Origin: Vulcanimicrobiota bacterium
Lineage (GTDB): Bacteria > Vulcanimicrobiota > Vulcanimicrobiia > Eremiobacterales > Eremiobacteraceae
Direction of reading: 5' to 3'
Assembly: GCA_963812135.1 (NCBI GenBank)
Contig: CAWETU010000005.1
Location: 288,001 to 352,000, forward strand
DNA length: 64,000 nucleotides
Below the pieces are notes generated by a model that was not told the origin of the DNA, ran no database searches, and saw only the letters and a program-made list of their open reading frames with translations. Below, piece after piece: positions 1 to 64,000 of the stretch (positions are counted from its first letter, which is position 1; the number at the start of each line of letters is the position of its first letter). Both the position numbers and the translations under genes were made by a program.

Positions 1-285
1 AATGCAAGTCCAATACTTGCTCGGGTCAGGCGGTGTCCAGCCGGGACCTTGGCACGATCCACCCACGTTGGACAAGCTCACGAATGTCTGGTTCTTGACG
101 TTCACCTGCAGATAGCCATACTGCCAATGATTCGCGCCCTGCGTGAGCGCAAAGTCCGCCACCGAGTCCGCGAGTACCGTCGGACCCTTGTCTGCGTGCG
201 CGGCCAGAGACTCATCGCCAAGACTAAGCGCAAGACCGACCGACAGAACCATCACCGCCATCCCCAGGCGACCTATCTTGTCCAT
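1..285 (-). CDS. Secreted hypothetical protein, runs off the left edge (partial)
   Basis: Read manually: AAGGAG SD, ATG at 285, MDKIGRLGMAVMVLSVGLALSLG signal-like N-terminus, then ...LADSVADFALTQGANHWQYGY...; frame stays open to position 1. Absent from the ORF track because no stop is in the window. Confidence 0.7.
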   Translation of the reverse strand, partial: MDKIGRLGMAVMVLSVGLALSLGDESLAAHADKGPTVLADSVADFALTQGANHWQYGYLQVNVKNQTFVSLSNVGGSCQGPGWTPPDPSKYWTCI

Positions 286-531
286 CGCGACTCCTTGTCC
301 GCCGGTCCAAATGCTCTTGACGCCTCGGATAACATTTCCAACGCAGGAACAGCGCCGAGATCTTACACTGGAACCGTGCCAGCGAACGCTTAGCGAGTCG
401 CGAGCTGCCGCCCTGTGTTTGTCCGCTGACGCGTGTGATTCGGCTCTAGATTCCCCAAGGGGGAAGCGAAGGCGTCGTGGGAAACGGGTCTTCTGTTTAT
501 GCGAGACGTATCGCGCTTTGAAAGAGGGCCT

Positions 532-903
532 ATGACAAAGTTCGCTGCCGCGCTGCTGGCAACAGCAATCATCGTCGTAGACAGCCCGGCAGTTCCCGCT
601 GCTTCGGGCGTGTGGAACTTTGGGTCAAGTGCAGACATCGCTGCTGTGCGTGAGGCGATTCTTGCAAACCCTGATGTTAAAGTCCCCGGCGTGCATGTAG
701 TTGGCGACTACGCGCTCACGCAGGTATATATAGGCACAGAAGCAAGCGGGATGTGGGTGTACAAGCGAATTTCAGCGGAACACTGGAAGAGAATCATGGG
801 AGGCGGGGGTGCAGTGGATGCGACTATGATGAGCGGAGCCGGCGTTCCGCCATCGATCGCGCGTCGGCTCTGTTCAGGCTGGCCCAAAGGCTATGGCTGC
901 TAA
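532..903 (+). CDS. Small secreted hypothetical protein
   Basis: GAGGG SD, ATG at 532, MTKFAAALLATAIIVV signal peptide, two C-terminal Cys. Confidence 0.65.
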   Translation: MTKFAAALLATAIIVVDSPAVPAASGVWNFGSSADIAAVREAILANPDVKVPGVHVVGDYALTQVYIGTEASGMWVYKRISAEHWKRIMGGGGAVDATMMSGAGVPPSIARRLCSGWPKGYGC

Positions 904-975
904 GTTGCCCGAGCGCCGCGGCTTCGAATTGATCCTACGACATGGTCGCCGGACGTTCCGGAACGAGTCTTCTTT

Positions 976-991
976 TAGGCGGCGCTCGCCC
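976..991. repeat. Left direct repeat (copy of secA 3' end; TSD or att core)
   Basis: TAGGCGGCGCTCGCCC identical to 3027-3042; the exact match extends to 19 bp if the T-run is included (973-991 = 3024-3042). Confidence 0.9.
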
Positions 992-1028
992 AAAAAAGAC
1001 TTGTGCCCGGCTGTTATGGGACGTTACG
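992..1028. repeat. Left terminal inverted repeat
   Basis: AAAAAAGACTTGTGCCCGGCTGTTATGGGACGTTACG. Confidence 0.9.
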
Positions 1029-1031
1029 AAT

Positions 1032-1619
1032 TTAGTTCCTGCAATCGAGCTTGAAAAGAAAGTCGTAGTGTTTCACCGTAAAGTGAGGGACGTTCTTTTC
1101 CTTCGCGAGCTTGCTTCCATCGAATAGGATGTTGAGCGCAGTCGGCTTGTCGGATGGGTTAAAGGGAGCGGGGAACGCAATAAACCTTTGCGCGTACGTG
1201 TATTGAGCGGAAGGTTTAAGGCGATGCGATGCGAGCGTTTGAAGGTCGCTTGTGGCGAAGTGCGTATCGCCGGCGCCGATAATGTTCCTGTGCAAGATCA
1301 CCACCTGACCGCTTATCAGTGAATCGCCTGGAGCGATCTCTGATTGGGTGACGTTTCGCCAGATCTCGGTGACCTTATAACCAACCTTTTGCCGACCGGA
1401 TACGGTCTCTGCGGAATACGGCTTGCTGTCTGTCACTTCCACGCGCCAAACGCCGTTGTCCAGCCACTGACCCATACATCCCTCCACACTAGTCGCTTTG
1501 GCCTGACCTAGTGCATCAGCCGCGATTGTGGCTTGAACCAGCATAGGACAGGCGAGCGCCGCGACAATGAAGGCGAACGAGACGGCAAAATTGCCTGTCC
1601 TCCTGAAACAACTAAGCAC
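1032..1619 (-). CDS. Secreted hypothetical protein (element cargo)
   Basis: AAGGAG SD then GTG at 1619, in frame with ORF 1032..1754; hydrophobic signal region; EGCMGQWLDNGVWRVEV segment and a C-terminal Cys; stop lies 3 nt from the inner end of the left TIR. Confidence 0.7.
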   Translation of the reverse strand: MLSCFRRTGNFAVSFAFIVAALACPMLVQATIAADALGQAKATSVEGCMGQWLDNGVWRVEVTDSKPYSAETVSGRQKVGYKVTEIWRNVTQSEIAPGDSLISGQVVILHRNIIGAGDTHFATSDLQTLASHRLKPSAQYTYAQRFIAFPAPFNPSDKPTALNILFDGSKLAKEKNVPHFTVKHYDFLFKLDCRN

Positions 1620-1930
1620 AGTTGGCTCCTTAATTGAACCCGATCTTCCAAGCCATTGCAACGCAGAAGCCTTCGCTCCCTTGGAGCCATGCAGCCACCG
1701 GACGTTTGAATCGACGACCGGACGTTTTCGGTTTTCGGAGATGTCGCAAGTCATGGCTGCAACTGGGGCGGCGGCTCACTCTGATCTTTTGGCCCCGTCA
1801 CTGATTCAAACGTCCGGCGAGTATCGATTTGTTAGTTGCCGATAGCGGGGGGATGAGCGCGACGGTACGCGCGCCCGACCACGCGCATACGATTACTTCC
1901 CCACATTTATCAATGGCATGAAGAAAGGGG

Positions 1931-2761
1931 CTAGGTCGGGGGCCAAATCACACAGAGACGGTCGAGGCCAGATTCTTTGATCGTGCCACCCGCAATCTTG
2001 ACATGAGCCCTAACTGTATAGCAGGTCCCTGATGCTTTGATTGGTGGCCCTACTCCTAAAGGTCCGTCCATAAAGCCGGTTGTCGGGAAGGGCACTTCGA
2101 AGGTTGGAGGTCCGTCAGGCGAGGTCACGGTGAATCCGTCTACTGCAGCAACGCAACCCACATGACATGGATTCCAGTCCCAGATCAGAACTAAACGCCG
2201 ATCGGCGATCGCCTTGGCACAGTTGGCGAGCTTATGGGCTACGCAAGTCGCCACTTTATAGCTGTATTGTAGATTTGTGGGAGCCACGAGCGTCGAAGGG
2301 ATGCATACTTCATTGCTGAGTCTTGATTGGATCTTGCCGAAGGCGGCGGTGACGGCGTAGCATCGAGCGCCAAAACCCCGCAATCCGGCCGGACGCGTGA
2401 CGAAGCCGACTGTGGCCTGCGTCGTATTGCGATCGACGAGTTTGTGCATGCCGCCCTCGACCTCGTAGACGGCGAAGCTGTCCTGGGTGGGATACGCTTT
2501 GTTGCCGGTCCAGTTGAACACCAGAACCAGGCTGCTCTTACTACGTGCGTCTGCACAGAGCAGCGCAGCAATCGGCCCGGTGTGCGCGCCGCAAACGTGA
2601 GGGTCGCTCGTCACCACTAGATCGGTTGGCGCAGGCATTTGTGGATTCTGTGTGTGGACGACCCCGCCGCTCCCGGGCTTCTGGCTCGCGAGCAACGTGC
2701 CGGCGGATAGCGTGAAAGCTACCAGCGCAACGACCAGACCTAGCGTGCGGACAAGTCTCAT
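1931..2761 (-). CDS. Secreted Cys-rich protein with two internally repeated FN3-like modules (element cargo)
   Basis: AGGAG SD, ATG at 2761, signal peptide MRLVRTLGLVVALVAFTLSA; repeats APTDL..LVLVFNW..CYAVTA..SNEVC and APTNL..LVLIWDW..CYTVRA..ES..C. Confidence 0.75.
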   Translation of the reverse strand: MRLVRTLGLVVALVAFTLSAGTLLASQKPGSGGVVHTQNPQMPAPTDLVVTSDPHVCGAHTGPIAALLCADARSKSSLVLVFNWTGNKAYPTQDSFAVYEVEGGMHKLVDRNTTQATVGFVTRPAGLRGFGARCYAVTAAFGKIQSRLSNEVCIPSTLVAPTNLQYSYKVATCVAHKLANCAKAIADRRLVLIWDWNPCHVGCVAAVDGFTVTSPDGPPTFEVPFPTTGFMDGPLGVGPPIKASGTCYTVRAHVKIAGGTIKESGLDRLCVIWPPT

Positions 2762-2989
2762 GATCGCACTCCTATCCGACGTGAACATCTAGTCCAAGAA
2801 CGCAGCGCGTGCGGGCGAAGGTTCCGCGGAGGTCGTCTCGCAGCGTGGCGTCGATGCGCCGCGCAGTCTGAGAATCGGCGGAGGCAGAAATTCAACTGAA
2901 CTACTGCTCGAGCCCGCTAGGAGCGCCTGTACATTGGTCGCAGCCTGGTCGGCACTTCTGACCAGGACCGGTTTGCAGGCCAGCACCCA

Positions 2990-3026
2990 CGTAGCGTCCC
3001 ATAACAGCCGGGCACAACTCTTTTTT
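2990..3026. repeat. Right terminal inverted repeat
   Basis: CGTAGCGTCCCATAACAGCCGGGCACAACTCTTTTTT, reverse complement of 992-1028 with 2 mismatches. Confidence 0.9.
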
Positions 3027-5733
3027 TAGGCGGCGCTCGCCCCGTGGCATTTCTTGTATTTCTTGCCTGATCCGCACGGACATGGATCGTTACGTCCGAC
3101 CTTCGCCTCCGCTTTGCGCGCCGGCGCCGGACCGCCGGCGTCGTCTCGATTGGTGTGTAGCTGATCGAAGCGCCGTGCCGCGCGCGCGTCGAGTGGGACC
3201 GACGCCCTGGCTGGCTGGCCGTTGGGGGCGGCTGCTTCAAATGGTGCGCCGTCGGGATGCGATTCGGTGAGCTGTTGCGTCGGAGGCGCCTGGGGCGGCT
3301 GCTGGACGACCAGATGGAAGTCCTCGCCCTGCGACATGGCGCCCAAGAACTCTTCTTGGATGCTCGCCTTGAGATCTTCGAACAAGTCGAACGCCTCGCG
3401 CTCGTACTCGACACGCGGATCTTTTTGGCCCCAGCCGCGCAGCCCGATGCCTTGCTTGAGGCTGTCCATGGTGTAGAGATGGTCGATCCATAAGCGATCG
3501 ATGATCTGCAGCATCGTACCGCGTTCGAGCATGCGCAGGCCGTCGTGCAGGCCCTTCTCATCCATCTGATCTTTGTAGCGCGACACGAAGCGCTCTTCTT
3601 TTTCCGTGTACATCTCGTCGGCTTGCTCGGCGATCCGCTTGACCATCTCTTCCTTCGAGAGTGGCTCGAGCTCGTCGACGCTCATGCGCTTGGCGAAGCC
3701 GCGCACGACCTGGTCGAACTCCTTGATGATCTCGTCGCGTTCCCACTCGTGCGGGTGGACGTTGTCGGGGCAATTGGCCTCGACGATCTGGCGCGCCTTT
3801 GGCTTCGAACATGGACGTGAGCGAGGGACGAAGATCGTGGCCTTCGAGCACGGAACGGCGCTCGGCGTAGATCACCGTGCGCTGCTTGTTCATGACGTCG
3901 TCGTACTCGAGCACGTGCTTGCGGGTCTCGTAGTGGTGCGCTTCTACCTTCTTCTGCGCGCGCTCGATGCTCGCGGTGAGGATGCCCGCTTCGATCGGCG
4001 TGTCATCGTCGATGTTGAAGCGCTCCATGATGCCGCGGATACGCTCGCCGCCGAAGATGCGCATCAGCTCATCGTCAAGCGCGGCATAGAAGCGCGACGA
4101 CCCCTTGTCGCCTTGACGTCCGGAACGCCCGCGCAGCTGGTTATCGATGCGTCGCGACTCGTGGCGCTCGGTGCCGATGATGTGCAGGCCGCCTAAGCGC
4201 GGGCACGCCTTCGCCAAGTTTGATGTCGACGCCGCGGCCTGCCATGTTGGTGGCGATCGTCACCTTGCCGTACAAACCGGCATCCTTGATGATCTCGGCT
4301 TCCTTCTCGTGATACTTCGCGTTGAGCACGTTGTGCTCGATGCCGCGCTTGCCGAGCATCGCGGAGAGGCGTTCGGACTTCTCGATCGAGCGCGTGCCCA
4401 CGAGCACCGGGCGTCCAGCGCTGTGCATCTCGATGATCTCGTTGATCACCGCACGGAACTTGCCGTCTTCGTGGTTGTAGACGACGTCGTCGAAATCTTT
4501 GCGATGCGCCGGCACATTCGTCGGGATCGAGATGACGTCCAGCCCGTAGATCTCGCGGAACTCGCGCTCTTCGGTCTTGGCCGTGCCCGTCATACCCGCG
4601 AGCTTCTTGTACAGGCGGAAGTAGTTCTGGAAGGTGATGGTCGCGAGCGTTTGATCCTCGCTCTTGACCTTGATGCCTTCTTTGGCTTCGATCGCCTGAT
4701 GGATGCCGTCCGAGTAGCGGCGGCCGTACATCAGCCGGCCGGTGAACTCGTCGACGATGATGATCTCGCCGTCTTTGACGACGTACTGCTCGTCTTTGCG
4801 GAACAGCTCTTTGGCTTTGAGCGCGGCTTGCAGTTGGTGCGCCATCTCGAGGTTAACGGGATCGTACAGGTTTTGCACGCCGAGCAGCCGCTCGACTTTC
4901 GCGACGCCTTTCTCGGTGATCGGCGCCGCATGCATCTTCTCGTCGACGGTGTAGTCCTCGTCGCGCGTCAGCTGCGGCATGATCTGGCGCGCGAAGCGCT
5001 CGTAGAGATGCGACGGATCCTTGTAGCCGGGACCCAGGATCGCCTCGGGCGAGCCGCTGATGATGAGCGGCGTGCGCGCCTCGTCGATCAGGATCGAGTC
5101 GACTTCGTCGACGATCGCGTACGCGAGCTCGCGCTGCACGCAGTAGTCGATGTGCGGCGCCATGTTGTCGCGCAGGTAGTCGAAGCCGGCCTCGTTGTTG
5201 GTGACGTAGGTGACGTCGGCGCCGTAGGCTGCGCGCCGCTCGACCGGCGGCATGAAATGCTGGATGATGCCGACACTCAAACCGAGCGCGTGATAGATCG
5301 GCGTCATCCACTCGGCGTCGCGCTTGGCGAGGTAGTCGTTGACGGTGACGAGGTGCACGCCTTTGCCGCTCAGCGCGTTGAGGTAGACGGCGAGCGTCGC
5401 GACGAGCGTCTTGCCCTCGCCCGTGCGCATCTCGGCGACTTTGCCGTCGTGCAGCACCATGCCGCCGATGAGCTGCACGTCGAAGTGGCGCATGTTGAGC
5501 GTGCGCCTGCCGGCTTCGCGCACGAGCGCGAACGCCTCAGGCAACAGCTCGTCGAGCGTGGCGCCGTTCGCGAGTCTCTCGCGCAGCTCGGGCGTCTTGG
5601 CCGCGAGCTGCTCGTCGGACAGCGCTTGCATGGCCGGCTCGAGCGCGTTGATGCGGCCCACGTTGCGGCGCAAGCGGGCTACCTCGCGGTCGTTACCGTC
5701 GACCCACGATTTTACCGTTGAGAACAATGACAA
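3026..5733 (-). CDS. secA: Preprotein translocase ATPase SecA (split by two apparent frameshifts near 4200 and 3790)
   Basis: [46 protein letters not shown] and C-terminal [18 protein letters not shown] spread over three consecutive frames. Confidence 0.97.
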
Positions 5734-5754
5734 TTGTTTCGCGTACCTTTGGGA

Positions 5755-6063
5755 CTAGACGGCCGGCGCGACGTGGCGCTTGTCGAGCTTGCGTGTCTTG
5801 AGCTTTTGGATCTGGTGCTCGAGCCGGTCACGCACACGGTCGATCGCCTCGTCGATGACCTTGCTGCGCTCCTCCGCCTTCACGAGGCGGTGCGGCAAGT
5901 GCAGCGTGACGTCGACGATGCGCAATTCGCGTTCGGCGCGCAGGGTGACGTGCGCCTCAAAAATGCGATCGTAATGCCGGGAGAGACGGTCGAGCTGCTT
6001 CTCGACGTGTTGCCGGAGCCCGTCCGTGACCCGAAGGTTTCTGCCTCTGATGTAGATCTTCAT
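5755..6063 (-). CDS. hpf: Ribosome hibernation promoting factor (HPF/RaiA, short form)
   Basis: MKIYIRGRNLRVTDGLRQHVEKQL...AIDRVRDRLEHQI; usual position upstream of secA. Confidence 0.9.
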   Translation of the reverse strand: MKIYIRGRNLRVTDGLRQHVEKQLDRLSRHYDRIFEAHVTLRAERELRIVDVTLHLPHRLVKAEERSKVIDEAIDRVRDRLEHQIQKLKTRKLDKRHVAPAV

Positions 6064-6108
6064 GACCGCCGCAATTTTACGAGAAGATGTGTCCTCTTCG
6101 TGTTCCGT

Positions 6109-6246
6109 TCAGTGAAAATGAAGTCCTGCCCTGACGCTCAGCTCGTACGCCGCGACCACGACGAGCGCGACCACGACGACGATGAGCACGATCCGGGCCA
6201 CGATATATGGCCGCTGCGGGCGTGTTTTTATGATTTGGCGCTTCAC
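6109..6246 (-). CDS. 45-aa single-pass membrane protein
   Basis: GTG overlaps the deacetylase TGA (GTGA); MKRQIIKTRPQRPYIVARIVLIVVVVALVVVAAYELSVRAGLHFH. Confidence 0.6.
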   Translation of the reverse strand: MKRQIIKTRPQRPYIVARIVLIVVVVALVVVAAYELSVRAGLHFH

Positions 6247-6959
6247 AGCTTGACGTTCAACGGGTCGTTGATTTGTTCGAGACTGAGGTCACGCTGCAGC
6301 TGCGACAACGTCACGAACGTGAAACCCGCGCGCCGGTATGCGTCGACGATCTGCGGCAGCGCCTCGATCGTCGGGACCGAACCGTTGTGCAGCAGCAGCA
6401 CCGCCGGCGACTTCGCGTGCGCGATGACGTGGTCGACGATGAACGGCGACGTCACGCGCTTCCAATCGCCCGGATCGATATCCCACAGCGCCACGACTTC
6501 ACCGTTGCCGCGCGCCGCGTCGATCGTCGAAGCGTTGAAATTGCCGTGCGGTGGACGGAAGTAGACGATGGGCCGGCCCGTCGCGCGGTGTATCGCCAGC
6601 GCTCCGTCGACAACCTCTTCGAATTGCGCGGGAAACCCAAGCGCCGTCATCTCCGGATGGCTAAGCGTGTGATTGCCGATCTCGTCAGGACCTGCCCCGA
6701 CGCGCGCGGCGATCGCCGGCTGTTCCGTCGAGTCGCGCCCGATGAAGAAAAAGACGGCGGGCACGTTCAGCTTGCGCAATTGCGCGAGCAGCGCGGGCGT
6801 CGCCACCGGATACGGGCCGTCGTCGAAGGTGAGCACCGCATACTTCGGCCGCGCGGGCGGCGCGATGAGATCGCGCACGTCCGTCAGCATGCGCTGCGCG
6901 ATCGCGCGCGGCGGTGGATCGAGCACTTGCGCGCTCGAAATGGCCGGCGGCACGATCAC
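6243..6959 (-). CDS. Polysaccharide deacetylase (NodB/CE4); N-terminal TM segment probably extends to ~7045 across a frameshift
   Basis: LTFDDGP, GNHTLSHP, YFRPPHG, LLLH motifs. Confidence 0.92.
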   Translation of the reverse strand: MIVPPAISSAQVLDPPPRAIAQRMLTDVRDLIAPPARPKYAVLTFDDGPYPVATPALLAQLRKLNVPAVFFFIGRDSTEQPAIAARVGAGPDEIGNHTLSHPEMTALGFPAQFEEVVDGALAIHRATGRPIVYFRPPHGNFNASTIDAARGNGEVVALWDIDPGDWKRVTSPFIVDHVIAHAKSPAVLLLHNGSVPTIEALPQIVDAYRRAGFTFVTLSQLQRDLSLEQINDPLNVKL

Positions 6960-7058
6960 GGGGACGAGCTCGAGCGCGCGTGATGGACCCAGCGCCGCAG
7001 TGCGACGATCACGACGAGGATGATGAGGAAGCCCGCGATCGTGGCCAGCGGGCCGCGT

Positions 7059-8376
7059 CTACTGCGCGCGGTAGTCCCTGCCGATGACGATTTCGATGTC
7101 GCCGCCGGTCACGTCGCCGGTCTCGACATCCGCGTCCTTGACGGGCAGCTGTTTGGCGACTTGGCCCGCGACGTTCTTGTCGGCGCCGGTCACCTTGGTG
7201 CGCGGATTGTTGAAGCTCGTCGCATTGCCGGTCGACACGACGTTGAAGCCGCGCTGGCGTAGATAGTCGGCCATGGCCGATGCCGCGCCGGGCTGTCCGG
7301 ATCCGTTGTGCACCACGACGTGCACCGTGGACGGATCGAATTCATTGCCGAACCCGACGACCATGTACTTCTGCACGACCGGCTTGCCCGTGGCGGCGTC
7401 GTAGAACAGCACCGACTGGCCGTCGGTGAAACCTTCGAGCACGGGCAGTTGGGCGGTATGCACCATCGCGGGCGTCTCATCGCGCAGCGCGAGCGCGAGA
7501 TAGAACAGCTTGTCATACGTCAGATCGGTGCGCACGTTCTCTTGGACGAGGCCGATGAGCGAAGGCAGCTTGCCGACGATCGCCGGATCCTTCATGCGCT
7601 TGACGAGATCGCCGATCACCTGCCGTTGCCGGCGCATGCGACCGAGGTCGCCTTCGGGATCGTGCCGGAAGCGGATGTAGCCGACCGTCTGCTCGCCGTT
7701 GAGATGCTGCATGCCCTTCTTCAGATGGATATGTAGGTGGCCCCAGTTGTCGTCGTAGTCCATGTCCTTCTCGACGTTGACGTCGAGGCCGCCGATCGCG
7801 TTCACCAAATTCTTCGTCGCGTCGATGCGCAATACGACATAGTTGTCGAACGGCGGGAAATTCGAGGTTGTCGACGACGGTCTTCACGCTGCGCAGCGGT
7901 CCGGCGTCAGCGATGGCCTCATTGATCTTCCCGTAGCCGCTCTTCGGGATATGGACCCACAGGTCGCGCGGGATCGAGATGATGCCGACCTGATGCGATG
8001 CGAGATCAATGTCGACGGCGAGCATAGTGTCCGAGCGCGACGCGCTCGTATACATCTCATCTTTGTCGGTCCAGCTCTCGTCGAGGCCGAGGACGAGCAA
8101 ACGCAGCTTCTGCTTGCCGAAGATCTCGGTCAAGTCGGGGCTGGCGAGATTGAGCTCCGCAAGCGCGTTCTGCAAGCCGTGTTTCTTGTGCACGTACATG
8201 CCGAAGGTGACGCCGGCGACGATCGCCACCAGCGCGATGGCGGTCATCAAAAAGACCCTCGCCGGACGCGCTGGCCGAACCGGCCGGGCGGTCTCCACCG
8301 TTGCAGCCGGCGTGGCGTCGACAGTGGGTTGCTCGCGCTGGTCTCCGGGTTGATCCGGCAAGTCTTTCTCCGTCAT
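7059..8376 (-). CDS. LCP (LytR-CpsA-Psr) family protein with LytR_C domain, frameshift near 7850
   Basis: LVLGLDE, SRSDTML, ISIPRDLWV, YIRFRHD..GDLGRMRRQ, VHNGSGQPGAA; ATG at 8376. Confidence 0.92.
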
Positions 8377-9774
8377 CCCGCGACCGGGCGCTGCGATGCG
8401 ATCGAAATCGGTGTGGCCGGCGATCGTCGCCGGTACGAACTCTCCGATAGGATGTTCGCCGGACAGGTACACCAAGCCATCTACACCGGGAGCTTCGCGC
8501 TGCGACCTTCCCACATACGCGAGCCGCTGTCCGAGCGCGCGGCCCAGCGGCGACGCGGCCTGCAGCAATCTCTTACCCTCGATCAGCACGTCCAAGCGTT
8601 CGCCATTGCGCGCAGCGTTGACTTCATGGCTGATGTGCCGTTGCGCGTCGCGCGCCGCCGCGAGGCGGCGCTTCTTGACGCGTTCAGGCGTTTGTCCTGG
8701 CGCGTCGAATGCGCGCGTGCCTTCTTCTTTAGAATATGCGAAGAACCCGACGCGGTCCAGACGCGCGCGCTCGAGGAAGGTGAGAAGATAATGAAAATGC
8801 GTTTCCGATTCGCTGGGGAAGCCGATGATGAACGTGCTTCGGATCGTCGCGCCCGGCAACGCGTCGCGCAGGTGCGCGAAGAGCTCGAGATAGCGCTCGG
8901 GTTGCGGCGGGCGGTGCATCGCTTTGAGGATCTCAGGATGCGCGTGCTGCAACGGCATGTCGACGTACGGCACGACCTTCGACGACGCGCGCATGGCTTC
9001 GATGATCGCCGGCGTCACCGATGTCGGATACAGATACAAGATGCGGATCCAGCGCAGCCCGTCGACCGCGTCGAGCGCTTCGATGAGGCGCGCGAGCCCG
9101 TCGCGCAAGCCGATATCGCGGCCGTAGTCGGACGAGTCTTGGGCGACGAGGATAAGCTCTTGCACGCCGCCGTCCGCAAGCGCGCGCGCCTCTTCGACCA
9201 GCGACGCGATGGTGCGGCTCTTCCCCAGGCCGCGTAACGCAGGGATGATGCAGAACGAGCACGTGTGGTTGCATCCTTCGGATATCTTCAGATACGCGGT
9301 GGCGCGCGGCGTGGTGACGACGCGCGGCAAAAAGCCCAACCGCTCGACATACGCGTCGCGATCCTCGAGGTGCAGCGGCCGCTGGCCTGCGTCTGCTTCC
9401 TTTATGATGTCGGGTATCTTGGGGAACGCGCCCGTGCCCACCACGGCGTCGATCTCGGGGATGAGCGCTCGAAGTTCGGCGCCGTAGCGCTGCGCCAAAC
9501 AACCCGCGACGATGAGCCGCTGGCCATCCCGCTTTGACGCCGCATATTCCAAGATGGTATCGGTCGATTCGGCCTTTGCCAAATCGATGAAGGCGCACGT
9601 GTTGACGATGATGGCGTCGGCGTCAGACGCCTGCGCGGTGATCTCCCAGCCGTCGCCGGCGAGGCGGCCGAGCATGACCTCGCTGTCGATCAGGTTCTTC
9701 GCGCAGCCGAGGCTCGCGAGGAACGCGCGCCGAGGTCGGGCGCGACGCCCCGCGACCGTGCTCACGGCGGCCAT
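8373..9774 (-). CDS. rimO: Ribosomal protein S12 methylthiotransferase RimO
   Basis: SLGCAKNLIDSE, NTCAFI, EGCNHTCSFCIIP, C-terminal TRAM (APGVDGLVY); true stop probably the TGA of the ATGA overlap with the LCP start. Confidence 0.93.
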
Positions 9775-10265
9775 CAGCGATAGTTGACGAACTGGACGGC
9801 GAAATCGAGCGGCATGCCTTTGACCAGATCGATCACCTTCTGCAAGTCGTCCTTCGATTTGCCGGTCACGCGCAGTTGTTCGTCTTGGATGCGCGTCGTC
9901 ACTTTCAATTTCGACTGTTTGATGGCTTCGGCCAGCTTCTTGGCCCGCTCCGTGGCGATGCCTTGCTCTACCGTGATCACCTGGCGGATCGTGCTCTGCG
10001 CGGCCGGCTCGGGTTTGCCGTACGAAAGCGCTTTGAGCGGCACGCCGCGCTTGACGCATTTGCTCTGCAAGATGTCGACGATATTACGCAGTTTGAGATC
10101 GTCGTCAGCGATGATCGTCACCGTCATGTCGCCGAGCTCGATGCTCGACTTCGAGTTGCGGAAATCAAAGCGCGTCGCGATCTCGCGTTGCGCTTGCGCG
10201 ACGGCGTCGGCGAGGTTTTGCTTTTCGACTTTCGAGACGATGTCGAAGGAGAACTCGCTACTCAC
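9774..10265 (-). CDS. yajQ: YajQ family nucleotide/c-di-GMP-binding protein
   Basis: FSFDIVSKV, RFDFRNSK, QLRVTGKSKDDLQ, QFVNYR. Confidence 0.95.
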   Translation of the reverse strand: MSSEFSFDIVSKVEKQNLADAVAQAQREIATRFDFRNSKSSIELGDMTVTIIADDDLKLRNIVDILQSKCVKRGVPLKALSYGKPEPAAQSTIRQVITVEQGIATERAKKLAEAIKQSKLKVTTRIQDEQLRVTGKSKDDLQKVIDLVKGMPLDFAVQFVNYR

Positions 10266-11095
10266 GCGGTCCGGTCGTCTGCGTGGGATGATTGGCCGCG
10301 AACTTGCGTTCCTCGACCTGACCGTTTTGGCCGAGCGAGCCGAGCGGCTTGCCGTCGATCGTCGCGTTCACGCCGCCGGCGTTGCCGGCGCGCAGCGTGA
10401 TCTCGTGCACCCCATGGAAGTCGCGCACCGTGCCGGCGGGCAACGTCTCATACACGACGCGCTTGCCGTCGACGGTGACCGAGAGCCAACTGTCTTGCGT
10501 GAGCTGCAGCTGCAAGTCGACGCCGTTCTGCTTGGCGCCGTTCGCCGCGCCCGCGCTGCCGCCGCTGAAGAGCGCGTCATCTTGCGGCGCTGGCGAAACG
10601 CCAGCGTCAGGTTGCGTTTGGGCTTGCGCGCTTTGCGCATTCGATTGCGCTTGCTCGCGCGGCGCCGGCGCGAACGTGTAATACAATACGGCAATGACGA
10701 GCACCGCTGCGAGCACGTAGGCACCGCCGAGCAGCCATCCATATGCAGGACGCGACTTGTTCGCCGTGATGCATCCGAAACGTGATCGGCTCGGGCTCGA
10801 TGACCGGCGATACGTCGGGCGCCTGCGTTTGCGTCGCTCGAGCGGCGACATCGGGACCCTGCGCCGGAATCGCTGCGTCGATCTGATCCGCGATCGTGGC
10901 CGGGTCGATGCCGACGAGCTTCGCGTAATTGCGGACAAAACCGCGGGCATAGATAGGGGGCCCGAGGCGCGCCCAATCCTCCGAGTCCATGGCGGTGACG
11001 AACTCCGTACGGATATACAGCTGACGCGCCGCTTGCGCGGCGGTCACCTTGCGCTGTTCGCGCGCTGCACAGAGCTGCTCACCTAAACCGGACAT
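10258..11095 (-). CDS. rodZ: RodZ-like HTH-TM-DUF4115 protein, frameshift near 10780
   Basis: LGEQL..AREQR..YARGFVRNYAKLVG N-terminus; TM segment and SWLSVTVDG..LRAGNAGGV..LGQNGQVE C-terminus in the next frame. Confidence 0.88.
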
Positions 11096-11201
11096 TGCAC
11101 CCTGCCGTCCGCGAAGCGCGGACAGAGTCGGAAAAGGACGAAATGGATGGGGACTGCCCCGTTGCAGAGAATTGGAGGAGGTTGCAACCCCTACCTCTGT
11201 G

Positions 11202-12380
11202 ATGCAGATGACGATATCGACGCTTTCGACACCCGATCATGAAACCTTAACCGCCGGCCGCTGGCCGGCGGGGTTTGCGCTTGCAGCCATGAGCGGCGGC
11301 GTCGACAGCGCCGTGGCGACCGCTTTGGCCGTCCGCGGCGGCGTGCGGGCGGTCGGCGTGACGATGCGGCTGTGGAGTCCTGGGGAAGGGGACCTCTCCG
11401 AGCGGGTCCGTCAGTGCTGTGGGCCTACCGCCTATGAGGACGCGCGCCGCGTGGCGGCCCGGGCCGGCATCGCCCACTACGTGGTCAACTTCGAGGCGGC
11501 GTTCGAGGCCGCCGTGGTCGACTATTTCGCGGCCGAATACGTGGCCGGGCGCACGCCAAACCCCTGCGTGGCCTGCAACAACCTCGTGAAGTTCGGCGCG
11601 CTGCTCGATTTCGCCCGCGCGCTCGGCGCGCAGACCATGGTCACCGGCCACTACGTGCAGATCAGTTCGGACGAAGCCGGGCCCCATCTGCGCCGCGCGG
11701 TCGACCGGACGAAGGATCAGTCCTATATGCTGGCCGGCTTGCGCCGGGATCAACTCGCCTCAATCGTCGCGCCGCTGGGCGCATATACAAAGGAAGCAAC
11801 GCGCGCGATGGCGCGCGAGCTCGATCTCGGCGTCGCGGAGAAACCCGACTCGATGGACCTATGTTTCGTCGACAGCGATTACCGCGGTTTCATCCTGCGT
11901 CGCCATCCCGATGCGGCTGCTCCGGGTCCGATCCGCACGCTTGACGGCCGCGAGGTCGGAACGCACGAAGGGTTGATCGCGTACACCGTCGGGCAACGCA
12001 AGGGTATTCCCACGGCGGGTCTCGGCGATGGCCCTTGGTATGTCGTGCGCACCGAGCGCGCCGAGAACGCCGTCGTGATCGGACGGCGCGAAGATCTCGC
12101 GCGCCGCTCCGTGCTGTGCAGCCAGCCGAACGTGATCCAAACCGGCGCCTTCGCATCCGGCGCGGCGACAGGCCTCGCCGTGTGTCGCTATCGCGGCGCG
12201 CCCATCGCAGCGACCGCGCGCTTGCTCAGCGACGAGCGTATGGTGGTGCACTTGGAAGAGCCGGCGAGTATCGTGACGCCCGGCCAGTTGCTCGTCCTCT
12301 ACGACGCGGCCAACTCGGAGGTGCTCGCCTCAGGCATCATCGAGCCGGACGACGCAACCGAACTGGCCGCGGCTTCGTAA
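11202..12380 (+). CDS. mnmA: tRNA 2-thiouridine(34) synthase MnmA
   Basis: AMSGGVDSAV, GRTPNPCVACN, TGHY, KDQSY, YTVGQRKG, TPGQ; start approximate. Confidence 0.95.
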   Translation: MQMTISTLSTPDHETLTAGRWPAGFALAAMSGGVDSAVATALAVRGGVRAVGVTMRLWSPGEGDLSERVRQCCGPTAYEDARRVAARAGIAHYVVNFEAAFEAAVVDYFAAEYVAGRTPNPCVACNNLVKFGALLDFARALGAQTMVTGHYVQISSDEAGPHLRRAVDRTKDQSYMLAGLRRDQLASIVAPLGAYTKEATRAMARELDLGVAEKPDSMDLCFVDSDYRGFILRRHPDAAAPGPIRTLDGREVGTHEGLIAYTVGQRKGIPTAGLGDGPWYVVRTERAENAVVIGRREDLARRSVLCSQPNVIQTGAFASGAATGLAVCRYRGAPIAATARLLSDERMVVHLEEPASIVTPGQLLVLYDAANSEVLASGIIEPDDATELAAAS

Positions 12381-12390
12381 CATCTACGTC

Positions 12391-13467
12391 ATGAATCTGG
12401 TTCGAGCTGCCGTCTTGGCGGCGGTGGCGGTCTGCGCGTTGGCGGGCGCCGCGCCGTCGACGGCCGGTCTGCGATCGTTCGACGGCGGCACCGGCTGGCT
12501 CAACTCGCCGCCGCTTACGCCTGGCGCGCTCGCGGGCAAAGTCGTGCTCGTCGATTTCTGGGAATACACGTGCATCAATTGCTTGAAGACGCTGCCCTAC
12601 GAACGCGCGTGGTATGAGCGCTATGCGAAATACGGATTCACGATCGTCGGCGTGCACACGCCGGAGTTCGCATTCTCCGGCGAGCCGGCGAACGTCGCGG
12701 CGGCGGTGAAACGCCTCGGAATCGCGTGGCCGGTCGTCATCGACTCGCACCACGCGATCTGGGATCGGTACGGCAATGACGCGTGGCCCCACGAGTTGCT
12801 CTTCGACCAGCACGGCAAGCTGATCGCCGATCACGAGGGCGAGGGCGATTATCCCGCGATGGAGCAGCGCATCCAACAAGCGCTGCACGCCACCAATCCT
12901 GACGCGCGCTTTCCGCAACCGATGGATTATCTGCCGCAAGACCGCTACAGCAAACCCGGCGCGGTCTGCTACCGGCACACACCTGAGATGTACGTCTCGA
13001 ACTGGCGCGGCGACGGCGTGCTCGGCAACGAGCAAGGCTACGCGGTCGGACATGCGGTCGACTATGTCGATCCGGGCGGGCATCAAGAAGGGCGAGCGTA
13101 TCTGCAAGGACCGTGGCTGCAGACCGGCGAGGCAATGGTAGGCGCGTCGGGTAGCGCGTCCGCACAGCACGTCGCGTTGCTCTATCGGGCGATCGAAGTG
13201 GTCGCCGTGCTCGCGCCCGCAGCTCATGCGCCGGTGCCCACGTTTGTGACGCAGGACGGCGCGCCGCTGGCGCGGACGGACGCCGGACGCGACGTCCGTT
13301 TCGACGCGCAGGGCCGGTCGTTCGTCGTCGTCGATGCGCCGAGGGAATATGAGCTGGTGATGAACAAGCACTTCGGCCAGCATGACCTGGAACTGCTTCC
13401 CGAGCATCCGGGGCTCGGCGTCTACACGTTCGATTTCGAGGCGTGTGAGGTGGGCGCAGACCGCTAG
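12391..13467 (+). CDS. Exported thioredoxin-like protein resembling the DipZ C-terminal part
   Basis: Signal peptide; GWLNSPPL, VDFWEYTCINC, VGVHTPEF, GEGDY, TPEMY, GVYTFDF. Confidence 0.85.
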   Translation: MNLVRAAVLAAVAVCALAGAAPSTAGLRSFDGGTGWLNSPPLTPGALAGKVVLVDFWEYTCINCLKTLPYERAWYERYAKYGFTIVGVHTPEFAFSGEPANVAAAVKRLGIAWPVVIDSHHAIWDRYGNDAWPHELLFDQHGKLIADHEGEGDYPAMEQRIQQALHATNPDARFPQPMDYLPQDRYSKPGAVCYRHTPEMYVSNWRGDGVLGNEQGYAVGHAVDYVDPGGHQEGRAYLQGPWLQTGEAMVGASGSASAQHVALLYRAIEVVAVLAPAAHAPVPTFVTQDGAPLARTDAGRDVRFDAQGRSFVVVDAPREYELVMNKHFGQHDLELLPEHPGLGVYTFDFEACEVGADR

Positions 13468-14056
13468 CGCTGCGCTGCTGGTGCTGTGCGCCTCGGCTGC
13501 AGGTTGCAGCTCGAAACCCCCGCCGACGACGTACAAGCCCGGTGTCGTGCCGGGGATCAGCGTCAGCCGGCTCGAGGAGCTGGTCGGGAAACCGGATAGC
13601 ACTCTCCCCTTCTCCCTGCCCGACGGCGTGTCGGCGCAGATCCTCGCGTATCCGTTCGGCCAAGTCGCTGTCCGCGGCGGACAGGTCAGGACCGTCACAG
13701 TCGCCGGCGACCAGTCATATGTCGGTCCGCACGGCGTGCGTCTCAACATGCCCGAGGATCAAGTGCTCAAAGCGCTGCGCGGCACACGCGCGAGCGGTCA
13801 TACCGACTCGTACGATGTGATCGTCGGCGACACCGTGACGCGCACCAAGGACTATTACGACGAGCACGGGCATGTGATGTACGAGTTCGCCGCGGCGAAC
13901 GCCAACGATCCGGAGGCGCCCTACAATCTCGTGAGCATCAACCTCGCCGACGCGGACGGTTTCAACTTCCTCGAAGACGTGGCCAAAGCCAAACAATCTG
14001 GCCTATACACCGGTCAGCACATCGACAACTACGTCTCGGAGCCATGGACGGTATGA
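13445..14056 (+). CDS. Hypothetical lipoprotein
   Basis: Lipobox-like SAAGC after a hydrophobic stretch; ATGA coupling to the next gene. Confidence 0.7.
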   Translation: MRWAQTASAALLVLCASAAGCSSKPPPTTYKPGVVPGISVSRLEELVGKPDSTLPFSLPDGVSAQILAYPFGQVAVRGGQVRTVTVAGDQSYVGPHGVRLNMPEDQVLKALRGTRASGHTDSYDVIVGDTVTRTKDYYDEHGHVMYEFAAANANDPEAPYNLVSINLADADGFNFLEDVAKAKQSGLYTGQHIDNYVSEPWTV

Positions 14057-14634
14057 CGGACGAACCTGCCAAGACCCCGCCATCGGATGAGTTCGGCATC
14101 AAGCTGCCGCCCAACGCGCGGGTGGCCGGTTTGCAATTCGACGATGGCGCCAACATCATGCGCGTTTCGTTCTCGGACGGCGGCGAGCATCAGGTCAAGC
14201 CGGAAGATCTGATCGCGTTGCACGGCGGGCGCATCCGCCACGAACAAGTCGTCTCGAGTCCAGGCAAGATCAGCGGCGCGCAAGTATTTGTCGCGGAGAC
14301 GGTCGCCGGCAGCACCGGCGCTGCACGGCTCTCGGCGGGAGAAATCGTCGCGACGAAAGAGGATCTGCATTTCGCGCTCGCGATGCGCGCCGCCGGCGTC
14401 GGCGAGTTGTGGTATCTGCTGGCGGACTCGTTCAACTTCCGCAAGGCGCTCGGGCCGGACGCGGGCTACTCGACCGAGATCAATCTGCGCGCGCTCGTGC
14501 GGCGTCTGGCGGCTTTCGCGCCGCGCGCCACACAGGACGGCTTCTTTGCAGCGGTGCTCGGCGGTTCGCCGCTGCCGCCGCCGGTGGATTCGCTGCTCGA
14601 GTTCATGAAGACCGTCGGCAAGGATCTGACGTGA
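14053..14634 (+). CDS. Hypothetical protein, tandem paralog 1
   Basis: ATGA overlap; shares DSFNFRKALG.DAGYSTE.NLR.LVRRLAA with the next ORF. Confidence 0.8.
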   Translation: MTDEPAKTPPSDEFGIKLPPNARVAGLQFDDGANIMRVSFSDGGEHQVKPEDLIALHGGRIRHEQVVSSPGKISGAQVFVAETVAGSTGAARLSAGEIVATKEDLHFALAMRAAGVGELWYLLADSFNFRKALGPDAGYSTEINLRALVRRLAAFAPRATQDGFFAAVLGGSPLPPPVDSLLEFMKTVGKDLT

Positions 14635-15185
14635 ACGACACGAGCGAGCCGCGCGAAGGGCTCAGCGTCGAGATGCCGCCGCATGCGCGGCTGGCAGGTT
14701 TGGAATTCCAAGAGAGCGCGGGTGCACTGCGCGTCGCCTTCACCGATGGCGGCGAGCGCACGATCGCGGCGGATCAGATCATCGCGTTGTGCGGAGCGAG
14801 CATCCGGACCGAGATGACGTCGCTGGCGGTCGAACAGAACACCTTCACCAGCGCGGTCGTCTTCCCGTTGGGCTCGGCGCGCGTCCGGCTTCATCCCGCG
14901 CCGCAGCTCTCGTCCGAGGGAGCGATGCTTATTCTGGCGCTGCGCACGGCGCCGCCGAGCGACCTGCTGTATCTCGTGGCAGACTCGTTCAACTTCCGCA
15001 AAGCGCTCGGCGGGGACGCAGGCTACTCGACGGAGATGAATCTGCGGACCCTGGTGCGCCGCTTGGCGGCGCTCGCGCCCGGCGCATCGTGCGACGATTT
15101 CGTCATGGCGATCATCCACCGCGTGCCGCTGCCGCCGCCGCTGGCTTCGCTTATGGAGTTCTTCAAAGCGAACGCCGCCGTCTAG
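14631..15185 (+). CDS. Hypothetical protein, tandem paralog 2
   Basis: GTGA overlap; collinear similarity with 14053-14634. Confidence 0.8.
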   Translation: MNDTSEPREGLSVEMPPHARLAGLEFQESAGALRVAFTDGGERTIAADQIIALCGASIRTEMTSLAVEQNTFTSAVVFPLGSARVRLHPAPQLSSEGAMLILALRTAPPSDLLYLVADSFNFRKALGGDAGYSTEMNLRTLVRRLAALAPGASCDDFVMAIIHRVPLPPPLASLMEFFKANAAV

Positions 15186-16264
15186 GCGGTCGCCAGCGCG
15201 TACTCTCGCTTGTTGAAATACGTGTCGCGCACGACCGGCGTGTAGCCGATTTGGCGGATGGCGCGCTCCAGCTCCGCGCGGTTCGCGGTATTGGTGCTGC
15301 CCGCAAGCGTAACGACCTTTTCTTCCAAGATCGTGCCGCCCATGTCGTCGCAGCCGAACATCAAGCCGAGTTGCCCGAGCTTGAGTCCTGGAGTCAGCCA
15401 TGATGATTGCAGATGCGGCACGTTGTCCAGATACAGCCGGCTGATGGCCAGCACGCGCAAGTACTCGAGTCCGGTCGCCTCTTTGCCCTTGAGCGGCGTT
15501 TTGAACGGCACGTAGTACCACGGGATGAACGCGGTGAAACCGTTCGTCTCGTCCTGCAGCCGCCGGATGACGTCCAGATGCATGATGCGCTCGGCATCCG
15601 TCTCGACCGACCCGAACATCATCGTCGCGGTGGTCGGCATCCCCAGGCGCTGCGCGATCCGCATCACTTCGATCCACCGATCGTCATCGATCTTGCGCGC
15701 GGAGATGCGTTTGCGCACGCGGTCAACGAGAATCTCAGCGCCGGCGCCCGGCAGCGACTTCAGGCCGGCTTCGCGCAGGGTCACCAAGACCGCCTCGATC
15801 GACATGCCCTCTTGCTTGGCGATGCCACAGATCTCGCTGGTCGACAGCGAGTGGATGTCAACCCCCGGGAAGCGCTGGCCGACCGCCTGGAACAGATCCG
15901 TGTAGTAGCTGATGGGAAGGTCGGGGTTGACGCCGCCTTGGATCATGATCTGGGTCGCGCCCTGATCGGCGGCATAGCGGACGCGCTCGAGCACCTGCTC
16001 GTGCGTCATGGTGTAGCCTTCGGCGTGGCCTTCGGGGCGGAAGAACGCGCAGAACGTGCAGTGCACGTTGCAGATGTTCGTATAGTTGATGGTCGTGTCG
16101 ATCACGTACGACACTTCGTCGCCCGGGTACAGCCGGCTACGGCGCTCGTGCGCTGCCGCGCCGAGATCGTGCAACGGCGCGTCGCGGTACAGCGCGATGC
16201 CCTCATCGAGCGTCAGGCGCCCGCCATTGGCGGCCCGTTCGAGCAATGCTGCGGTGTTAGACAT
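15182..16264 (-). CDS. mqnC: Cyclic dehypoxanthinyl futalosine synthase (radical SAM)
   Basis: NYTNICNVHCTFCAF, SLPGAGAEIL, TATMMFG, GFTAFIPW; clustered with mqnA and mqnE. Confidence 0.9.
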   Translation of the reverse strand: MSNTAALLERAANGGRLTLDEGIALYRDAPLHDLGAAAHERRSRLYPGDEVSYVIDTTINYTNICNVHCTFCAFFRPEGHAEGYTMTHEQVLERVRYAADQGATQIMIQGGVNPDLPISYYTDLFQAVGQRFPGVDIHSLSTSEICGIAKQEGMSIEAVLVTLREAGLKSLPGAGAEILVDRVRKRISARKIDDDRWIEVMRIAQRLGMPTTATMMFGSVETDAERIMHLDVIRRLQDETNGFTAFIPWYYVPFKTPLKGKEATGLEYLRVLAISRLYLDNVPHLQSSWLTPGLKLGQLGLMFGCDDMGGTILEEKVVTLAGSTNTANRAELERAIRQIGYTPVVRDTYFNKREYALATA

Positions 16265-17132
16265 CGTAGACGAACTCCGTCGTCTCCCAGGTCTCCGGGA
16301 TTCGGAGCGCGGGGTCGAGGACGCCGCAGGCTTGCGCCAGGGCGCAGAACTTGCCGAAGCCAAGCTGGGCGCGCTCGTCGTACGAGTAGTTGAGCGCCTC
16401 GTAGTACGCTTCGTAGAATCCAGGCGGCCTTGGGCGCTGAGTTTGCGCGAGCCGGATGACGTCAGCCTTGTGCCGGCGCCCGTATGTCAGCGAAGCCAGC
16501 AAGGCGCGTTGTATTTTGCCGCTGCCGGCATCCGCGCCGGCCTGCATCTCTCGCTCCATCGTATCTTTACGCATCGCCCAAACGGCGTAGACCATGTCGG
16601 CTCCGGTGAAGCCGTGCCACAGCTCGCCGATATCGTGAGCGTGTTCCGGATGGGCAAGCGCGGCGTCGATCGCCGCGTCGCCGATGAGCACGCACGGCGT
16701 GCCGGTGCGTCGAAACTCCGCGAGCGGGTCGGCGCTTGGTTCGAAAGCCGGAGTGAACCCGTAGCCGGTGCGGCAGATGACGTCGAACAGCGCTCGTCCC
16801 GTCGCCGAATCGGTGGTCACCGCGATGGGCGCGCCGGCAAGCTCTCGCGGATGCGTGCGGCTGATGCACTGGATGCTCTTGGCTTCGCGCCGCGAGCCGA
16901 TGCACACGCCGCTCAACTTGACCAGCTCGTCGACGTGCTGCGCGTAGAAGAACGATGACACAGGACTGATGTCCAGCTCGCCCGCGAGCAGCGCGCGGTT
17001 CAGCGCGCTCGGGACGTCGGCGTGCAGCGTGCCCGGGAATTCCAGCGCACCGAGATCGAACGCGGCGTAGACCGGCAAATCGTTGGTGTAGCTGATGCGC
17101 CCGCAGCGCGGGAGCCGTGCCGTCGCGTCCAC
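16257..17132 (-). CDS. mqnA: Chorismate dehydratase (futalosine pathway)
   Basis: GRISYTNDLPVY, PSALNRALLAGELDISPVSS, LIGDAA, MVYAVWA. Confidence 0.9.
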   Translation of the reverse strand: MDATARLPRCGRISYTNDLPVYAAFDLGALEFPGTLHADVPSALNRALLAGELDISPVSSFFYAQHVDELVKLSGVCIGSRREAKSIQCISRTHPRELAGAPIAVTTDSATGRALFDVICRTGYGFTPAFEPSADPLAEFRRTGTPCVLIGDAAIDAALAHPEHAHDIGELWHGFTGADMVYAVWAMRKDTMEREMQAGADAGSGKIQRALLASLTYGRRHKADVIRLAQTQRPRPPGFYEAYYEALNYSYDERAQLGFGKFCALAQACGVLDPALRIPETWETTEFVYDV

Positions 17133-17136
17133 GGTT

Positions 17137-18222
17137 CTAGACCGGTTCCAGGACGCGATACAGCAGGTTGCGCCGCGTCGGTTCGAAGCCTGCTTCCTCG
17201 ATGGCGCGCTTGAGATCGGAAAGCGGCGTCCCTTGATCGGTCTTGCTGCCGGCGTCGCGATAGATGCGCTGCTCGTTGTTGACGGGGCCGTCGATGTCGT
17301 CGGCGCCGAAGTTCAGTCCGAGCTGCGCCATCTTGATGCCATACGAGATCCAGTACGCCTTCACGTGATCGATGTTGTCGAGCATGAGGCGTGAGACCGC
17401 GATCGTGCGCAGGTCGTCGACGCCGCCCGTCCAGCCGTATTCATGCAGCTCGTTTTCTTCCGGATGGAACGCCAGCGGCACGAAACACTTGAAGCCGCCC
17501 GTCTCGGCCTGCAATTCTCGCAGTAAGGCTAGGTGCTCCACGCGCTCTTCGAGCGTCTCGACGTGCCCGTAGAGCATGGTGCAATTCGTCTTCATGCCAA
17601 GCCGATGCGCGACGCGGTGCACTTCGAGCCATTCTTCGGCCGTCGCCTTGCGCGGGCACACGAGGTCGCGCACGCGCTTCACGAGGATCTCGGCGCCGCC
17701 ACCGTTGAGCGAGGTGACGCCGGCATCGCGCAGCTGGGTCAGACCCTCTTCATACGAGCAACGCGCGCGCTTGCACATGTAGTCGATCTCGGCGGCGGTG
17801 AACAGCGCGAGTTGCACGTGCGGGATGCGTTCGTGCATCGTCGCGATCACCGGCAGCCAGAACTCGAGGCTCGTCTGCTTTGGATCGTGGCCGCCGACGA
17901 TGTGCAGCTCGTCGTAATCGGCCGGCTCGGCGCACGCCTTCTCGAGGATCTGCTCGGCCGTCCAGCGATACGCGCGCGGATCTTTCTCCCACGCCGCGAA
18001 CGAGCAAAACTTGCAATCCGCGTAGCAGACGTTGGTGGTGTTCAGGTAACGCTTGAAGACGTAGTACGCTCGCCGGCCGTTTTTCTCGGTGCGCACTTCA
18101 TGCGCGAGTTTGCCGACTTGGTGAAACGGCGCATCGGTGAACAGATACAGCCCCTCGGCGCGGTCGAGCGGCTCGTGGGCGCGCACCTTCTCGGCGATCG
18201 ACTGGAAGCGCGTGTCGGGCAT
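17137..18222 (-). CDS. mqnE: Aminofutalosine synthase (radical SAM)
   Basis: TNVCYADCKFCSF, ELHIVGG, NCTMLYGHVE, DHVKAYW, FGADDIDG. Confidence 0.88.
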   Translation of the reverse strand: MPDTRFQSIAEKVRAHEPLDRAEGLYLFTDAPFHQVGKLAHEVRTEKNGRRAYYVFKRYLNTTNVCYADCKFCSFAAWEKDPRAYRWTAEQILEKACAEPADYDELHIVGGHDPKQTSLEFWLPVIATMHERIPHVQLALFTAAEIDYMCKRARCSYEEGLTQLRDAGVTSLNGGGAEILVKRVRDLVCPRKATAEEWLEVHRVAHRLGMKTNCTMLYGHVETLEERVEHLALLRELQAETGGFKCFVPLAFHPEENELHEYGWTGGVDDLRTIAVSRLMLDNIDHVKAYWISYGIKMAQLGLNFGADDIDGPVNNEQRIYRDAGSKTDQGTPLSDLKRAIEEAGFEPTRRNLLYRVLEPV

Positions 18223-18275
18223 CGTTCGAGGCGGTTCGGCGCGCCGCGAAGCGCTGCCTGTGCGGTGCGGCTGTG

Positions 18276-20525
18276 CTAGAGGAGCGTTTGCGTGCGGTCA
18301 CGCGGTGCGAGAATTGTCGCAAGATTCTCCATGTCCGCATCGCCGACGAGAATCTTGCGCGGCTTGGTCCCTTCGGCAGGCCCGACCACGCGGAATTGCT
18401 CGAGGATCCTCATGAGCCGTACCGCGCGCGGATGGCCGATCTTGAGCTCTGCCTGCAACAGCGCGACCGACGCCATCTGGCGTTCAACGATGATCTGCGC
18501 GGCGTCGAACGCGAGCTCATCCGCTGGGCCGCCCGAATCGTCTTCGAGCTCGGCCGGCGAGATCGCGATGCGATTGTCCGGATCGCCTTGCTCGCGCCAG
18601 AACTCGCACAGGCGCTCGATCTCGGGGCCCGTGACGAGCGCGCCCTGCACGCGCAGCGGCTTGGGCGCGTCGATCGGCAAGAAGAGCATATCGCCACGGC
18701 CGAGCAGGCGCTCTGCGCCGGCCATGTCGAGGATCGTGCGCGAGTCGACCTGCGACGACACCGCGAACGCGATGCGCGACGGGATGTTCGCTTTGATCAA
18801 TCCGGTGATCACGTCGACGGACGGGCGCTGCGTGGCGATGACGAGGTGGATGCCCGTCGCGCGCGCGAGCTGCGCGATGCGGCAGATGCTCGTCTCGACG
18901 CGCGTCGGCGCGACGAGCATGAGGTCGGCCAACTCGTCGATCGCGACGACGATGTACGGCAAGCGTTCGTTGGGATGCGCGATGTTGTATTCCTCGATCT
19001 TGCGCACGCCGACGTGCGCGAAACGCTCGTAGCGCGCATCCATCTCTTTGGTCAGCTCGTACAACGCGCCCGCCGCGAGCTTGGGATCGGTGATGCAGTC
19101 CGTGATGAGGTGCGGGATGCCGTTGTATTCCGCGAGCTCGACGCGTTTTGGATCGACGAGCAGCATCTGCACCTGATCCGGCGTGCAGGTGGAGAGCAGC
19201 GAAGCCAGGATGACGTTGAGGCACACGCTCTTGCCGGCGCCGGTCGCGCCCGCTACAAGCAGATGCGGCATGCGCGTGAGGTCCGCGACGATCGGACGAC
19301 CCGTGATATCCTTGCCGAGACCGAAGTTGAGCGTTCCCTCTTCATTGTGCACGTAGTCGAGGATCTCGCGAATCGCGACGGTCGAGACGGCGCTGTTCGG
19401 CACCTCGATGCCGACGGCTGCCTTGCCGGGGATCGGCGCCTCGATGCGCACGCTGTGCGCCGCGAGCGCGAGCTGGATGTTGTCCGACAACGATTTGATC
19501 GCGCTGACCTTGACGCCGCGGCCCGGCGTCATCTCGTAGCGCGTCACGCTCGGTCCTCGTTCGATGTGCGTGACTTTACCTTCGATCCCGAACGATGCAA
19601 GCGTCTCCTCGAGCAGCATCGCAGCGCTGGCCTCGCTGTGGACGCGCTTTTCGGGTGGATTGAAAAGCGCGAAGTCAGGCAGGCGATAGCCGCCCTCGGT
19701 ACGAGCGGCGGGCCGCGCAGGTTTCGCGCGCGGTGCCGGCGTCGTGCCGGATGCCGGCGCTGTCGCTGCGCCCGCACCCACAGCAAGATCGGGCTCGACG
19801 AGCGCGACCGGCTCGAGCTCCGTTGCCGGCGCGGTTTCGTCGACGCGCACCATCAGGTCCGCGTGCGTCGGGTTTTCTTGCGGGATCAGCGCCGGTTCGG
19901 CGCTGCGCTCGGGCGGTGCGAGCTGCGCGCGATACTGCGCGGCTTCATCTCTCTCTTCCTTAGACTTGCGCAAAGCCTCGCGCGTCGTGTCGGCCAAACC
20001 GCCGGCAGCGGTCGCCACCGACGAGCCGATCGATCCGAAGACGCGTTTGAGCGAGATCCCAGTGGGCGTGACGATGCATGCGACGACGACGAATCCGAGC
20101 ACGATGTCGGCGCCCGCCACGCCGAACAGCGCGGTCATGGCATGGGCGATCGCGTTGCCGAGCGCGCCGCCGGTGCCGGCCATGCCGAAGAAACCAGCGA
20201 GCGCGAGGAACGCGCCTGCGGCGCACCCAGCAAATGCCGCCATGATCTTCGGCACGTGTATCTCGAGGAAGATGATCGACGCGATGACAGCGAGCGCAAC
20301 GACGGCCAACCATGCGGCGCCGCCGAACCACGCGTGCATGGTCGCTTTGGCGAATGCGCCGAAGTAGCCGGCGGCGTCCGCGCTGATCAACGAAATCGCA
20401 AGCAGCCCCGCCACGACGAATAAGGCGACGCCCAAGATCTCGAAGTTGAGGGTCAGACCCGGAAGCGGGTCAACCCGCCGCGAGCGCGCCGCTTTGGTGC
20501 GCTTCACGATCGTGGTTCTGGCCAC
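18276..20525 (-). CDS. ftsK: DNA translocase FtsK/SpoIIIE
   Basis: N-terminal TMs, GPSVTRYE, PHLLVAGATGAGKS, IDELADLM, ATQRPSVDV, gamma-like C-terminus. Confidence 0.96.
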   Translation of the reverse strand: MARTTIVKRTKAARSRRVDPLPGLTLNFEILGVALFVVAGLLAISLISADAAGYFGAFAKATMHAWFGGAAWLAVVALAVIASIIFLEIHVPKIMAAFAGCAAGAFLALAGFFGMAGTGGALGNAIAHAMTALFGVAGADIVLGFVVVACIVTPTGISLKRVFGSIGSSVATAAGGLADTTREALRKSKEERDEAAQYRAQLAPPERSAEPALIPQENPTHADLMVRVDETAPATELEPVALVEPDLAVGAGAATAPASGTTPAPRAKPARPAARTEGGYRLPDFALFNPPEKRVHSEASAAMLLEETLASFGIEGKVTHIERGPSVTRYEMTPGRGVKVSAIKSLSDNIQLALAAHSVRIEAPIPGKAAVGIEVPNSAVSTVAIREILDYVHNEEGTLNFGLGKDITGRPIVADLTRMPHLLVAGATGAGKSVCLNVILASLLSTCTPDQVQMLLVDPKRVELAEYNGIPHLITDCITDPKLAAGALYELTKEMDARYERFAHVGVRKIEEYNIAHPNERLPYIVVAIDELADLMLVAPTRVETSICRIAQLARATGIHLVIATQRPSVDVITGLIKANIPSRIAFAVSSQVDSRTILDMAGAERLLGRGDMLFLPIDAPKPLRVQGALVTGPEIERLCEFWREQGDPDNRIAISPAELEDDSGGPADELAFDAAQIIVERQMASVALLQAELKIGHPRAVRLMRILEQFRVVGPAEGTKPRKILVGDADMENLATILAPRDRTQTLL

Positions 20526-20600
20526 CGCACAGGCGTTCGAGCCACCCCGTCCGCCTTCCCCCGCGCGCCTACGCGCTCGTCGCGGCTGCGAAATAGACTT

Positions 20601-20628
20601 CGGCCGAATAAAATTCGGCCGCTACATC
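20601..20628. repeat. GTAG-type REP palindrome
   Basis: CGGCCGAATAAAATTCGGCCG followed by CTAC. Confidence 0.85.
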
Positions 20629-20631
20629 GAG

Positions 20632-21531
20632 CTACTTCGACTTAGGGTCGAGGGCGTCGCGTAGTCCGTCGCCCAAGAGGTTGAAGCCCAACACCGTGAG
20701 CGAGATCGCAAGCCCGGGGAAAAGCAGTGCCCAAGGAGCGTTGAGCCAGTAGTCGCGCGCGTCGTTGAGCATCGAACCCCACTCCGGCGTCGGCGGCTGG
20801 ATGCCAAGACCCAAGTACGACAAGCCCGCCGAATCCAACTCGGCCGTCCCCACGCCCAGCGTCGCCTGGACGACGAGCGGCACGACGATATTCGGCAGCA
20901 CGTAGCGGATCAAGAGCATGCCGGTGTTGTTGCCGACGGCCCTCGCGGCCTCGACGTATTCCATCTCCTTGACCTGGAGCACTGACGCGCGCGCGATGCG
21001 CGCGTACACGGGAATGCCGACGATGCCGACCGCGAGGAATATCTTCACGACGTCGCTGACGCGCTGGTCGAGGATCGCGGAGATCGCGATGGCCAGCAAG
21101 ATGCTGGGGAACGCGAGCATCACATCCATCGCGCCCATCAGGACAGTGTCGGTCATCTTGCCCCAAAATCCGGCGATCAGGCCGATCAACGTGCCGATGG
21201 CGAGTCCGATGCCCACGCTGATGAAGCCGATCTCGACCGAGAGGCGAGCGCCATAGAGCAGTCGCGTGAAGATATCGCGGCCCAGCTTGTCCGTGCCCGC
21301 CGGATGGAGCAGCGACGGCGGCAAGGTCGTGGCTGCCAGGTTCTGCGCAAGCGGATCGCGATGCCCGGAAAGCAGCGCTGCGAAGATCGCGCAGAAGGCG
21401 AGCGTGATGATGATCGTCAGGCCGATGAGCGCCGACGGGCTCTTGCGGAACCGCCGCCACGAGTCTTCGATCACGCCTGTGTGCGGCGTGTCGATCAGCG
21501 CTTCGTCGACCGTGAGGATCGCTTGCGCCAA
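20632..21531 (-). CDS. Peptide/nickel ABC transporter permease (DppC/OppC-like)
   Basis: GTDKLGRDIFTRLLYGARLS, EYVEAARAVG, PEWGSML, FNLLGDGLRDALDP. Confidence 0.93.
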   Translation of the reverse strand: MAQAILTVDEALIDTPHTGVIEDSWRRFRKSPSALIGLTIIITLAFCAIFAALLSGHRDPLAQNLAATTLPPSLLHPAGTDKLGRDIFTRLLYGARLSVEIGFISVGIGLAIGTLIGLIAGFWGKMTDTVLMGAMDVMLAFPSILLAIAISAILDQRVSDVVKIFLAVGIVGIPVYARIARASVLQVKEMEYVEAARAVGNNTGMLLIRYVLPNIVVPLVVQATLGVGTAELDSAGLSYLGLGIQPPTPEWGSMLNDARDYWLNAPWALLFPGLAISLTVLGFNLLGDGLRDALDPKSK

Positions 21532-21537
21532 CGGCGC

Positions 21538-23265
21538 TTAGATCTCCATGACCACCGGCACGATCATCGGCCGGCGCTTCGTGCGATCGTAGATGAATTT
21601 TTGCAGCCCTTTGTGGACGTGTTCGCGGATGGCGGCCCATTCGGTCAGCCCTTCGGACGAGCTATGTTCCATGATCTGCATGGCGGCACGCCGGATCTCC
21701 TCGAGCACGCCGTCGCGTTCGCCCGCGGCGCCGAACGTGAAGCCACGCGAGGTGATATACGGTCCTGCCAGCACCTTGCCGTCGGAACTGTCGACCGCCA
21801 CGGTCACGACGATCATGCCGTCGTTGGAGAGATGTTTGCGATCGCGCAAGACGACTTCGCCGACGTCGCCGACGCCGAGTCCGTCGACATAGACCGGGCC
21901 GCCGTAGACGCGCCCTACTTTTTGCGCGCCGGCAGGCGTGAACTGCACGACTTCGCCGTTCTCCACGACGAAGATGCGCGACGCCTCGACACCCGTCTTC
22001 TGCGCGAGCCCGGCGTGCTGGACGAGCATCCGATACTCGCCATGCACCGGCATGAAGAACTTAGGCCTGGTGAGATTGAGCATCATGAGAAGCTCTTCTT
22101 GGCAGCCGTGGCCCGAGACGTGCGCCATCCGCTGCTTCCCGTAGATGACGTCGACGCCGAGCTTGAAGAGATTGTTGATCGTGCGGCCGATGCTGCGCTC
22201 GTTGCCCGGAATGGGCGTCGCCGACAAGATGACCGTATCGCCGGCGATCAGCTTCACGCGGCGATGATCGCGCGCCGCCATGCGCACGAGCGCCGACGTC
22301 GGCTCGCCTTGGCTGCCGGTGGTGCAGATGACGAGCTTGTTGGGCGCATAGTCGTCGATTTCGTGCTCGCGGATCTGCTGGCCGGGTGCGAGCGTCAAGT
22401 AGCCGTGCTCGATCGCGATGTTGGAGACGTTGAGCATGCTGCGCCCGACGAAGCACACCTTGCGGTCGTAGCGGGCGGCCGCGTCGACGGTCTGCTGCAA
22501 GCGCGGCACGTTGGAGGCGAACATCGTCACGATGATGCGGCCGTCGCAGTGCGCGAAGATGTCGTTGAACGCCTCGCCGACGACGCGCTCGGACGGCGTG
22601 TGGCCCGGCGTCTCGGCGTTGGTCGAATCCGAGCACAGCAAGAGCACGCCTTGCTCGCCATACTGCGCGAGCGTCGCGATGTCCGACGGCCGCCCATCGA
22701 TCGGCGTCTGATCGAACTTGAAATCACCCGTGTGGACGACGACGCCGAGCGGCGTGCGCAGCGCGATCGAACACGAACCCGCAACGCTGTGCGTGATCGA
22801 GATGAAATCGGCGCTGAACGAGCCCAGCACGATCTTCTCGCCCGGCTCGATGACGTGCAGATCCGCGCGGTCGAGGAGCTTGTGCTCTTTGAGCTTGCCG
22901 CGAAGGAGCGCGATCGTGACGTCAGTGCCGAACACCGGCACGTTGAGCTGCGCGAGGAAATAAGCGACGCCGCCGATGTGATCCTCGTGCGCGTGCGTCA
23001 GCAGCAATCCGCGCACTTTGGCGCGGCGCTCGATCAGATACGAGATATCGTTGATGACCAGATCGACGCCCAGCATCTCCTCTTCCGGGAACTGGACGCC
23101 GGCGTCGACGACGACGATGTCGTCGTTGGTCTCGTAGACCGACATGTTGCGGCCGATCTCGCCGCAACCGCCGAGCGGGAACACCCGCAAATATGGCCCC
23201 GGAGGGGCGGGAGCCAACGCCTCTTCGCCATCGCGCGGCGAGACGGGAAAGTACTCGTGTTGCAT
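21538..23265 (-). CDS. rnj: Ribonuclease J
   Basis: PLGGCGEIGRNM, THAHEDHIGG, HTGDFKFD, TGSQGEP, HVSGHG. Confidence 0.96.
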   Translation of the reverse strand: MQHEYFPVSPRDGEEALAPAPPGPYLRVFPLGGCGEIGRNMSVYETNDDIVVVDAGVQFPEEEMLGVDLVINDISYLIERRAKVRGLLLTHAHEDHIGGVAYFLAQLNVPVFGTDVTIALLRGKLKEHKLLDRADLHVIEPGEKIVLGSFSADFISITHSVAGSCSIALRTPLGVVVHTGDFKFDQTPIDGRPSDIATLAQYGEQGVLLLCSDSTNAETPGHTPSERVVGEAFNDIFAHCDGRIIVTMFASNVPRLQQTVDAAARYDRKVCFVGRSMLNVSNIAIEHGYLTLAPGQQIREHEIDDYAPNKLVICTTGSQGEPTSALVRMAARDHRRVKLIAGDTVILSATPIPGNERSIGRTINNLFKLGVDVIYGKQRMAHVSGHGCQEELLMMLNLTRPKFFMPVHGEYRMLVQHAGLAQKTGVEASRIFVVENGEVVQFTPAGAQKVGRVYGGPVYVDGLGVGDVGEVVLRDRKHLSNDGMIVVTVAVDSSDGKVLAGPYITSRGFTFGAAGERDGVLEEIRRAAMQIMEHSSSEGLTEWAAIREHVHKGLQKFIYDRTKRRPMIVPVVMEI

Positions 23266-23338
23266 ATCTCGTCAACACTTAAGGCGCGAGGCGCATGGGG
23301 CCTGCCCTTACGCGCGTGTCGAGATGCCGCGCTGGAGA

Positions 23339-23872
23339 CTAATCCGCTAGCAAGATCGCAGACCAGGTCGCCGAGACCGGATGACCTCGGGACGGGCAAA
23401 GCATATCGATACTGCGCGACGCACCTGGTTCGAGCGCATCGAGCGCGGTGCTCGCGCGCAGTTCGTCGCCGCTTTGCGTATGCAGGTGCACGGTCAGCAC
23501 CGGCGCGATGCGCGCCTTCGACGTGTTGCGCACGGTGGTGCGCACGATCGGACTGCCGAGAAAATCCACCGTGACCGATGTCGGTCCGATCACGATGCCG
23601 CCGCCGATGTCCGAGACCGCATTGTCTTCGAATAGCGGCGACTCGGTGTGCGTCTTCGCGAGAAACTCGAACAACATCGCCTGGCGCCGCTCGAACATCT
23701 TGATGCGGGCGAGGCGGACAAGGCGGCGACGCAGGGCGCGCTCTTGCATGACGGACGGACCCACCGAGACAGCGGCTGCCGGCGGGTGCGAAGGCTTCCT
23801 TCTATAGTCATTGCGTGGGTGCGCGCACAGCGCGCACGCGAGCGCGGCGGCGATGACGATCATGCCCGCCAT
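23339..23872 (-). CDS. Hypothetical exported/membrane-anchored protein
   Basis: Hydrophobic N-terminus, beta-rich C-terminal region; start uncertain. Confidence 0.55.
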   Translation of the reverse strand: MAGMIVIAAALACALCAHPRNDYRRKPSHPPAAAVSVGPSVMQERALRRRLVRLARIKMFERRQAMLFEFLAKTHTESPLFEDNAVSDIGGGIVIGPTSVTVDFLGSPIVRTTVRNTSKARIAPVLTVHLHTQSGDELRASTALDALEPGASRSIDMLCPSRGHPVSATWSAILLAD

Positions 23873-23903
23873 ATCCCGCGCACATCGGGGGCCGTCAAGG
23901 ACC

Positions 23904-23964
23904 TTGACAGTCGCGACAAACGCCCGCTATACTTGTCTCAAACCACTAGGACAATGAGACAAGT
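23904..23964 (+). promoter_or_regulatory. Sigma70-type promoter overlapped by a palindromic operator (probable YtrA-type GntR site)
   Basis: TTGACA(23904)-N18-TATACT(23928); perfect 10-bp arms ACTTGTCTCA(23931)-N14-TGAGACAAGT(23964). Confidence 0.8.
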
Positions 23965-23986
23965 TCCCACGACGGATCGGACCTGA

Positions 23987-24379
23987 ATGAATTTCCACGT
24001 CGAAGGCACGAGCGGCATGCCGGTCTACCTTCAGCTGAAGGAACAGATCTTGCACGCGATCGCGCGCGGCAAACTGAAATCCGGGGATCAGCTGCCGACC
24101 GTGCGCGAAGTCGCGGTTGAGCTCACCATCAATCCCAATACGGTCAACCGGGCGTATGCCGAGCTCGAGCGCGAAGGCCTGCTGTCGAGCCGTCGCGGCC
24201 GCGGCACGTTCGTCTCCGAGACGAGCAAGCGCGCGGACGTCTCGTCGCAGGAAGCGCGCCTGGTGGATATCGCCCGGCGGGCGCTCGGCGAGGCGCGTTC
24301 CTACGGGTTCACGGCGCGGGATATGCTGAGCGCCGTCGCGCAGGTCGCGCGCCAGGACAGGCGCGAGGGCGGCAGATGA
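23987..24379 (+). CDS. GntR family regulator, YtrA subfamily
   Basis: PVYLQLKEQI..GDQLPTVREVA..INPNTVNRAYAELE..RGRGTFV, short C-terminus, heads an ABC operon. Confidence 0.93.
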   Translation: MNFHVEGTSGMPVYLQLKEQILHAIARGKLKSGDQLPTVREVAVELTINPNTVNRAYAELEREGLLSSRRGRGTFVSETSKRADVSSQEARLVDIARRALGEARSYGFTARDMLSAVAQVARQDRREGGR

Positions 24380-24579
24380 CGCAATCATCTATCACGGCGG
24401 CTATTCGCGGAGGCCCTCCGATGGAGGCTCGCTGGACCATGCGTAGGATTAGAACAGACACGACTACAGCGCTGCACGGCCCTCAACCGGCTCGGGCTAG
24501 CGGCGCTCATGCCAGGGGTGGTGCCGGAACGGGTGCAGCAAAGGCGGCGCGCAGCGCCGCCGCAGGAGGATCACTCTCG

Positions 24580-25290
24580 ATGAAACCCCGCATCCTCGGC
24601 TCGGCCTTCGCGATCGGCATCGCCTTGACCGCGACGACCAGCGCGCTCGCTGACACGGCCTTCGCCCCCGACGGCACGTACGAGTACGCGCTCAAGCAGG
24701 GCGCGACGACGCTCGCCACCAGTACCGTCACGATCAAGCGATCGGGCAGCGTGGTCTCGTTACGCGAAAGCCAAACGATCGCCGAGCCGGCGGTCGGCAA
24801 CGTGCAACTCAACGCCGATGAGTCGGTCCTGGCTGACTCGTTCACGCCGCTGTCGTTCAGCGGAACGACCGTATCCTCAGGTAAGAGCCAAGAAGTCAAG
24901 TTCTCGTACGCGAGCAACGCCGGCTATTTCACCGTCAACGGCGAGCGGCTGGTGGTGCCGGTCAGAATGCTGCCGGGCACGCAGGCGATGATCATCCAGG
25001 ACCAAACGCTCGTGCTGAGCTTCCTCACGCTACCCGCCGTGCTCCAAGCGACCCGAGCCGGCGCGCTGACCGTCGCCGTGCCGACCGCGTCGCGCGTTCA
25101 CGCGATCACGGTCGATTCGTCGCCGCAGACGAAGCCTTCCACCGTGCCGGCGGCAGACGTCGATGTCGGTATCGCCGCCGGTAGCGGATCGACCTCGTTC
25201 TCCGTCTGGTACGATCCGCACAGCGGTGTGGTCGATGAGATCGACGTGCCCGCGCAATCGCTCACCATTTCGTTGACGAAACGCTCCTGA
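24580..25290 (+). CDS. Secreted hypothetical protein
   Basis: GGAGGA SD, ATG at 24580, signal peptide ending ALA-D, beta-rich. Confidence 0.75.
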   Translation: MKPRILGSAFAIGIALTATTSALADTAFAPDGTYEYALKQGATTLATSTVTIKRSGSVVSLRESQTIAEPAVGNVQLNADESVLADSFTPLSFSGTTVSSGKSQEVKFSYASNAGYFTVNGERLVVPVRMLPGTQAMIIQDQTLVLSFLTLPAVLQATRAGALTVAVPTASRVHAITVDSSPQTKPSTVPAADVDVGIAAGSGSTSFSVWYDPHSGVVDEIDVPAQSLTISLTKRS

Positions 25291-25301
25291 AAGGAGGGGT
25301 A

Positions 25302-26034
25302 ATGAGCAGCGCATCTGAGACCATCGCGCCGGCGCCGGCGGAACGGGTTAGTGGTCTCGCGACATACCTCAAAGTCCTCTACGCGCCAGGCGAGGCGTTC
25401 GCAACGCTCTCCCGCGTGCCGACGTGGGGTTGGGCGGCGGTCGCCGGCATCATCCTGACGCTGATCGGCGCGTTGATCCTCGACTGCCCGCCACGAGTCA
25501 CTACCAGACCAGTAGCCAAGAACAGCAATTCTCGCAGATGCCCGCAGATCAGGCGGCCGCTGCGCGCGAGTTCATGGCGAAGTATCCATGGGTCAACTCG
25601 ATCGGCCCACTGGTCGGCGCCTTCATCGCTCCTTGGATGATTTGGGTCATCGGCGCGATCGTTTACTTGATCGCAGCGGCGCTCGGAGGCGGGGAAGCCC
25701 GCTTCAAAGCGGCATGGGTTACTGCGGTCAATGCGTATGTCATTCCGGCGCTTGGCAGCATCGTAGGCGCGGTCATCGTCTCGCTGCGCGGCCCTGCCAA
25801 CGCCAACTCGATGGCGGATCTGTACGCGCTTCCTTCGTTGAGCATGCTCGTGCACGGCTCTCCCAAGGTAACCATGTTCCTCTATTCATTCAACATCGTC
25901 AACATCTGGTGCTACATCGTTCTCGTCATCGCGCTCCAGCGCATGCTCAAGATGTCCGCGACCGCTGCGATCGTCAGCCGTCGTCATCGTGGCGCTCATC
26001 GGCGGCGGGGCTGCTGGCTCTCGTCGCGAAATGA
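25302..26034 (+). CDS. Yip1/YknW-like membrane protein (frameshifts near 25480 and 25975)
   Basis: AGGAGG SD; VLYAPGEAFATL; multiple TMs; FNIVNIW; pieces in three frames. Confidence 0.75.
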
Positions 26035-27435
26035 TGGCACGCGCATTGGTCGTCGCCGCTCTCCTCATAGTTGGCGTGGGCCGCTCCCGCGGTGGCCGAC
26101 GTGCCGGGCGCCGTGCCGAACCCCGCGCCGACCTTGCCGCCGGTGATGACGCTCCAGCAAGCGGTGGATTTCGGGCTGGCGCACAACACGACCGTGCTCA
26201 AAGCCGTTGCGTCGGCTGCCGAAGCAGGTGCGACGCTCGCTCGCGATCGCGCCATCACGTTGCCGACCGTGATCGGCCAGATCCAGAACCAGCTCGACAA
26301 GAGCAATAACGCCGCCGGGAATTACGCGCAGATCGGCCAAGCGCCGTCGCCGAACTTCTCGCAGAACACCGCGGCGGTCGTCGGCACGTTCAACGGCGCG
26401 AACCTCACGAACATCTACCAAGCGCGCGCCGACAAGCAGGCCTACGACCAGGCCAATCAGCAGCTGTTCTTGACGCGCGAGCAATCGATCCAAGACACGG
26501 AGACGTCCTTCTACAAACTCGTCCAAACCCGCCAACTTACAGAGGTCGCGCGCGAGAACGTCAACTATAACCGCGCGCTCATGCAGATCGCGGAGGTGAA
26601 CTTCCACGCGGGTAAAGTCGCCGGCCTCGATGAGCTCAAAGCGCAGGTCGCGTACACGACGGCGCTCGAGCAGCTGTCGTCCGCAAGCGCCGACGAAGAA
26701 GATGCGCGCGAGAACCTCGCCCAGCTGATCAGCGCCCCGATGGGCCAGCAATTCGCACTGCCCGATGCGCCGCCAGAACCGCCGCTGCCGAATCTCGATC
26801 AAAAGATCCTCGATCAGGTCGCGCTGACGAACCGGCCGGAGATCACGATCGCACAGGCGCAGCTCTCAAGCGCGCTCATCTCGAATTACATGGTGGACGC
26901 TCCCAACCGTCCGAACGTGGCGCTCACCGGCCTGTGGGGTAACCAAGTCTCGCCGACCAACAACGCGCAGTTCTACAACCAGTGCGTCCACGAAGGCTTC
27001 CCGCCGTCGCAGTGCGGTCCGGGCGGCTCGCACTTCTACGAGATCTCGATCGTCTCGAATTGGACGCTACCATTGCTCGACTGGGGCACCGTGCACGCCG
27101 GACACGCGAGCGCGTATCGCGCCATCGACTCGCAGATCGCGCAGTTGAGCAGCGCCAAGCAACAGGCGCTCATCGACGTCGATCAGGCGGTGCGCCGGCT
27201 GCTCGTCGACCGCGACAATCTTCGGCTCGCCACCAGCAATGTCGGCGTCGCGCGTCAAGCCGCGCTCATCTCCGCGGTGCAGTACAAAGTCGGTCTTGCG
27301 ACACAGACCGATGTGAGCGCCGCGCAGCAGGCGTATCTGACCGCGGCTCGCGACCTGCTCACCGCGCAGGTCGAATACGTCCTTGGCATCGTGAAGCTCA
27401 AGCTCGTCACCGGCACGTTGACAGGGGCCATATGA
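26034..27435 (+). CDS. TolC-family outer membrane efflux protein (frameshift near 26080)
   Basis: MTLQQAVDFGLAHN, NRPEI..AQ, YKVGLATQTDV..AQ, LKLVTG. Confidence 0.88.
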
Positions 27436-28859
27436 AAAAGATTTGGAACAACCCGGTCTGGCGGATCGGCATCATCGCAGGCGCGTTGGTGTTGCTGATC
27501 GGCATCGGCGTCGCGGGTCACCGCGGGCCTGATGCGATCGAGACCAAGACGGTGGTCGTGAAGACGACGACGCTGACTGTGAAGCTGCCCGAGAACGGCG
27601 TGCTTTCTCGGCCGCAGACGACGACGATCGCGGCTACCGCATCCGGCAATATCCTCGAGATCTTCGCAAAGGAAAGCGCTCGCGTGCGCAAGGGCGATCT
27701 CCTCATGAAGCTTGACGACCGCCAGATCGCGACGTCAGTCGCCACCGACCGCGCGACGGTCGCTGAAGCAGCGGCGACGCTGACGAGTGCGCAGGCGCGC
27801 TTGCAAGCCGACATCAACGCGAAAAGCGAAGGGCAGATCTCCGGCGGACTCGGCGCGTCCTCGATCGGCCTTTCTGGCGCATCGCAACTCGTCCAAGCCG
27901 AGCAGACGCTCACATCCTCGCGTTTGAACCTGCAAACCGCCAAAGAGACCTACCAAGCCGATCAGGAGCTGTACAAGATCAATGGGCTGCCGCGTCAGCA
28001 GCTCGATAAAGACAAGGCGGCGTATGACGAAGCCGTGGCCAACCAAGTGGCCGCGCAGCAGCAATACGACCTGCTCAAGCAACAGCTGCGTGAGACCGGC
28101 GGCCAGCTCGACACGCAGATCACCGCCGACCGCTCCTCGGTCGCCAGCGCAGAGGCGCAACTCGCATCGGCGAACGCCTCGCTCTCGCTCCACACGAACG
28201 ATCTCGCGAATACCGAAGTGCGCGCTCCGTTCGACGGCGTGATCCAGCAGATCGGTACCGCGTCCACCGGCGCGTCGACGCCGCTGGCGCCAGGCGATGC
28301 CGTCTCCCCAGGCGAGCTGCTGTTCACCATCGCGGCTGCGGGGCCGATGGTCGTGAAGGCGCAAGTCGACGAACAGGACATCATCAACGTCAAGCCGGGC
28401 CAACGCGCGGTCATCACCGGGGAGGACTTCCCCGGGCGCTCGCTGCCCGGCACGGTCAGCAACGTCGCCGCGGTCGTCGTCCAGGTCAGCCAAGCCGGCA
28501 ACAGCGCGAAGAACGTGGAGACGACTATCTCGCTTCAACGAGATTATCCGTTCTTGCGCGCCGGGATGTCATGCGATGTCGATATCATCACCGCCGAAGC
28601 CAAGAACGCTCTCGTCGTGCCGCTCGCCGCAGTGATCGACGACGGGGCCAAGCACTTCGTCTACGTCGTCAAGCAGAACAAAGCCACCAAGATCCAGGTC
28701 GACAAAGGGCTCGCAAGCGACACCGACGTCGTCATCACGCGCGGTCTCAAGAGCGGCGACGTCGTCGCGACGACGAACGTGAAGGATCTCAAGGACGGCG
28801 CGACCGTGAAAGCCGCGCCCGTGGCCTCTCCCGCGCCGAGCACCTCACCCGGCTCGTGA
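27432..28859 (+). CDS. Efflux membrane fusion protein (MacA/YknX-like)
   Basis: N-terminal TM, VRKGDLLMKLD, coiled coil, VRAPFDGVI, LRAGMSCDV. Confidence 0.92.
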   Translation: MKKIWNNPVWRIGIIAGALVLLIGIGVAGHRGPDAIETKTVVVKTTTLTVKLPENGVLSRPQTTTIAATASGNILEIFAKESARVRKGDLLMKLDDRQIATSVATDRATVAEAAATLTSAQARLQADINAKSEGQISGGLGASSIGLSGASQLVQAEQTLTSSRLNLQTAKETYQADQELYKINGLPRQQLDKDKAAYDEAVANQVAAQQQYDLLKQQLRETGGQLDTQITADRSSVASAEAQLASANASLSLHTNDLANTEVRAPFDGVIQQIGTASTGASTPLAPGDAVSPGELLFTIAAAGPMVVKAQVDEQDIINVKPGQRAVITGEDFPGRSLPGTVSNVAAVVVQVSQAGNSAKNVETTISLQRDYPFLRAGMSCDVDIITAEAKNALVVPLAAVIDDGAKHFVYVVKQNKATKIQVDKGLASDTDVVITRGLKSGDVVATTNVKDLKDGATVKAAPVASPAPSTSPGS

Positions 28860-30055
28860 AGCTCTGGGAGTTCTTAGGCGCAGCAGTCGAGACGCTGTGG
28901 GCGAACCGGATGCGCTCCATCCTCACGATGCTGGGGATCGTGATCGGCACGGCCGCAGTGATCGCGATCTTCGCGATTGGGCAATCCGCCGCCGCAGGGA
29001 TCCAAAGCCAGCTCGCGACCATCGGCAACCCGGGCATCATCATCTACCCGGACTTCCAGGTCGCGCGGGCAAATCGTGCCAGGCTGCAATGGAGCGACGT
29101 GCTCAGGCTGCGCTCGGAGTGCGCCTCATGCAGTCAGGTCTTTCCGCGGTTCGGCGCGATCTTCACGACGCGATCCGGGCACAAACAGAACGCGTTCCTG
29201 CTCGTTTCGGGGACGGATTATGTCTCGGACTTCCGCCCGCTCGCCGAGGGCCGCCGTTTCGACGCCGACGACGTCGATTCGGCGCGCTCCGTGGCCATCA
29301 TCGAGTGGGAGACGAAGCGCGAACTGTTCGGTGACCGGTCTGCGATCGGGGAGGAGATCCACGTCGGCGGACATCGGTTCACCGTCGTGGGCGTTTTTAC
29401 GAAGTTCGCGGTGCTCAACAGCGGTCCCGGGGGAGGCAGCACGTTCGTCGTCTACATCCCGTATACGACGTATCACTTGCTGCCCGGATCGAGCGTCAGG
29501 AATCTTCAAGTCTATCCGGCGCCAGGCGCATCGGTGGCCACGACGACGGCCGAGGTGTATCGGTTGTTGCAGCAGCGGTACGGCCCGAAGGCCAAGTATG
29601 CGACGTTCGACTTCACAAAGCAGGTCGGCGCCTTCCTCACGGTGATCCAGGGAGTCGCGCTCGGGATCTCTGCGATCGGCGGCATCGCGCTCGTCGTCGG
29701 CGGCATCGGCGTCATGAACATCATGCTCGTCTCGGTCAATGAGCGCACACGCGAGATCGGGATCCGCAAAGCGATCGGCGCGAAGGCGTCCGATATCGTC
29801 ATGCAGTTCCTCGTCGAGGCGGCCGCGATCACGCTCATCGGGGGTCTGATCGGGATCCTCATCGGCGCGGGCAGCGCCATCGCAGCCAATACGCTCTTCG
29901 TCACGAAGCTCACCGGAACCGTCGCCACGATACAGTGGTTGCCGATCATCGTCAGCGCGGCCGGCTTTTCGATACTGATCGGCTTGATATTCGGAACGTA
30001 CCCTGCGATCCGCGCGTCGCGACTCTCACCCGTGGACTGCCTGCGCCATGAATAA
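28856..30055 (+). CDS. MacB/YknZ-like ABC permease
   Basis: NRMRSILTMLGIVIG, GGIGVMNIMLVSVNERTREIGIRKAIGA. Confidence 0.94.
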   Translation: MKLWEFLGAAVETLWANRMRSILTMLGIVIGTAAVIAIFAIGQSAAAGIQSQLATIGNPGIIIYPDFQVARANRARLQWSDVLRLRSECASCSQVFPRFGAIFTTRSGHKQNAFLLVSGTDYVSDFRPLAEGRRFDADDVDSARSVAIIEWETKRELFGDRSAIGEEIHVGGHRFTVVGVFTKFAVLNSGPGGGSTFVVYIPYTTYHLLPGSSVRNLQVYPAPGASVATTTAEVYRLLQQRYGPKAKYATFDFTKQVGAFLTVIQGVALGISAIGGIALVVGGIGVMNIMLVSVNERTREIGIRKAIGAKASDIVMQFLVEAAAITLIGGLIGILIGAGSAIAANTLFVTKLTGTVATIQWLPIIVSAAGFSILIGLIFGTYPAIRASRLSPVDCLRHE

Positions 30056-31253
30056 GCTCCTTGAATACGTCGCGCAAGGGCTTCAAACGCTGTGGATCAA
30101 CCGGCTCCGCTCGCTCCTCACCGCGCTCGGCATCATCATCGGGGTCGGTTCGGTCATCGCCATCCTGGCGACCGGCGATTCGCTGACGAAGTCGACCCAG
30201 ACGATCCTGTCAGGATACTCGCTCGCCTGGTCGTTCGTCTCGGCGCGCCAGCAGCAGCCTGACCCTGCCAAGGCGGCCGTCCGCTTTGACGACGCGCGGC
30301 GGGTGGCGCGGCTCGTCAAGGATGCCGATGCCGTGCTGCCGATCATCGACGTCCAGATGACGGCGGACGTCAATCATCACAAAATAGACGCCGAAGTCGT
30401 CAGCGCTGGACCAGGCGAAGGCTACGATACAACGCCGCTTGCGGATGGCACGCGGTTCACCGAAAACCAAGTCGCCGCACATCAACACGTCGCGATCATC
30501 TCAGACTCGCTGCGCAACAAGCTTTTCCCGAACGAATCGCCGATGGGCCGATCGATCCGGTTGGATGGAAGCTACTATCGGATCGTGGGCGTGCAGACGC
30601 CGCCGACGACCGGCGGGCTGCTCGGTTCGTTCGCCCAGTATCCCGACGTCACCATCCCGTACACGATCGCGCCCGATCTCGGATACACGTTCGTCGCGTT
30701 TCTTGCCGTGCACGCGCCGGATCCGGCGAGTGCCGGCAAGATCGGCAATGAGGCGGCGGCGGCGCTGCGCACCATCCACGGCGAGCGCACGCAATACGAT
30801 GAAGAGGACATCCAAGGCGATAACCAGAGCATCCGCAACGTCTTCGGCGTGTTGACCGGTGTGGTCGGCGTGATCGCGGCGATCTCGCTGCTGGTCGGCG
30901 GCGTCGGCATCATGAACATCATGCTCGTCTCCGTCACCGAGCGCACGCGCGAGATCGGCATCCGCAAGGCGATCGGCGCGGCACGCACCGACATCATGTT
31001 GCAGTTCCTGATCGAGGCGGTGCTGCTGTGCCTCGCCGGAGGGCTGATCGGGTTGGCCATCGGCGTCAGCCTCGCCGAGTTGCTCATCCATACGCTCATC
31101 TCGAGCCTCACCGGTCCGACGGTCGCGTTCGATTGGTTGCCGGTCGCCGAGGTGGCGATCGGTTTCTCCGCCGGGATCGGCATCGTGTTCGGTACCTATC
31201 CCGCGATCAGAGCTTCGTTCTTGAACCCGATCGACTGCTTGCGTTATGAATAA
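30048..31253 (+). CDS. MacB/YknZ-like ABC permease (paralog)
   Basis: NRLRSLLTALGIIIG, GIMNIMLVSVTERTREIGIRKAIGA. Confidence 0.94.
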   Translation: MNKLLEYVAQGLQTLWINRLRSLLTALGIIIGVGSVIAILATGDSLTKSTQTILSGYSLAWSFVSARQQQPDPAKAAVRFDDARRVARLVKDADAVLPIIDVQMTADVNHHKIDAEVVSAGPGEGYDTTPLADGTRFTENQVAAHQHVAIISDSLRNKLFPNESPMGRSIRLDGSYYRIVGVQTPPTTGGLLGSFAQYPDVTIPYTIAPDLGYTFVAFLAVHAPDPASAGKIGNEAAAALRTIHGERTQYDEEDIQGDNQSIRNVFGVLTGVVGVIAAISLLVGGVGIMNIMLVSVTERTREIGIRKAIGAARTDIMLQFLIEAVLLCLAGGLIGLAIGVSLAELLIHTLISSLTGPTVAFDWLPVAEVAIGFSAGIGIVFGTYPAIRASFLNPIDCLRYE

Positions 31254-31971
31254 CGTCATCGAGATCGAGCAGCTGACCAAGACCTACATGATCGGCGACA
31301 TCAAGGTTCCGGCGCTGCGCGGTATTTCGTTCACCGTGGCGCCCGGCGAATACGTGGCGATCATGGGACCGTCTGGATCGGGCAAATCGACGCTGATGAA
31401 CCTGATCGGTTGTTTGGACAAGCCGACCACCGGGCTGTATCGTCTCGACGGCGTCGATGTCGGAGCGCAGAACGACCAGCAGTTGGCCGCGATCCGGCTC
31501 AAGAAGCTCGGCTTCGTCTTTCAGGGGTTTAATCTGTTGCCGCGGACGTCTGCCGTGCGCAACGTCGCGCTGCCGCTCTTCTATTCGGGCGACCGCGACC
31601 GCGAAGCGAAGGCCAAGGCCGTGCTTGAGAAGGTCGGGCTTGGCGATCGCATCTACCACCGGCCCAACGAACTATCAGGCGGCCAACAGCAGCGCGTGGC
31701 CATCGCGCGAGCTTTGGTAAACGACCCAGCTCTTGTGCTTGCGGACGAGCCGACCGGTAACCTCGACTCAGCGACCGCGGACAGTATCATGGGACTATTT
31801 CAACAGCTCAACGGCGAAGGCCACACGATCATCATGGTGACCCACGACGAAGATATCGCGAAATACTCGAAGCGCATCATCCGGCTGCGCGACGGGTTGG
31901 TAATCGAAGACGCGCCGGTCGCTGACCAGACGATCGCCGGCCGAATAAATTCGGCCGCTACATCAGGTTAG
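31246..31971 (+). CDS. ABC transporter ATP-binding protein (LolD/YknY-like)
   Basis: [33 protein letters not shown]. Confidence 0.96.
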
Positions 31972-32001
31972 ACGGTCGAATAAATTCGACCGCTACATCA
32001 G
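31938..32001. repeat. Two tandem GTAG-type REP palindromes
   Basis: CGGCCGAATAAATTCGGCCGCTACATCAG (31938) and CGGTCGAATAAATTCGACCGCTACATCAG (31973). Confidence 0.9.
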
Positions 32002-32612
32002 TAGGCGATGACAAGCGCTTGATGGATGTAATCCTTGCGCGGCAGCTCGCGCACGATGAAGTCGGCGAGATCGGCCCGCGACACGCGCCAGCCGCCTTGC
32101 GGCGCGCCGGCGGTCGATAGCCGGTAGCCGCCGGTCCGCGGTCCGTCGCGCAGGATCGGCGGGCGCACGATCGTCCAGTCCAGCCCGCTTTTGAATATCT
32201 CCATCTCCTGACGTTCTTTGTCGTCGAAGACGCGCTGCAAGAACAGAGGACGCACGATCTTCTCGAAGAGGAAGCCGCCTTCGATGTCGCTCGCGCTCGT
32301 GACGACGATGAGGCGGCCGACGCCTTGGCTTTTCATCGCGGCGATGATGCGCACGATCGATTGGGAGCAGATCGAGTCGTCGGCGCGTGGAGCGGGTCCG
32401 AGCGTGGAAACGACCGCGTCTTGGCCGGCGATAGCCTCTTCGACCGAGCGCTCGTCGAGCACGTCACCGACGACGACGCGCAACTTGGGATGCTCGATCC
32501 CATCGGGAAAGCGCTCGCGAACGAACGCGGTGACCGCATGGCCCTTTTCGAGCGCCTGCTCGACGACGAGGCGCCCAGTCCGCCCGGACGCGCCGAAAAC
32601 GACGACTTTCAT
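31998..32612 (-). CDS. NAD(P)H-binding SDR/flavin reductase-like protein
   Basis: VVFGASGRTGR, GDVLD, SGLDWTIVRP, VSRADLA. Confidence 0.92.
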   Translation of the reverse strand: MKVVVFGASGRTGRLVVEQALEKGHAVTAFVRERFPDGIEHPKLRVVVGDVLDERSVEEAIAGQDAVVSTLGPAPRADDSICSQSIVRIIAAMKSQGVGRLIVVTSASDIEGGFLFEKIVRPLFLQRVFDDKERQEMEIFKSGLDWTIVRPPILRDGPRTGGYRLSTAGAPQGGWRVSRADLADFIVRELPRKDYIHQALVIAY

Positions 32613-32653
32613 ACGTGTTCCGTGCGACGTGCGCGGCTGTCAGGCGGCTCTCC

Positions 32654-32688
32654 TTGACGGTTTAGCACTCGGACTGGTATAGTGCTAA
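32654..32688 (+). promoter_or_regulatory. CIRCE element (HrcA operator) overlapping a sigma70-type promoter
   Basis: TTAGCACTC-N9-TAGTGCTAA (32662-32688, one mismatch to consensus); TTGACG(32654)-N18-TATAGT(32678). Confidence 0.9.
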
Positions 32689-32804
32689 GGCATCGAAAAA
32701 GCCTCGATTTGGGCCACGTTATGGGACGCTTGGGTATCCCCAGACTCGTCCCAGGAACATCAGTCACCATCAGAAGGTAGTCAGCATGGGCGGTCCCATG
32801 CACC

Positions 32805-32826
32805 GGCGGCGAACGCCGCCTTTTTT
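32805..32826 (+). terminator. Intrinsic terminator within the htrA leader
   Basis: GGCGGC-GAAC-GCCGCC-TTTTTT. Confidence 0.75.
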
Positions 32827-32875
32827 CGCATGACAACCTTGGTGCAGGTTTAGCTTTAGGAGAAAAGACGATCCC

Positions 32876-34057
32876 ATGAGTTCCCCAACACGCAATACTT
32901 TGCTCGTCGGCGCGGTCGGCGTGCTCGTCGGCGCTGCGCTCGTCACCAACTGGCAGAGCCTCCGCGCGACGCACAACCCCGTCGCCGTGGCGCCGGCTGC
33001 GAGCGCCGCATACGCGGCCGCGCTGCATTCGGATGACCTCGAGCAGCGCATCATCGAAGCGGTCAAGCGCGCCGAGCCCTCGGTCGTGCTCATCCGCTCC
33101 ACGCTGCACGGCCAGCAGATCGATCCATTCAGCCAGTTCTTCGGCCAGTCCGGACCCGGCGGCGCGCAGGGCGAGCCCTTCATCGCGCACGCGTCCGGCA
33201 GCGGCTTCATCTTTAGAAAAGACGGCGACACCGCGTACGTCGCGACGAACGCGCACGTCGTGTACAGCGCCGATAAGATCGAAGTGCTCTTGGCCAACGG
33301 CCGCAAGGTCCAAGCCGAGAAGGTCGGCTCTGACATCCGTACCGACCTTGCCGTCCTGCGCATCACCGGCAGCAACCTGCCGCCGGCTCTGCCGCTGGGC
33401 GATTCCAACGCGCTCCAGCAAGGCCAGTTCGTGCTGGCGATCGGCGAGCCTGAGTCCTTCCAGAACTCGGTGAGCCTGGGCATCGTGTCCGCGTTACACC
33501 GCTCCGACATCACGGCGGGCGGCGACGGCACGTTCAACATCCCATCGATCAAGTACAGTGATCTCTTGCAGACCACGGCGCCGATCAATCCCGGCAACTC
33601 GGGCGGTCCGCTCGTCACCATCGCCGGGCAGGTCGTCGGCATCGCCGCGGTCGTCGATCCGCGCGCGCAGAACATCGGTTTCGCGATCCCGATCAATGCG
33701 GCGCAGCCGATCATCGCGCAGCTCGAGACCCACAAGACGATCAGCCACCCGTACATCGGCGTCGCTATGACGTCGCTATCCGACCGCATCGCCAACTATC
33801 TCGGCTACGACGGCAAAGAGGGGATCGTGGTGACCCAGGTCGTGCCGGGCAGCCCCGCCGACAAGGTGGGCTTGCAGCAAGGCGACGTGATCGTCGAGAT
33901 CAACCATACCAAGGTCAAGGAGCCTGCGGACGTGGCGAACACCGTCTCCAAGCTCAAGACCGGGGATAAGGTCACGCTGCTGGTGTGGCGCAAGGGAGCA
34001 CTTACGCCCTACGACGTCACGCTGGCGGACATGCCCGAACAGCTGCCCCAGGGATGA
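32876..34057 (+). CDS. htrA: HtrA/DegP-family serine protease with one PDZ domain
   Basis: GSGFI, TNAHVV, TDLAVL, INPGNSGGPL, C-terminal PDZ. Confidence 0.95.
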   Translation: MSSPTRNTLLVGAVGVLVGAALVTNWQSLRATHNPVAVAPAASAAYAAALHSDDLEQRIIEAVKRAEPSVVLIRSTLHGQQIDPFSQFFGQSGPGGAQGEPFIAHASGSGFIFRKDGDTAYVATNAHVVYSADKIEVLLANGRKVQAEKVGSDIRTDLAVLRITGSNLPPALPLGDSNALQQGQFVLAIGEPESFQNSVSLGIVSALHRSDITAGGDGTFNIPSIKYSDLLQTTAPINPGNSGGPLVTIAGQVVGIAAVVDPRAQNIGFAIPINAAQPIIAQLETHKTISHPYIGVAMTSLSDRIANYLGYDGKEGIVVTQVVPGSPADKVGLQQGDVIVEINHTKVKEPADVANTVSKLKTGDKVTLLVWRKGALTPYDVTLADMPEQLPQG

Positions 34058-34127
34058 TCGGGAAGGCTGCTTAGCCCGGCATAGTCCGGGTACGATAGAC
34101 CCACACAACCAGTCCCAGAAGCAAAAA

Positions 34128-34162
34128 GGCGACGCGCTCGCGAAGTGAGCGCGTCCCCTACA
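34128..34162. repeat. Hairpin plus CTAC, possible second GTAG-type REP class
   Basis: GACGCGCTCGC-GAA-GTGAGCGCGTC then CCCTACA; single copy in the window. Confidence 0.45.
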
Positions 34163-34178
34163 TTTCAGAGGAGTCGTT

Positions 34179-36059
<1,881 letters not shown>

Positions 36060-36069
36060 GGCGCCGGCG

Positions 36070-36648
36070 ATGCCCGAAGTCAACCCGACCGACGAGTTCG
36101 ACTCGCTCTCGAGCGGCGCGCTGCCGGGCGTCGACGCGGCCGAAGACGATGCGCGCTCGAACGGCGAGCGGCGCGCCCAGACGTCGTTATCCGACCAGCT
36201 GGAGGAATCGCGCGCGCAGACCCAAGAGCAGAAAAACCTCTACATGCGCGCGCTCGCCGACTACGACAACTACCGCAAGCGGGTCGAACGCGACATCCAG
36301 GACCTCTCCGAACGCGGCCGGCGGGATCTGCTCAAGCGGATCCTGCCCGTGCTCGACAACCTCGCGCGCGCAGAGGAGTACCGCAAGGCCGGCGCCCCGG
36401 TCGAGAAGATCATAGACGGCGTGATGCAGACCTCCAAGCAACTGCTCGCCGCGCTCGAAGCGGAGAAGGTCCGTCCGATCGAGGTCGTCGGCAAGCCGTT
36501 CGACCCTTCGATCGCCGAGGCCGTGGCGACGCAGCCGGCGGCCGATGGCGTCGAGGACAATACGGTCGTGGCCGAAGCGGCGAAAGGCTACTACATGGGC
36601 GATGACGTGTTGCGGCCGGCACAGGTCGTCGTGGCCAAGAAGATGTAG
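36070..36648 (+). CDS. grpE: Nucleotide exchange factor GrpE
   Basis: RALADYDNYRKR, LPVLDNL, FDPSIAEAV, LRPAQVVV. Confidence 0.96.
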   Translation: MPEVNPTDEFDSLSSGALPGVDAAEDDARSNGERRAQTSLSDQLEESRAQTQEQKNLYMRALADYDNYRKRVERDIQDLSERGRRDLLKRILPVLDNLARAEEYRKAGAPVEKIIDGVMQTSKQLLAALEAEKVRPIEVVGKPFDPSIAEAVATQPAADGVEDNTVVAEAAKGYYMGDDVLRPAQVVVAKKM

Positions 36649-36650
36649 AA

Positions 36651-36701
36651 CCCGAGCGACGCTCGGGTGGCTAGCCCGGGCGAATGCTCGGGCTTTCTTT
36701 T
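36651..36701 (+). terminator. Double hairpin with U-tract between grpE and dnaJ
   Basis: CCCGAGC-GAC-GCTCGGG, then AGCCCGGGC-GAAT-GCTCGGGCT-TTCTTTT. Confidence 0.65.
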
Positions 36702-37748
36702 ATGCCGCTGCAATACAAAGACTACTACCAGATCCTCGGCGTTCCGAAGACCGCCTCCGCTAAGGAGATCAAAGCGGCCTATCGGAAGCTGGCTCGCAAG
36801 TGGCATCCCGACGTCAACCCCACCAAGAAGAACGAATCCGAGGAGAAATTCAAAGAGATCTCCGAGGCCAACGAGGTTCTGAGCGACCCCGAGAAGCGAA
36901 AGCGCTACGACACGCTCGGCCCTAACTGGCAGCAGCAGGCGCAAGAATACACGCAGCGCGGCGGCGGGTTCTCGCCGGGCGGCGGGGGTTTCTCGCCCGG
37001 CGGCGACGGCGTGCACTACGAGTTCCACGATTTCGGCGGCAACGGCGAAGGCACGGACTTCTCCGACTTCTTCAACACCTTCTTCAGCGATTTCCGCGCG
37101 CGCGGCCCGACGTCGACGTCGCGTTCCGCAACGCGTCGCGGCATCCGGGGCAACGACGCAGAGTATGGCATCGAGCTCACGCTGCGCGACGCGTACGCGG
37201 GCGGCACGCGCCAGCTCACCGTGCAAACGCAAGCACGGTGCCCGCGTTGCGGCGGTACTGGGACCGTCAACGGCAAACTGTGCCACGAGTGCCGCGGCAC
37301 CGGGGCGATCGACGTCACGAAGAAGCTCGACGTCACCATTCCGCGCGGTGTCAAAGATGGGCAGCGCATCAGGCTCGTTGGGCAGGGCGGGCTCGGATTC
37401 GGCGGCGGCCCGAACGGCGATCTCTACTTGGTCGTGCATCTCGCGCACGACCCGATCTTCGAACGCAGCGGCGATGACCTCCGAGAAGAACATCCGGTGA
37501 GCGTCTATACGCTGGTGCTCGGCGGCGAGACCACCGTGCCCACGATGACCGGCAAGATCGACATGCGCATCCCGCCGCTCTCGCAGAACGGCCGCGTGCT
37601 GCGTGTGCCAGGCAAGGGTATGCCGAAGCTGCGCGGCGGCGGTTACGGCGACCTTTATGTGAAAGTCCTGGCAGAAATGCCGACCCAACCGACTGACGAA
37701 GAGCGCGAGCTGTGGCAACGGCTCGCAGAAGTGGCGAAGGCACGCTGA
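36702..37748 (+). CDS. dnaJ: DnaJ/CbpA-type co-chaperone
   Basis: J domain ([16 protein letters not shown]), G/F region, two CxxCxGxG motifs, C-terminal domain. Confidence 0.92.
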
Positions 37749-38017
37749 TGGAGACCGACGTCGGGACCGAGCTCTACGCGATCACGGCAGTGGTGGCCCA
37801 GTTCGAAGTGGCGCCGGAGACGCTGATCCGCTACGAGCGTGCCGGTTTGGTGCGCCCAGTGCTGGTCAACGAAGTCCGCTTCTATTCGACCGCCGACGTC
37901 GACCGGCTCAACACGATCCGCCGCATGACCGACATCATGGGGATCAACCTCGCGGGCGTCGATGTCGTGCTCAGGTTATTAGAAGAGATTCGCCTTCTGC
38001 AACGCCAGCTCGAGTAA
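37748..38017 (+). CDS. MerR-type HTH protein (CbpM/HspR-like)
   Basis: TGATG overlap; ETLIRYERAGLVRP..FYSTADVDRL..GINLAGVDVVL. Confidence 0.85.
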   Translation: METDVGTELYAITAVVAQFEVAPETLIRYERAGLVRPVLVNEVRFYSTADVDRLNTIRRMTDIMGINLAGVDVVLRLLEEIRLLQRQLE

Positions 38018-38024
38018 ATCCGGG

Positions 38025-38666
38025 CTAGCAGTCGCTGCCTATCTGGATCGCGACGACTTGGCCGGACCGTATGACGAAATACTTCAGCTCGCTGCAATAT
38101 TTCTCCGACCTGCGATAGACATACACCTTATCGGACGTATCGGCCCCGAAGTGCGCAAAACCTGGCCCGTAGACACGTATCACGTCCGCCTCCGGGGATC
38201 CGAGGCGTATGCCGGTGTGCGTTCGCAAATCGCCGAGCGCGTGGAAATGGATCGGCGCAAGCGGCCACGCCTCGAATAGCGCCTCTTCCCGTTCCATGCA
38301 ACAATGATGAACGTAGTGGACGGCTCCGCTGAGTGGATCGCCTTCGACCCACGAATGCCCGTAGGCGGTGTCGAACTTGGTGCCTTCCTCAAGCGTTCGT
38401 TCCCCGGGCCTGCCGAAACGCGATTCCGGACACGGCGTGTCCGCGGATAATGCGTCCTGGATGCAATCCCGGATGTCGGATGCCACCGAGTACGCGGCGC
38501 CGCTCTCTCCGAGATCCGGACCGTGAAGCAGATCGCGCGTGGCGCTGGCGACAGACGTGTTCACCCACAGCTCCACACCGAACCACAGCCAAACGAAACG
38601 CAAGGCCAGCCCTACGACGAGGACGATCGCAACAACAACTAATAGCGAACCGACATTGCGCGGCAT
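38025..38666 (-). CDS. Membrane-anchored hypothetical protein
   Basis: N-terminal TM, Cys-containing domain, GIRLGSPEADVIRVYG. Confidence 0.65.
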   Translation of the reverse strand: MPRNVGSLLVVVAIVLVVGLALRFVWLWFGVELWVNTSVASATRDLLHGPDLGESGAAYSVASDIRDCIQDALSADTPCPESRFGRPGERTLEEGTKFDTAYGHSWVEGDPLSGAVHYVHHCCMEREEALFEAWPLAPIHFHALGDLRTHTGIRLGSPEADVIRVYGPGFAHFGADTSDKVYVYRRSEKYCSELKYFVIRSGQVVAIQIGSDC

Positions 38667-38679
38667 AAGCGTTCGGACC

Positions 38680-40113
38680 TCACTGCGTGGGTTGCGCGTG
38701 CCAGAGCGTGATGCCCTGGCCGCCGAACCCTATGTAGTCATACGTCCGCGGCGACGTCCAGAGCGCGATGCCGGGCCGATTGCTGATGAAATAGCCGACG
38801 AGCGCATCGGGCGTGTGCGCAAGCGTTTTCGTGTAGCGCCTTCCGTGAACGTCGACGATCTGGATCACCGGCGTCTTTCCAACCATCCGCAATGTGGCCT
38901 CGCGCATGGTGCTCTTTTTGAAATGGACGACGAGCGGATATTTGCGATCGCTCCAAAAGTACCAGAAACGGATAAGATTGCACGCCGCGTGCCCATAGTC
39001 GAGACGAAGGATTCCCGGGTCGAGGCGTGTGCCGATGAGTTCGGCATCCCCGATCGGCAGGTCGGAGAACGGGATGCCGGTCAAGTCACCGATGTCTGCG
39101 GCTGCGTTTGCGCAGCTGCGCAATCGCCACGAGAGCCAGTTCACCGCCTCGTTGAAATTGCCGACCGGGATGACGTGCATGCCGAACGTGCCGCGCACCT
39201 CATCGTAATTCTGCCACGGCACGAGAAAGATCGTCGCCCCTTGACGCTTGGCAGCGATGATCTTCTGCCGCGCGCCGACGATCGGCCCCACATTGCCCTC
39301 GTCGTCGATGACGCCGGTACCCGCCACATTCTCGCCGTGCGTGAGATCGGCATGGGTCAGCGTGCGGTAGATCTGCAGCGCGAACATCAGACCGCTCGAA
39401 CCGCCGCTCTGATACCACGGCAGTGAATATGTGACGACAATCGGCACGTTGCCGATCTTGTCGAACTGCGAGAGCGTGACGCCGAAGCGCGGTTTACCGC
39501 CGATCGGCTCGGTTGTGCAGCGCAGCGTCTTGGCGGCGGCGCCGCGTTGGACGCGCACGGCGAACGCGGAACCGACCGGCTTCGATTCTGCCGCCTGCGC
39601 GAGCGTGCGCACGCTGTCGATCGGAGCGCCGTCGACGTTGACAAGCTCGTCGCGCAGCGCGAAGCATTGGGGCGCCTTGCGTTTGCGATACAATCCGCCG
39701 ATCGAGATGATGCGTTTGAATTCGACCGGCAGTCCCGCAGCGCGCGCGGCGACGACCTCTGCGCTATGCTTGCCCTCTTCTTGCGATGCATAGCTCGCGC
39801 GGATGACGTCGAAATCGCTCATGTTCGGCGGCGCCATCTCCGTGCGAGGCACGATCTCCACGCCCGGCAGCAGCTTGGCGGCGAGCAGAGTCGCGGGTCG
39901 GCCCGGCAGCGGGATGATCGTCGTGTCGAACAGCGAGCCACCGGGAGGCGGGCTGGCGCCGCTCACGTGGACGACGTGGTTCAAGTCCTCGGCCGCCCAT
40001 GGGCCGATGACGTAGTATGGCAACGGCCAAAAGCCCAAGATGGCGACCACGAGCGCGATCGGCACGGCGCGCACGAGAAAGCGCTGCAGTTTCTTGCGAC
40101 GTTCGTCGTCCAC
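38680..40113 (-). CDS. PDZ plus Lon-like (S16) protease, YlbL family, with C-terminal extension
   Basis: LPYYVIGP, PDZ-like region, GGSSGLMFAL, VAGTGVIDDEGNVGPIVGARQK, IFLVP..N. Confidence 0.85.
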   Translation of the reverse strand: MDDERRKKLQRFLVRAVPIALVVAILGFWPLPYYVIGPWAAEDLNHVVHVSGASPPPGGSLFDTTIIPLPGRPATLLAAKLLPGVEIVPRTEMAPPNMSDFDVIRASYASQEEGKHSAEVVAARAAGLPVEFKRIISIGGLYRKRKAPQCFALRDELVNVDGAPIDSVRTLAQAAESKPVGSAFAVRVQRGAAAKTLRCTTEPIGGKPRFGVTLSQFDKIGNVPIVVTYSLPWYQSGGSSGLMFALQIYRTLTHADLTHGENVAGTGVIDDEGNVGPIVGARQKIIAAKRQGATIFLVPWQNYDEVRGTFGMHVIPVGNFNEAVNWLSWRLRSCANAAADIGDLTGIPFSDLPIGDAELIGTRLDPGILRLDYGHAACNLIRFWYFWSDRKYPLVVHFKKSTMREATLRMVGKTPVIQIVDVHGRRYTKTLAHTPDALVGYFISNRPGIALWTSPRTYDYIGFGGQGITLWHAQPTQ

Positions 40114-40250
40114 AGTGCGGCGTTTTGCACGGCGCGGAAGCCGACCCCTTGGGGGACGGCAAGAAGTCTCCGGCGTCGACGCGAAAGCAGTCGGACGAGC
40201 CCGCGCACGAGAGCGCGGGACCACAACGGCCTTCTGGAGGCGCAAATCCG

Positions 40251-41405
40251 ATGCTCGCACCCGAACGCAGCGCTGAGATGCTCGAAGCCGAGCAGATGAT
40301 CCTCGACACGGTGCGCAAGCTCGTCAAAGAGAAAGTCGAGCCGCGTGCCGCTGAGATCGATGCGAAAAGCGAATATCCCAAAGATCTGCGCGATCTGTTC
40401 GCAAAAAACGACCTGCTCGGCATCGCGTTGCCTGAAGAATACGGCGGTTTGGGCAGTTTCCTCACCTATGTGAAGGTTGTCGAAGAGATCTCCAAGGCTT
40501 GCGCCTCGTCGGGCTTGATCATCGCCGTCCAAGAACTGGGCGCGCTGCCGATCATGATCGCCGGCACCGAGGCCCAGAAAAGGAAATATCTTCCGAAACT
40601 GGCGACCGGCGAGCTGATGACGTCGTACGCGCTCACCGAGCCGACGAGCGGATCAGACGCGGCGAACATGCACTCCACCGCGGTGCGCGACGGCGATCAC
40701 TACGTGCTCAACGGGACCAAGGTGTTCATCACCAACGTCGCAGTCGCCGATCTCTGCATCGTCTTCGCGATGACCAATATGGAGCTCGGACCGAAGGGCG
40801 CCTCGGCGTTCATCTGTCACACGGACGATCCCGGGTTCAAACTCGGCAAGGTCGAACACAAGATGGGGATCCGCGGGTCACCGACCAATGAAGTGATCTT
40901 GAACAACTGCCGCATCCCGGCCGATCGCCTGCTGGGCGAAGAGGGTCAAGGATTCGGGATCGCGATGAAAACGCTCGACAAGTCCCGCCCCGGCGTCGCC
41001 GCGCAAGCGCTCGGCATCGCTCAGGGCGCGCTTGACTACGCCGCCAAGTATCTGAAGGAACGCGTCGCGTTCGGCAAGCCGCTGTCCAAGCAGCAAGGCC
41101 TGCAGTGGATGGTCGCCGACATGGAGCTCGAGACGCAAGCAGCACGCCTGCTGCTGTATGAAGCCGCACGCAAGTGCGACGAAGGCGCGCCGGACGTCAC
41201 CCATTGGGGTGCGTTGTGCAAGCTCAAATGCGGCGACGTGGCGATGAGCGTCAGCACCGACGCGGTCCAGCTGCTCGGCGGGTACGGGTACATGACCGAG
41301 TATCCGGTCGAGCGCATGATGCGCGACGCGAAGATCACGCAGATCTACGAAGGCACGCAGCAGATCCAGCGGATCGTGATCTCGCGAGCGCTATTGGGCA
41401 AGTAG
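40251..41405 (+). CDS. Acyl-CoA dehydrogenase
   Basis: YALTEPTSGSD, NGTKVFIT, KMGIRGS, AKITQIYEGT; alternative start at 40278. Confidence 0.95.
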   Translation: MLAPERSAEMLEAEQMILDTVRKLVKEKVEPRAAEIDAKSEYPKDLRDLFAKNDLLGIALPEEYGGLGSFLTYVKVVEEISKACASSGLIIAVQELGALPIMIAGTEAQKRKYLPKLATGELMTSYALTEPTSGSDAANMHSTAVRDGDHYVLNGTKVFITNVAVADLCIVFAMTNMELGPKGASAFICHTDDPGFKLGKVEHKMGIRGSPTNEVILNNCRIPADRLLGEEGQGFGIAMKTLDKSRPGVAAQALGIAQGALDYAAKYLKERVAFGKPLSKQQGLQWMVADMELETQAARLLLYEAARKCDEGAPDVTHWGALCKLKCGDVAMSVSTDAVQLLGGYGYMTEYPVERMMRDAKITQIYEGTQQIQRIVISRALLGK

Positions 41406-41444
41406 TAACTCACTTCTTTCAGCAAAGGTATAGGGTCAAACCGA

Positions 41445-43764
41445 ATGGCGATCGCCCATAATTTAGGTTTTCCTCGCATCGGCCACAAACGCGAGCTCAA
41501 AAAGGCGCTCGAGGGATATTGGTCTGGGCAGTCCGACGAGACGGCGCTGCTCGAAACCGCTTGGCTGGTGCGCAAGCGCGATTGGGAGCTCCAGAAAAAG
41601 GCCGGCCTCGACCTGATACCGACCGGTGATTTTTCCCTATACGACCACATGCTGGACACGGCCGTGATGCTCGGCGCTGTGCCGGAGCGCTACGGGCGGC
41701 GTGGCGGCAACGTCGACCTGAAGACGTACTTCGCGATGGCGCGCGGCGATGATGCGCACCCGGCGATGGAAATGACCAAGTGGTTTGACACCAACTACCA
41801 CTACATCGTGCCGGAATTCACGCCGCAGACGCGCTTCGCGCTCTCGAGCACGAAGCTCATCGACGAGACCAAGGAAGCAGTCGGATTGGGCATTCCGGCC
41901 AAGCCGGTGATCGTCGGCCCATACACGTTTTGGCGTTTGGGCAAATGGCGGCCGGAGAACGGTCGAATAAATTCGACCGCTACGGGGGCGGCTGCGCATC
42001 TCGCGCCGCTCGAGCTGATCGAGCGCATGATCCCGGTCTATGCCGAGCTGCTCGCGCGGTTTGAAGCGACTCGGGATCCAGTGGGTCCAAATCGACGAAC
42101 CGGCGCTGGTGCTCGACCACAAGCCGGAATGGATCACCGCGCTGGAGCACGCCTACGCCACATTGGTGGCCGAAGGCGCTCCCAACATCATGCTGACGAC
42201 ATATTTCGGCGGGGTAAACGATATCGCGGCGCAGCTCAAGGAGCTGCCGGTGGCCGGCCTACACCTCGATCTCGTGCGCGCACCTGAACAACTGGACGCG
42301 TTCGCGCGCTCGTATCCAAAGGATAAGGCGCTGTCGCTCGGCGTCATCGACGGACGCAACGTGTGGCGCGCCGATCTCGATGCGGCGCTTAAGACCATCG
42401 AACCCTTCGAGCCGATTGGCGACCGGTTGTGGATCGCGCCGTCGTGCAGCCTGCTGCACAGCCCGATCGATCTCGAGCAAGAGACCAAGCTCGATCCCGA
42501 GCTGCGATCGTGGATGTCGTTCGCCGTCCAGAAACTCGATGAGGTCGTCGCTCTCCAGAAGGCGCTCGGACCGCAAGCCGTTTCCGTGCAGCCCTTGATC
42601 GTGCAGGCCCGGGCAGCACAGCTGAGCCGGCGGACGTCGGTGCGCATCCACGACCCGGCGGTCGAACGACGTGAAGCGGCTCTGCAAGACAGCGACGCCC
42701 GCCGCTCCGCGCCGTTCGCCGAACGCAGCGGGCAGCAACGGGCGCGATTGGGGCTCCCGCCGTTCCCGACGACCACCATCGGCAGCTTCCCGCAGACGAG
42801 CTCGATCCGCGAGGCGCGCGCGAAGTTCAAGAAAGGCGACATCGACGCCGCCGAGTACGAGCGCCGCATCAAAACGGAGATCGAGCATGCGGTCCGCGAG
42901 CAAGAGAAGATCGGCCTGGACGTCTTAGTCCACGGCGAAGCCGAGCGCAACGACATGGTCGAGTATTTCGGGGAGCAGCTGCGCGGCTTCGCGTTCACGC
43001 AGAACGGTTGGGTGCAGAGCTACGGATCGCGCTGCGTCAAGCCGCCCATCATCTTCGGAGATGTGTCGCGTCCGACGCCGATGACGGTGGATTGGATCAC
43101 GTACGCACAATCGTTGACTTCCAGACCGATGAAAGGCATGTTGACCGGCCCGGTGACGATTCTGCAGTGGTCGTTCGTGCGCGACGACCAGCCGCGCTCG
43201 GACACGGCGTTGCAGATCGCGCTCGCCATCCGCGACGAGGTCGTCGACCTCGAGCGCGCCGGCGTCAAGATCATTCAGATCGACGAGCCGGCCATCCGCG
43301 AGGGGCTGCCGCTCAAGCGCGCGCAATGGGGCGACTACCTCAAATGGGCGGTGAAAGCGTTCCGCGTCGCGTCTTCAGGCGTGCGCCCCGAGACCCAGAT
43401 CCACACCCACATGTGCTACTCCGAGTTCAACGACATCATCGAGTCGATCGCCGCGATGGACGCCGACGTGATCACGATCGAGTCCTCGCGTTCGGACATG
43501 GAGATTCTCGAAGCCTTCGCGAGCTTCAAGTATCCGAACGAGATCGGCCCGGGCGTGTATGATATCCATTCGCCGCGCGTGCCGAGCGAGGACGAGATGA
43601 CCGCGTTGCTCGAGAAAGCGGCGACGGTCGTGCCCCCCGATCAGCTCTGGGTCAACCCGGACTGCGGACTCAAGACGCGTCGCTGGGAAGAGGTCGTGCC
43701 TGCGCTCACCCACATGGTGGCGGCCGCACGGCGGCTGCGCTTAAAAGTGGCGGCGAAAGTCTAA
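41445..43764 (+). CDS. metE: Cobalamin-independent methionine synthase MetE (frameshift near 42055)
   Basis: [49 protein letters not shown]. Confidence 0.97.
41960..41983. repeat. GTAG-type REP inside the metE coding sequence
   Basis: CGGTCGAATAAATTCGACCGCTAC, translated in frame as GRINSTAT. Confidence 0.85.
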
Positions 43765-43807
43765 GGTCGCGAATGATCAGATGCCGACCGGAGCGCATCG
43801 GTTGGGC

Positions 43808-44074
43808 CTAAGCGTGTGCCAACAAGTGGGGGGCGAGGTGTACTCCACTCAGATCGAGACCCCGAGTTTCCGCGATCTTCAAGAAGACCGCGAAATCCTC
43901 AACGTCTCCCGATAGCAGCTCTACGCCCACGACCTTCCCGTCGCCATCGACGTCTATATTGACGTTACCCGCCGCAAAGGCTTCAGTCGTCGCCACAGGC
44001 GAATCCGAAAATAGGAAATACATGGGATCGCCAACGACACCGTTCCACTCGATTGCCTTAAGCGTCTGTTTCAT
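43808..44074 (-). CDS. DUF2283-like small protein (putative antitoxin)
   Basis: DPMYFLFSD..T.....NVNIDVDGDGKVVGVELL; GAGG SD; overlaps the upstream gene. Confidence 0.75.
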   Translation of the reverse strand: MKQTLKAIEWNGVVGDPMYFLFSDSPVATTEAFAAGNVNIDVDGDGKVVGVELLSGDVEDFAVFLKIAETRGLDLSGVHLAPHLLAHA

Positions 44075-44300
44075 GGGTAACCTCATTTGCGGTAACCGTC
44101 CGCACGAAGTAAATATCCATTGGCTTGTGCCAGAACGTAACCCGTATCCTGCGTGATCCAATAATCTTGTACCTATTGCGACAGCCTTCCCGACCTGGAA
44201 GTTCAACCTCTGGAGAGCTCAGGGTTGCTAGAACTTCAGCGTGCGACACGTCGCGCTGACGCATGCGCTTTCGAGCGTGCGAGTGATATGTAACTTCCAT
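44058..44300 (-). CDS. DUF4258-like small protein (putative RelE/BrnT-like toxin)
   Basis: YHSHARKRMRQRDVSHAEVLATLSSP..RRIRVTF..VRTV. Confidence 0.75.
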   Translation of the reverse strand: MEVTYHSHARKRMRQRDVSHAEVLATLSSPEVELPGREGCRNRYKIIGSRRIRVTFWHKPMDIYFVRTVTANEVTHETDA

Positions 44301-44363
44301 GCGAGGAAATAGTATGTCTCGGATGTGTGCTGATGTTTTTCAGATTGCAGACGTCTTGCGATG

Positions 44364-44444
44364 CTAGCGGGCTCGGTCAATCCCGTCTAACGATGACGGG
44401 TTTTCGAGCGCCAAAAGGTCGCCCAAGTTCTCCGTCTGCAGATA
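44364..44444 (-). pseudogene. Diverged remnant of the 3' end of the acyl-CoA ligase gene
   Basis: YLQTENLGDLLALENPSSLDGIDRAR* vs YLKMENLGDLSALENPSSLEAIDAAR* at 45156-45236 (20/26 identical, ungapped). Confidence 0.88.
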
Positions 44445-44460
44445 GTCGCCGCCGACATGC

Positions 44461-44556
44461 TTCGAGAAGGCTGCGACGGTCGTGCCGGCCGTCGATGTAG
44501 TCGCCGCGGCGAAGCGCATGCGCGCGAAGGTCGCGGTCAGCGCTCAGATGGCTTGA
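44461..44556 (+). pseudogene. Diverged, internally deleted remnant of the metE 3' end
   Basis: [25 protein letters not shown].. vs LEKAATVVP...[20 protein letters not shown]. Confidence 0.8.
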
Positions 44557-44603
44557 ATTTGCCTTGTCAGACGCTATGTCACTGGTGATATACTACATGT
44601 GCG

Positions 44604-45131
44604 ATGGCTGAAATCGTTGTGCCTCAGTCCAAACCGGCAACCGAATGGATCCGTGGCCGCGCCGTCCAGAAAGTGAGCCCCCAGCGCGAGCATGCTCTTG
44701 CGCAAGGCGTCTTCTTCAGCGAATTGCATCGGTGGGCGAAGCGATTCAGGTCGGGTCGCGTCGGCACGGAGTGGGAATTCCGGCTAGCACCGCCCGGCGC
44801 TGTGCGGCGGCCACTCGTCCCCGATGTCGCCTACTTAGCGTACTCGCGCATCCCGCGCGAGTCGCCGGGCGAGGCCGACATCCCCCGAGTCGCTCCCACC
44901 GCCGTCGTGGAAGTGCTCTCTCCTGATGACACAAGGTCCGACGTTGAGGAAAAGGTGCGAGTCTATCTCGCTGCGGGGAGCGAAGTCGTATTTCTTGTCG
45001 AGACGAAACTGAAAACCGTTACCGCGCGCCACCGCGGTGGTGAGCGTGCATTCAATGAGACTGATGAAGTCAGCGATCCGGCGTTGCCCGGATTTGTCAT
45101 GCCGGCGGCGGCGTTGTTCCAGGAACCCTAG
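44604..45131 (+). CDS. Uma2/DUF820 family PD-(D/E)xK nuclease-like protein
   Basis: EWIRG..SPQREH, LVPDVAY, PTAVVEVLSPDD, KVRVYLAAG, LPGF; extended -10 TGnTATACT at 44586-44594. Confidence 0.9.
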   Translation: MAEIVVPQSKPATEWIRGRAVQKVSPQREHALAQGVFFSELHRWAKRFRSGRVGTEWEFRLAPPGAVRRPLVPDVAYLAYSRIPRESPGEADIPRVAPTAVVEVLSPDDTRSDVEEKVRVYLAAGSEVVFLVETKLKTVTARHRGGERAFNETDEVSDPALPGFVMPAAALFQEP

Positions 45132-45155
45132 TCACGCCTGCTGCTACCGCGTTAG

Positions 45156-47092
45156 CTAGCGGGCGGCGTCGATTGCCTCGAGCGAGGACGGGTTTTCGAG
45201 CGCCGAGAGGTCGCCAAGATTCTCCATCTTCAGATAGCGGGCGCGCGCGACGCGGCGCATCATCTTGCCGTTGCGCGTGTGGGGCAGGTCGTCGACGAAC
45301 TTCACGGCTTTCGGCGCGAGCGCTTTGCCAAGATCTGTGATGACCTTGCCGTTCAGTTCGGCGCGCAGCGTTTCGTTTGCCTGCGACGCCGTTGCGCAAG
45401 ACCACGAGGCACACTACCGTCTCGCCCTTCATCTCGTCCGGCACGGAGACGGCCGCGACTTCGCGCACGCCCGGATGTGCCACGATCGCGCTTTCGTACT
45501 CAGCAGGCCCCACGCGCTTGCCGGCCACGTTGATCGTATCGTCGGAACGTCCGTGGATATACCAATAGCCCGCATCGTCGATGCTCGCCCAGTCGCCGTG
45601 CACCCACATATCGGGGAAGCGCGACCAATAGGTCTTGAGATACCGCTCCTCGTCGTGCCAGAAGCCCTGCGTCATGCCGGGCCATGGTTGACGGATGACC
45701 AGTTCGCCGACTTGGCCGCGCACGGATTGGCCGCCTCATCGACGACGTCGACATCCATGCCGAACACGGGGCCATGGAACGCGCACGGCACAAGCTCGCG
45801 CACCGGATAGCAACCGAGGATGCCGCCGCTGATCTCCGTGCCGCCCGAATAGTTGATGATGGGGACGCGGTCGCCGCCGACGTGTTTCGAAAACCACCGA
45901 TACGGATCGGGATTCCACGCCTCGCCAGACGAGCCCAAGATGCGGAGGCTTGAAAGATCGTGCTTGTGCGGCCACTCGTCGCCGTGCGCCATCAGCGAAC
46001 GGATGGCGGTGGGCGCGATGCCCAAGTGCGTCACGCGGTGGCGCGCCACCACTTCCCACAGGCGGTCCGGCCCTGGATAATCGGGCGTGCCTTCGAACAA
46101 CACGCAGCTCGCGCCGAGGCCGAGCGCGCCGAGCACCAGGAACGGGCCCATCATCCAACCCATGTCGGAAAACCACAGCATGCGATCGCCCGGCTTGACG
46201 TCAAAGCAAAGGTGCTGGTCGATCTGCACTTTCACGGGAAAGCCGGCGTGTCCGTGAACGGCGCCTTTGGGTTGCCCGTCGAGCCCGACGTGTACAGCAG
46301 CAGATACGGCTCGTCCGAAGCGGTGCGCTCGGCGGCGAGGAACGGCTCCTCGTGCGCGACCGCGCTGAACCAGTCGACGTCGCGACCCTCGACCCAGTCG
46401 ATCTTCGCGTGGGTGCGCGCATAGACCAGCACGTGACGCACGCTGGGCACCTGCTCGAGCGCCGCGTCGGCCACCGCCTTCATGTCGACGGGCTTGCCAC
46501 GACGAAACACGCCGTCGGCGGTGAGCAAGACTTTCGCTCCCGCATCCGCTAAGCGCGTCGCGAGCGCGGGCGCACCGTAGCCGGAAAACGCAGGTACGGC
46601 GATGGCGCCGATCCGGCCGATCGCCAACAGCGCGACCGCCGTCTCGGGCAGCATCGGCATGAAGATCCCGACCGTGTCGCCGCGTTGCACCCCCATGCGG
46701 CGCAACGCACCGGCGAGCCGGCACACGTCGGCAAGCAGCTCGTCGAATGTCAGACGGCGCACCGCGCCATCCTCGCCTTCCCAGATGAGGGCGACATCGG
46801 CACCGCGGCCCGCCTGCACCCAACGATCGAGGCAGTTGAACGACGCGTTGTAGCGTCCGTCCACGAACCAGCGCGCGAACGGCAGCCCGCGCGAGAGATC
46901 GAGCGTCTGCGTGTACGGCTCGAACCAGCTCAGCCCGAGCTGCGAGACGAGCTCGTGATAGAAACGCGCGATGTCGGCGCGCGCGTACGCCCACAGCTCC
47001 TCGAGCGTGGCGCAACCCACACGCTTCATGAAGCGCGTGAGGTTGGCGTCGTTCACGTATTGGGGAGTGGGGCGCCAGACGACGTCGTTCAC
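45156..47092 (-). CDS. Acetate/acyl-CoA ligase (AMP-binding), frameshifts near 46270, 45730 and 45380
   Basis: LIWEGEDG, LLYTSGSTG.PKG, WFSDMGWMMGP, NYSGGTE, WVHGDWA, GRSDD, DLSALENP. Confidence 0.92.
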
Positions 47093-47163
47093 GGTCGAAT
47101 GAATTCGACCGCTACGGACGCCTTCCCGGTCGGGGAACGGTCGAGTAAACTCGACCGCTACAT
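47092..47163. repeat. Two tandem GTAG-type REP palindromes
   Basis: CGGTCGAATGAATTCGACCGCTAC (47092) and CGGTCGAGTAAACTCGACCGCTAC (47138). Confidence 0.9.
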
Positions 47164-48542
47164 TATTGGGAGGGCTTGGCCCCGTTTGCCGCGATCTGGT
47201 CGCGGATGAACGAGAGCGCGCGTTGCAGCTGTGCGTCGTTCAGGACGTTGCCGATGTCGATGGGCTTGACGTCGGCGACCTCGATGTCGGGCTTGATGCC
47301 GATCGTGTTGATGTCTTTGCCGGACGGCGTGAGGTAGCGGGCCGTCGTGATCTTGATCGCGCTGCCGTCGGGCAACGGATAGATCGTCTGCACTTCGCCT
47401 TTGCCGTACGTCTTCGTGCCGATGAGCACCCCGGCGCCATCGTCTTGCACCGCGCCTGCGGTGATCTCCGAAGCGCTTGCGGTGTAGCCGTTGACGAGCA
47501 CGGCGAGCGGACGCGATTCGACCGCGGTCGATTCAGCGTTGATGGTCGTGAACGGCTTTTGCCGCCCGTCGATCGAGACGATCGGGCCATCCGCGATGAA
47601 CTTGGACGCGACATCGACGGCCGCGTTGAGGTAGCCACCGCCGTTGTAGCGCAGATCGAGCACGTAGCCCTTCACGCCGCGCTTTTGAAAATCGTCAAGC
47701 GCGCGCGTCAGCTCTTCGCCCGTGGTCGAGCCGAAGACGAGCAGCCGGACGTAGCCGACATTGTCATCGAGCACGCGTGCGAGCACGCTGGGTTCGTGGA
47801 TGAACTGGCGCACGATCGACAGCGTGAGGTTCGCGGTCTCGCCTTTGCGTTGCACGACGAGTTCGACCGGGGTGCCGGCAGTGCCGCGGATCAGTTTGCT
47901 GTCGTCGCCGACCGAAAGGCCGGCTGTCGGTTTGCCGTCGATCGTCAGCACGATGTCGCCGGGCTGCAGACCGGCTTTGTCCGCCGGGCCGCCCGAGATC
48001 ACTTGCGTGACGAGCAACGACTTGCTGACGGGATCGGTGTCGATCACGATGCCAATGCCGGGGAAGCCGCCGCCTTCCAAATTCTGATTGAGCGATTTGT
48101 ATTCATCGGGCGTCATGAAGACGGTCCAATGATCGTGCAGCGAATCGAGGATGCCTGAGATCGCGCCATACGCGATTTCGCGCTCGCTCACGCTCTTGCC
48201 GAAATCCCGATCGGCGGTCGTGAGCTCCTGGTTGAGCTGCGAGATGTCGGCGCTCTTGCTCCCGAGGGTGTGCAACGACGGCAGCTTGCTCGGATCGCCG
48301 CCCTTGCTCTTGACCGTCTTCTTGATGCCTGCGACCGCGCCGTCGAGCAGCGCCTGATCGTCGACCGATTTGTAGAACTCCGCACCCGCGCGCAAGAAGC
48401 TGTAATCAAGCATCGAGCGGTTCAGGTCGTCGCCGCTCGGCGCGGCCTGCACCGCGCGGGCTCCCATGCCCAGGAGCAGTGCGCCGGCGAGCGCGCCGGC
48501 TGTGAGGATCTGCATGCGTCGCATCGGTGTCGGAGACATCAT
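47163..48542 (-). CDS. S41 carboxyl-terminal protease (CtpA-like), paralog 2
   Basis: Signal peptide, PDZ, LDLRYNGGG, TASASEI, TYGKGEVQ, TTARYLTPSG. Confidence 0.94.
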   Translation of the reverse strand: MMSPTPMRRMQILTAGALAGALLLGMGARAVQAAPSGDDLNRSMLDYSFLRAGAEFYKSVDDQALLDGAVAGIKKTVKSKGGDPSKLPSLHTLGSKSADISQLNQELTTADRDFGKSVSEREIAYGAISGILDSLHDHWTVFMTPDEYKSLNQNLEGGGFPGIGIVIDTDPVSKSLLVTQVISGGPADKAGLQPGDIVLTIDGKPTAGLSVGDDSKLIRGTAGTPVELVVQRKGETANLTLSIVRQFIHEPSVLARVLDDNVGYVRLLVFGSTTGEELTRALDDFQKRGVKGYVLDLRYNGGGYLNAAVDVASKFIADGPIVSIDGRQKPFTTINAESTAVESRPLAVLVNGYTASASEITAGAVQDDGAGVLIGTKTYGKGEVQTIYPLPDGSAIKITTARYLTPSGKDINTIGIKPDIEVADVKPIDIGNVLNDAQLQRALSFIRDQIAANGAKPSQ

Positions 48543-48551
48543 CTTCTTATC

Positions 48552-49985
48552 CTACGAATTCTTCGCGCTCAACGCGATCTGTTTGTGGACGTAATCGAGC
48601 GCTGCTTTGAGCTGGGTATCTTTGGCGTCAAGGCCAACGGTTTTCGGATCCATGGGCACGACGATATTGGGGTCGATGCCCTTCTTGTTGATGTCGCGCC
48701 CGTTCGGCGTGACGTAGCGCGCTGTCGTGATCTTCACCGCGCTCGAGCCCGGCAGGTCGTAGATCGTCTGCACGACGCCTTTGCCGTACGTGCGCACGCC
48801 GAGCAGCACGCCGACGCGAGCATCTTGAATGGCGCCCGCGGTGATCTCCGACGCGCTCGCGGTGTACTGGTTGACGAGCACGACGAGCGGGTGCGGTGGC
48901 ACGGCGTCCTGATAGGCGTCTTCGGTCTCCACTTGGCCCGCGCGATTGATCGTCGACACGATGGGGCCGTCGGCGATGAACTTCGACGAGACCTGGACCG
49001 CGGCATCGAGCAGGCCGCCGCCGTTGTTGCGCAGATCGAACACGATCGCTTTGGCGCCCTGTTTGAACAGGCCGTTGAGGGCGGCCGTGACCTCTTGTTC
49101 GGAGGTGTCGCCGAAATCGTAGAGCTGGATATAGCCGACGTCCTTGCCGATCATGCGATACGAGACCGACGGCACGTGGATCTGCTCGCGCACCACGAGG
49201 TAGGTCTTGTCGGGCGTGCCTTTGCGCGCGACGAGCAGCTTGACGGGCGTGCCGACCTTGCCGCGGATGAGATTCATGACCGAGTCGAGATCCATCGGGC
49301 GCGCGAGGTGGCCGTCGACGCTGACGATCGTGTCGAACGGCTTGAGGCCGGCTTTGTATGCTGGCGTGCCCTCGATCGGGTTGAGCACCTCGACGTCTTT
49401 GGTCTTCGGATCCTTCCCGATGTAGATGCCGATGCCGCCGAAGTCGCCGCCACGGATCAATTCGTTGAGGCTTTGGATCTCGCGCGGGCTCAGGAACACC
49501 GTATACGGGTCGTTGAGCGACGCGAGCATGCCTGAGACAGCGGCGAAGGTCAGGTCGTCAGCGTTTGCAGCGCCGTACTTGTCCATCGCGTCGGTGAGCA
49601 TCTTGTTGGCCGCGGCTTCGTCATCGCTGAGAATGCCGTCGGTCGCGGGCACGGGGATCGTGCCGCTGAGGTGCTTCTTCTCGAGGAACTTGAGCAGCCC
49701 GGTGCGCTCGCCTTTGAGCAGATCCTCATCGTTGACCGGTTTGTAGAAATGATCGCGGACCTTCTCGAACGAGGTGTCGAAGATGGTGAGGTCTTGGCTG
49801 CGGTCGCCACTCGGAGCGACGCCGACGGTGATGTCGCTGCGGACGTCGCCGATATGGAAGGCCAGCACGCGGGGATCGATCGCGTTGGCCGAAGGCTTGA
49901 TGTGGGCGCGTTCAAGCGCGAGCGTGAGGCCGGCTGCGGCGATGACTGCCGCGAGAACGGCGATGACGCGACGATTGGCTGGCAC
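48552..49985 (-). CDS. S41 carboxyl-terminal protease (CtpA-like), paralog 1
   Basis: DPYTVF, FGGIGI, DLRNNGGG, TASASEI, TYGKGVVQ; start GTG at 49985 inferred. Confidence 0.94.
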   Translation of the reverse strand: MPANRRVIAVLAAVIAAAGLTLALERAHIKPSANAIDPRVLAFHIGDVRSDITVGVAPSGDRSQDLTIFDTSFEKVRDHFYKPVNDEDLLKGERTGLLKFLEKKHLSGTIPVPATDGILSDDEAAANKMLTDAMDKYGAANADDLTFAAVSGMLASLNDPYTVFLSPREIQSLNELIRGGDFGGIGIYIGKDPKTKDVEVLNPIEGTPAYKAGLKPFDTIVSVDGHLARPMDLDSVMNLIRGKVGTPVKLLVARKGTPDKTYLVVREQIHVPSVSYRMIGKDVGYIQLYDFGDTSEQEVTAALNGLFKQGAKAIVFDLRNNGGGLLDAAVQVSSKFIADGPIVSTINRAGQVETEDAYQDAVPPHPLVVLVNQYTASASEITAGAIQDARVGVLLGVRTYGKGVVQTIYDLPGSSAVKITTARYVTPNGRDINKKGIDPNIVVPMDPKTVGLDAKDTQLKAALDYVHKQIALSAKNS

Positions 49986-50067
49986 GGAGGTCAGAGGGTC
50001 CTTTCGAATGGGTTTTTGCGGGACACGCCCGCCGTGCAATACTGAGAGAGTCTCATATCCTATATAA

Positions 50068-50093
50068 GACGTTTATACCTCCAATTAGTTGCA
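50068..50093 (-). promoter_or_regulatory. ECF sigma-type promoter upstream of the S41 pair
   Basis: TGCAAC-N16-CGTC in an A/T-rich spacer. Confidence 0.5.
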
Positions 50094-50116
50094 TAGAACC
50101 CGATGAGAATTGCCGT

Positions 50117-50184
50117 TGTAGCGGTCGAGTTTACTCCGCCGGTCGAATAAATTCGACCGCTACGTTGCAGATTCGACCGCTACA
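50117..50184. repeat. REP cluster: inverted copy, forward copy and half copy
   Basis: TGTAGCGGTCGAGTTTACTCCGCCG, CGGTCGAATAAATTCGACCGCTAC, ATTCGACCGCTACA. Confidence 0.88.
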
Positions 50185-51442
50185 GGCGGCTCAGGGGATT
50201 GACGGGCACGCCGTTGACGCGGATCTCGAAGTGCAGGTGGGGGCCGGTGGCGTAGCCCGTGGCGCCCACGCGCGCGATCGCTTGTCCTCGCTGCACGTTG
50301 ATGCCCTGCGACACCAAGATCGACGAACAGTGCGCGTACAGGGTCGAGAGACCGCCGCCGTGGTCGATGATGACGGTGTTGCCGTAGCCGCCGTACCACC
50401 CCACGAACAGCACGACGCCGTCATCTGAGGCGACGATCGGCGCGCCGTATGGCGCCGCGATATCGATACCGGTGTGCATCCGGTAACCGCCCAAGATCGG
50501 ATGCCAGCGCATGCCGAAGCCGGAGACGACCGGGCCCTGTGCCGGCCAGATGAACTTGCCTGAACCCATCGGCTCGTTCGGCGGCGCTTGGCCGGCAGCG
50601 ATGGCCGCGGCGCGGCGCGCTTGTTGGGCGGCGAGGCGAGCGCGCATCGCAGCGGCGGCTTCTTCCCGCTGGCGTTCGACGATAAGCGCTTGCAACTCCG
50701 CCTCTTGCGCGGCGGTGAGGTCTTCGAGCTGTTGCACGTGCTGCTGGATGACGCTCTGTTGCAGCGTCGCGGCGTAGAGCAGTTCGCGGCGCCGGTCCGC
50801 CAGATCCGAGAGCTGGCCGCGATCGCGTTCGCGATCCGAACGTTGCGCATCGAGGTCGGCCTGCGTCGTTTCGAGGTCGGCGACCAGCGCCTGATAGCGA
50901 TGTTGTTCGGTGTTCACGCGCGCGATGAGCTCGGTGTCGGAGCGCACGATGAACGTCAAGAAGTCAAGCCGCTCCACGAAATCCTCGAACGACGTCGAGT
51001 TGAGCAACACATCGAGGTAGGACGTCGAGCCTTGTTCGTAGATGTCGACGAGGCGCTTGTCGAGCGCCTCGGTGTGGCGCTTGAGGCTGGCTTGGATATC
51101 GGCCAATTGGACGCGCCGCACAGACAGGCGGCGTTCGGTGATGTCGATCGCCGCGGACAGATCGCCGATCTCGCCCGATACTCTCGAAATCGCGCCGTTG
51201 GTCTCGTGCAGCTGCTCCGAGATGTTCTGCACTTTGAAGCGCGCTTGGTGAAGCTGGCCGCGCGCCTGCAGCAACTGCTGTTTGATGTGCTCGATCTTCT
51301 GCTGGCTCTGCTTGATCTTGATCGTGATCGGCAGCGGCGTCGGCGTCGGGTGCGCCGTCCGCGCCCATGCCGGTGCGCCGAGCGCGCACGCCAGCGTGCA
51401 GGCCGCGATGGAGATCGCCGCCCACCCCAAGATCCGATGCAT
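50180..51442 (-). CDS. Coiled-coil plus M23 peptidase (EnvC/CwlO-like FtsEX partner)
   Basis: Signal peptide, long coiled coil, SFEDF, HTGIDI, YGNTVIIDHG, TGPHLHFE. Confidence 0.93.
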   Translation of the reverse strand: MHRILGWAAISIAACTLACALGAPAWARTAHPTPTPLPITIKIKQSQQKIEHIKQQLLQARGQLHQARFKVQNISEQLHETNGAISRVSGEIGDLSAAIDITERRLSVRRVQLADIQASLKRHTEALDKRLVDIYEQGSTSYLDVLLNSTSFEDFVERLDFLTFIVRSDTELIARVNTEQHRYQALVADLETTQADLDAQRSDRERDRGQLSDLADRRRELLYAATLQQSVIQQHVQQLEDLTAAQEAELQALIVERQREEAAAAMRARLAAQQARRAAAIAAGQAPPNEPMGSGKFIWPAQGPVVSGFGMRWHPILGGYRMHTGIDIAAPYGAPIVASDDGVVLFVGWYGGYGNTVIIDHGGGLSTLYAHCSSILVSQGINVQRGQAIARVGATGYATGPHLHFEIRVNGVPVNPLSRL

Positions 51443-52326
51443 CAAGCCGGCCGTAGGTAGCGGCTCACGGAGAGCCAGCTCGCCAGCATCCCGACGAACG
51501 CACCCACGAGCACGAGCTCCAGCGCGAGACGGCCTACATTGACGGCGGCCAAATCGAGCGGCAGGAAGGGCAGATTGAACGTCAGCTTCGGCGCCAGCGT
51601 CCGATACGCGGGCCATAGGACGAGCAGCCCGACGAACGAGCCCGCCAGCCCCGTGAGCAAGCCCTCGAACACGAAGGGCCAGCGGATGGTCCAATTCGTG
51701 GCGCCGACCAGCTGCATGATCGTGATCTCGCGCTGGCGCGCGAACACCGTGAGCCGGATCGTGTTATAGATGATGAGCGCCGTCGCGACCAGCAGAAGCA
51801 CGATGACGCCGAGCCCGATCAAGCCGAGCACGCGGCGCACGACGAGCAGCTTCTCGGTCACCTTGCTGCCGTAGTTGACGAATGCGACCGCGGGCTTGGT
51901 CTGCAGCTCGCCCGCCAGGGGCGGCACATCGGTCGGATCGATCGTGTGCACCACGAACGAATTCGGTAAGGGGTTGACGTTGATGAGCCCGAGGTTGACC
52001 TGTCCGGCCAGGCGCTTGCGCAACGTGTCGAGCGCTTCTTGCTTGCTCACGAAGCGCACGTTGTCGACGCGCGGGTCGGCGCGCAGCTGGCGCATCATGG
52101 TATCGATGTCCGCCGGGCCTGCCTCGTCCTTGAGATAGACGGCGATGTCGACTTTGTTGACGACGTTGCTCAGCAGCTGATTGAACGAGGTGCGCGCGAA
52201 CAGGAAGACGCCGAGCACGACGATCGAGATCGCGACGGTGCCGATGGCGGTGAGCGCCATGGCGGCGTTGCGGGTGAAATTCTGGGCGACTTCGCCCCAA
52301 AAGAACTGCGTTCTACCCCAGTCCAA
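51442..52326 (-). CDS. ftsX: Cell division permease FtsX
   Basis: FVSKQEAL, NPLPNSF, IYNTIRLTVFARQREITIMQLVGAT; start approximate. Confidence 0.94.
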   Translation of the reverse strand: MDWGRTQFFWGEVAQNFTRNAAMALTAIGTVAISIVVLGVFLFARTSFNQLLSNVVNKVDIAVYLKDEAGPADIDTMMRQLRADPRVDNVRFVSKQEALDTLRKRLAGQVNLGLINVNPLPNSFVVHTIDPTDVPPLAGELQTKPAVAFVNYGSKVTEKLLVVRRVLGLIGLGVIVLLLVATALIIYNTIRLTVFARQREITIMQLVGATNWTIRWPFVFEGLLTGLAGSFVGLLVLWPAYRTLAPKLTFNLPFLPLDLAAVNVGRLALELVLVGAFVGMLASWLSVSRYLRPA

Positions 52327-53002
52327 CGTGGTAGCGGCCTCGTTCTTCGTCATGCGCGATGCGGCCGTGGACCAGCCGCACGACGCGGCGGCGCATCCGG
52401 TCGACGCTCGCCTGGTTGTGCGTCGCCACGATGACGGTCGTGCCCTTGGAATTGATGCGCGCGAGCAGCGCCATGATCTCGCTCGACGTCTCCGGGTCGA
52501 GATTGCCGGTGGGCTCGTCGCATAAGAGGATGAGCGGGTTGTTGACGAGCGAACGCGCGATCGCGGTGCGTTGCTGTTCGCCGCCCGAAAGCTCGTGCGG
52601 GAACATCTTGCTCTTGTGCGCGATGCCGACGAGTTCGAGCGCGCGTGGCACGCGGCGCATGACGTCGCGCGAGCTCGCGCCGGTCACCTGCAGCGCGTAC
52701 GCCACGTTCTCCCACACGGTCTTGCCGCGCAGCAGCTTGAAGTCTTGGAACACGACGCCGACCTTGCGCCGCAAATGCGGGACCTGGCGGTCCGGCAGCG
52801 ACGACAGGCGCCAGTCGTCGATCACGACGTCCCCGGACGTGGGTTTGACCTCGCGGTAGATGCATTTGAGGATGCTGGATTTGCCCTGGCCGGTGCTGCC
52901 GACGAGGAACAGGAACTCACCGCGGGCGGCCGACAGGTTGATCTCCGACAGCGCGTGGACGCCGTTCGGGTAGACGAGGCTGACGTCCTCAAAAACAATC
53001 AT
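52313..53002 (-). CDS. ftsE: Cell division ATP-binding protein FtsE
   Basis: [37 protein letters not shown]; upstream of ftsX. Confidence 0.95.
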   Translation of the reverse strand: MIVFEDVSLVYPNGVHALSEINLSAARGEFLFLVGSTGQGKSSILKCIYREVKPTSGDVVIDDWRLSSLPDRQVPHLRRKVGVVFQDFKLLRGKTVWENVAYALQVTGASSRDVMRRVPRALELVGIAHKSKMFPHELSGGEQQRTAIARSLVNNPLILLCDEPTGNLDPETSSEIMALLARINSKGTTVIVATHNQASVDRMRRRVVRLVHGRIAHDEERGRYHVGLG

Positions 53003-53120
53003 GCCCAGCCGTGTTCTGTCTGGGCGTGCGAGTACTGCATGCTCTGGTGTCGGTTCGCCGCGGCCGCGAGACGGCCCTATCGGCGGGAAAGAGCGTGCGC
53101 CGTCCGAACCGTATCGCGCT

Positions 53121-54269
53121 ATGAATTTCGATCTGACGCCGGATCAGCTGGACGTCCAGAAATTGTGCCGCGAATTCGCCGACGCGGAAGTCGCTCCGCA
53201 CGCCGAAGCATGGGATGCAAAGGCGGAATTTCCGCTCGACTGCGTGCGCAAGATGGCGCAGCTCGGCTTGCTCGGTCTGCCGATTCCTGAGAAATACGGG
53301 GGAGCCGGCGCCGACACGGTGTCGTATGCGCTCGCGGTGATGGAGATCGGCCGTGCCGACGCCTCGGTCGGCATCACGATGGCCGCGCACGTCTCGCTCG
53401 GCACCGCGCCGTTCCTCATGTTCGGCAGCGAAGCGCAAAAGCAGCGTTACATCCCGCCGTTGGCGCGCGGCGAGCAGCTGTGGGCGTTCGGCTTGACCGA
53501 GCCGCAGGCCGGTTCGGACGCCGGCGCCACCGCGACCACGGCACGTTTGGACAACGGCCAGTGGGTCATGAACGGCACGAAGGCGTTCATCACGAACTCC
53601 GGCACACCGATCACCGGCGGCGTGACCATCACGGCGGTGACCGGTAAGACCGCTGACGGAAAAGCGGAGATCAGCAACATCATCGTGCCGCAGGACGCGC
53701 CCGGCTTCTCGCGCGCGCAGCCGTATAAGAAGATGGGTTGGCGCGCGTCCGACACGCGCGAACTGTCGTTCGCGGATGCCCGCGTGCCTGAGGAAAATCT
53801 TCTCGGGCAACGCGGCCGCGGCTTCCATCAATTCCTCGACGTGCTCGACGGTGGGCGTATCAGCGTCGGCGCGCTGTCGGTGGGTCTGGCGCAAGCCTGC
53901 TACGACGCGAGCGCGAAATACGCGAAAGAGCGCATGCAGTTCGGCTCCCCGATCGCGAAATTCCAAGCGGTGCAGTTCCAGCTCGTCGATATGGCGGTCG
54001 AGATCGAACTGGCGCGCACGGCCGTGCTCAAGGCGGCGTGGCTGAAGGACCAGGGACGCGATTTCGCCATGGCGGCGGCCATGGCCAAGCTGTATTCAGG
54101 CGAGGTGTCGCGCCGCTGCGCGAACGCCGGCGTGCAGATCCACGGCGGCTACGGCTTCATGGAAGAGTACGCGGTGTCGCGCTATTGGCGCGACTGCAAG
54201 ATCAACGAGATCGGCGAAGGCACGAACGAAGTCCAGCGCATGGTGATCGGCCGGCTGCTCGGCTTCTAG
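53121..54269 (+). CDS. Acyl-CoA dehydrogenase
   Basis: FGLTEPQAGSD, KMGWRASDT, QIHGGYG, EIGEGTNEVQR. Confidence 0.95.
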   Translation: MNFDLTPDQLDVQKLCREFADAEVAPHAEAWDAKAEFPLDCVRKMAQLGLLGLPIPEKYGGAGADTVSYALAVMEIGRADASVGITMAAHVSLGTAPFLMFGSEAQKQRYIPPLARGEQLWAFGLTEPQAGSDAGATATTARLDNGQWVMNGTKAFITNSGTPITGGVTITAVTGKTADGKAEISNIIVPQDAPGFSRAQPYKKMGWRASDTRELSFADARVPEENLLGQRGRGFHQFLDVLDGGRISVGALSVGLAQACYDASAKYAKERMQFGSPIAKFQAVQFQLVDMAVEIELARTAVLKAAWLKDQGRDFAMAAAMAKLYSGEVSRRCANAGVQIHGGYGFMEEYAVSRYWRDCKINEIGEGTNEVQRMVIGRLLGF

Positions 54270-55333
54270 CGCGTCGTGTCGACCGTGATCCCGAAGCCGC
54301 TCAGCGGCGTCGCGACGTCGAAGATGACGCGCCGGTTCGGCCACACCGACTGGTTGCCTGACGCGGTCGTCGCGTTCGGAAACACGAACACGCCGCCGTC
54401 ATAGACGAACAGTATGTCGCGCACGATATCGTACGCAAGCCCCTTCGGCTGGGTGAAGCCGGTCAATGTCTGCGAGTGCGTCGTCGAGCCGTTGAACGTG
54501 CTCGCGTTCTTCATGATGTTGATCTGCGCGGGCGAGATCTCGGTCACGAATAGGATGTCGAGCGCGGTGTTGTAAGCCAAGCCGGTGCCGTTGCCCAAAC
54601 CAAGCCCGCTGATGGCGCTGCTCTGGCCCATCGCGATCGTCGTGCCGCCTGACAACGCCGCCGCGGCAACGCCAAAGCCGGGGAACTTCGCCACGACCGT
54701 GCCGTTATCGGCCACGAACAAGATGTCGCGCACGCCGTCGTACAGCATCTCTTGCGGGCGCGGTGTACCGGGCGCCGTTGGGTCGGTGATGTTGAGGGTC
54801 ACGAAGCCGGCCGGAACCGAGCTGGCGATCATGGATGGCGCATTCGCGTAGATGTCGACGGTATTGCTGGTGTTGTGGGCCACGACCAGCAGGTGATGCA
54901 CGGGATCGTAGACCGCCGCGCCTTCAAGGTTGTTCGTGCTGGCGCTTGCGACGACGAACGTGGGCAGCATGTTGTTGCGCGTCGTCGCCATCGTCCAGAT
55001 ATCGATCGTGTTATTGGTGGCGTTGGGCACCGTCTGGTTCGGATACCACAACGTATCGGTGAGCGGATCGTAAACCACATCGGGATTGGCCGTGTCGCTT
55101 GTCGGGAGGATCTCGGACGCGACCAGTCCGCCGTTTGCGGCCGACGCGCCCTTATACGAGCGGACTGTCCGCGATGTGGCGTCTTGCACCCAAAGCGTGT
55201 CCGGCGCGATGCTGCCGCTCACGACCGGCGTGGGAGTGGGCGTCGTCGACGTGCCGGCGGTGGAGCACCCGGCGCCCAGCGCCATCATCAGCGCCGCACC
55301 GACGAGCACAGCATAACCAACACGCACATTCAT
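54266..55333 (-). CDS. Lipoprotein with beta-propeller-like repeats
   Basis: Lipobox GAGC, TP linker, repeated xYDxxxDxLxV blades; downstream of the TonB receptor. Confidence 0.8.
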   Translation of the reverse strand: MNVRVGYAVLVGAALMMALGAGCSTAGTSTTPTPTPVVSGSIAPDTLWVQDATSRTVRSYKGASAANGGLVASEILPTSDTANPDVVYDPLTDTLWYPNQTVPNATNNTIDIWTMATTRNNMLPTFVVASASTNNLEGAAVYDPVHHLLVVAHNTSNTVDIYANAPSMIASSVPAGFVTLNITDPTAPGTPRPQEMLYDGVRDILFVADNGTVVAKFPGFGVAAAALSGGTTIAMGQSSAISGLGLGNGTGLAYNTALDILFVTEISPAQINIMKNASTFNGSTTHSQTLTGFTQPKGLAYDIVRDILFVYDGGVFVFPNATTASGNQSVWPNRRVIFDVATPLSGFGITVDTTR

Positions 55334-55455
55334 GAAGCGGAAGATCCTCTCAAAATGGGGAGGGCGGAAAACACACGCGCCGGCTCAGCGTCGGCCGGCG
55401 GCGCACCCCGCACAGATAGGCCGGGCTTCGCGCCCCGCACGGCCGCGCCCTTCGG

Positions 55456-55495
55456 AAAAAGAAGAGGCCGCCGGCGTTCGTGCCGGCGGTCTCTT
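55456..55495 (-). terminator. Intrinsic terminator after the TonB-dependent receptor
   Basis: AAGAGACCGCCGGC-loop-GCCGGCGGCCTCTT then CTTTTT on the minus strand. Confidence 0.7.
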
Positions 55496-55520
55496 GTTCG
55501 TAGGGTCTCGATCCGGTCCG

Positions 55521-58500
55521 TTACATCTTGAACTGGACGTTGAACGAGGCGCTGAAGGGAGTCGTGAAGCCTTCAAGGCCGTTCGTCGACGAGTATCCGA
55601 AGTACGGGTATTTGACGTTCGCCGAGATCGGCGTACCCGGATTGTAGAAGTTACCCACTGGCGGGTAGTTGCCGGCTATGACACCGTACCCGCAAATGTG
55701 GTTGTCGTTCGTGGTCCACGGCTCTTTCGAACCGCCGAAGCACGTGTTGACGATGTTCGCCAGATTCAGCTGATAAGTCACGCGCGGCGTGGCTTCATAG
55801 CCGATCTGCATGTGGGCTTGGAACTGGCTCGGCTCGATGAACGCGCCGATGTTGTCGAACTTGCCCGTGTATGTATCGGGAATCACGAGCGAGCCAGTGC
55901 ACGACGTCGCGTCGGCAGCCAAGCCGGTTCCACCGTTGGGATAGCGCGGGTCGCCTGCGGCCAACGGCCCCAGTGCCGCGCAGGTGCTCGGATCGAACCC
56001 GTAGTTCACCTCAGGCGAGCCATACGGCGCACCTGTGTGGAACTGGAACGACGGGACGAACGACCACTTGTCGTGCTTGAATTGTAAGATCAGCGCTGCG
56101 AAGTTCGGTATGACATAGCCCTGAGACGAGAGCTGGACTCCCGCCGGGACGATGTCGTACGGCGTATACGACCCATTCGTATCGAACAGGTTCTGTATCG
56201 GCATGTTGAAGTACGGATTCGCCACACCACTGATCTCCGTCGCGACCGCATTGACATTGCCATACGGTCCGCACGGACTCGTGGGGCTATTGTTGGGCGT
56301 CGCCGTGGCGCATGCCGACGTGAACGAGTTGAACTTCTGGATATCAGCGTTGTCCGAACTCAGCACGGTGAGCCCGTTCGTCAGGGCCTTGTACTTGATC
56401 CGGCTGTAGGTGTAGGTGTACGAGAGCTGACCTGACCAGCCGTTGTTGTTGAAGTTGCCCATGCTCAGCAGGAACTCGACGCCAGTATTCGTCTCCTGGC
56501 CGGCGTTGACGCCGGACACGAACGCGGTCTTGGGGTCGATGAAGAACTGCTGCACCTGGTCAGACGTCTGCCGCAGGAACGGCGTCAACTTGAACGACGT
56601 CTGCGTGCCGTTGAAATGGTGCTCCAACGACAGGTCGTAGTTGTACGAGATCGAGGGATTCTCGACGTGGGCCGGCGTCGTGAAGCCGAACTTGTAGAAC
56701 AGCGGACCCATCAGCACGTTGGGCAGGTTTTGCTCCAACGTGTTGTACTGCTCGAACGCCGCGTTGGCGGGCTGCGAGTAGCGGCCTGCCGAGAAGCGGA
56801 TCACGTCGTCGACACCCATGGTGTAGGTGCCGCCGATGCGCGGTTCGAGCTCGTTGAAGGTCACCTGACCGCCGTTCGCGGTCGAGTTGGTCAGCGTCGC
56901 TTGCGTGAACGAGCCGGCCGCGAAGCCCGGCGCCGATACGTTGGCGCATGGCTGGCCGGCCTGTTGCGTGGATGCTGCCGAGCGTGCTGGTCGTCATGTC
57001 AAACGGCGTGCCGCCGTTGAACAGCGGATTCACGCAATGCGCCTGGTTCCATGCGTTGAACCAGAAGTCACGCGTGCCGCCGCCCGTCGGCGTGTAGATG
57101 AACCCGTAGACGTCGTCGCGGATGCCGATGTTGAGGTTGAGCCGATCATTCGGCTTCCACGTGTCCTGCAACGAGGCTGCCCAGAATCGCGGCGTCACCG
57201 TGTTGAACGTCGCCCACGGGCCGTTCTCGGCCATGAGCCACGCGCACGGATCGGTGCCTGTCGATCCGCAGGTCGCGCCGGGGCTTGTGATTCCACCGGT
57301 CTGGATCTGTTGCCGAAGGTGAGGATGCTCGGGCGAGCGGCGGCTCCGTTGCTGGGCTCGCACGACTTCAGCCACGCCAGGGGCACCCATGTTGTAGCAC
57401 AGACCGTTCGTCGGAGCGTTGGCGTCGACGAGGAACGCCGCGCGCGCGTGTCGTCGCAACCAAGCGCGGCGCCGCGGGCCTGGAACATCTGCGTGTTGTT
57501 GTCACGCACCGTGCTGGCGGTCGAGTACGAACCCTCGACGTTGAGCAAGTGCTTGGGCGAGAGCTGGTTGACGTATTGCGCGGATGCGCCGCGCGTGTGC
57601 GTCCACAGCTCGTAGTCCGACGGGCAGCACGCGACGAAGTTCGCCTGCGATGAGTTCGGGCCGTACAGATACCAGCTCGAGTAGAAGATGTATCCGTACA
57701 GTCGCAGGTACGACGACGTGCCGATGTTGTGCTGCCATTGCAGCTTGTAGATGTTGTTCGAATTGGTCGACGTGTCTTCTTGGTTCAGCGGAATCGGGCC
57801 ACCGAGCCCGATCGGGCCGGCACTCGGATACGCGTAGTTCGCGACGTTTCCGGCTTGCGTCGGGTCCGCTGCCGTGAAGACCTGACCCAGCGCGCCTGCG
57901 TGTACTGCCGAGCCGAGGTCAGGAACGTGTTACCAACGCAGCCATCCCGCAGCGCGACGCGTTGCGGCATCGATTGCGTAGAACGACGGGCCGCCCCAGT
58001 CGTTTTGCGAGCTATACGCGAACGAGTACAGCTGGAAGACATCGTACAGGAACTGGATGTCGTCCTTGCCGGTGTCGTTCTTGTGCGGGATGCCGAAGTG
58101 GAAGTTGAACACGTTCTCGCGATCTTCGATGCGTGAGAACGCGCCCATCTGGAACGGGCCCATAAGATAGCCGGCCCGGGCCCGCCTGCCGTGCCGGTCA
58201 GCGGGTTCGGCGGCGTTCGGCATAGCAGGAGCGAGTAGCCGTTAGTGGGCGATCGCGCATGCCCCGCCGGCGCGGTTAGGATGTCGAACGCCGAGCCGTA
58301 GGTCTGCGCGACGCTCGCGCCGTTGCTGTTGTCGATGTAGCGCGGGTCTTGGTTGACCAACCCGACGCCGACGTAGTATGAGAAGTTGCGGTTGGGCGTC
58401 GCCCCGCCGAACTCGATGTTGGCCTTGTTGTACAGAGCCGGTCCGCCGATGCCGAGATTGATCGTGCCGAATCCCGGATAGGTGCCGCTCTTGATGACCT

Positions 58501-59227
58501 GGTTGATGTAGCCCGCAAGGCCTTGCGATTCAGCCGAGGCAGGCGCTGCGCCGGTGTACAGCTGCAGCTCTTGCTGGCCGAGCGCCGAGAGATTCGTGGT
58601 CGGGTAGTTGTCGAACGACCGGTTCACCGGTACGCCGTCGAACTCGTAGCCGACCTGATCGTAGTCACCACCGCGGATGTATACGTCTTGGAACCAACCG
58701 GCTTGTCCGGGTGGGACGTATGCACCGGGCAACGCCGCGATCGCGGAGTAGCCCTGGTTCGCGCCGCCGCCGCCACCGAGGACGGCCGAGCGCGCCTGCG
58801 CGCTCTCGTTGACCGAGTAGACGTTGGCCGTCGTACCGGGCTTCACGAGATCGGTTGACGCACGCGTCAGCACGGTTCCGATGGTTTTCACCGGCGGATT
58901 CGCGATCAGCGCGACGTTTTGCACTTGGTCCGCCAGCACGGTGACGCCGCGCTGCGACACGGGCTCGATGACGTTTTCTTTGGAAGCCGTCACCGTGTAC
59001 GTGTCAGGGACCAAGGAGACAAACCCGAAATGACCACCATTGTCGGTCGTTGTGCTTGAGGTCTGACTGGCGGACGTCGCAGTCACCTTCGCTTGCGCGA
59101 CGGGGGCGTGCGTGGTCGCCAACTCAACAGTGCCATTCAACGATCCGGTGACGCCTGCCAGTGCCCATGTTCCCTGGACCAGCAACACCGCGACCGCTAA
59201 GAAGGCAATTCTCAGCAAACCTTTCAT
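55521..59227 (-). CDS. TonB-dependent receptor-like outer membrane protein with N-terminal carboxypeptidase-regulatory-like domain; several frameshifts in ~56900-58250
   Basis: Signal peptide, GSLNGTV..TTTDNGGHF..PDTYTV, plug IRGG..EFDGVPVN, LQDTWKPNDRLNLNIGIRDD, PRIGGTY, terminal FNVQFKM. Confidence 0.85.
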
Positions 59228-59451
59228 GGTTTTCAAGGTTCCTTCTTGAGAAGCGAGTGATGCAGTTCCGCACATCCATTTAGCCGCGTGAGCGTCCATT
59301 TGTGCGCGCGAATACTGCAAAGCCGACGCACACCACGGATGGTGCACGTCAACATGTCCCGCGGTTTCTTTCTTCACCCGGCTTTAACCTTGCGGCCCGC
59401 CGGGTCCGGCAGGCCGCAAAATGGGCGTTTCTAGGCTTGTATTTTCATCTT

Positions 59452-60336
59452 TCAAACGCGCGCGGGAAGGCGCAGCGCGCGGCTCACCAACGCCGGAATA
59501 TCTGCGGGGCTTTCAGCCACCGGAACGTTCACGGCTTCGAACGCTGCGATCTTCGCCTGCGCCGTTCCGCCGCCGCCGCTGACGATCGCGCCGGCATGCC
59601 CCATGCGTTTGCCTTCAGGTGCCGAGCGGCCGCCGATGAACGCGATGACCGGCTTTGTGACAGTCTTATGCCGGATCAAGTCGGCCGCGTCTTCTTCATC
59701 CGTGCCGCCGATCTCGCCGACCAAGACGACCGCGTCGGTGCCTTCGTCCTTTTCGAACGCTTGCAGACAGTCGACGAAGACGGTGCCGATGATGGGATCG
59801 CCGCCGATGCCGACGCACGTGCTCTGGCCGATGCCGGCGCGCGTCATCTGATCGACGATCTCGTACGTCAACGTGCCGCTGCGCGAGATCAAACCGACCC
59901 GCCCATGACTGAACACGTGACCGGGCATGATGCCGGCGAGCGCTTCGCCCGGCGTGATGACCCCCGGGCAATTCGGTCCGATCACCCGAGTCGTGTCGGG
60001 GATGACGGACATGACCCGCAACATATCATGCACCGGAATGCCCTCGGTGATGCAGATGATGAGACCGATGCCCGCATCGGCCGCTTCGAGAATCGCGTCG
60101 GCAGCGAACGGCGGCGGCACGAAGATGACCGACGTATCAGCGCCGGTCTTCGCGCGCGCATCGCTGCACGTGTCGAACACGGAAAACTGCTCGACCGTTT
60201 GACCGCCTTTGCCGGGCGTCACGCCGCCCGCGACCTTCGTGCCGTAGGCGCGCATGCGGTTGGCATGATACAGTCCTTCGCGTCCGGTGATGCCCTGGAC
60301 GATGACCGTCGAGTTCTTGTTCAGATAGATCGACAT
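59452..60336 (-). CDS. sucD: Succinyl-CoA synthetase alpha subunit
   Basis: [36 protein letters not shown]. Confidence 0.97.
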
Positions 60337-60338
60337 CG

Positions 60339-61475
60339 TCAGTTCCTCGCCAGCGCGACGGCTTGCTTCGCGCCTTCGTTCATCGTCTCGACCGACTTCA
60401 TGCCGTTGGCTTGCAGCACCGCGCGGCCTTCCTTCTCGTTCGTGCCGGTCAGACGGATCACGAGCTTGTCTTTGCTCCACGAACCGCCGCCGAGGGCTTC
60501 GACCAGACCCTTCGCCACTTCATCGCCGCGCGTGATGCCGCCGAAGATGTTGATGAACAGCGACTTCACTTTCGGATCGGACGTCACGATGTTGACGGCT
60601 TCGCGCACGATGTCGGCCTTCGCGCCGCCGCCGACATCGAGGAAGTTCGCAGGTTCGCCGCCCGCGGCTTTGACCGCATCGAGCGTGCCCATCACCAAGC
60701 CCGCGCCGTTGCCGATGATGCCGACGTCGCCGTCGAGGTGCACGTACGCCAAGCCCGTCTTGCGAGCGCGTTCTTCGAGCGGATCGCTCGGCAGATCGGT
60801 TTTCCACGCTTCGAGCTCTTTGTGACGGAAGAGGCCGTTGTCGTCGATGTCCACCTTTGCGTCCGACGCGATCAAACGGCCATCTTTGGTGATCGCGAGC
60901 GGATTGATCTCAAGCAGCATCGCGCCGACGTCGAAGAACAGCGTGTAGAGCTTGCCCAAAATGTCGACGAACTGCGACGTGATCTCTTTTGGAATGCTTG
61001 CTTCGGCCGCGACGCGCCGGCCGACGAACGGCCAGTAGCCCATGGCCGGATCGATGCGATACTTCGCGATCGCGTCCGGATGCGTCTTCGCCACTTCTTC
61101 GATATCCATGCCGCCCATCGCCGATGCGATGATGATCGGCCGCTTGCTCTGCCGGTCGACGGTGATCGAGAGGTACAGCTCCTTTGCGATATCGACGCGC
61201 TGCTCGATCCAGATGCGCTTGGCGATCTCGCCTTTGATGTTCATCCCGAGGATCGCCTTGGCGGGCTCGACCACGTCGCGCTCGTCGTTGGCGAACTTGA
61301 TGCCGCCCGCTTTGCCGCGGCCGCCGATCAGCACTTGCGCCTTGACGACGCTCGGCGCGGGGTTGGCGCGCATGATCGCGACCGCCTCGTCGACGCTCTG
61401 CGCGACTTTGCCGGCTGGCACCGGTATGCCGGCGGCTGCGAAGAGTTCCTTACCTTGATACTCGAGTAATCTCAT
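60339..61475 (-). CDS. sucC: Succinyl-CoA synthetase beta subunit
   Basis: [48 protein letters not shown]. Confidence 0.97.
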
Positions 61476-61487
61476 CGCTCCTCAATC

Positions 61488-62281
61488 TTATGCTTCGGGC
61501 ACGACGCCGCGCACCGCCCAGGCACGCGCGCCGAATGAAAATGCCTCGTCGGGCTTCGAGCCGAGCACGCGCTCGCGCAAACGTTGGCGCAGAACTTCTC
61601 GGCGTTCCGGCGTCAGGCTCGCGACATAACGGCCGCCAGGTCCTTGGCCGCCCAGAAACGGCGACCAGTAATCGTCGAACGACGCGAAATCGGTTGAGAT
61701 CCAAAGCTCCTCGGCACGCACCTCTTGAAGCCCACCGGTCACGAACAGCTCGTGCATCGACTCTTTGGCGAAGGTCGGCTGGTTCTCTCCATCGGCTGTG
61801 GGATCTATCTCATCAACTACCGACCAGAACGTGCGCAGCATTTTCATGCCGCCGAAGTGGTCCCACACCGCCGTCGCCACGACGCCACCGGGGCGGGTCA
61901 CGCGACGCATCTCGCCGAGCCCTTTCGCCGGGTCCGGGATGAAGTTGAACACGAGCAGCGCAAGGCTGCGGTCAAAAGACTTATCCGGATACGGCAACGC
62001 TTGCGCATCGCCGACCGAAAAACTGATGCGCCCGGCATTTGGCCGGCTGCGCGCATACTCGACGAACGCGCCCGATGGATCGATGCCGGTGATCTCGGCG
62101 CTCGGTGCGGCGGTGGCGAGCGCCAAGGAGAGCGACCCGGTGCCGCAACCGACGTCGAGGAGACGCTCGCCGTCGCGCGCACCCGCGAAGGTGAGGAAGC
62201 CGGGCGCGAGGCGCGCGCTCCAGCGGCCGATGTACCGTTCGTACGCTTCGGGGACGGAGAACGTGCTCGAAAGGCTCTCCT

Positions 62282-62285
<4 letters not shown>
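61488..62285 (-). CDS. Class I SAM-dependent methyltransferase
   Basis: YERYIGRWS, LLDVGCGTG, GDAQALPY, EMRRVTRPGG. Confidence 0.92.
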
Positions 62286-63528
<1,243 letters not shown>

Positions 63529-63532
<4 letters not shown>

Positions 63533-64000
63533 TTGTCGTACTCGTAGAATCCGCGGCCGGACTTCTTGCCGAGATAGCCCGCCGCGACCATCTTCTTCAG
63601 CAGCGGGCACGGGCGGTACTTCGGATCGGAGAATCCGTCGTAGAGCACTTGCATGATCGCCAGGCACGTGTCGAGCCCGATGAAATCGGCAAGCTCGAGC
63701 GGCCCCATCGGATGGTTCATGCCGAGCTTCATGACGGTGTCGATCGCTTCAGGGCTGGCGACGCCTTCCATGTGAGCATAGATGGCTTCGTTGATCATCG
63801 GCATCAGCACGCGGTTGCTCACGAAGCCGGGAAAGTCGTTGACTTCGACGGGCGTCTTGCCGAGCTCCTCAGCGAGCCGTTTGGTGAAGCCGTACGTCTG
63901 ATCCGACGTGGCGATGCCGCGAATGACCTCGACGAGCTTCATGACGGGCACGGGATTCATGAAGTGCATGCCGATCACGCGGTCGGGGCGGCCGGTTGCG
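63529..64000 (-). CDS. hbd: 3-hydroxybutyryl/3-hydroxyacyl-CoA dehydrogenase (partial, 5' end outside the window)
   Basis: [48 protein letters not shown]. Confidence 0.92.

Follow-up and report, generated by a model that had tools for sequence, protein, structure and literature searches.

Tn7 is directed by TnsD to attTn7 downstream of glmS, and is characterized by a 5-bp duplication, the tnsABCDE genes, TGT ends and repeated TnsB sites. Casposons insert at a conserved gene's 3′ end, form tandem arrays, carry terminal inverted repeats with a 14-15-bp duplication, and are defined by the Cas1 casposase, usually together with a family B polymerase. CIMEs lack an integrase and lie between duplicates of a housekeeping gene's end, as beside ICESt1/ICESt3 at fda in Streptococcus thermophilus; each flank is an attachment site that traces back to a known tyrosine integrase, encoded by an ICE next to it or by a related one. 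In MICs and MITEs, passenger DNA that lacks a transposase sits between inverted repeats and is flanked by a target duplication; these elements share their ends with a resident multicopy IS and occupy many sites. The long-duplication subgroup of the IS1202 family (ISTde1, ISCARN62/63, ISShha1 and others) makes 16-17-bp duplications, has 24-27-bp terminal inverted repeats, and consists of autonomous 1.3-1.7-kb insertion sequences with a TnsB-like DDE transposase of 394-507 aa and TGT...ACA termini (Harmer, Pong and Hall 2023, PMC10132070). That article found no target for this subgroup; it describes the ISAjo2 members of the family as strictly target-specific, with extra internal transposase-binding sites near each end, and the pdif modules of Acinetobacter plasmids as enzyme-less, set between recombination sites in inverted orientation and presumably moved by an enzyme of the host (PMC10132070).

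The cassette considered here lies next to the 3′ end of secA in the window (the whole 64,000-nucleotide stretch of DNA analysed). Its 16-bp duplication and long terminal inverted repeats are shared with the IS1202 long-duplication subgroup, and the preliminary description was mistaken in treating long duplications as nearly unique to casposons. Unlike IS1202, the secA element has no transposase, its genome has no rve match, its ends are A-runs, and its subterminal motif differs from the terminal one. It resembles Tn7 in using a safe harbour where the conserved coding end of an essential gene would fix the insertion distance and the gene stays intact, but the system has no tnsABCDE genes and duplicates 16 rather than 5 bp. 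In common with CIMEs, the secA cassettes are integrase-less, have gene-end copies at their flanks, stack in tandem and leave the gene intact, whereas no ICE or integrase was found and a fixed 16-bp host repeat is abutted by long inverted repeats. In contrast to the ends of MICs and MITEs, secA-type ends occur only at secA, one to four per genome, and the genome has no IS-like multicopy repeat.

The cassette at the secA stop codon

The secA gene (3026-5733, minus strand) has the Pfam families SecA_DEAD, SecA_PP_bind, P-loop_SecA, SecA_SW and SEC-C. It is split over three frames in the assembly, and comparison with the related genome G005 reveals two extra single bases (at ~4199 and ~3800) that are probably assembly errors. 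The protein ends in ...KKCHGASAA*, with the stop codon at 3026-3028. The target of insertion is the final 16 bases of secA ahead of the third base of the stop. This sequence, TAGGCGGCGCTCGCCC, is present at 3027-3042, where it reads GGGCGAGCGCCGCCTA on the secA strand and comprises the last codons and the TA of the stop, and again at 976-991, identical at 16/16 positions by both sequence reading and repeat search. Below, T denotes either copy. Between the two copies, inverted-repeat arms at 992-1028 and 2990-3026 (37 nt, 35/37 complementary, 95%) abut T with no spacer at either end, and the A/T run of the right arm provides the third base of the stop codon. The order reported in the preliminary description (direct repeat, inverted repeat, two genes, inverted repeat, direct repeat at the secA stop) is real, as is completion of the stop codon by the first A of the arm.

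The runner-up inverted repeat within the first 6 kb of the window is 32 nt long at 75%. For a 26-nt piece of the arm, the window has two copies where 100 shuffles give an expectation of 0.00, and the 16-mer, allowing up to two mismatches, occurs three times against 0.14 expected, a number reached in 0/100 shuffles. At lower similarity, the direct repeat continues to a length of 32 nt (960-991 versus 3011-3042, 88%), and therefore the sequence on the left side of the left repeat is similar to the right arm's tip. An older element's end appears to persist there as a relic (949-975), in which 960-975 resemble that tip at 12/16 positions (manual count) and 949-957 carry CCGGACGTT, which is like the subterminal motif described next.

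Each arm represents a terminal motif, M, that consists of an A-run, ~5 nt and then GTGCCCGG...TTATGGGACA. A subterminal motif, P (ACCGGACGTTT), is unlike M and lies 40-150 nt further inward in many copies of the element, often as a tandem pair ~20 nt apart. The cassette also has an internal P cluster (1696-1817), in which CCGGACGTTT occurs twice (1698-1707, 1718-1727) and a third time inverted (1808-1817); a match to R1, our model of the combined end module, falls inside it (C5:289697-289742). This cluster could be the relic junction of two fused cassettes, or a regulatory site.

Misassembly of the duplication was a concern, given that the assembly has single-base errors and strain-variant contigs. 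However, short-read contigs from public run X1 span 930-1245 and 2947-3101 with no differences and bridge both junctions, although X1 may be the sample of origin and so backs the assembly rather than representing an independent population. The right junction recurs in a related strain in run X2 (2785-3087, with 5 other letters and 2 gaps), and the same architecture is found in nine further genomes. The chance that the repeats are an assembly artefact is negligible. Among the short-read contigs aligned, which cannot reveal rare forms, there was neither an excised circle nor an empty-site allele.

Target copies, cargo and empty sites in related genomes

The window cassette belongs to a lineage-specific system in which cassettes accumulate between secA and prfB. 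A second copy of the host's own secA end is present in 10 genomes from 5 genera of one family of Candidatus Eremiobacterota. Over the 16 bases after CACG, the downstream copy matches at 16/16 positions in the window's genome, G001 and G002 (inverted in G002), at 15/16 in G031 and G029, and at 13-14/16 in G009, G018, G011, G025 and G028. The left edge of the duplication is constant in all 10 genomes, directly after the CACG of the SEC-C motif, and the repeated sequence is each host's own. Given that the window's genome and G001 have secA ends with 7/16 positions different (manual count), the duplications postdate the split of these lineages. In G031, secA is one codon shorter, yet CACG again marks the left edge and the repeat keeps its length of 16 (15/16), entering the A-run; this agrees better with a fixed stagger than with a shared attachment core. 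The left flank of the distal copy is the T-rich tip of an inward-facing arm in 7 of the 10 genomes.

In three other genera of the family (G012, G017 and G020), only 6-80 nt separate the secA stop from the start of prfB, which carries the CTT TGA C frameshift site, and there is no A-run. These secA-prfB neighbours are empty sites, of the kind the preliminary description proposed to look for. In G011, the distal copy immediately precedes prfB, as expected if the insertion went into an empty secA-prfB site.

Among these related soil bacteria, cargo varies between the same kind of ends. The window cassette encodes two secreted proteins, G031 carries uncharacterized proteins of 488 aa and 613 aa, and G001 a dehydrogenase, a TetR regulator and pieces of STAND/TPR genes. 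The earlier claim of site-specificity with differing cargo is therefore borne out in relatives, whereas delivery of exported proteins describes the window copy and G031 and fails as a general rule, given the cargo of G001. Arrangements also vary: the distal T is inverted in G002, G018 has a second T-M unit in direct orientation, G001 has T-M-inverted T, and the arms flanking the cargo are different variants (M and M′) in G009, G002 and G018.

As in the window, M lies directly 3′ of the secA stop in relatives. It is present in 10/32 genomes of the family and in 0/297 genomes of the sister family. R1 has 29 matches in 13/32 family genomes; of these, 28 share a contig with secA and lie no more than ~15 kb from it. 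The viral contigs, plasmids and phages searched had no match. As far as searched, the element family is limited to this one family of Candidatus Eremiobacterota.

Candidate mechanisms of insertion

No recombinase genes were found in the islands examined. Among ~130 island ORFs from 12 genomes, the only match to a transposase or recombinase family was one IS3-type HTH fragment (G031). The cassette itself, as first reported, contains no transposase or integrase, and neither of its ORFs has a Pfam family. The window's genome (98% complete) has one Xer-type tyrosine recombinase and no match to rve, DDE_Tnp_1, IS110, Mutator, Y1_Tnp, Resolvase (serine recombinase) or Cas1. Apart from a few stretches present in two copies, its multicopy repeats are strain-variant contigs and overlaps between contig ends. 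Given that the ends were not seen away from secA, no autonomous partner was seen.

We see about an even chance that 992-3026 is a non-autonomous, strictly site-specific mobile cassette, inserted through a fixed 16-bp staggered cut made by a trans-acting enzyme. In this scenario, one strand would always be cut between CACG and the G of the SEC-C coding sequence and the other between the second and third bases of the secA stop codon, and repair would duplicate the 16 bp in between. The terminal A of the element would rebuild the stop codon, leaving SecA unaltered. Newcomers would insert beside secA and displace older copies toward prfB, where they would decay, and repeated insertion could build a variable island of accessory genes. 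The enzyme is presumably transposase-like with a fixed stagger, may be positioned by the conserved SEC-C sequence much as TnsD of Tn7 reads the glmS end, and probably acts from DNA outside these assemblies. Mobilisation in trans, suggested in the preliminary description, would still have to be supposed, as neither an autonomous copy nor an enzyme was found anywhere. A literature search found no paper on secA as an insertion target. The missing enzyme and autonomous partner count against this reading, as does the fact that the ends start with an A-run and not with the TGT typical of TnsB/IS1202-type ends. The inverted T of G002, the direct T-M unit of G018 and the M/M′ pairs are unpredicted by simple transposition, and therefore require later inversions and deletions.

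The two motif classes at each end would also suit the core-plus-arm attachment site of a tyrosine integrase. The heterobivalent attP of lambda has such a layout, and here P lies 40-150 nt from the core on both sides. The cassettes could then be CIME-like, integrase-less remnants or satellites, in which an attP of the form arm-T-arm recombines conservatively into an attB at the secA end; M would be inverted core-type sites and P arm-type sites, tandem accretion would enlarge the island, and the integrase would reside on a helper element absent from these assemblies. The distal sites are indeed arm-T-arm quasi-palindromes, integrases typically show such specificity for one site at a conserved gene's 3′ end, and direct T-M repeats occur in G018. 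However, a conservative recombinase requires matching crossover regions and makes no duplication, whereas the 16-bp repeat has the same left edge and is the host's own sequence in genomes with up to 7 differences between their 16-mers. No tyrosine or serine recombinase was found at the secA region in the 32 family genomes, and the five genomes of the window's genus have the Xer-type enzyme only. We therefore consider this possible and rather doubtful. Local rearrangement without any mobile element seems unlikely. Palindromes in a recombination-prone secA-prfB spacer might drive template switching, inversions and duplications that leave repeats as by-products, with genes arriving by homologous exchange. 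The distal site does fold as a long hairpin (-25.6 kcal/mol, z -2.7; 2/200 shuffles equally stable), and inversions are seen, both in the G001 and G002 arrangements and in a 533-aa gene block whose orientation in the window's genome is opposite to that in G005 and G001. Yet template switching does not account for exact 16-bp direct repeats that have three different sequences and share their edges, nor for the same pair of end motifs around unrelated cargo in five genera or the clean empty sites in other genera.

Transfer by the host Xer-type enzyme, as for IMEX at dif or the pdif modules, is very unlikely. In the window's genome no other recombinase family was found, a conserved copy of the Xer-type gene is present in 31/32 family genomes, and M contains TTATG, with which many XerD arms start. 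The secA cassettes, like pdif modules, are enzyme-less gene modules between inverted sites at their bounds (PMC10132070). But pdif and IMEX sites are 28-bp XerC/XerD sites without target duplication, and Xer recombination yields no 16-bp duplication. M lacks the 11-6-11 dif layout, one half being arm-like, a likeness that follows from the search design, and the genome's one canonical dif-like site is conserved in 0/31 relatives. Assuming that contigs C1 and C5 close the circle, secA lies ~0.38 Mb from dnaA on a chromosome of ~2.7 Mb, not near the expected terminus. Insertion of the cassette by a Cas1-type integrase, with a ~15-bp duplication at a conserved gene's 3′ end, is most improbable. 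The casposon link was drawn from terminal inverted repeats, a 14-16-bp duplication, a conserved gene's 3′ end and tandem arrays, all of them casposon features, but Cas1 is missing from the window's genome, from 30/32 family genomes and from every island examined, and the island ORFs include neither a Cas1 family nor a polymerase, family B included. The two Cas1 matches (G005 and G023) lie in parts of the genome away from the secA island, and M was not found in G023. Thus, the preliminary interpretation stands for site-specific insertion and for the lack of an internal recombinase, and falls for casposons.

Cargo genes and the secA-prfB island

The older part of the variable island (1-948) contains a 134-aa secreted ORF (499-903, plus strand) and the start of a 207-aa secreted ORF (1-285, minus strand). 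The island extends ~5.8 kb past the window start and ends at prfB (L054:7237-8172, equal to G000:C5:281237-282172).

Both cargo genes are on the minus strand, and both proteins have signal-peptide-like N-termini, as read by eye. The second gene (1032-1754) probably has its true start near 1619, ahead of the signal peptide, and its top Atlas match (0.94) is a cluster without a name, in which Vulcanimicrobiota is the phylum recorded most often. The first (1931-2788) encodes a secreted protein of 285 aa that may consist of fibronectin-III-like domains; its Atlas feature scores against fn3 clusters, 0.90-0.91, are a weak lead. A 70%-identical stretch of this gene is present on a different contig of G006.

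The repeat structure at the secA stop

The element at window positions 992-3026 lies between the secA stop and prfB, holds two secreted-protein genes (1931-2788 and 1032-1754, both on the minus strand) and is bounded by two kinds of repeat. The direct repeat T, TAGGCGGCGCTCGCCC, occurs at 976-991 and 3027-3042 with 16 of 16 positions identical, and the inverted arms M, 37 nt long with an A-run at the tip, occupy 992-1028 and 2990-3026 and are complementary at 35 of 37 positions. Both arms abut the T copies with no spacer. secA is encoded on the minus strand, with the C-terminus ...KKCHGASAA* and its stop at 3026-3028, and the first A of the arm is at the same time the third base of that stop. 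The sequence and a repeat finder agree to the base with the anatomy first proposed in the preliminary description.

The runner-up inverted repeat in the first 6 kb of the window is only 32 nt long at 75%. A 26-nt piece of the arm has two copies against 0.00 expected from shuffles, T is found three times at up to two mismatches against 0.14 expected, and the arm has only two copies in the genome of the window (G000, GCA_963812135.1), both at secA. Neither gene of the element belongs to a Pfam family, in keeping with the earlier statement that no transposase or integrase lies inside. Feature searches gave weak leads, to fibronectin-III-like proteins for the first gene and, for the second, to an unnamed cluster in which Vulcanimicrobiota is the commonest recorded phylum.

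Contigs from one public short-read run, which may be the source sample, span 930-1245 and 2947-3101 with no differences, and a second run contains the right junction (2785-3087) in a variant form, with five other letters and two gaps. Given that short-read contigs cross both junctions, the structure is not a misassembly, a worry raised at the outset that can be set aside. Two further runs (X3 and X4) matched in nothing but short, scattered pieces, which at the right junction amounted to just the conserved SEC-C stretch. The contigs of the four runs hold no joint, circle or empty-site allele, which is neutral either way because contigs drop rare forms. secA itself (3026-5733) is read in three frames in the window, with two single-base insertions relative to the related genome G005 at about 3800 and 4199 (CCAAAGG against CC-AAGG, and CCCGCG against CCAG-A). 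Intact secA genes in G001, G005 and G011 encode 899-903 aa, and both frame breaks in the window are probably assembly errors.

Repeated and independent insertion across the secA stop

The same ends are present in relatives from one Eremiobacterota family. At up to three mismatches in 21 nt, M was found in 10 of 32 family genomes, with one to three copies each; tallies out of 32 include three unpublished genomes (G010, G013 and G016), on which no specific claim depends. Of 401 genomes sampled from the phylum, nine were positive: eight from this family, none of the 297 from the sister family, and one with a three-mismatch match elsewhere. In relatives, too, M lies directly 3' of the secA stop. 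Read along the sense strand of secA, the layout in the window is secA, T, a forward M, cargo, a reversed M, T and the relic of another forward M. This layout recurs in G001 (a 5.2-kb element) and G031 (5.0 kb) and, more decayed, in G009, G018, G029, G025, G028 and G011. An arm variant, M' (GGGGTTTCCGGGCAYGGGGYTTTT), is present in G002, G009 and G018 and adjoins secA in G024 and G026; it has in common with M the 8-mer GTGCCCGG, at an equal distance from the A-run.

DNA downstream of secA was inspected in 24 genomes, several with less than 1.2 kb available, and a second T copy was tabulated in ten, which are a chosen set and not a random one. In all ten the left edge of the duplication falls directly after CACG. 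The 16 bases that follow recur at 16 of 16 positions in G000, G001 and G002 (where the copy is inverted), at 15 of 16 in G031 and G029, and at 13-14 of 16 in G009, G018, G011, G025 and G028. The duplicated T is in each genome that genome's own secA end, and by our own count 7 of the 16 positions differ between the secA ends of G000 and G001. In G031, whose secA is shorter by one codon, the repeat still begins at the CACG edge and covers 16 bases, extending into the A-run. Because T is host-specific while its length and anchor are fixed, the duplications arose separately in several lineages. Insertion of DNA across the secA stop has occurred repeatedly and independently, always at one fixed point and with sixteen host bases duplicated, and the inserted units have common composite inverted ends, unrelated cargo and no enzyme.

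In G012, G017 and G020, from three other genera, the secA stop is followed after 6-80 nt by an ORF starting MNEQL, with no A-run. This ORF contains CTT TGA C, the classic RF2 frameshift site; it is prfB, and these three genomes have empty sites. In G011 the distal T copy stands directly before the prfB start, 3 kb from secA, and in the genome of the window prfB lies about 8.7 kb beyond secA. G003, from the same genus as the window, has just about 9 nt of the arm left beyond the stop, on a contig that ends 434 nt further on, and is not a clean empty site. Cargo differs between the same arms: G031 carries unknown proteins of 488 and 613 aa and a 126-aa fragment with an IS3-type HTH, and G001 a short-chain dehydrogenase, a TetR regulator and STAND/TPR pieces. 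Recurrence of the repeats in the family, empty sites and exchanged cargo had all been suggested as checks in the preliminary description, and each was found.

A subterminal motif, P, accompanies the arms. Its 10-mer form CCGGACGTTT has nine copies in the genome of the window, four of them in the variable secA-prfB spacer (the island), and its 9-mer form CCGGACGTT has 29, five of them in the island; P-type sites lie at window positions 949-957, 1698-1707, 1718-1727 and 1808-1817 and at G000:C5:287596. The motif is present in the islands of eight relatives. In relatives it lies 40-110 nt inside the forward M, in many cases as two tandem copies some 20 nt apart, and in opposite orientation 75-150 nt before the reversed M. 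P could be a binding site for a recombinase or transposase, or an operator. An alignment of eight end modules conserves CACCGGACGTTT...TTCAGRATC...CTGTCCCAGAATGGCCGG...T-run, and a sequence-only model built from it (R1) gave 29 matches in 13 of the 32 genomes, 28 of them on the secA contig and within about 15 kb of secA; the remaining match is weak (E 0.003) and on a different contig. With 28 of 29 matches near secA, the ends are composite and specific to this locus. In the window element the P sites fall in the middle (1696-1817), between the two genes and beside a degenerate T-like stretch, which suggests that the 2-kb element may be two fused one-gene cassettes.

The missing enzyme and the mechanism of insertion

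Profile searches of the genome of the window for Cas1, rve, Resolvase, DDE_Tnp_1, Y1_Tnp, IS110 and Mutator gave no hits. The only recombinase that the searches found there is a single tyrosine recombinase of the Xer type. Neither tyrosine nor serine recombinases (PF00589, PF00239) were found at the secA region in any of the 32 family genomes. About 130 island ORFs from 12 genomes were scanned (93 of them, of at least 170 aa and from nine genomes, in one batch), and they contain no transposase or recombinase family except the IS3-type fragment of G031. The larger copies with a Cas1-like, DDE or recombinase gene that the preliminary description had proposed to look for are absent from this set, and no autonomous element was found in the 12 islands. 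Paralogues of the cargo genes on other contigs of the relatives are without the M or P motif. Beyond the family, a metagenome scan for the ends returned five loci, of which just one is a genuine secA site, identical in sequence to that of G011, a scan of species genomes found true sites only in Eremiobacterota records, and neither viral contigs (no matches to either end motif) nor plasmids and phages matched the ends. Because binning of metagenome-assembled genomes often loses mobile DNA, the absence of an enzyme is weak evidence for any model.

Several described systems come close: the IS1202 long-duplication subgroup, CIMEs with tandem accretion, casposons, Tn7 at glmS and pdif modules. Each fails in at least one tested defining feature. 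The casposon likeness consists of the terminal inverted repeats (37 bp, 35 of 37) and the 16-bp duplication at the secA 3' end (about 14-15 bp in casposons), but a Cas1-family casposase is absent from the element and from the genome. Cas1 (PF01867) was found in only 2 of the 32 family genomes, neither match at secA, and in none of the island ORFs, so the link to a casposase drawn in the preliminary description does not hold, and mobilization by such an enzyme is very improbable. Nor are long duplications peculiar to casposons, given the precedent of the IS1202 subgroup, which is described in PMC10132070 as having 16-17-bp duplications, 24-27-bp inverted repeats, TGT ends and its own TnsB-like transposase. 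The target duplication here, 16 bp in G000, G001 and G002 and matching at 15 of 16 positions in G031 and G029, falls within the 16-28 bp of IS1202 long-duplication elements. However, their TnsB-like DDE transposase of 394-507 aa is absent: the cargo ORFs have no Pfam family, and rve (PF00665), used as a detector of IS1202 transposases on an assumption from the TnsB likeness stated in PMC10132070, has no candidate in G000 or G031. The ends also differ, starting AAAAAAGA(G/C)T rather than having the form 5'-TGT...ACA-3' with 24-27-bp inverted repeats; the first TGT lies about 10 nt inside the ends, and by our own reading taking it as the end gives no consistent direct repeat.

Other comparisons separate more sharply. 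MITEs and MICs have ends shared with an autonomous IS at several sites, whereas here the two end copies of the window's genome are both at secA, 28 of 29 module matches in the family are at secA, and the genome has no IS-like multicopy repeat. The dif-like 11-6-11 XerC/XerD boundary sites of IMEX and pdif modules are absent. Integrons have an IntI integrase next to attI, and attC sites separate their promoterless cassettes. They make no target duplication, whereas the cassettes here are bounded by one, and the only tyrosine recombinase of the genome, on another contig, reaches 128.6 bits with the integron-integrase model, whose cut-off is 265. Full-text literature searches turned up neither a description of secA as a target for insertion nor one of such elements in Eremiobacterota; the one paper found to mention secA beside attB is irrelevant. 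The cassette is a non-autonomous, site-specific insertion cassette, a known kind of element, and is both genuine and unusual. Clean in its structure and conserved in several genera, the system has no known mover.

The length and anchor of the duplication are fixed, independent of the sequence duplicated, which points to a staggered cut and fill-in of the transposase type. We give a transposition-type reading an even chance. A staggered cut across the secA stop, followed by fill-in, would produce the 16-bp duplication of T, and the enzyme or a targeting partner would read the highly conserved SEC-C coding sequence beside the anchor, much as TnsD reads the end of glmS. The newest copy would adjoin secA, with older copies decaying toward prfB. 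Later inversions between the inverted arms, and deletions, would also be needed, because T is inverted in G002, M and M' arms are mixed, and G018 has a direct repeat of T with M.

The main rival treats M as core sites and P as arm sites of an integrase-type helper located outside the assemblies. It shares with CIMEs and other integrase-type elements the lack of recombination genes inside, the flanking copies of the target end and the tandem arrays, but an identifiable integrase at secA is missing from 32 genomes, and an autonomous ICE, IME or prophage from the islands of 12. The fixed-length duplication points away from conservative recombination, a process that depends on matching cores and leaves no duplication behind, and we consider this attachment-site reading unlikely. 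That the Xer recombinase drives the insertions is a good deal less probable still, its presence in the genome being set beside boundaries that are not dif-like. Rearrangement of DNA that is not mobile at all, for which the inversions might speak, is improbable beside duplications that arose separately in several lineages, though less so than the Xer explanation. Least probable is an artefact, since short-read contigs bridge both junctions.

We tentatively entertain the idea that the secA-prfB spacer is a dedicated gene-capture platform served by an undescribed enzyme, which might belong to a new family of transposases or recombinases, or be a host protein with no known role in moving DNA. Such an enzyme would read the SEC-C coding sequence, make a cut staggered by 16 bp across the stop, and recognize composite ends made of terminal M and subterminal P. 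More generally, it is possible, if somewhat doubtful, that an undescribed enzyme or mechanism lies behind the cassette. If true, a site-specific system adds genes behind an essential gene without harm, works in bacteria otherwise almost free of mobile DNA, and shows a route by which small-genome, IS-poor soil bacteria acquire accessory genes. The secA tail would then join a short list of safe-harbour sites (among them glmS, tRNA genes, rlmH and dif). The defined target (16 bp and the SEC-C coding sequence) and the defined ends (M and P) are handles for finding the missing enzyme, and a compact enzyme able to deliver cargo to a fixed, conserved and harmless site would be of interest to genome engineers.

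Island contents and other features of the genomes

Besides the 2-kb element, the island of the window's genome encodes a methyltransferase, a glyoxalase, a cupin, DUF1801 and DUF4760 proteins, a secreted protein of 533 aa and small secreted proteins. G005 and G001 have islands of similar size that share part of this content, with one block inverted. In two genera the island has a conserved resident, a Cys-rich secreted protein (400-530 aa) that belongs to no Pfam family (extracted loci L054:11983-13584, that is G000:C5:285983-287584; L039:9259-10455; L041:9228-10718). Its block is inverted in G000 and G011 relative to G005 and G001, and the block edge carries a CCGGACGTTT site. DUF4760 genes occur in the islands of six genomes from three genera (L054:8411-8932; L039:11651-12298; L040:10129-10677; L080:6304-6864; L057:8253-8837; L042:3997-4770, 4779-5396 and 6247-6849), with three copies in G018, and match no defence-system model; the island proteins as a whole gave nothing significant against these models. 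The G005 island (L039:4885-7704) encodes a 939-aa protein in which an adenylate/guanylate cyclase domain is combined with a STAND NTPase and TPR repeats, and parts of the arm-bounded element of G001 (L038:8928-9992 and 10606-11556) resemble fragments of a related gene. Two islands have a sigma-factor gene inside them or close beyond their edge: in G031 one of the ECF type, with a small ORF downstream (L037:8602-9615), and in G007 a group-3-like one (L073:2647-3444), a hint that island genes may have their own regulation. In G001 the M after secA is flanked by the 16-mer T on one side and its reverse complement on the other (L038, about 3078-3140 on the secA strand), forming a 15-bp stem with a 31-nt loop, followed by a degenerate second SEC-C coding end.

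Other identities for M were considered and rejected. A scan for intrinsic terminators lists nothing at either arm, the hairpin is no better than shuffles (z +0.9, +1.2 and +0.4), and in G007, G028 and G029 the stem has diverged in its second half while TGTCCCAGAATG is retained as sequence. No known RNA family was found by Rfam in the end modules at the loci of two relatives, G005 and G018. M also does not have the 11-6-11 XerC/XerD layout of dif. The sole CATAA-N6-TTATG site in the genome of the window (C1:2290420) is away from M and is conserved in none of 31 relatives, and thus is a chance occurrence. Half-sites like TTATGGGACAC were matched at 162 scattered places, among which no clear palindrome emerged. 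IMEX elements integrate at the chromosomal dif, in the terminus region. Provided that contigs C1 and C5 close a circle, the distance between secA and dnaA is about 0.38 Mb in a chromosome of some 2.7 Mb, and GC skew is too weak to place the terminus.

The genome of the window (2.79 Mb, 6 contigs, 98% complete) is almost free of mobile DNA, and its repeats longer than 200 bp are only strain-variant contigs, contig-end overlaps and a few two-copy stretches. Two TnpB-like (Cas12f1-like_TNB) ORFs are present far from the window (G000:C1:1318453-1318653 and 1310584-1310781, in open frames of 438 and 232 aa), in a genome without a Y1 or serine TnpA. Contigs C3 and C4 are 89-97% identical to C1:1928625-1949365 and therefore represent strain haplotypes. 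C1 ends with the same 2.9 kb (99%) with which C5 begins, so the two contigs join.
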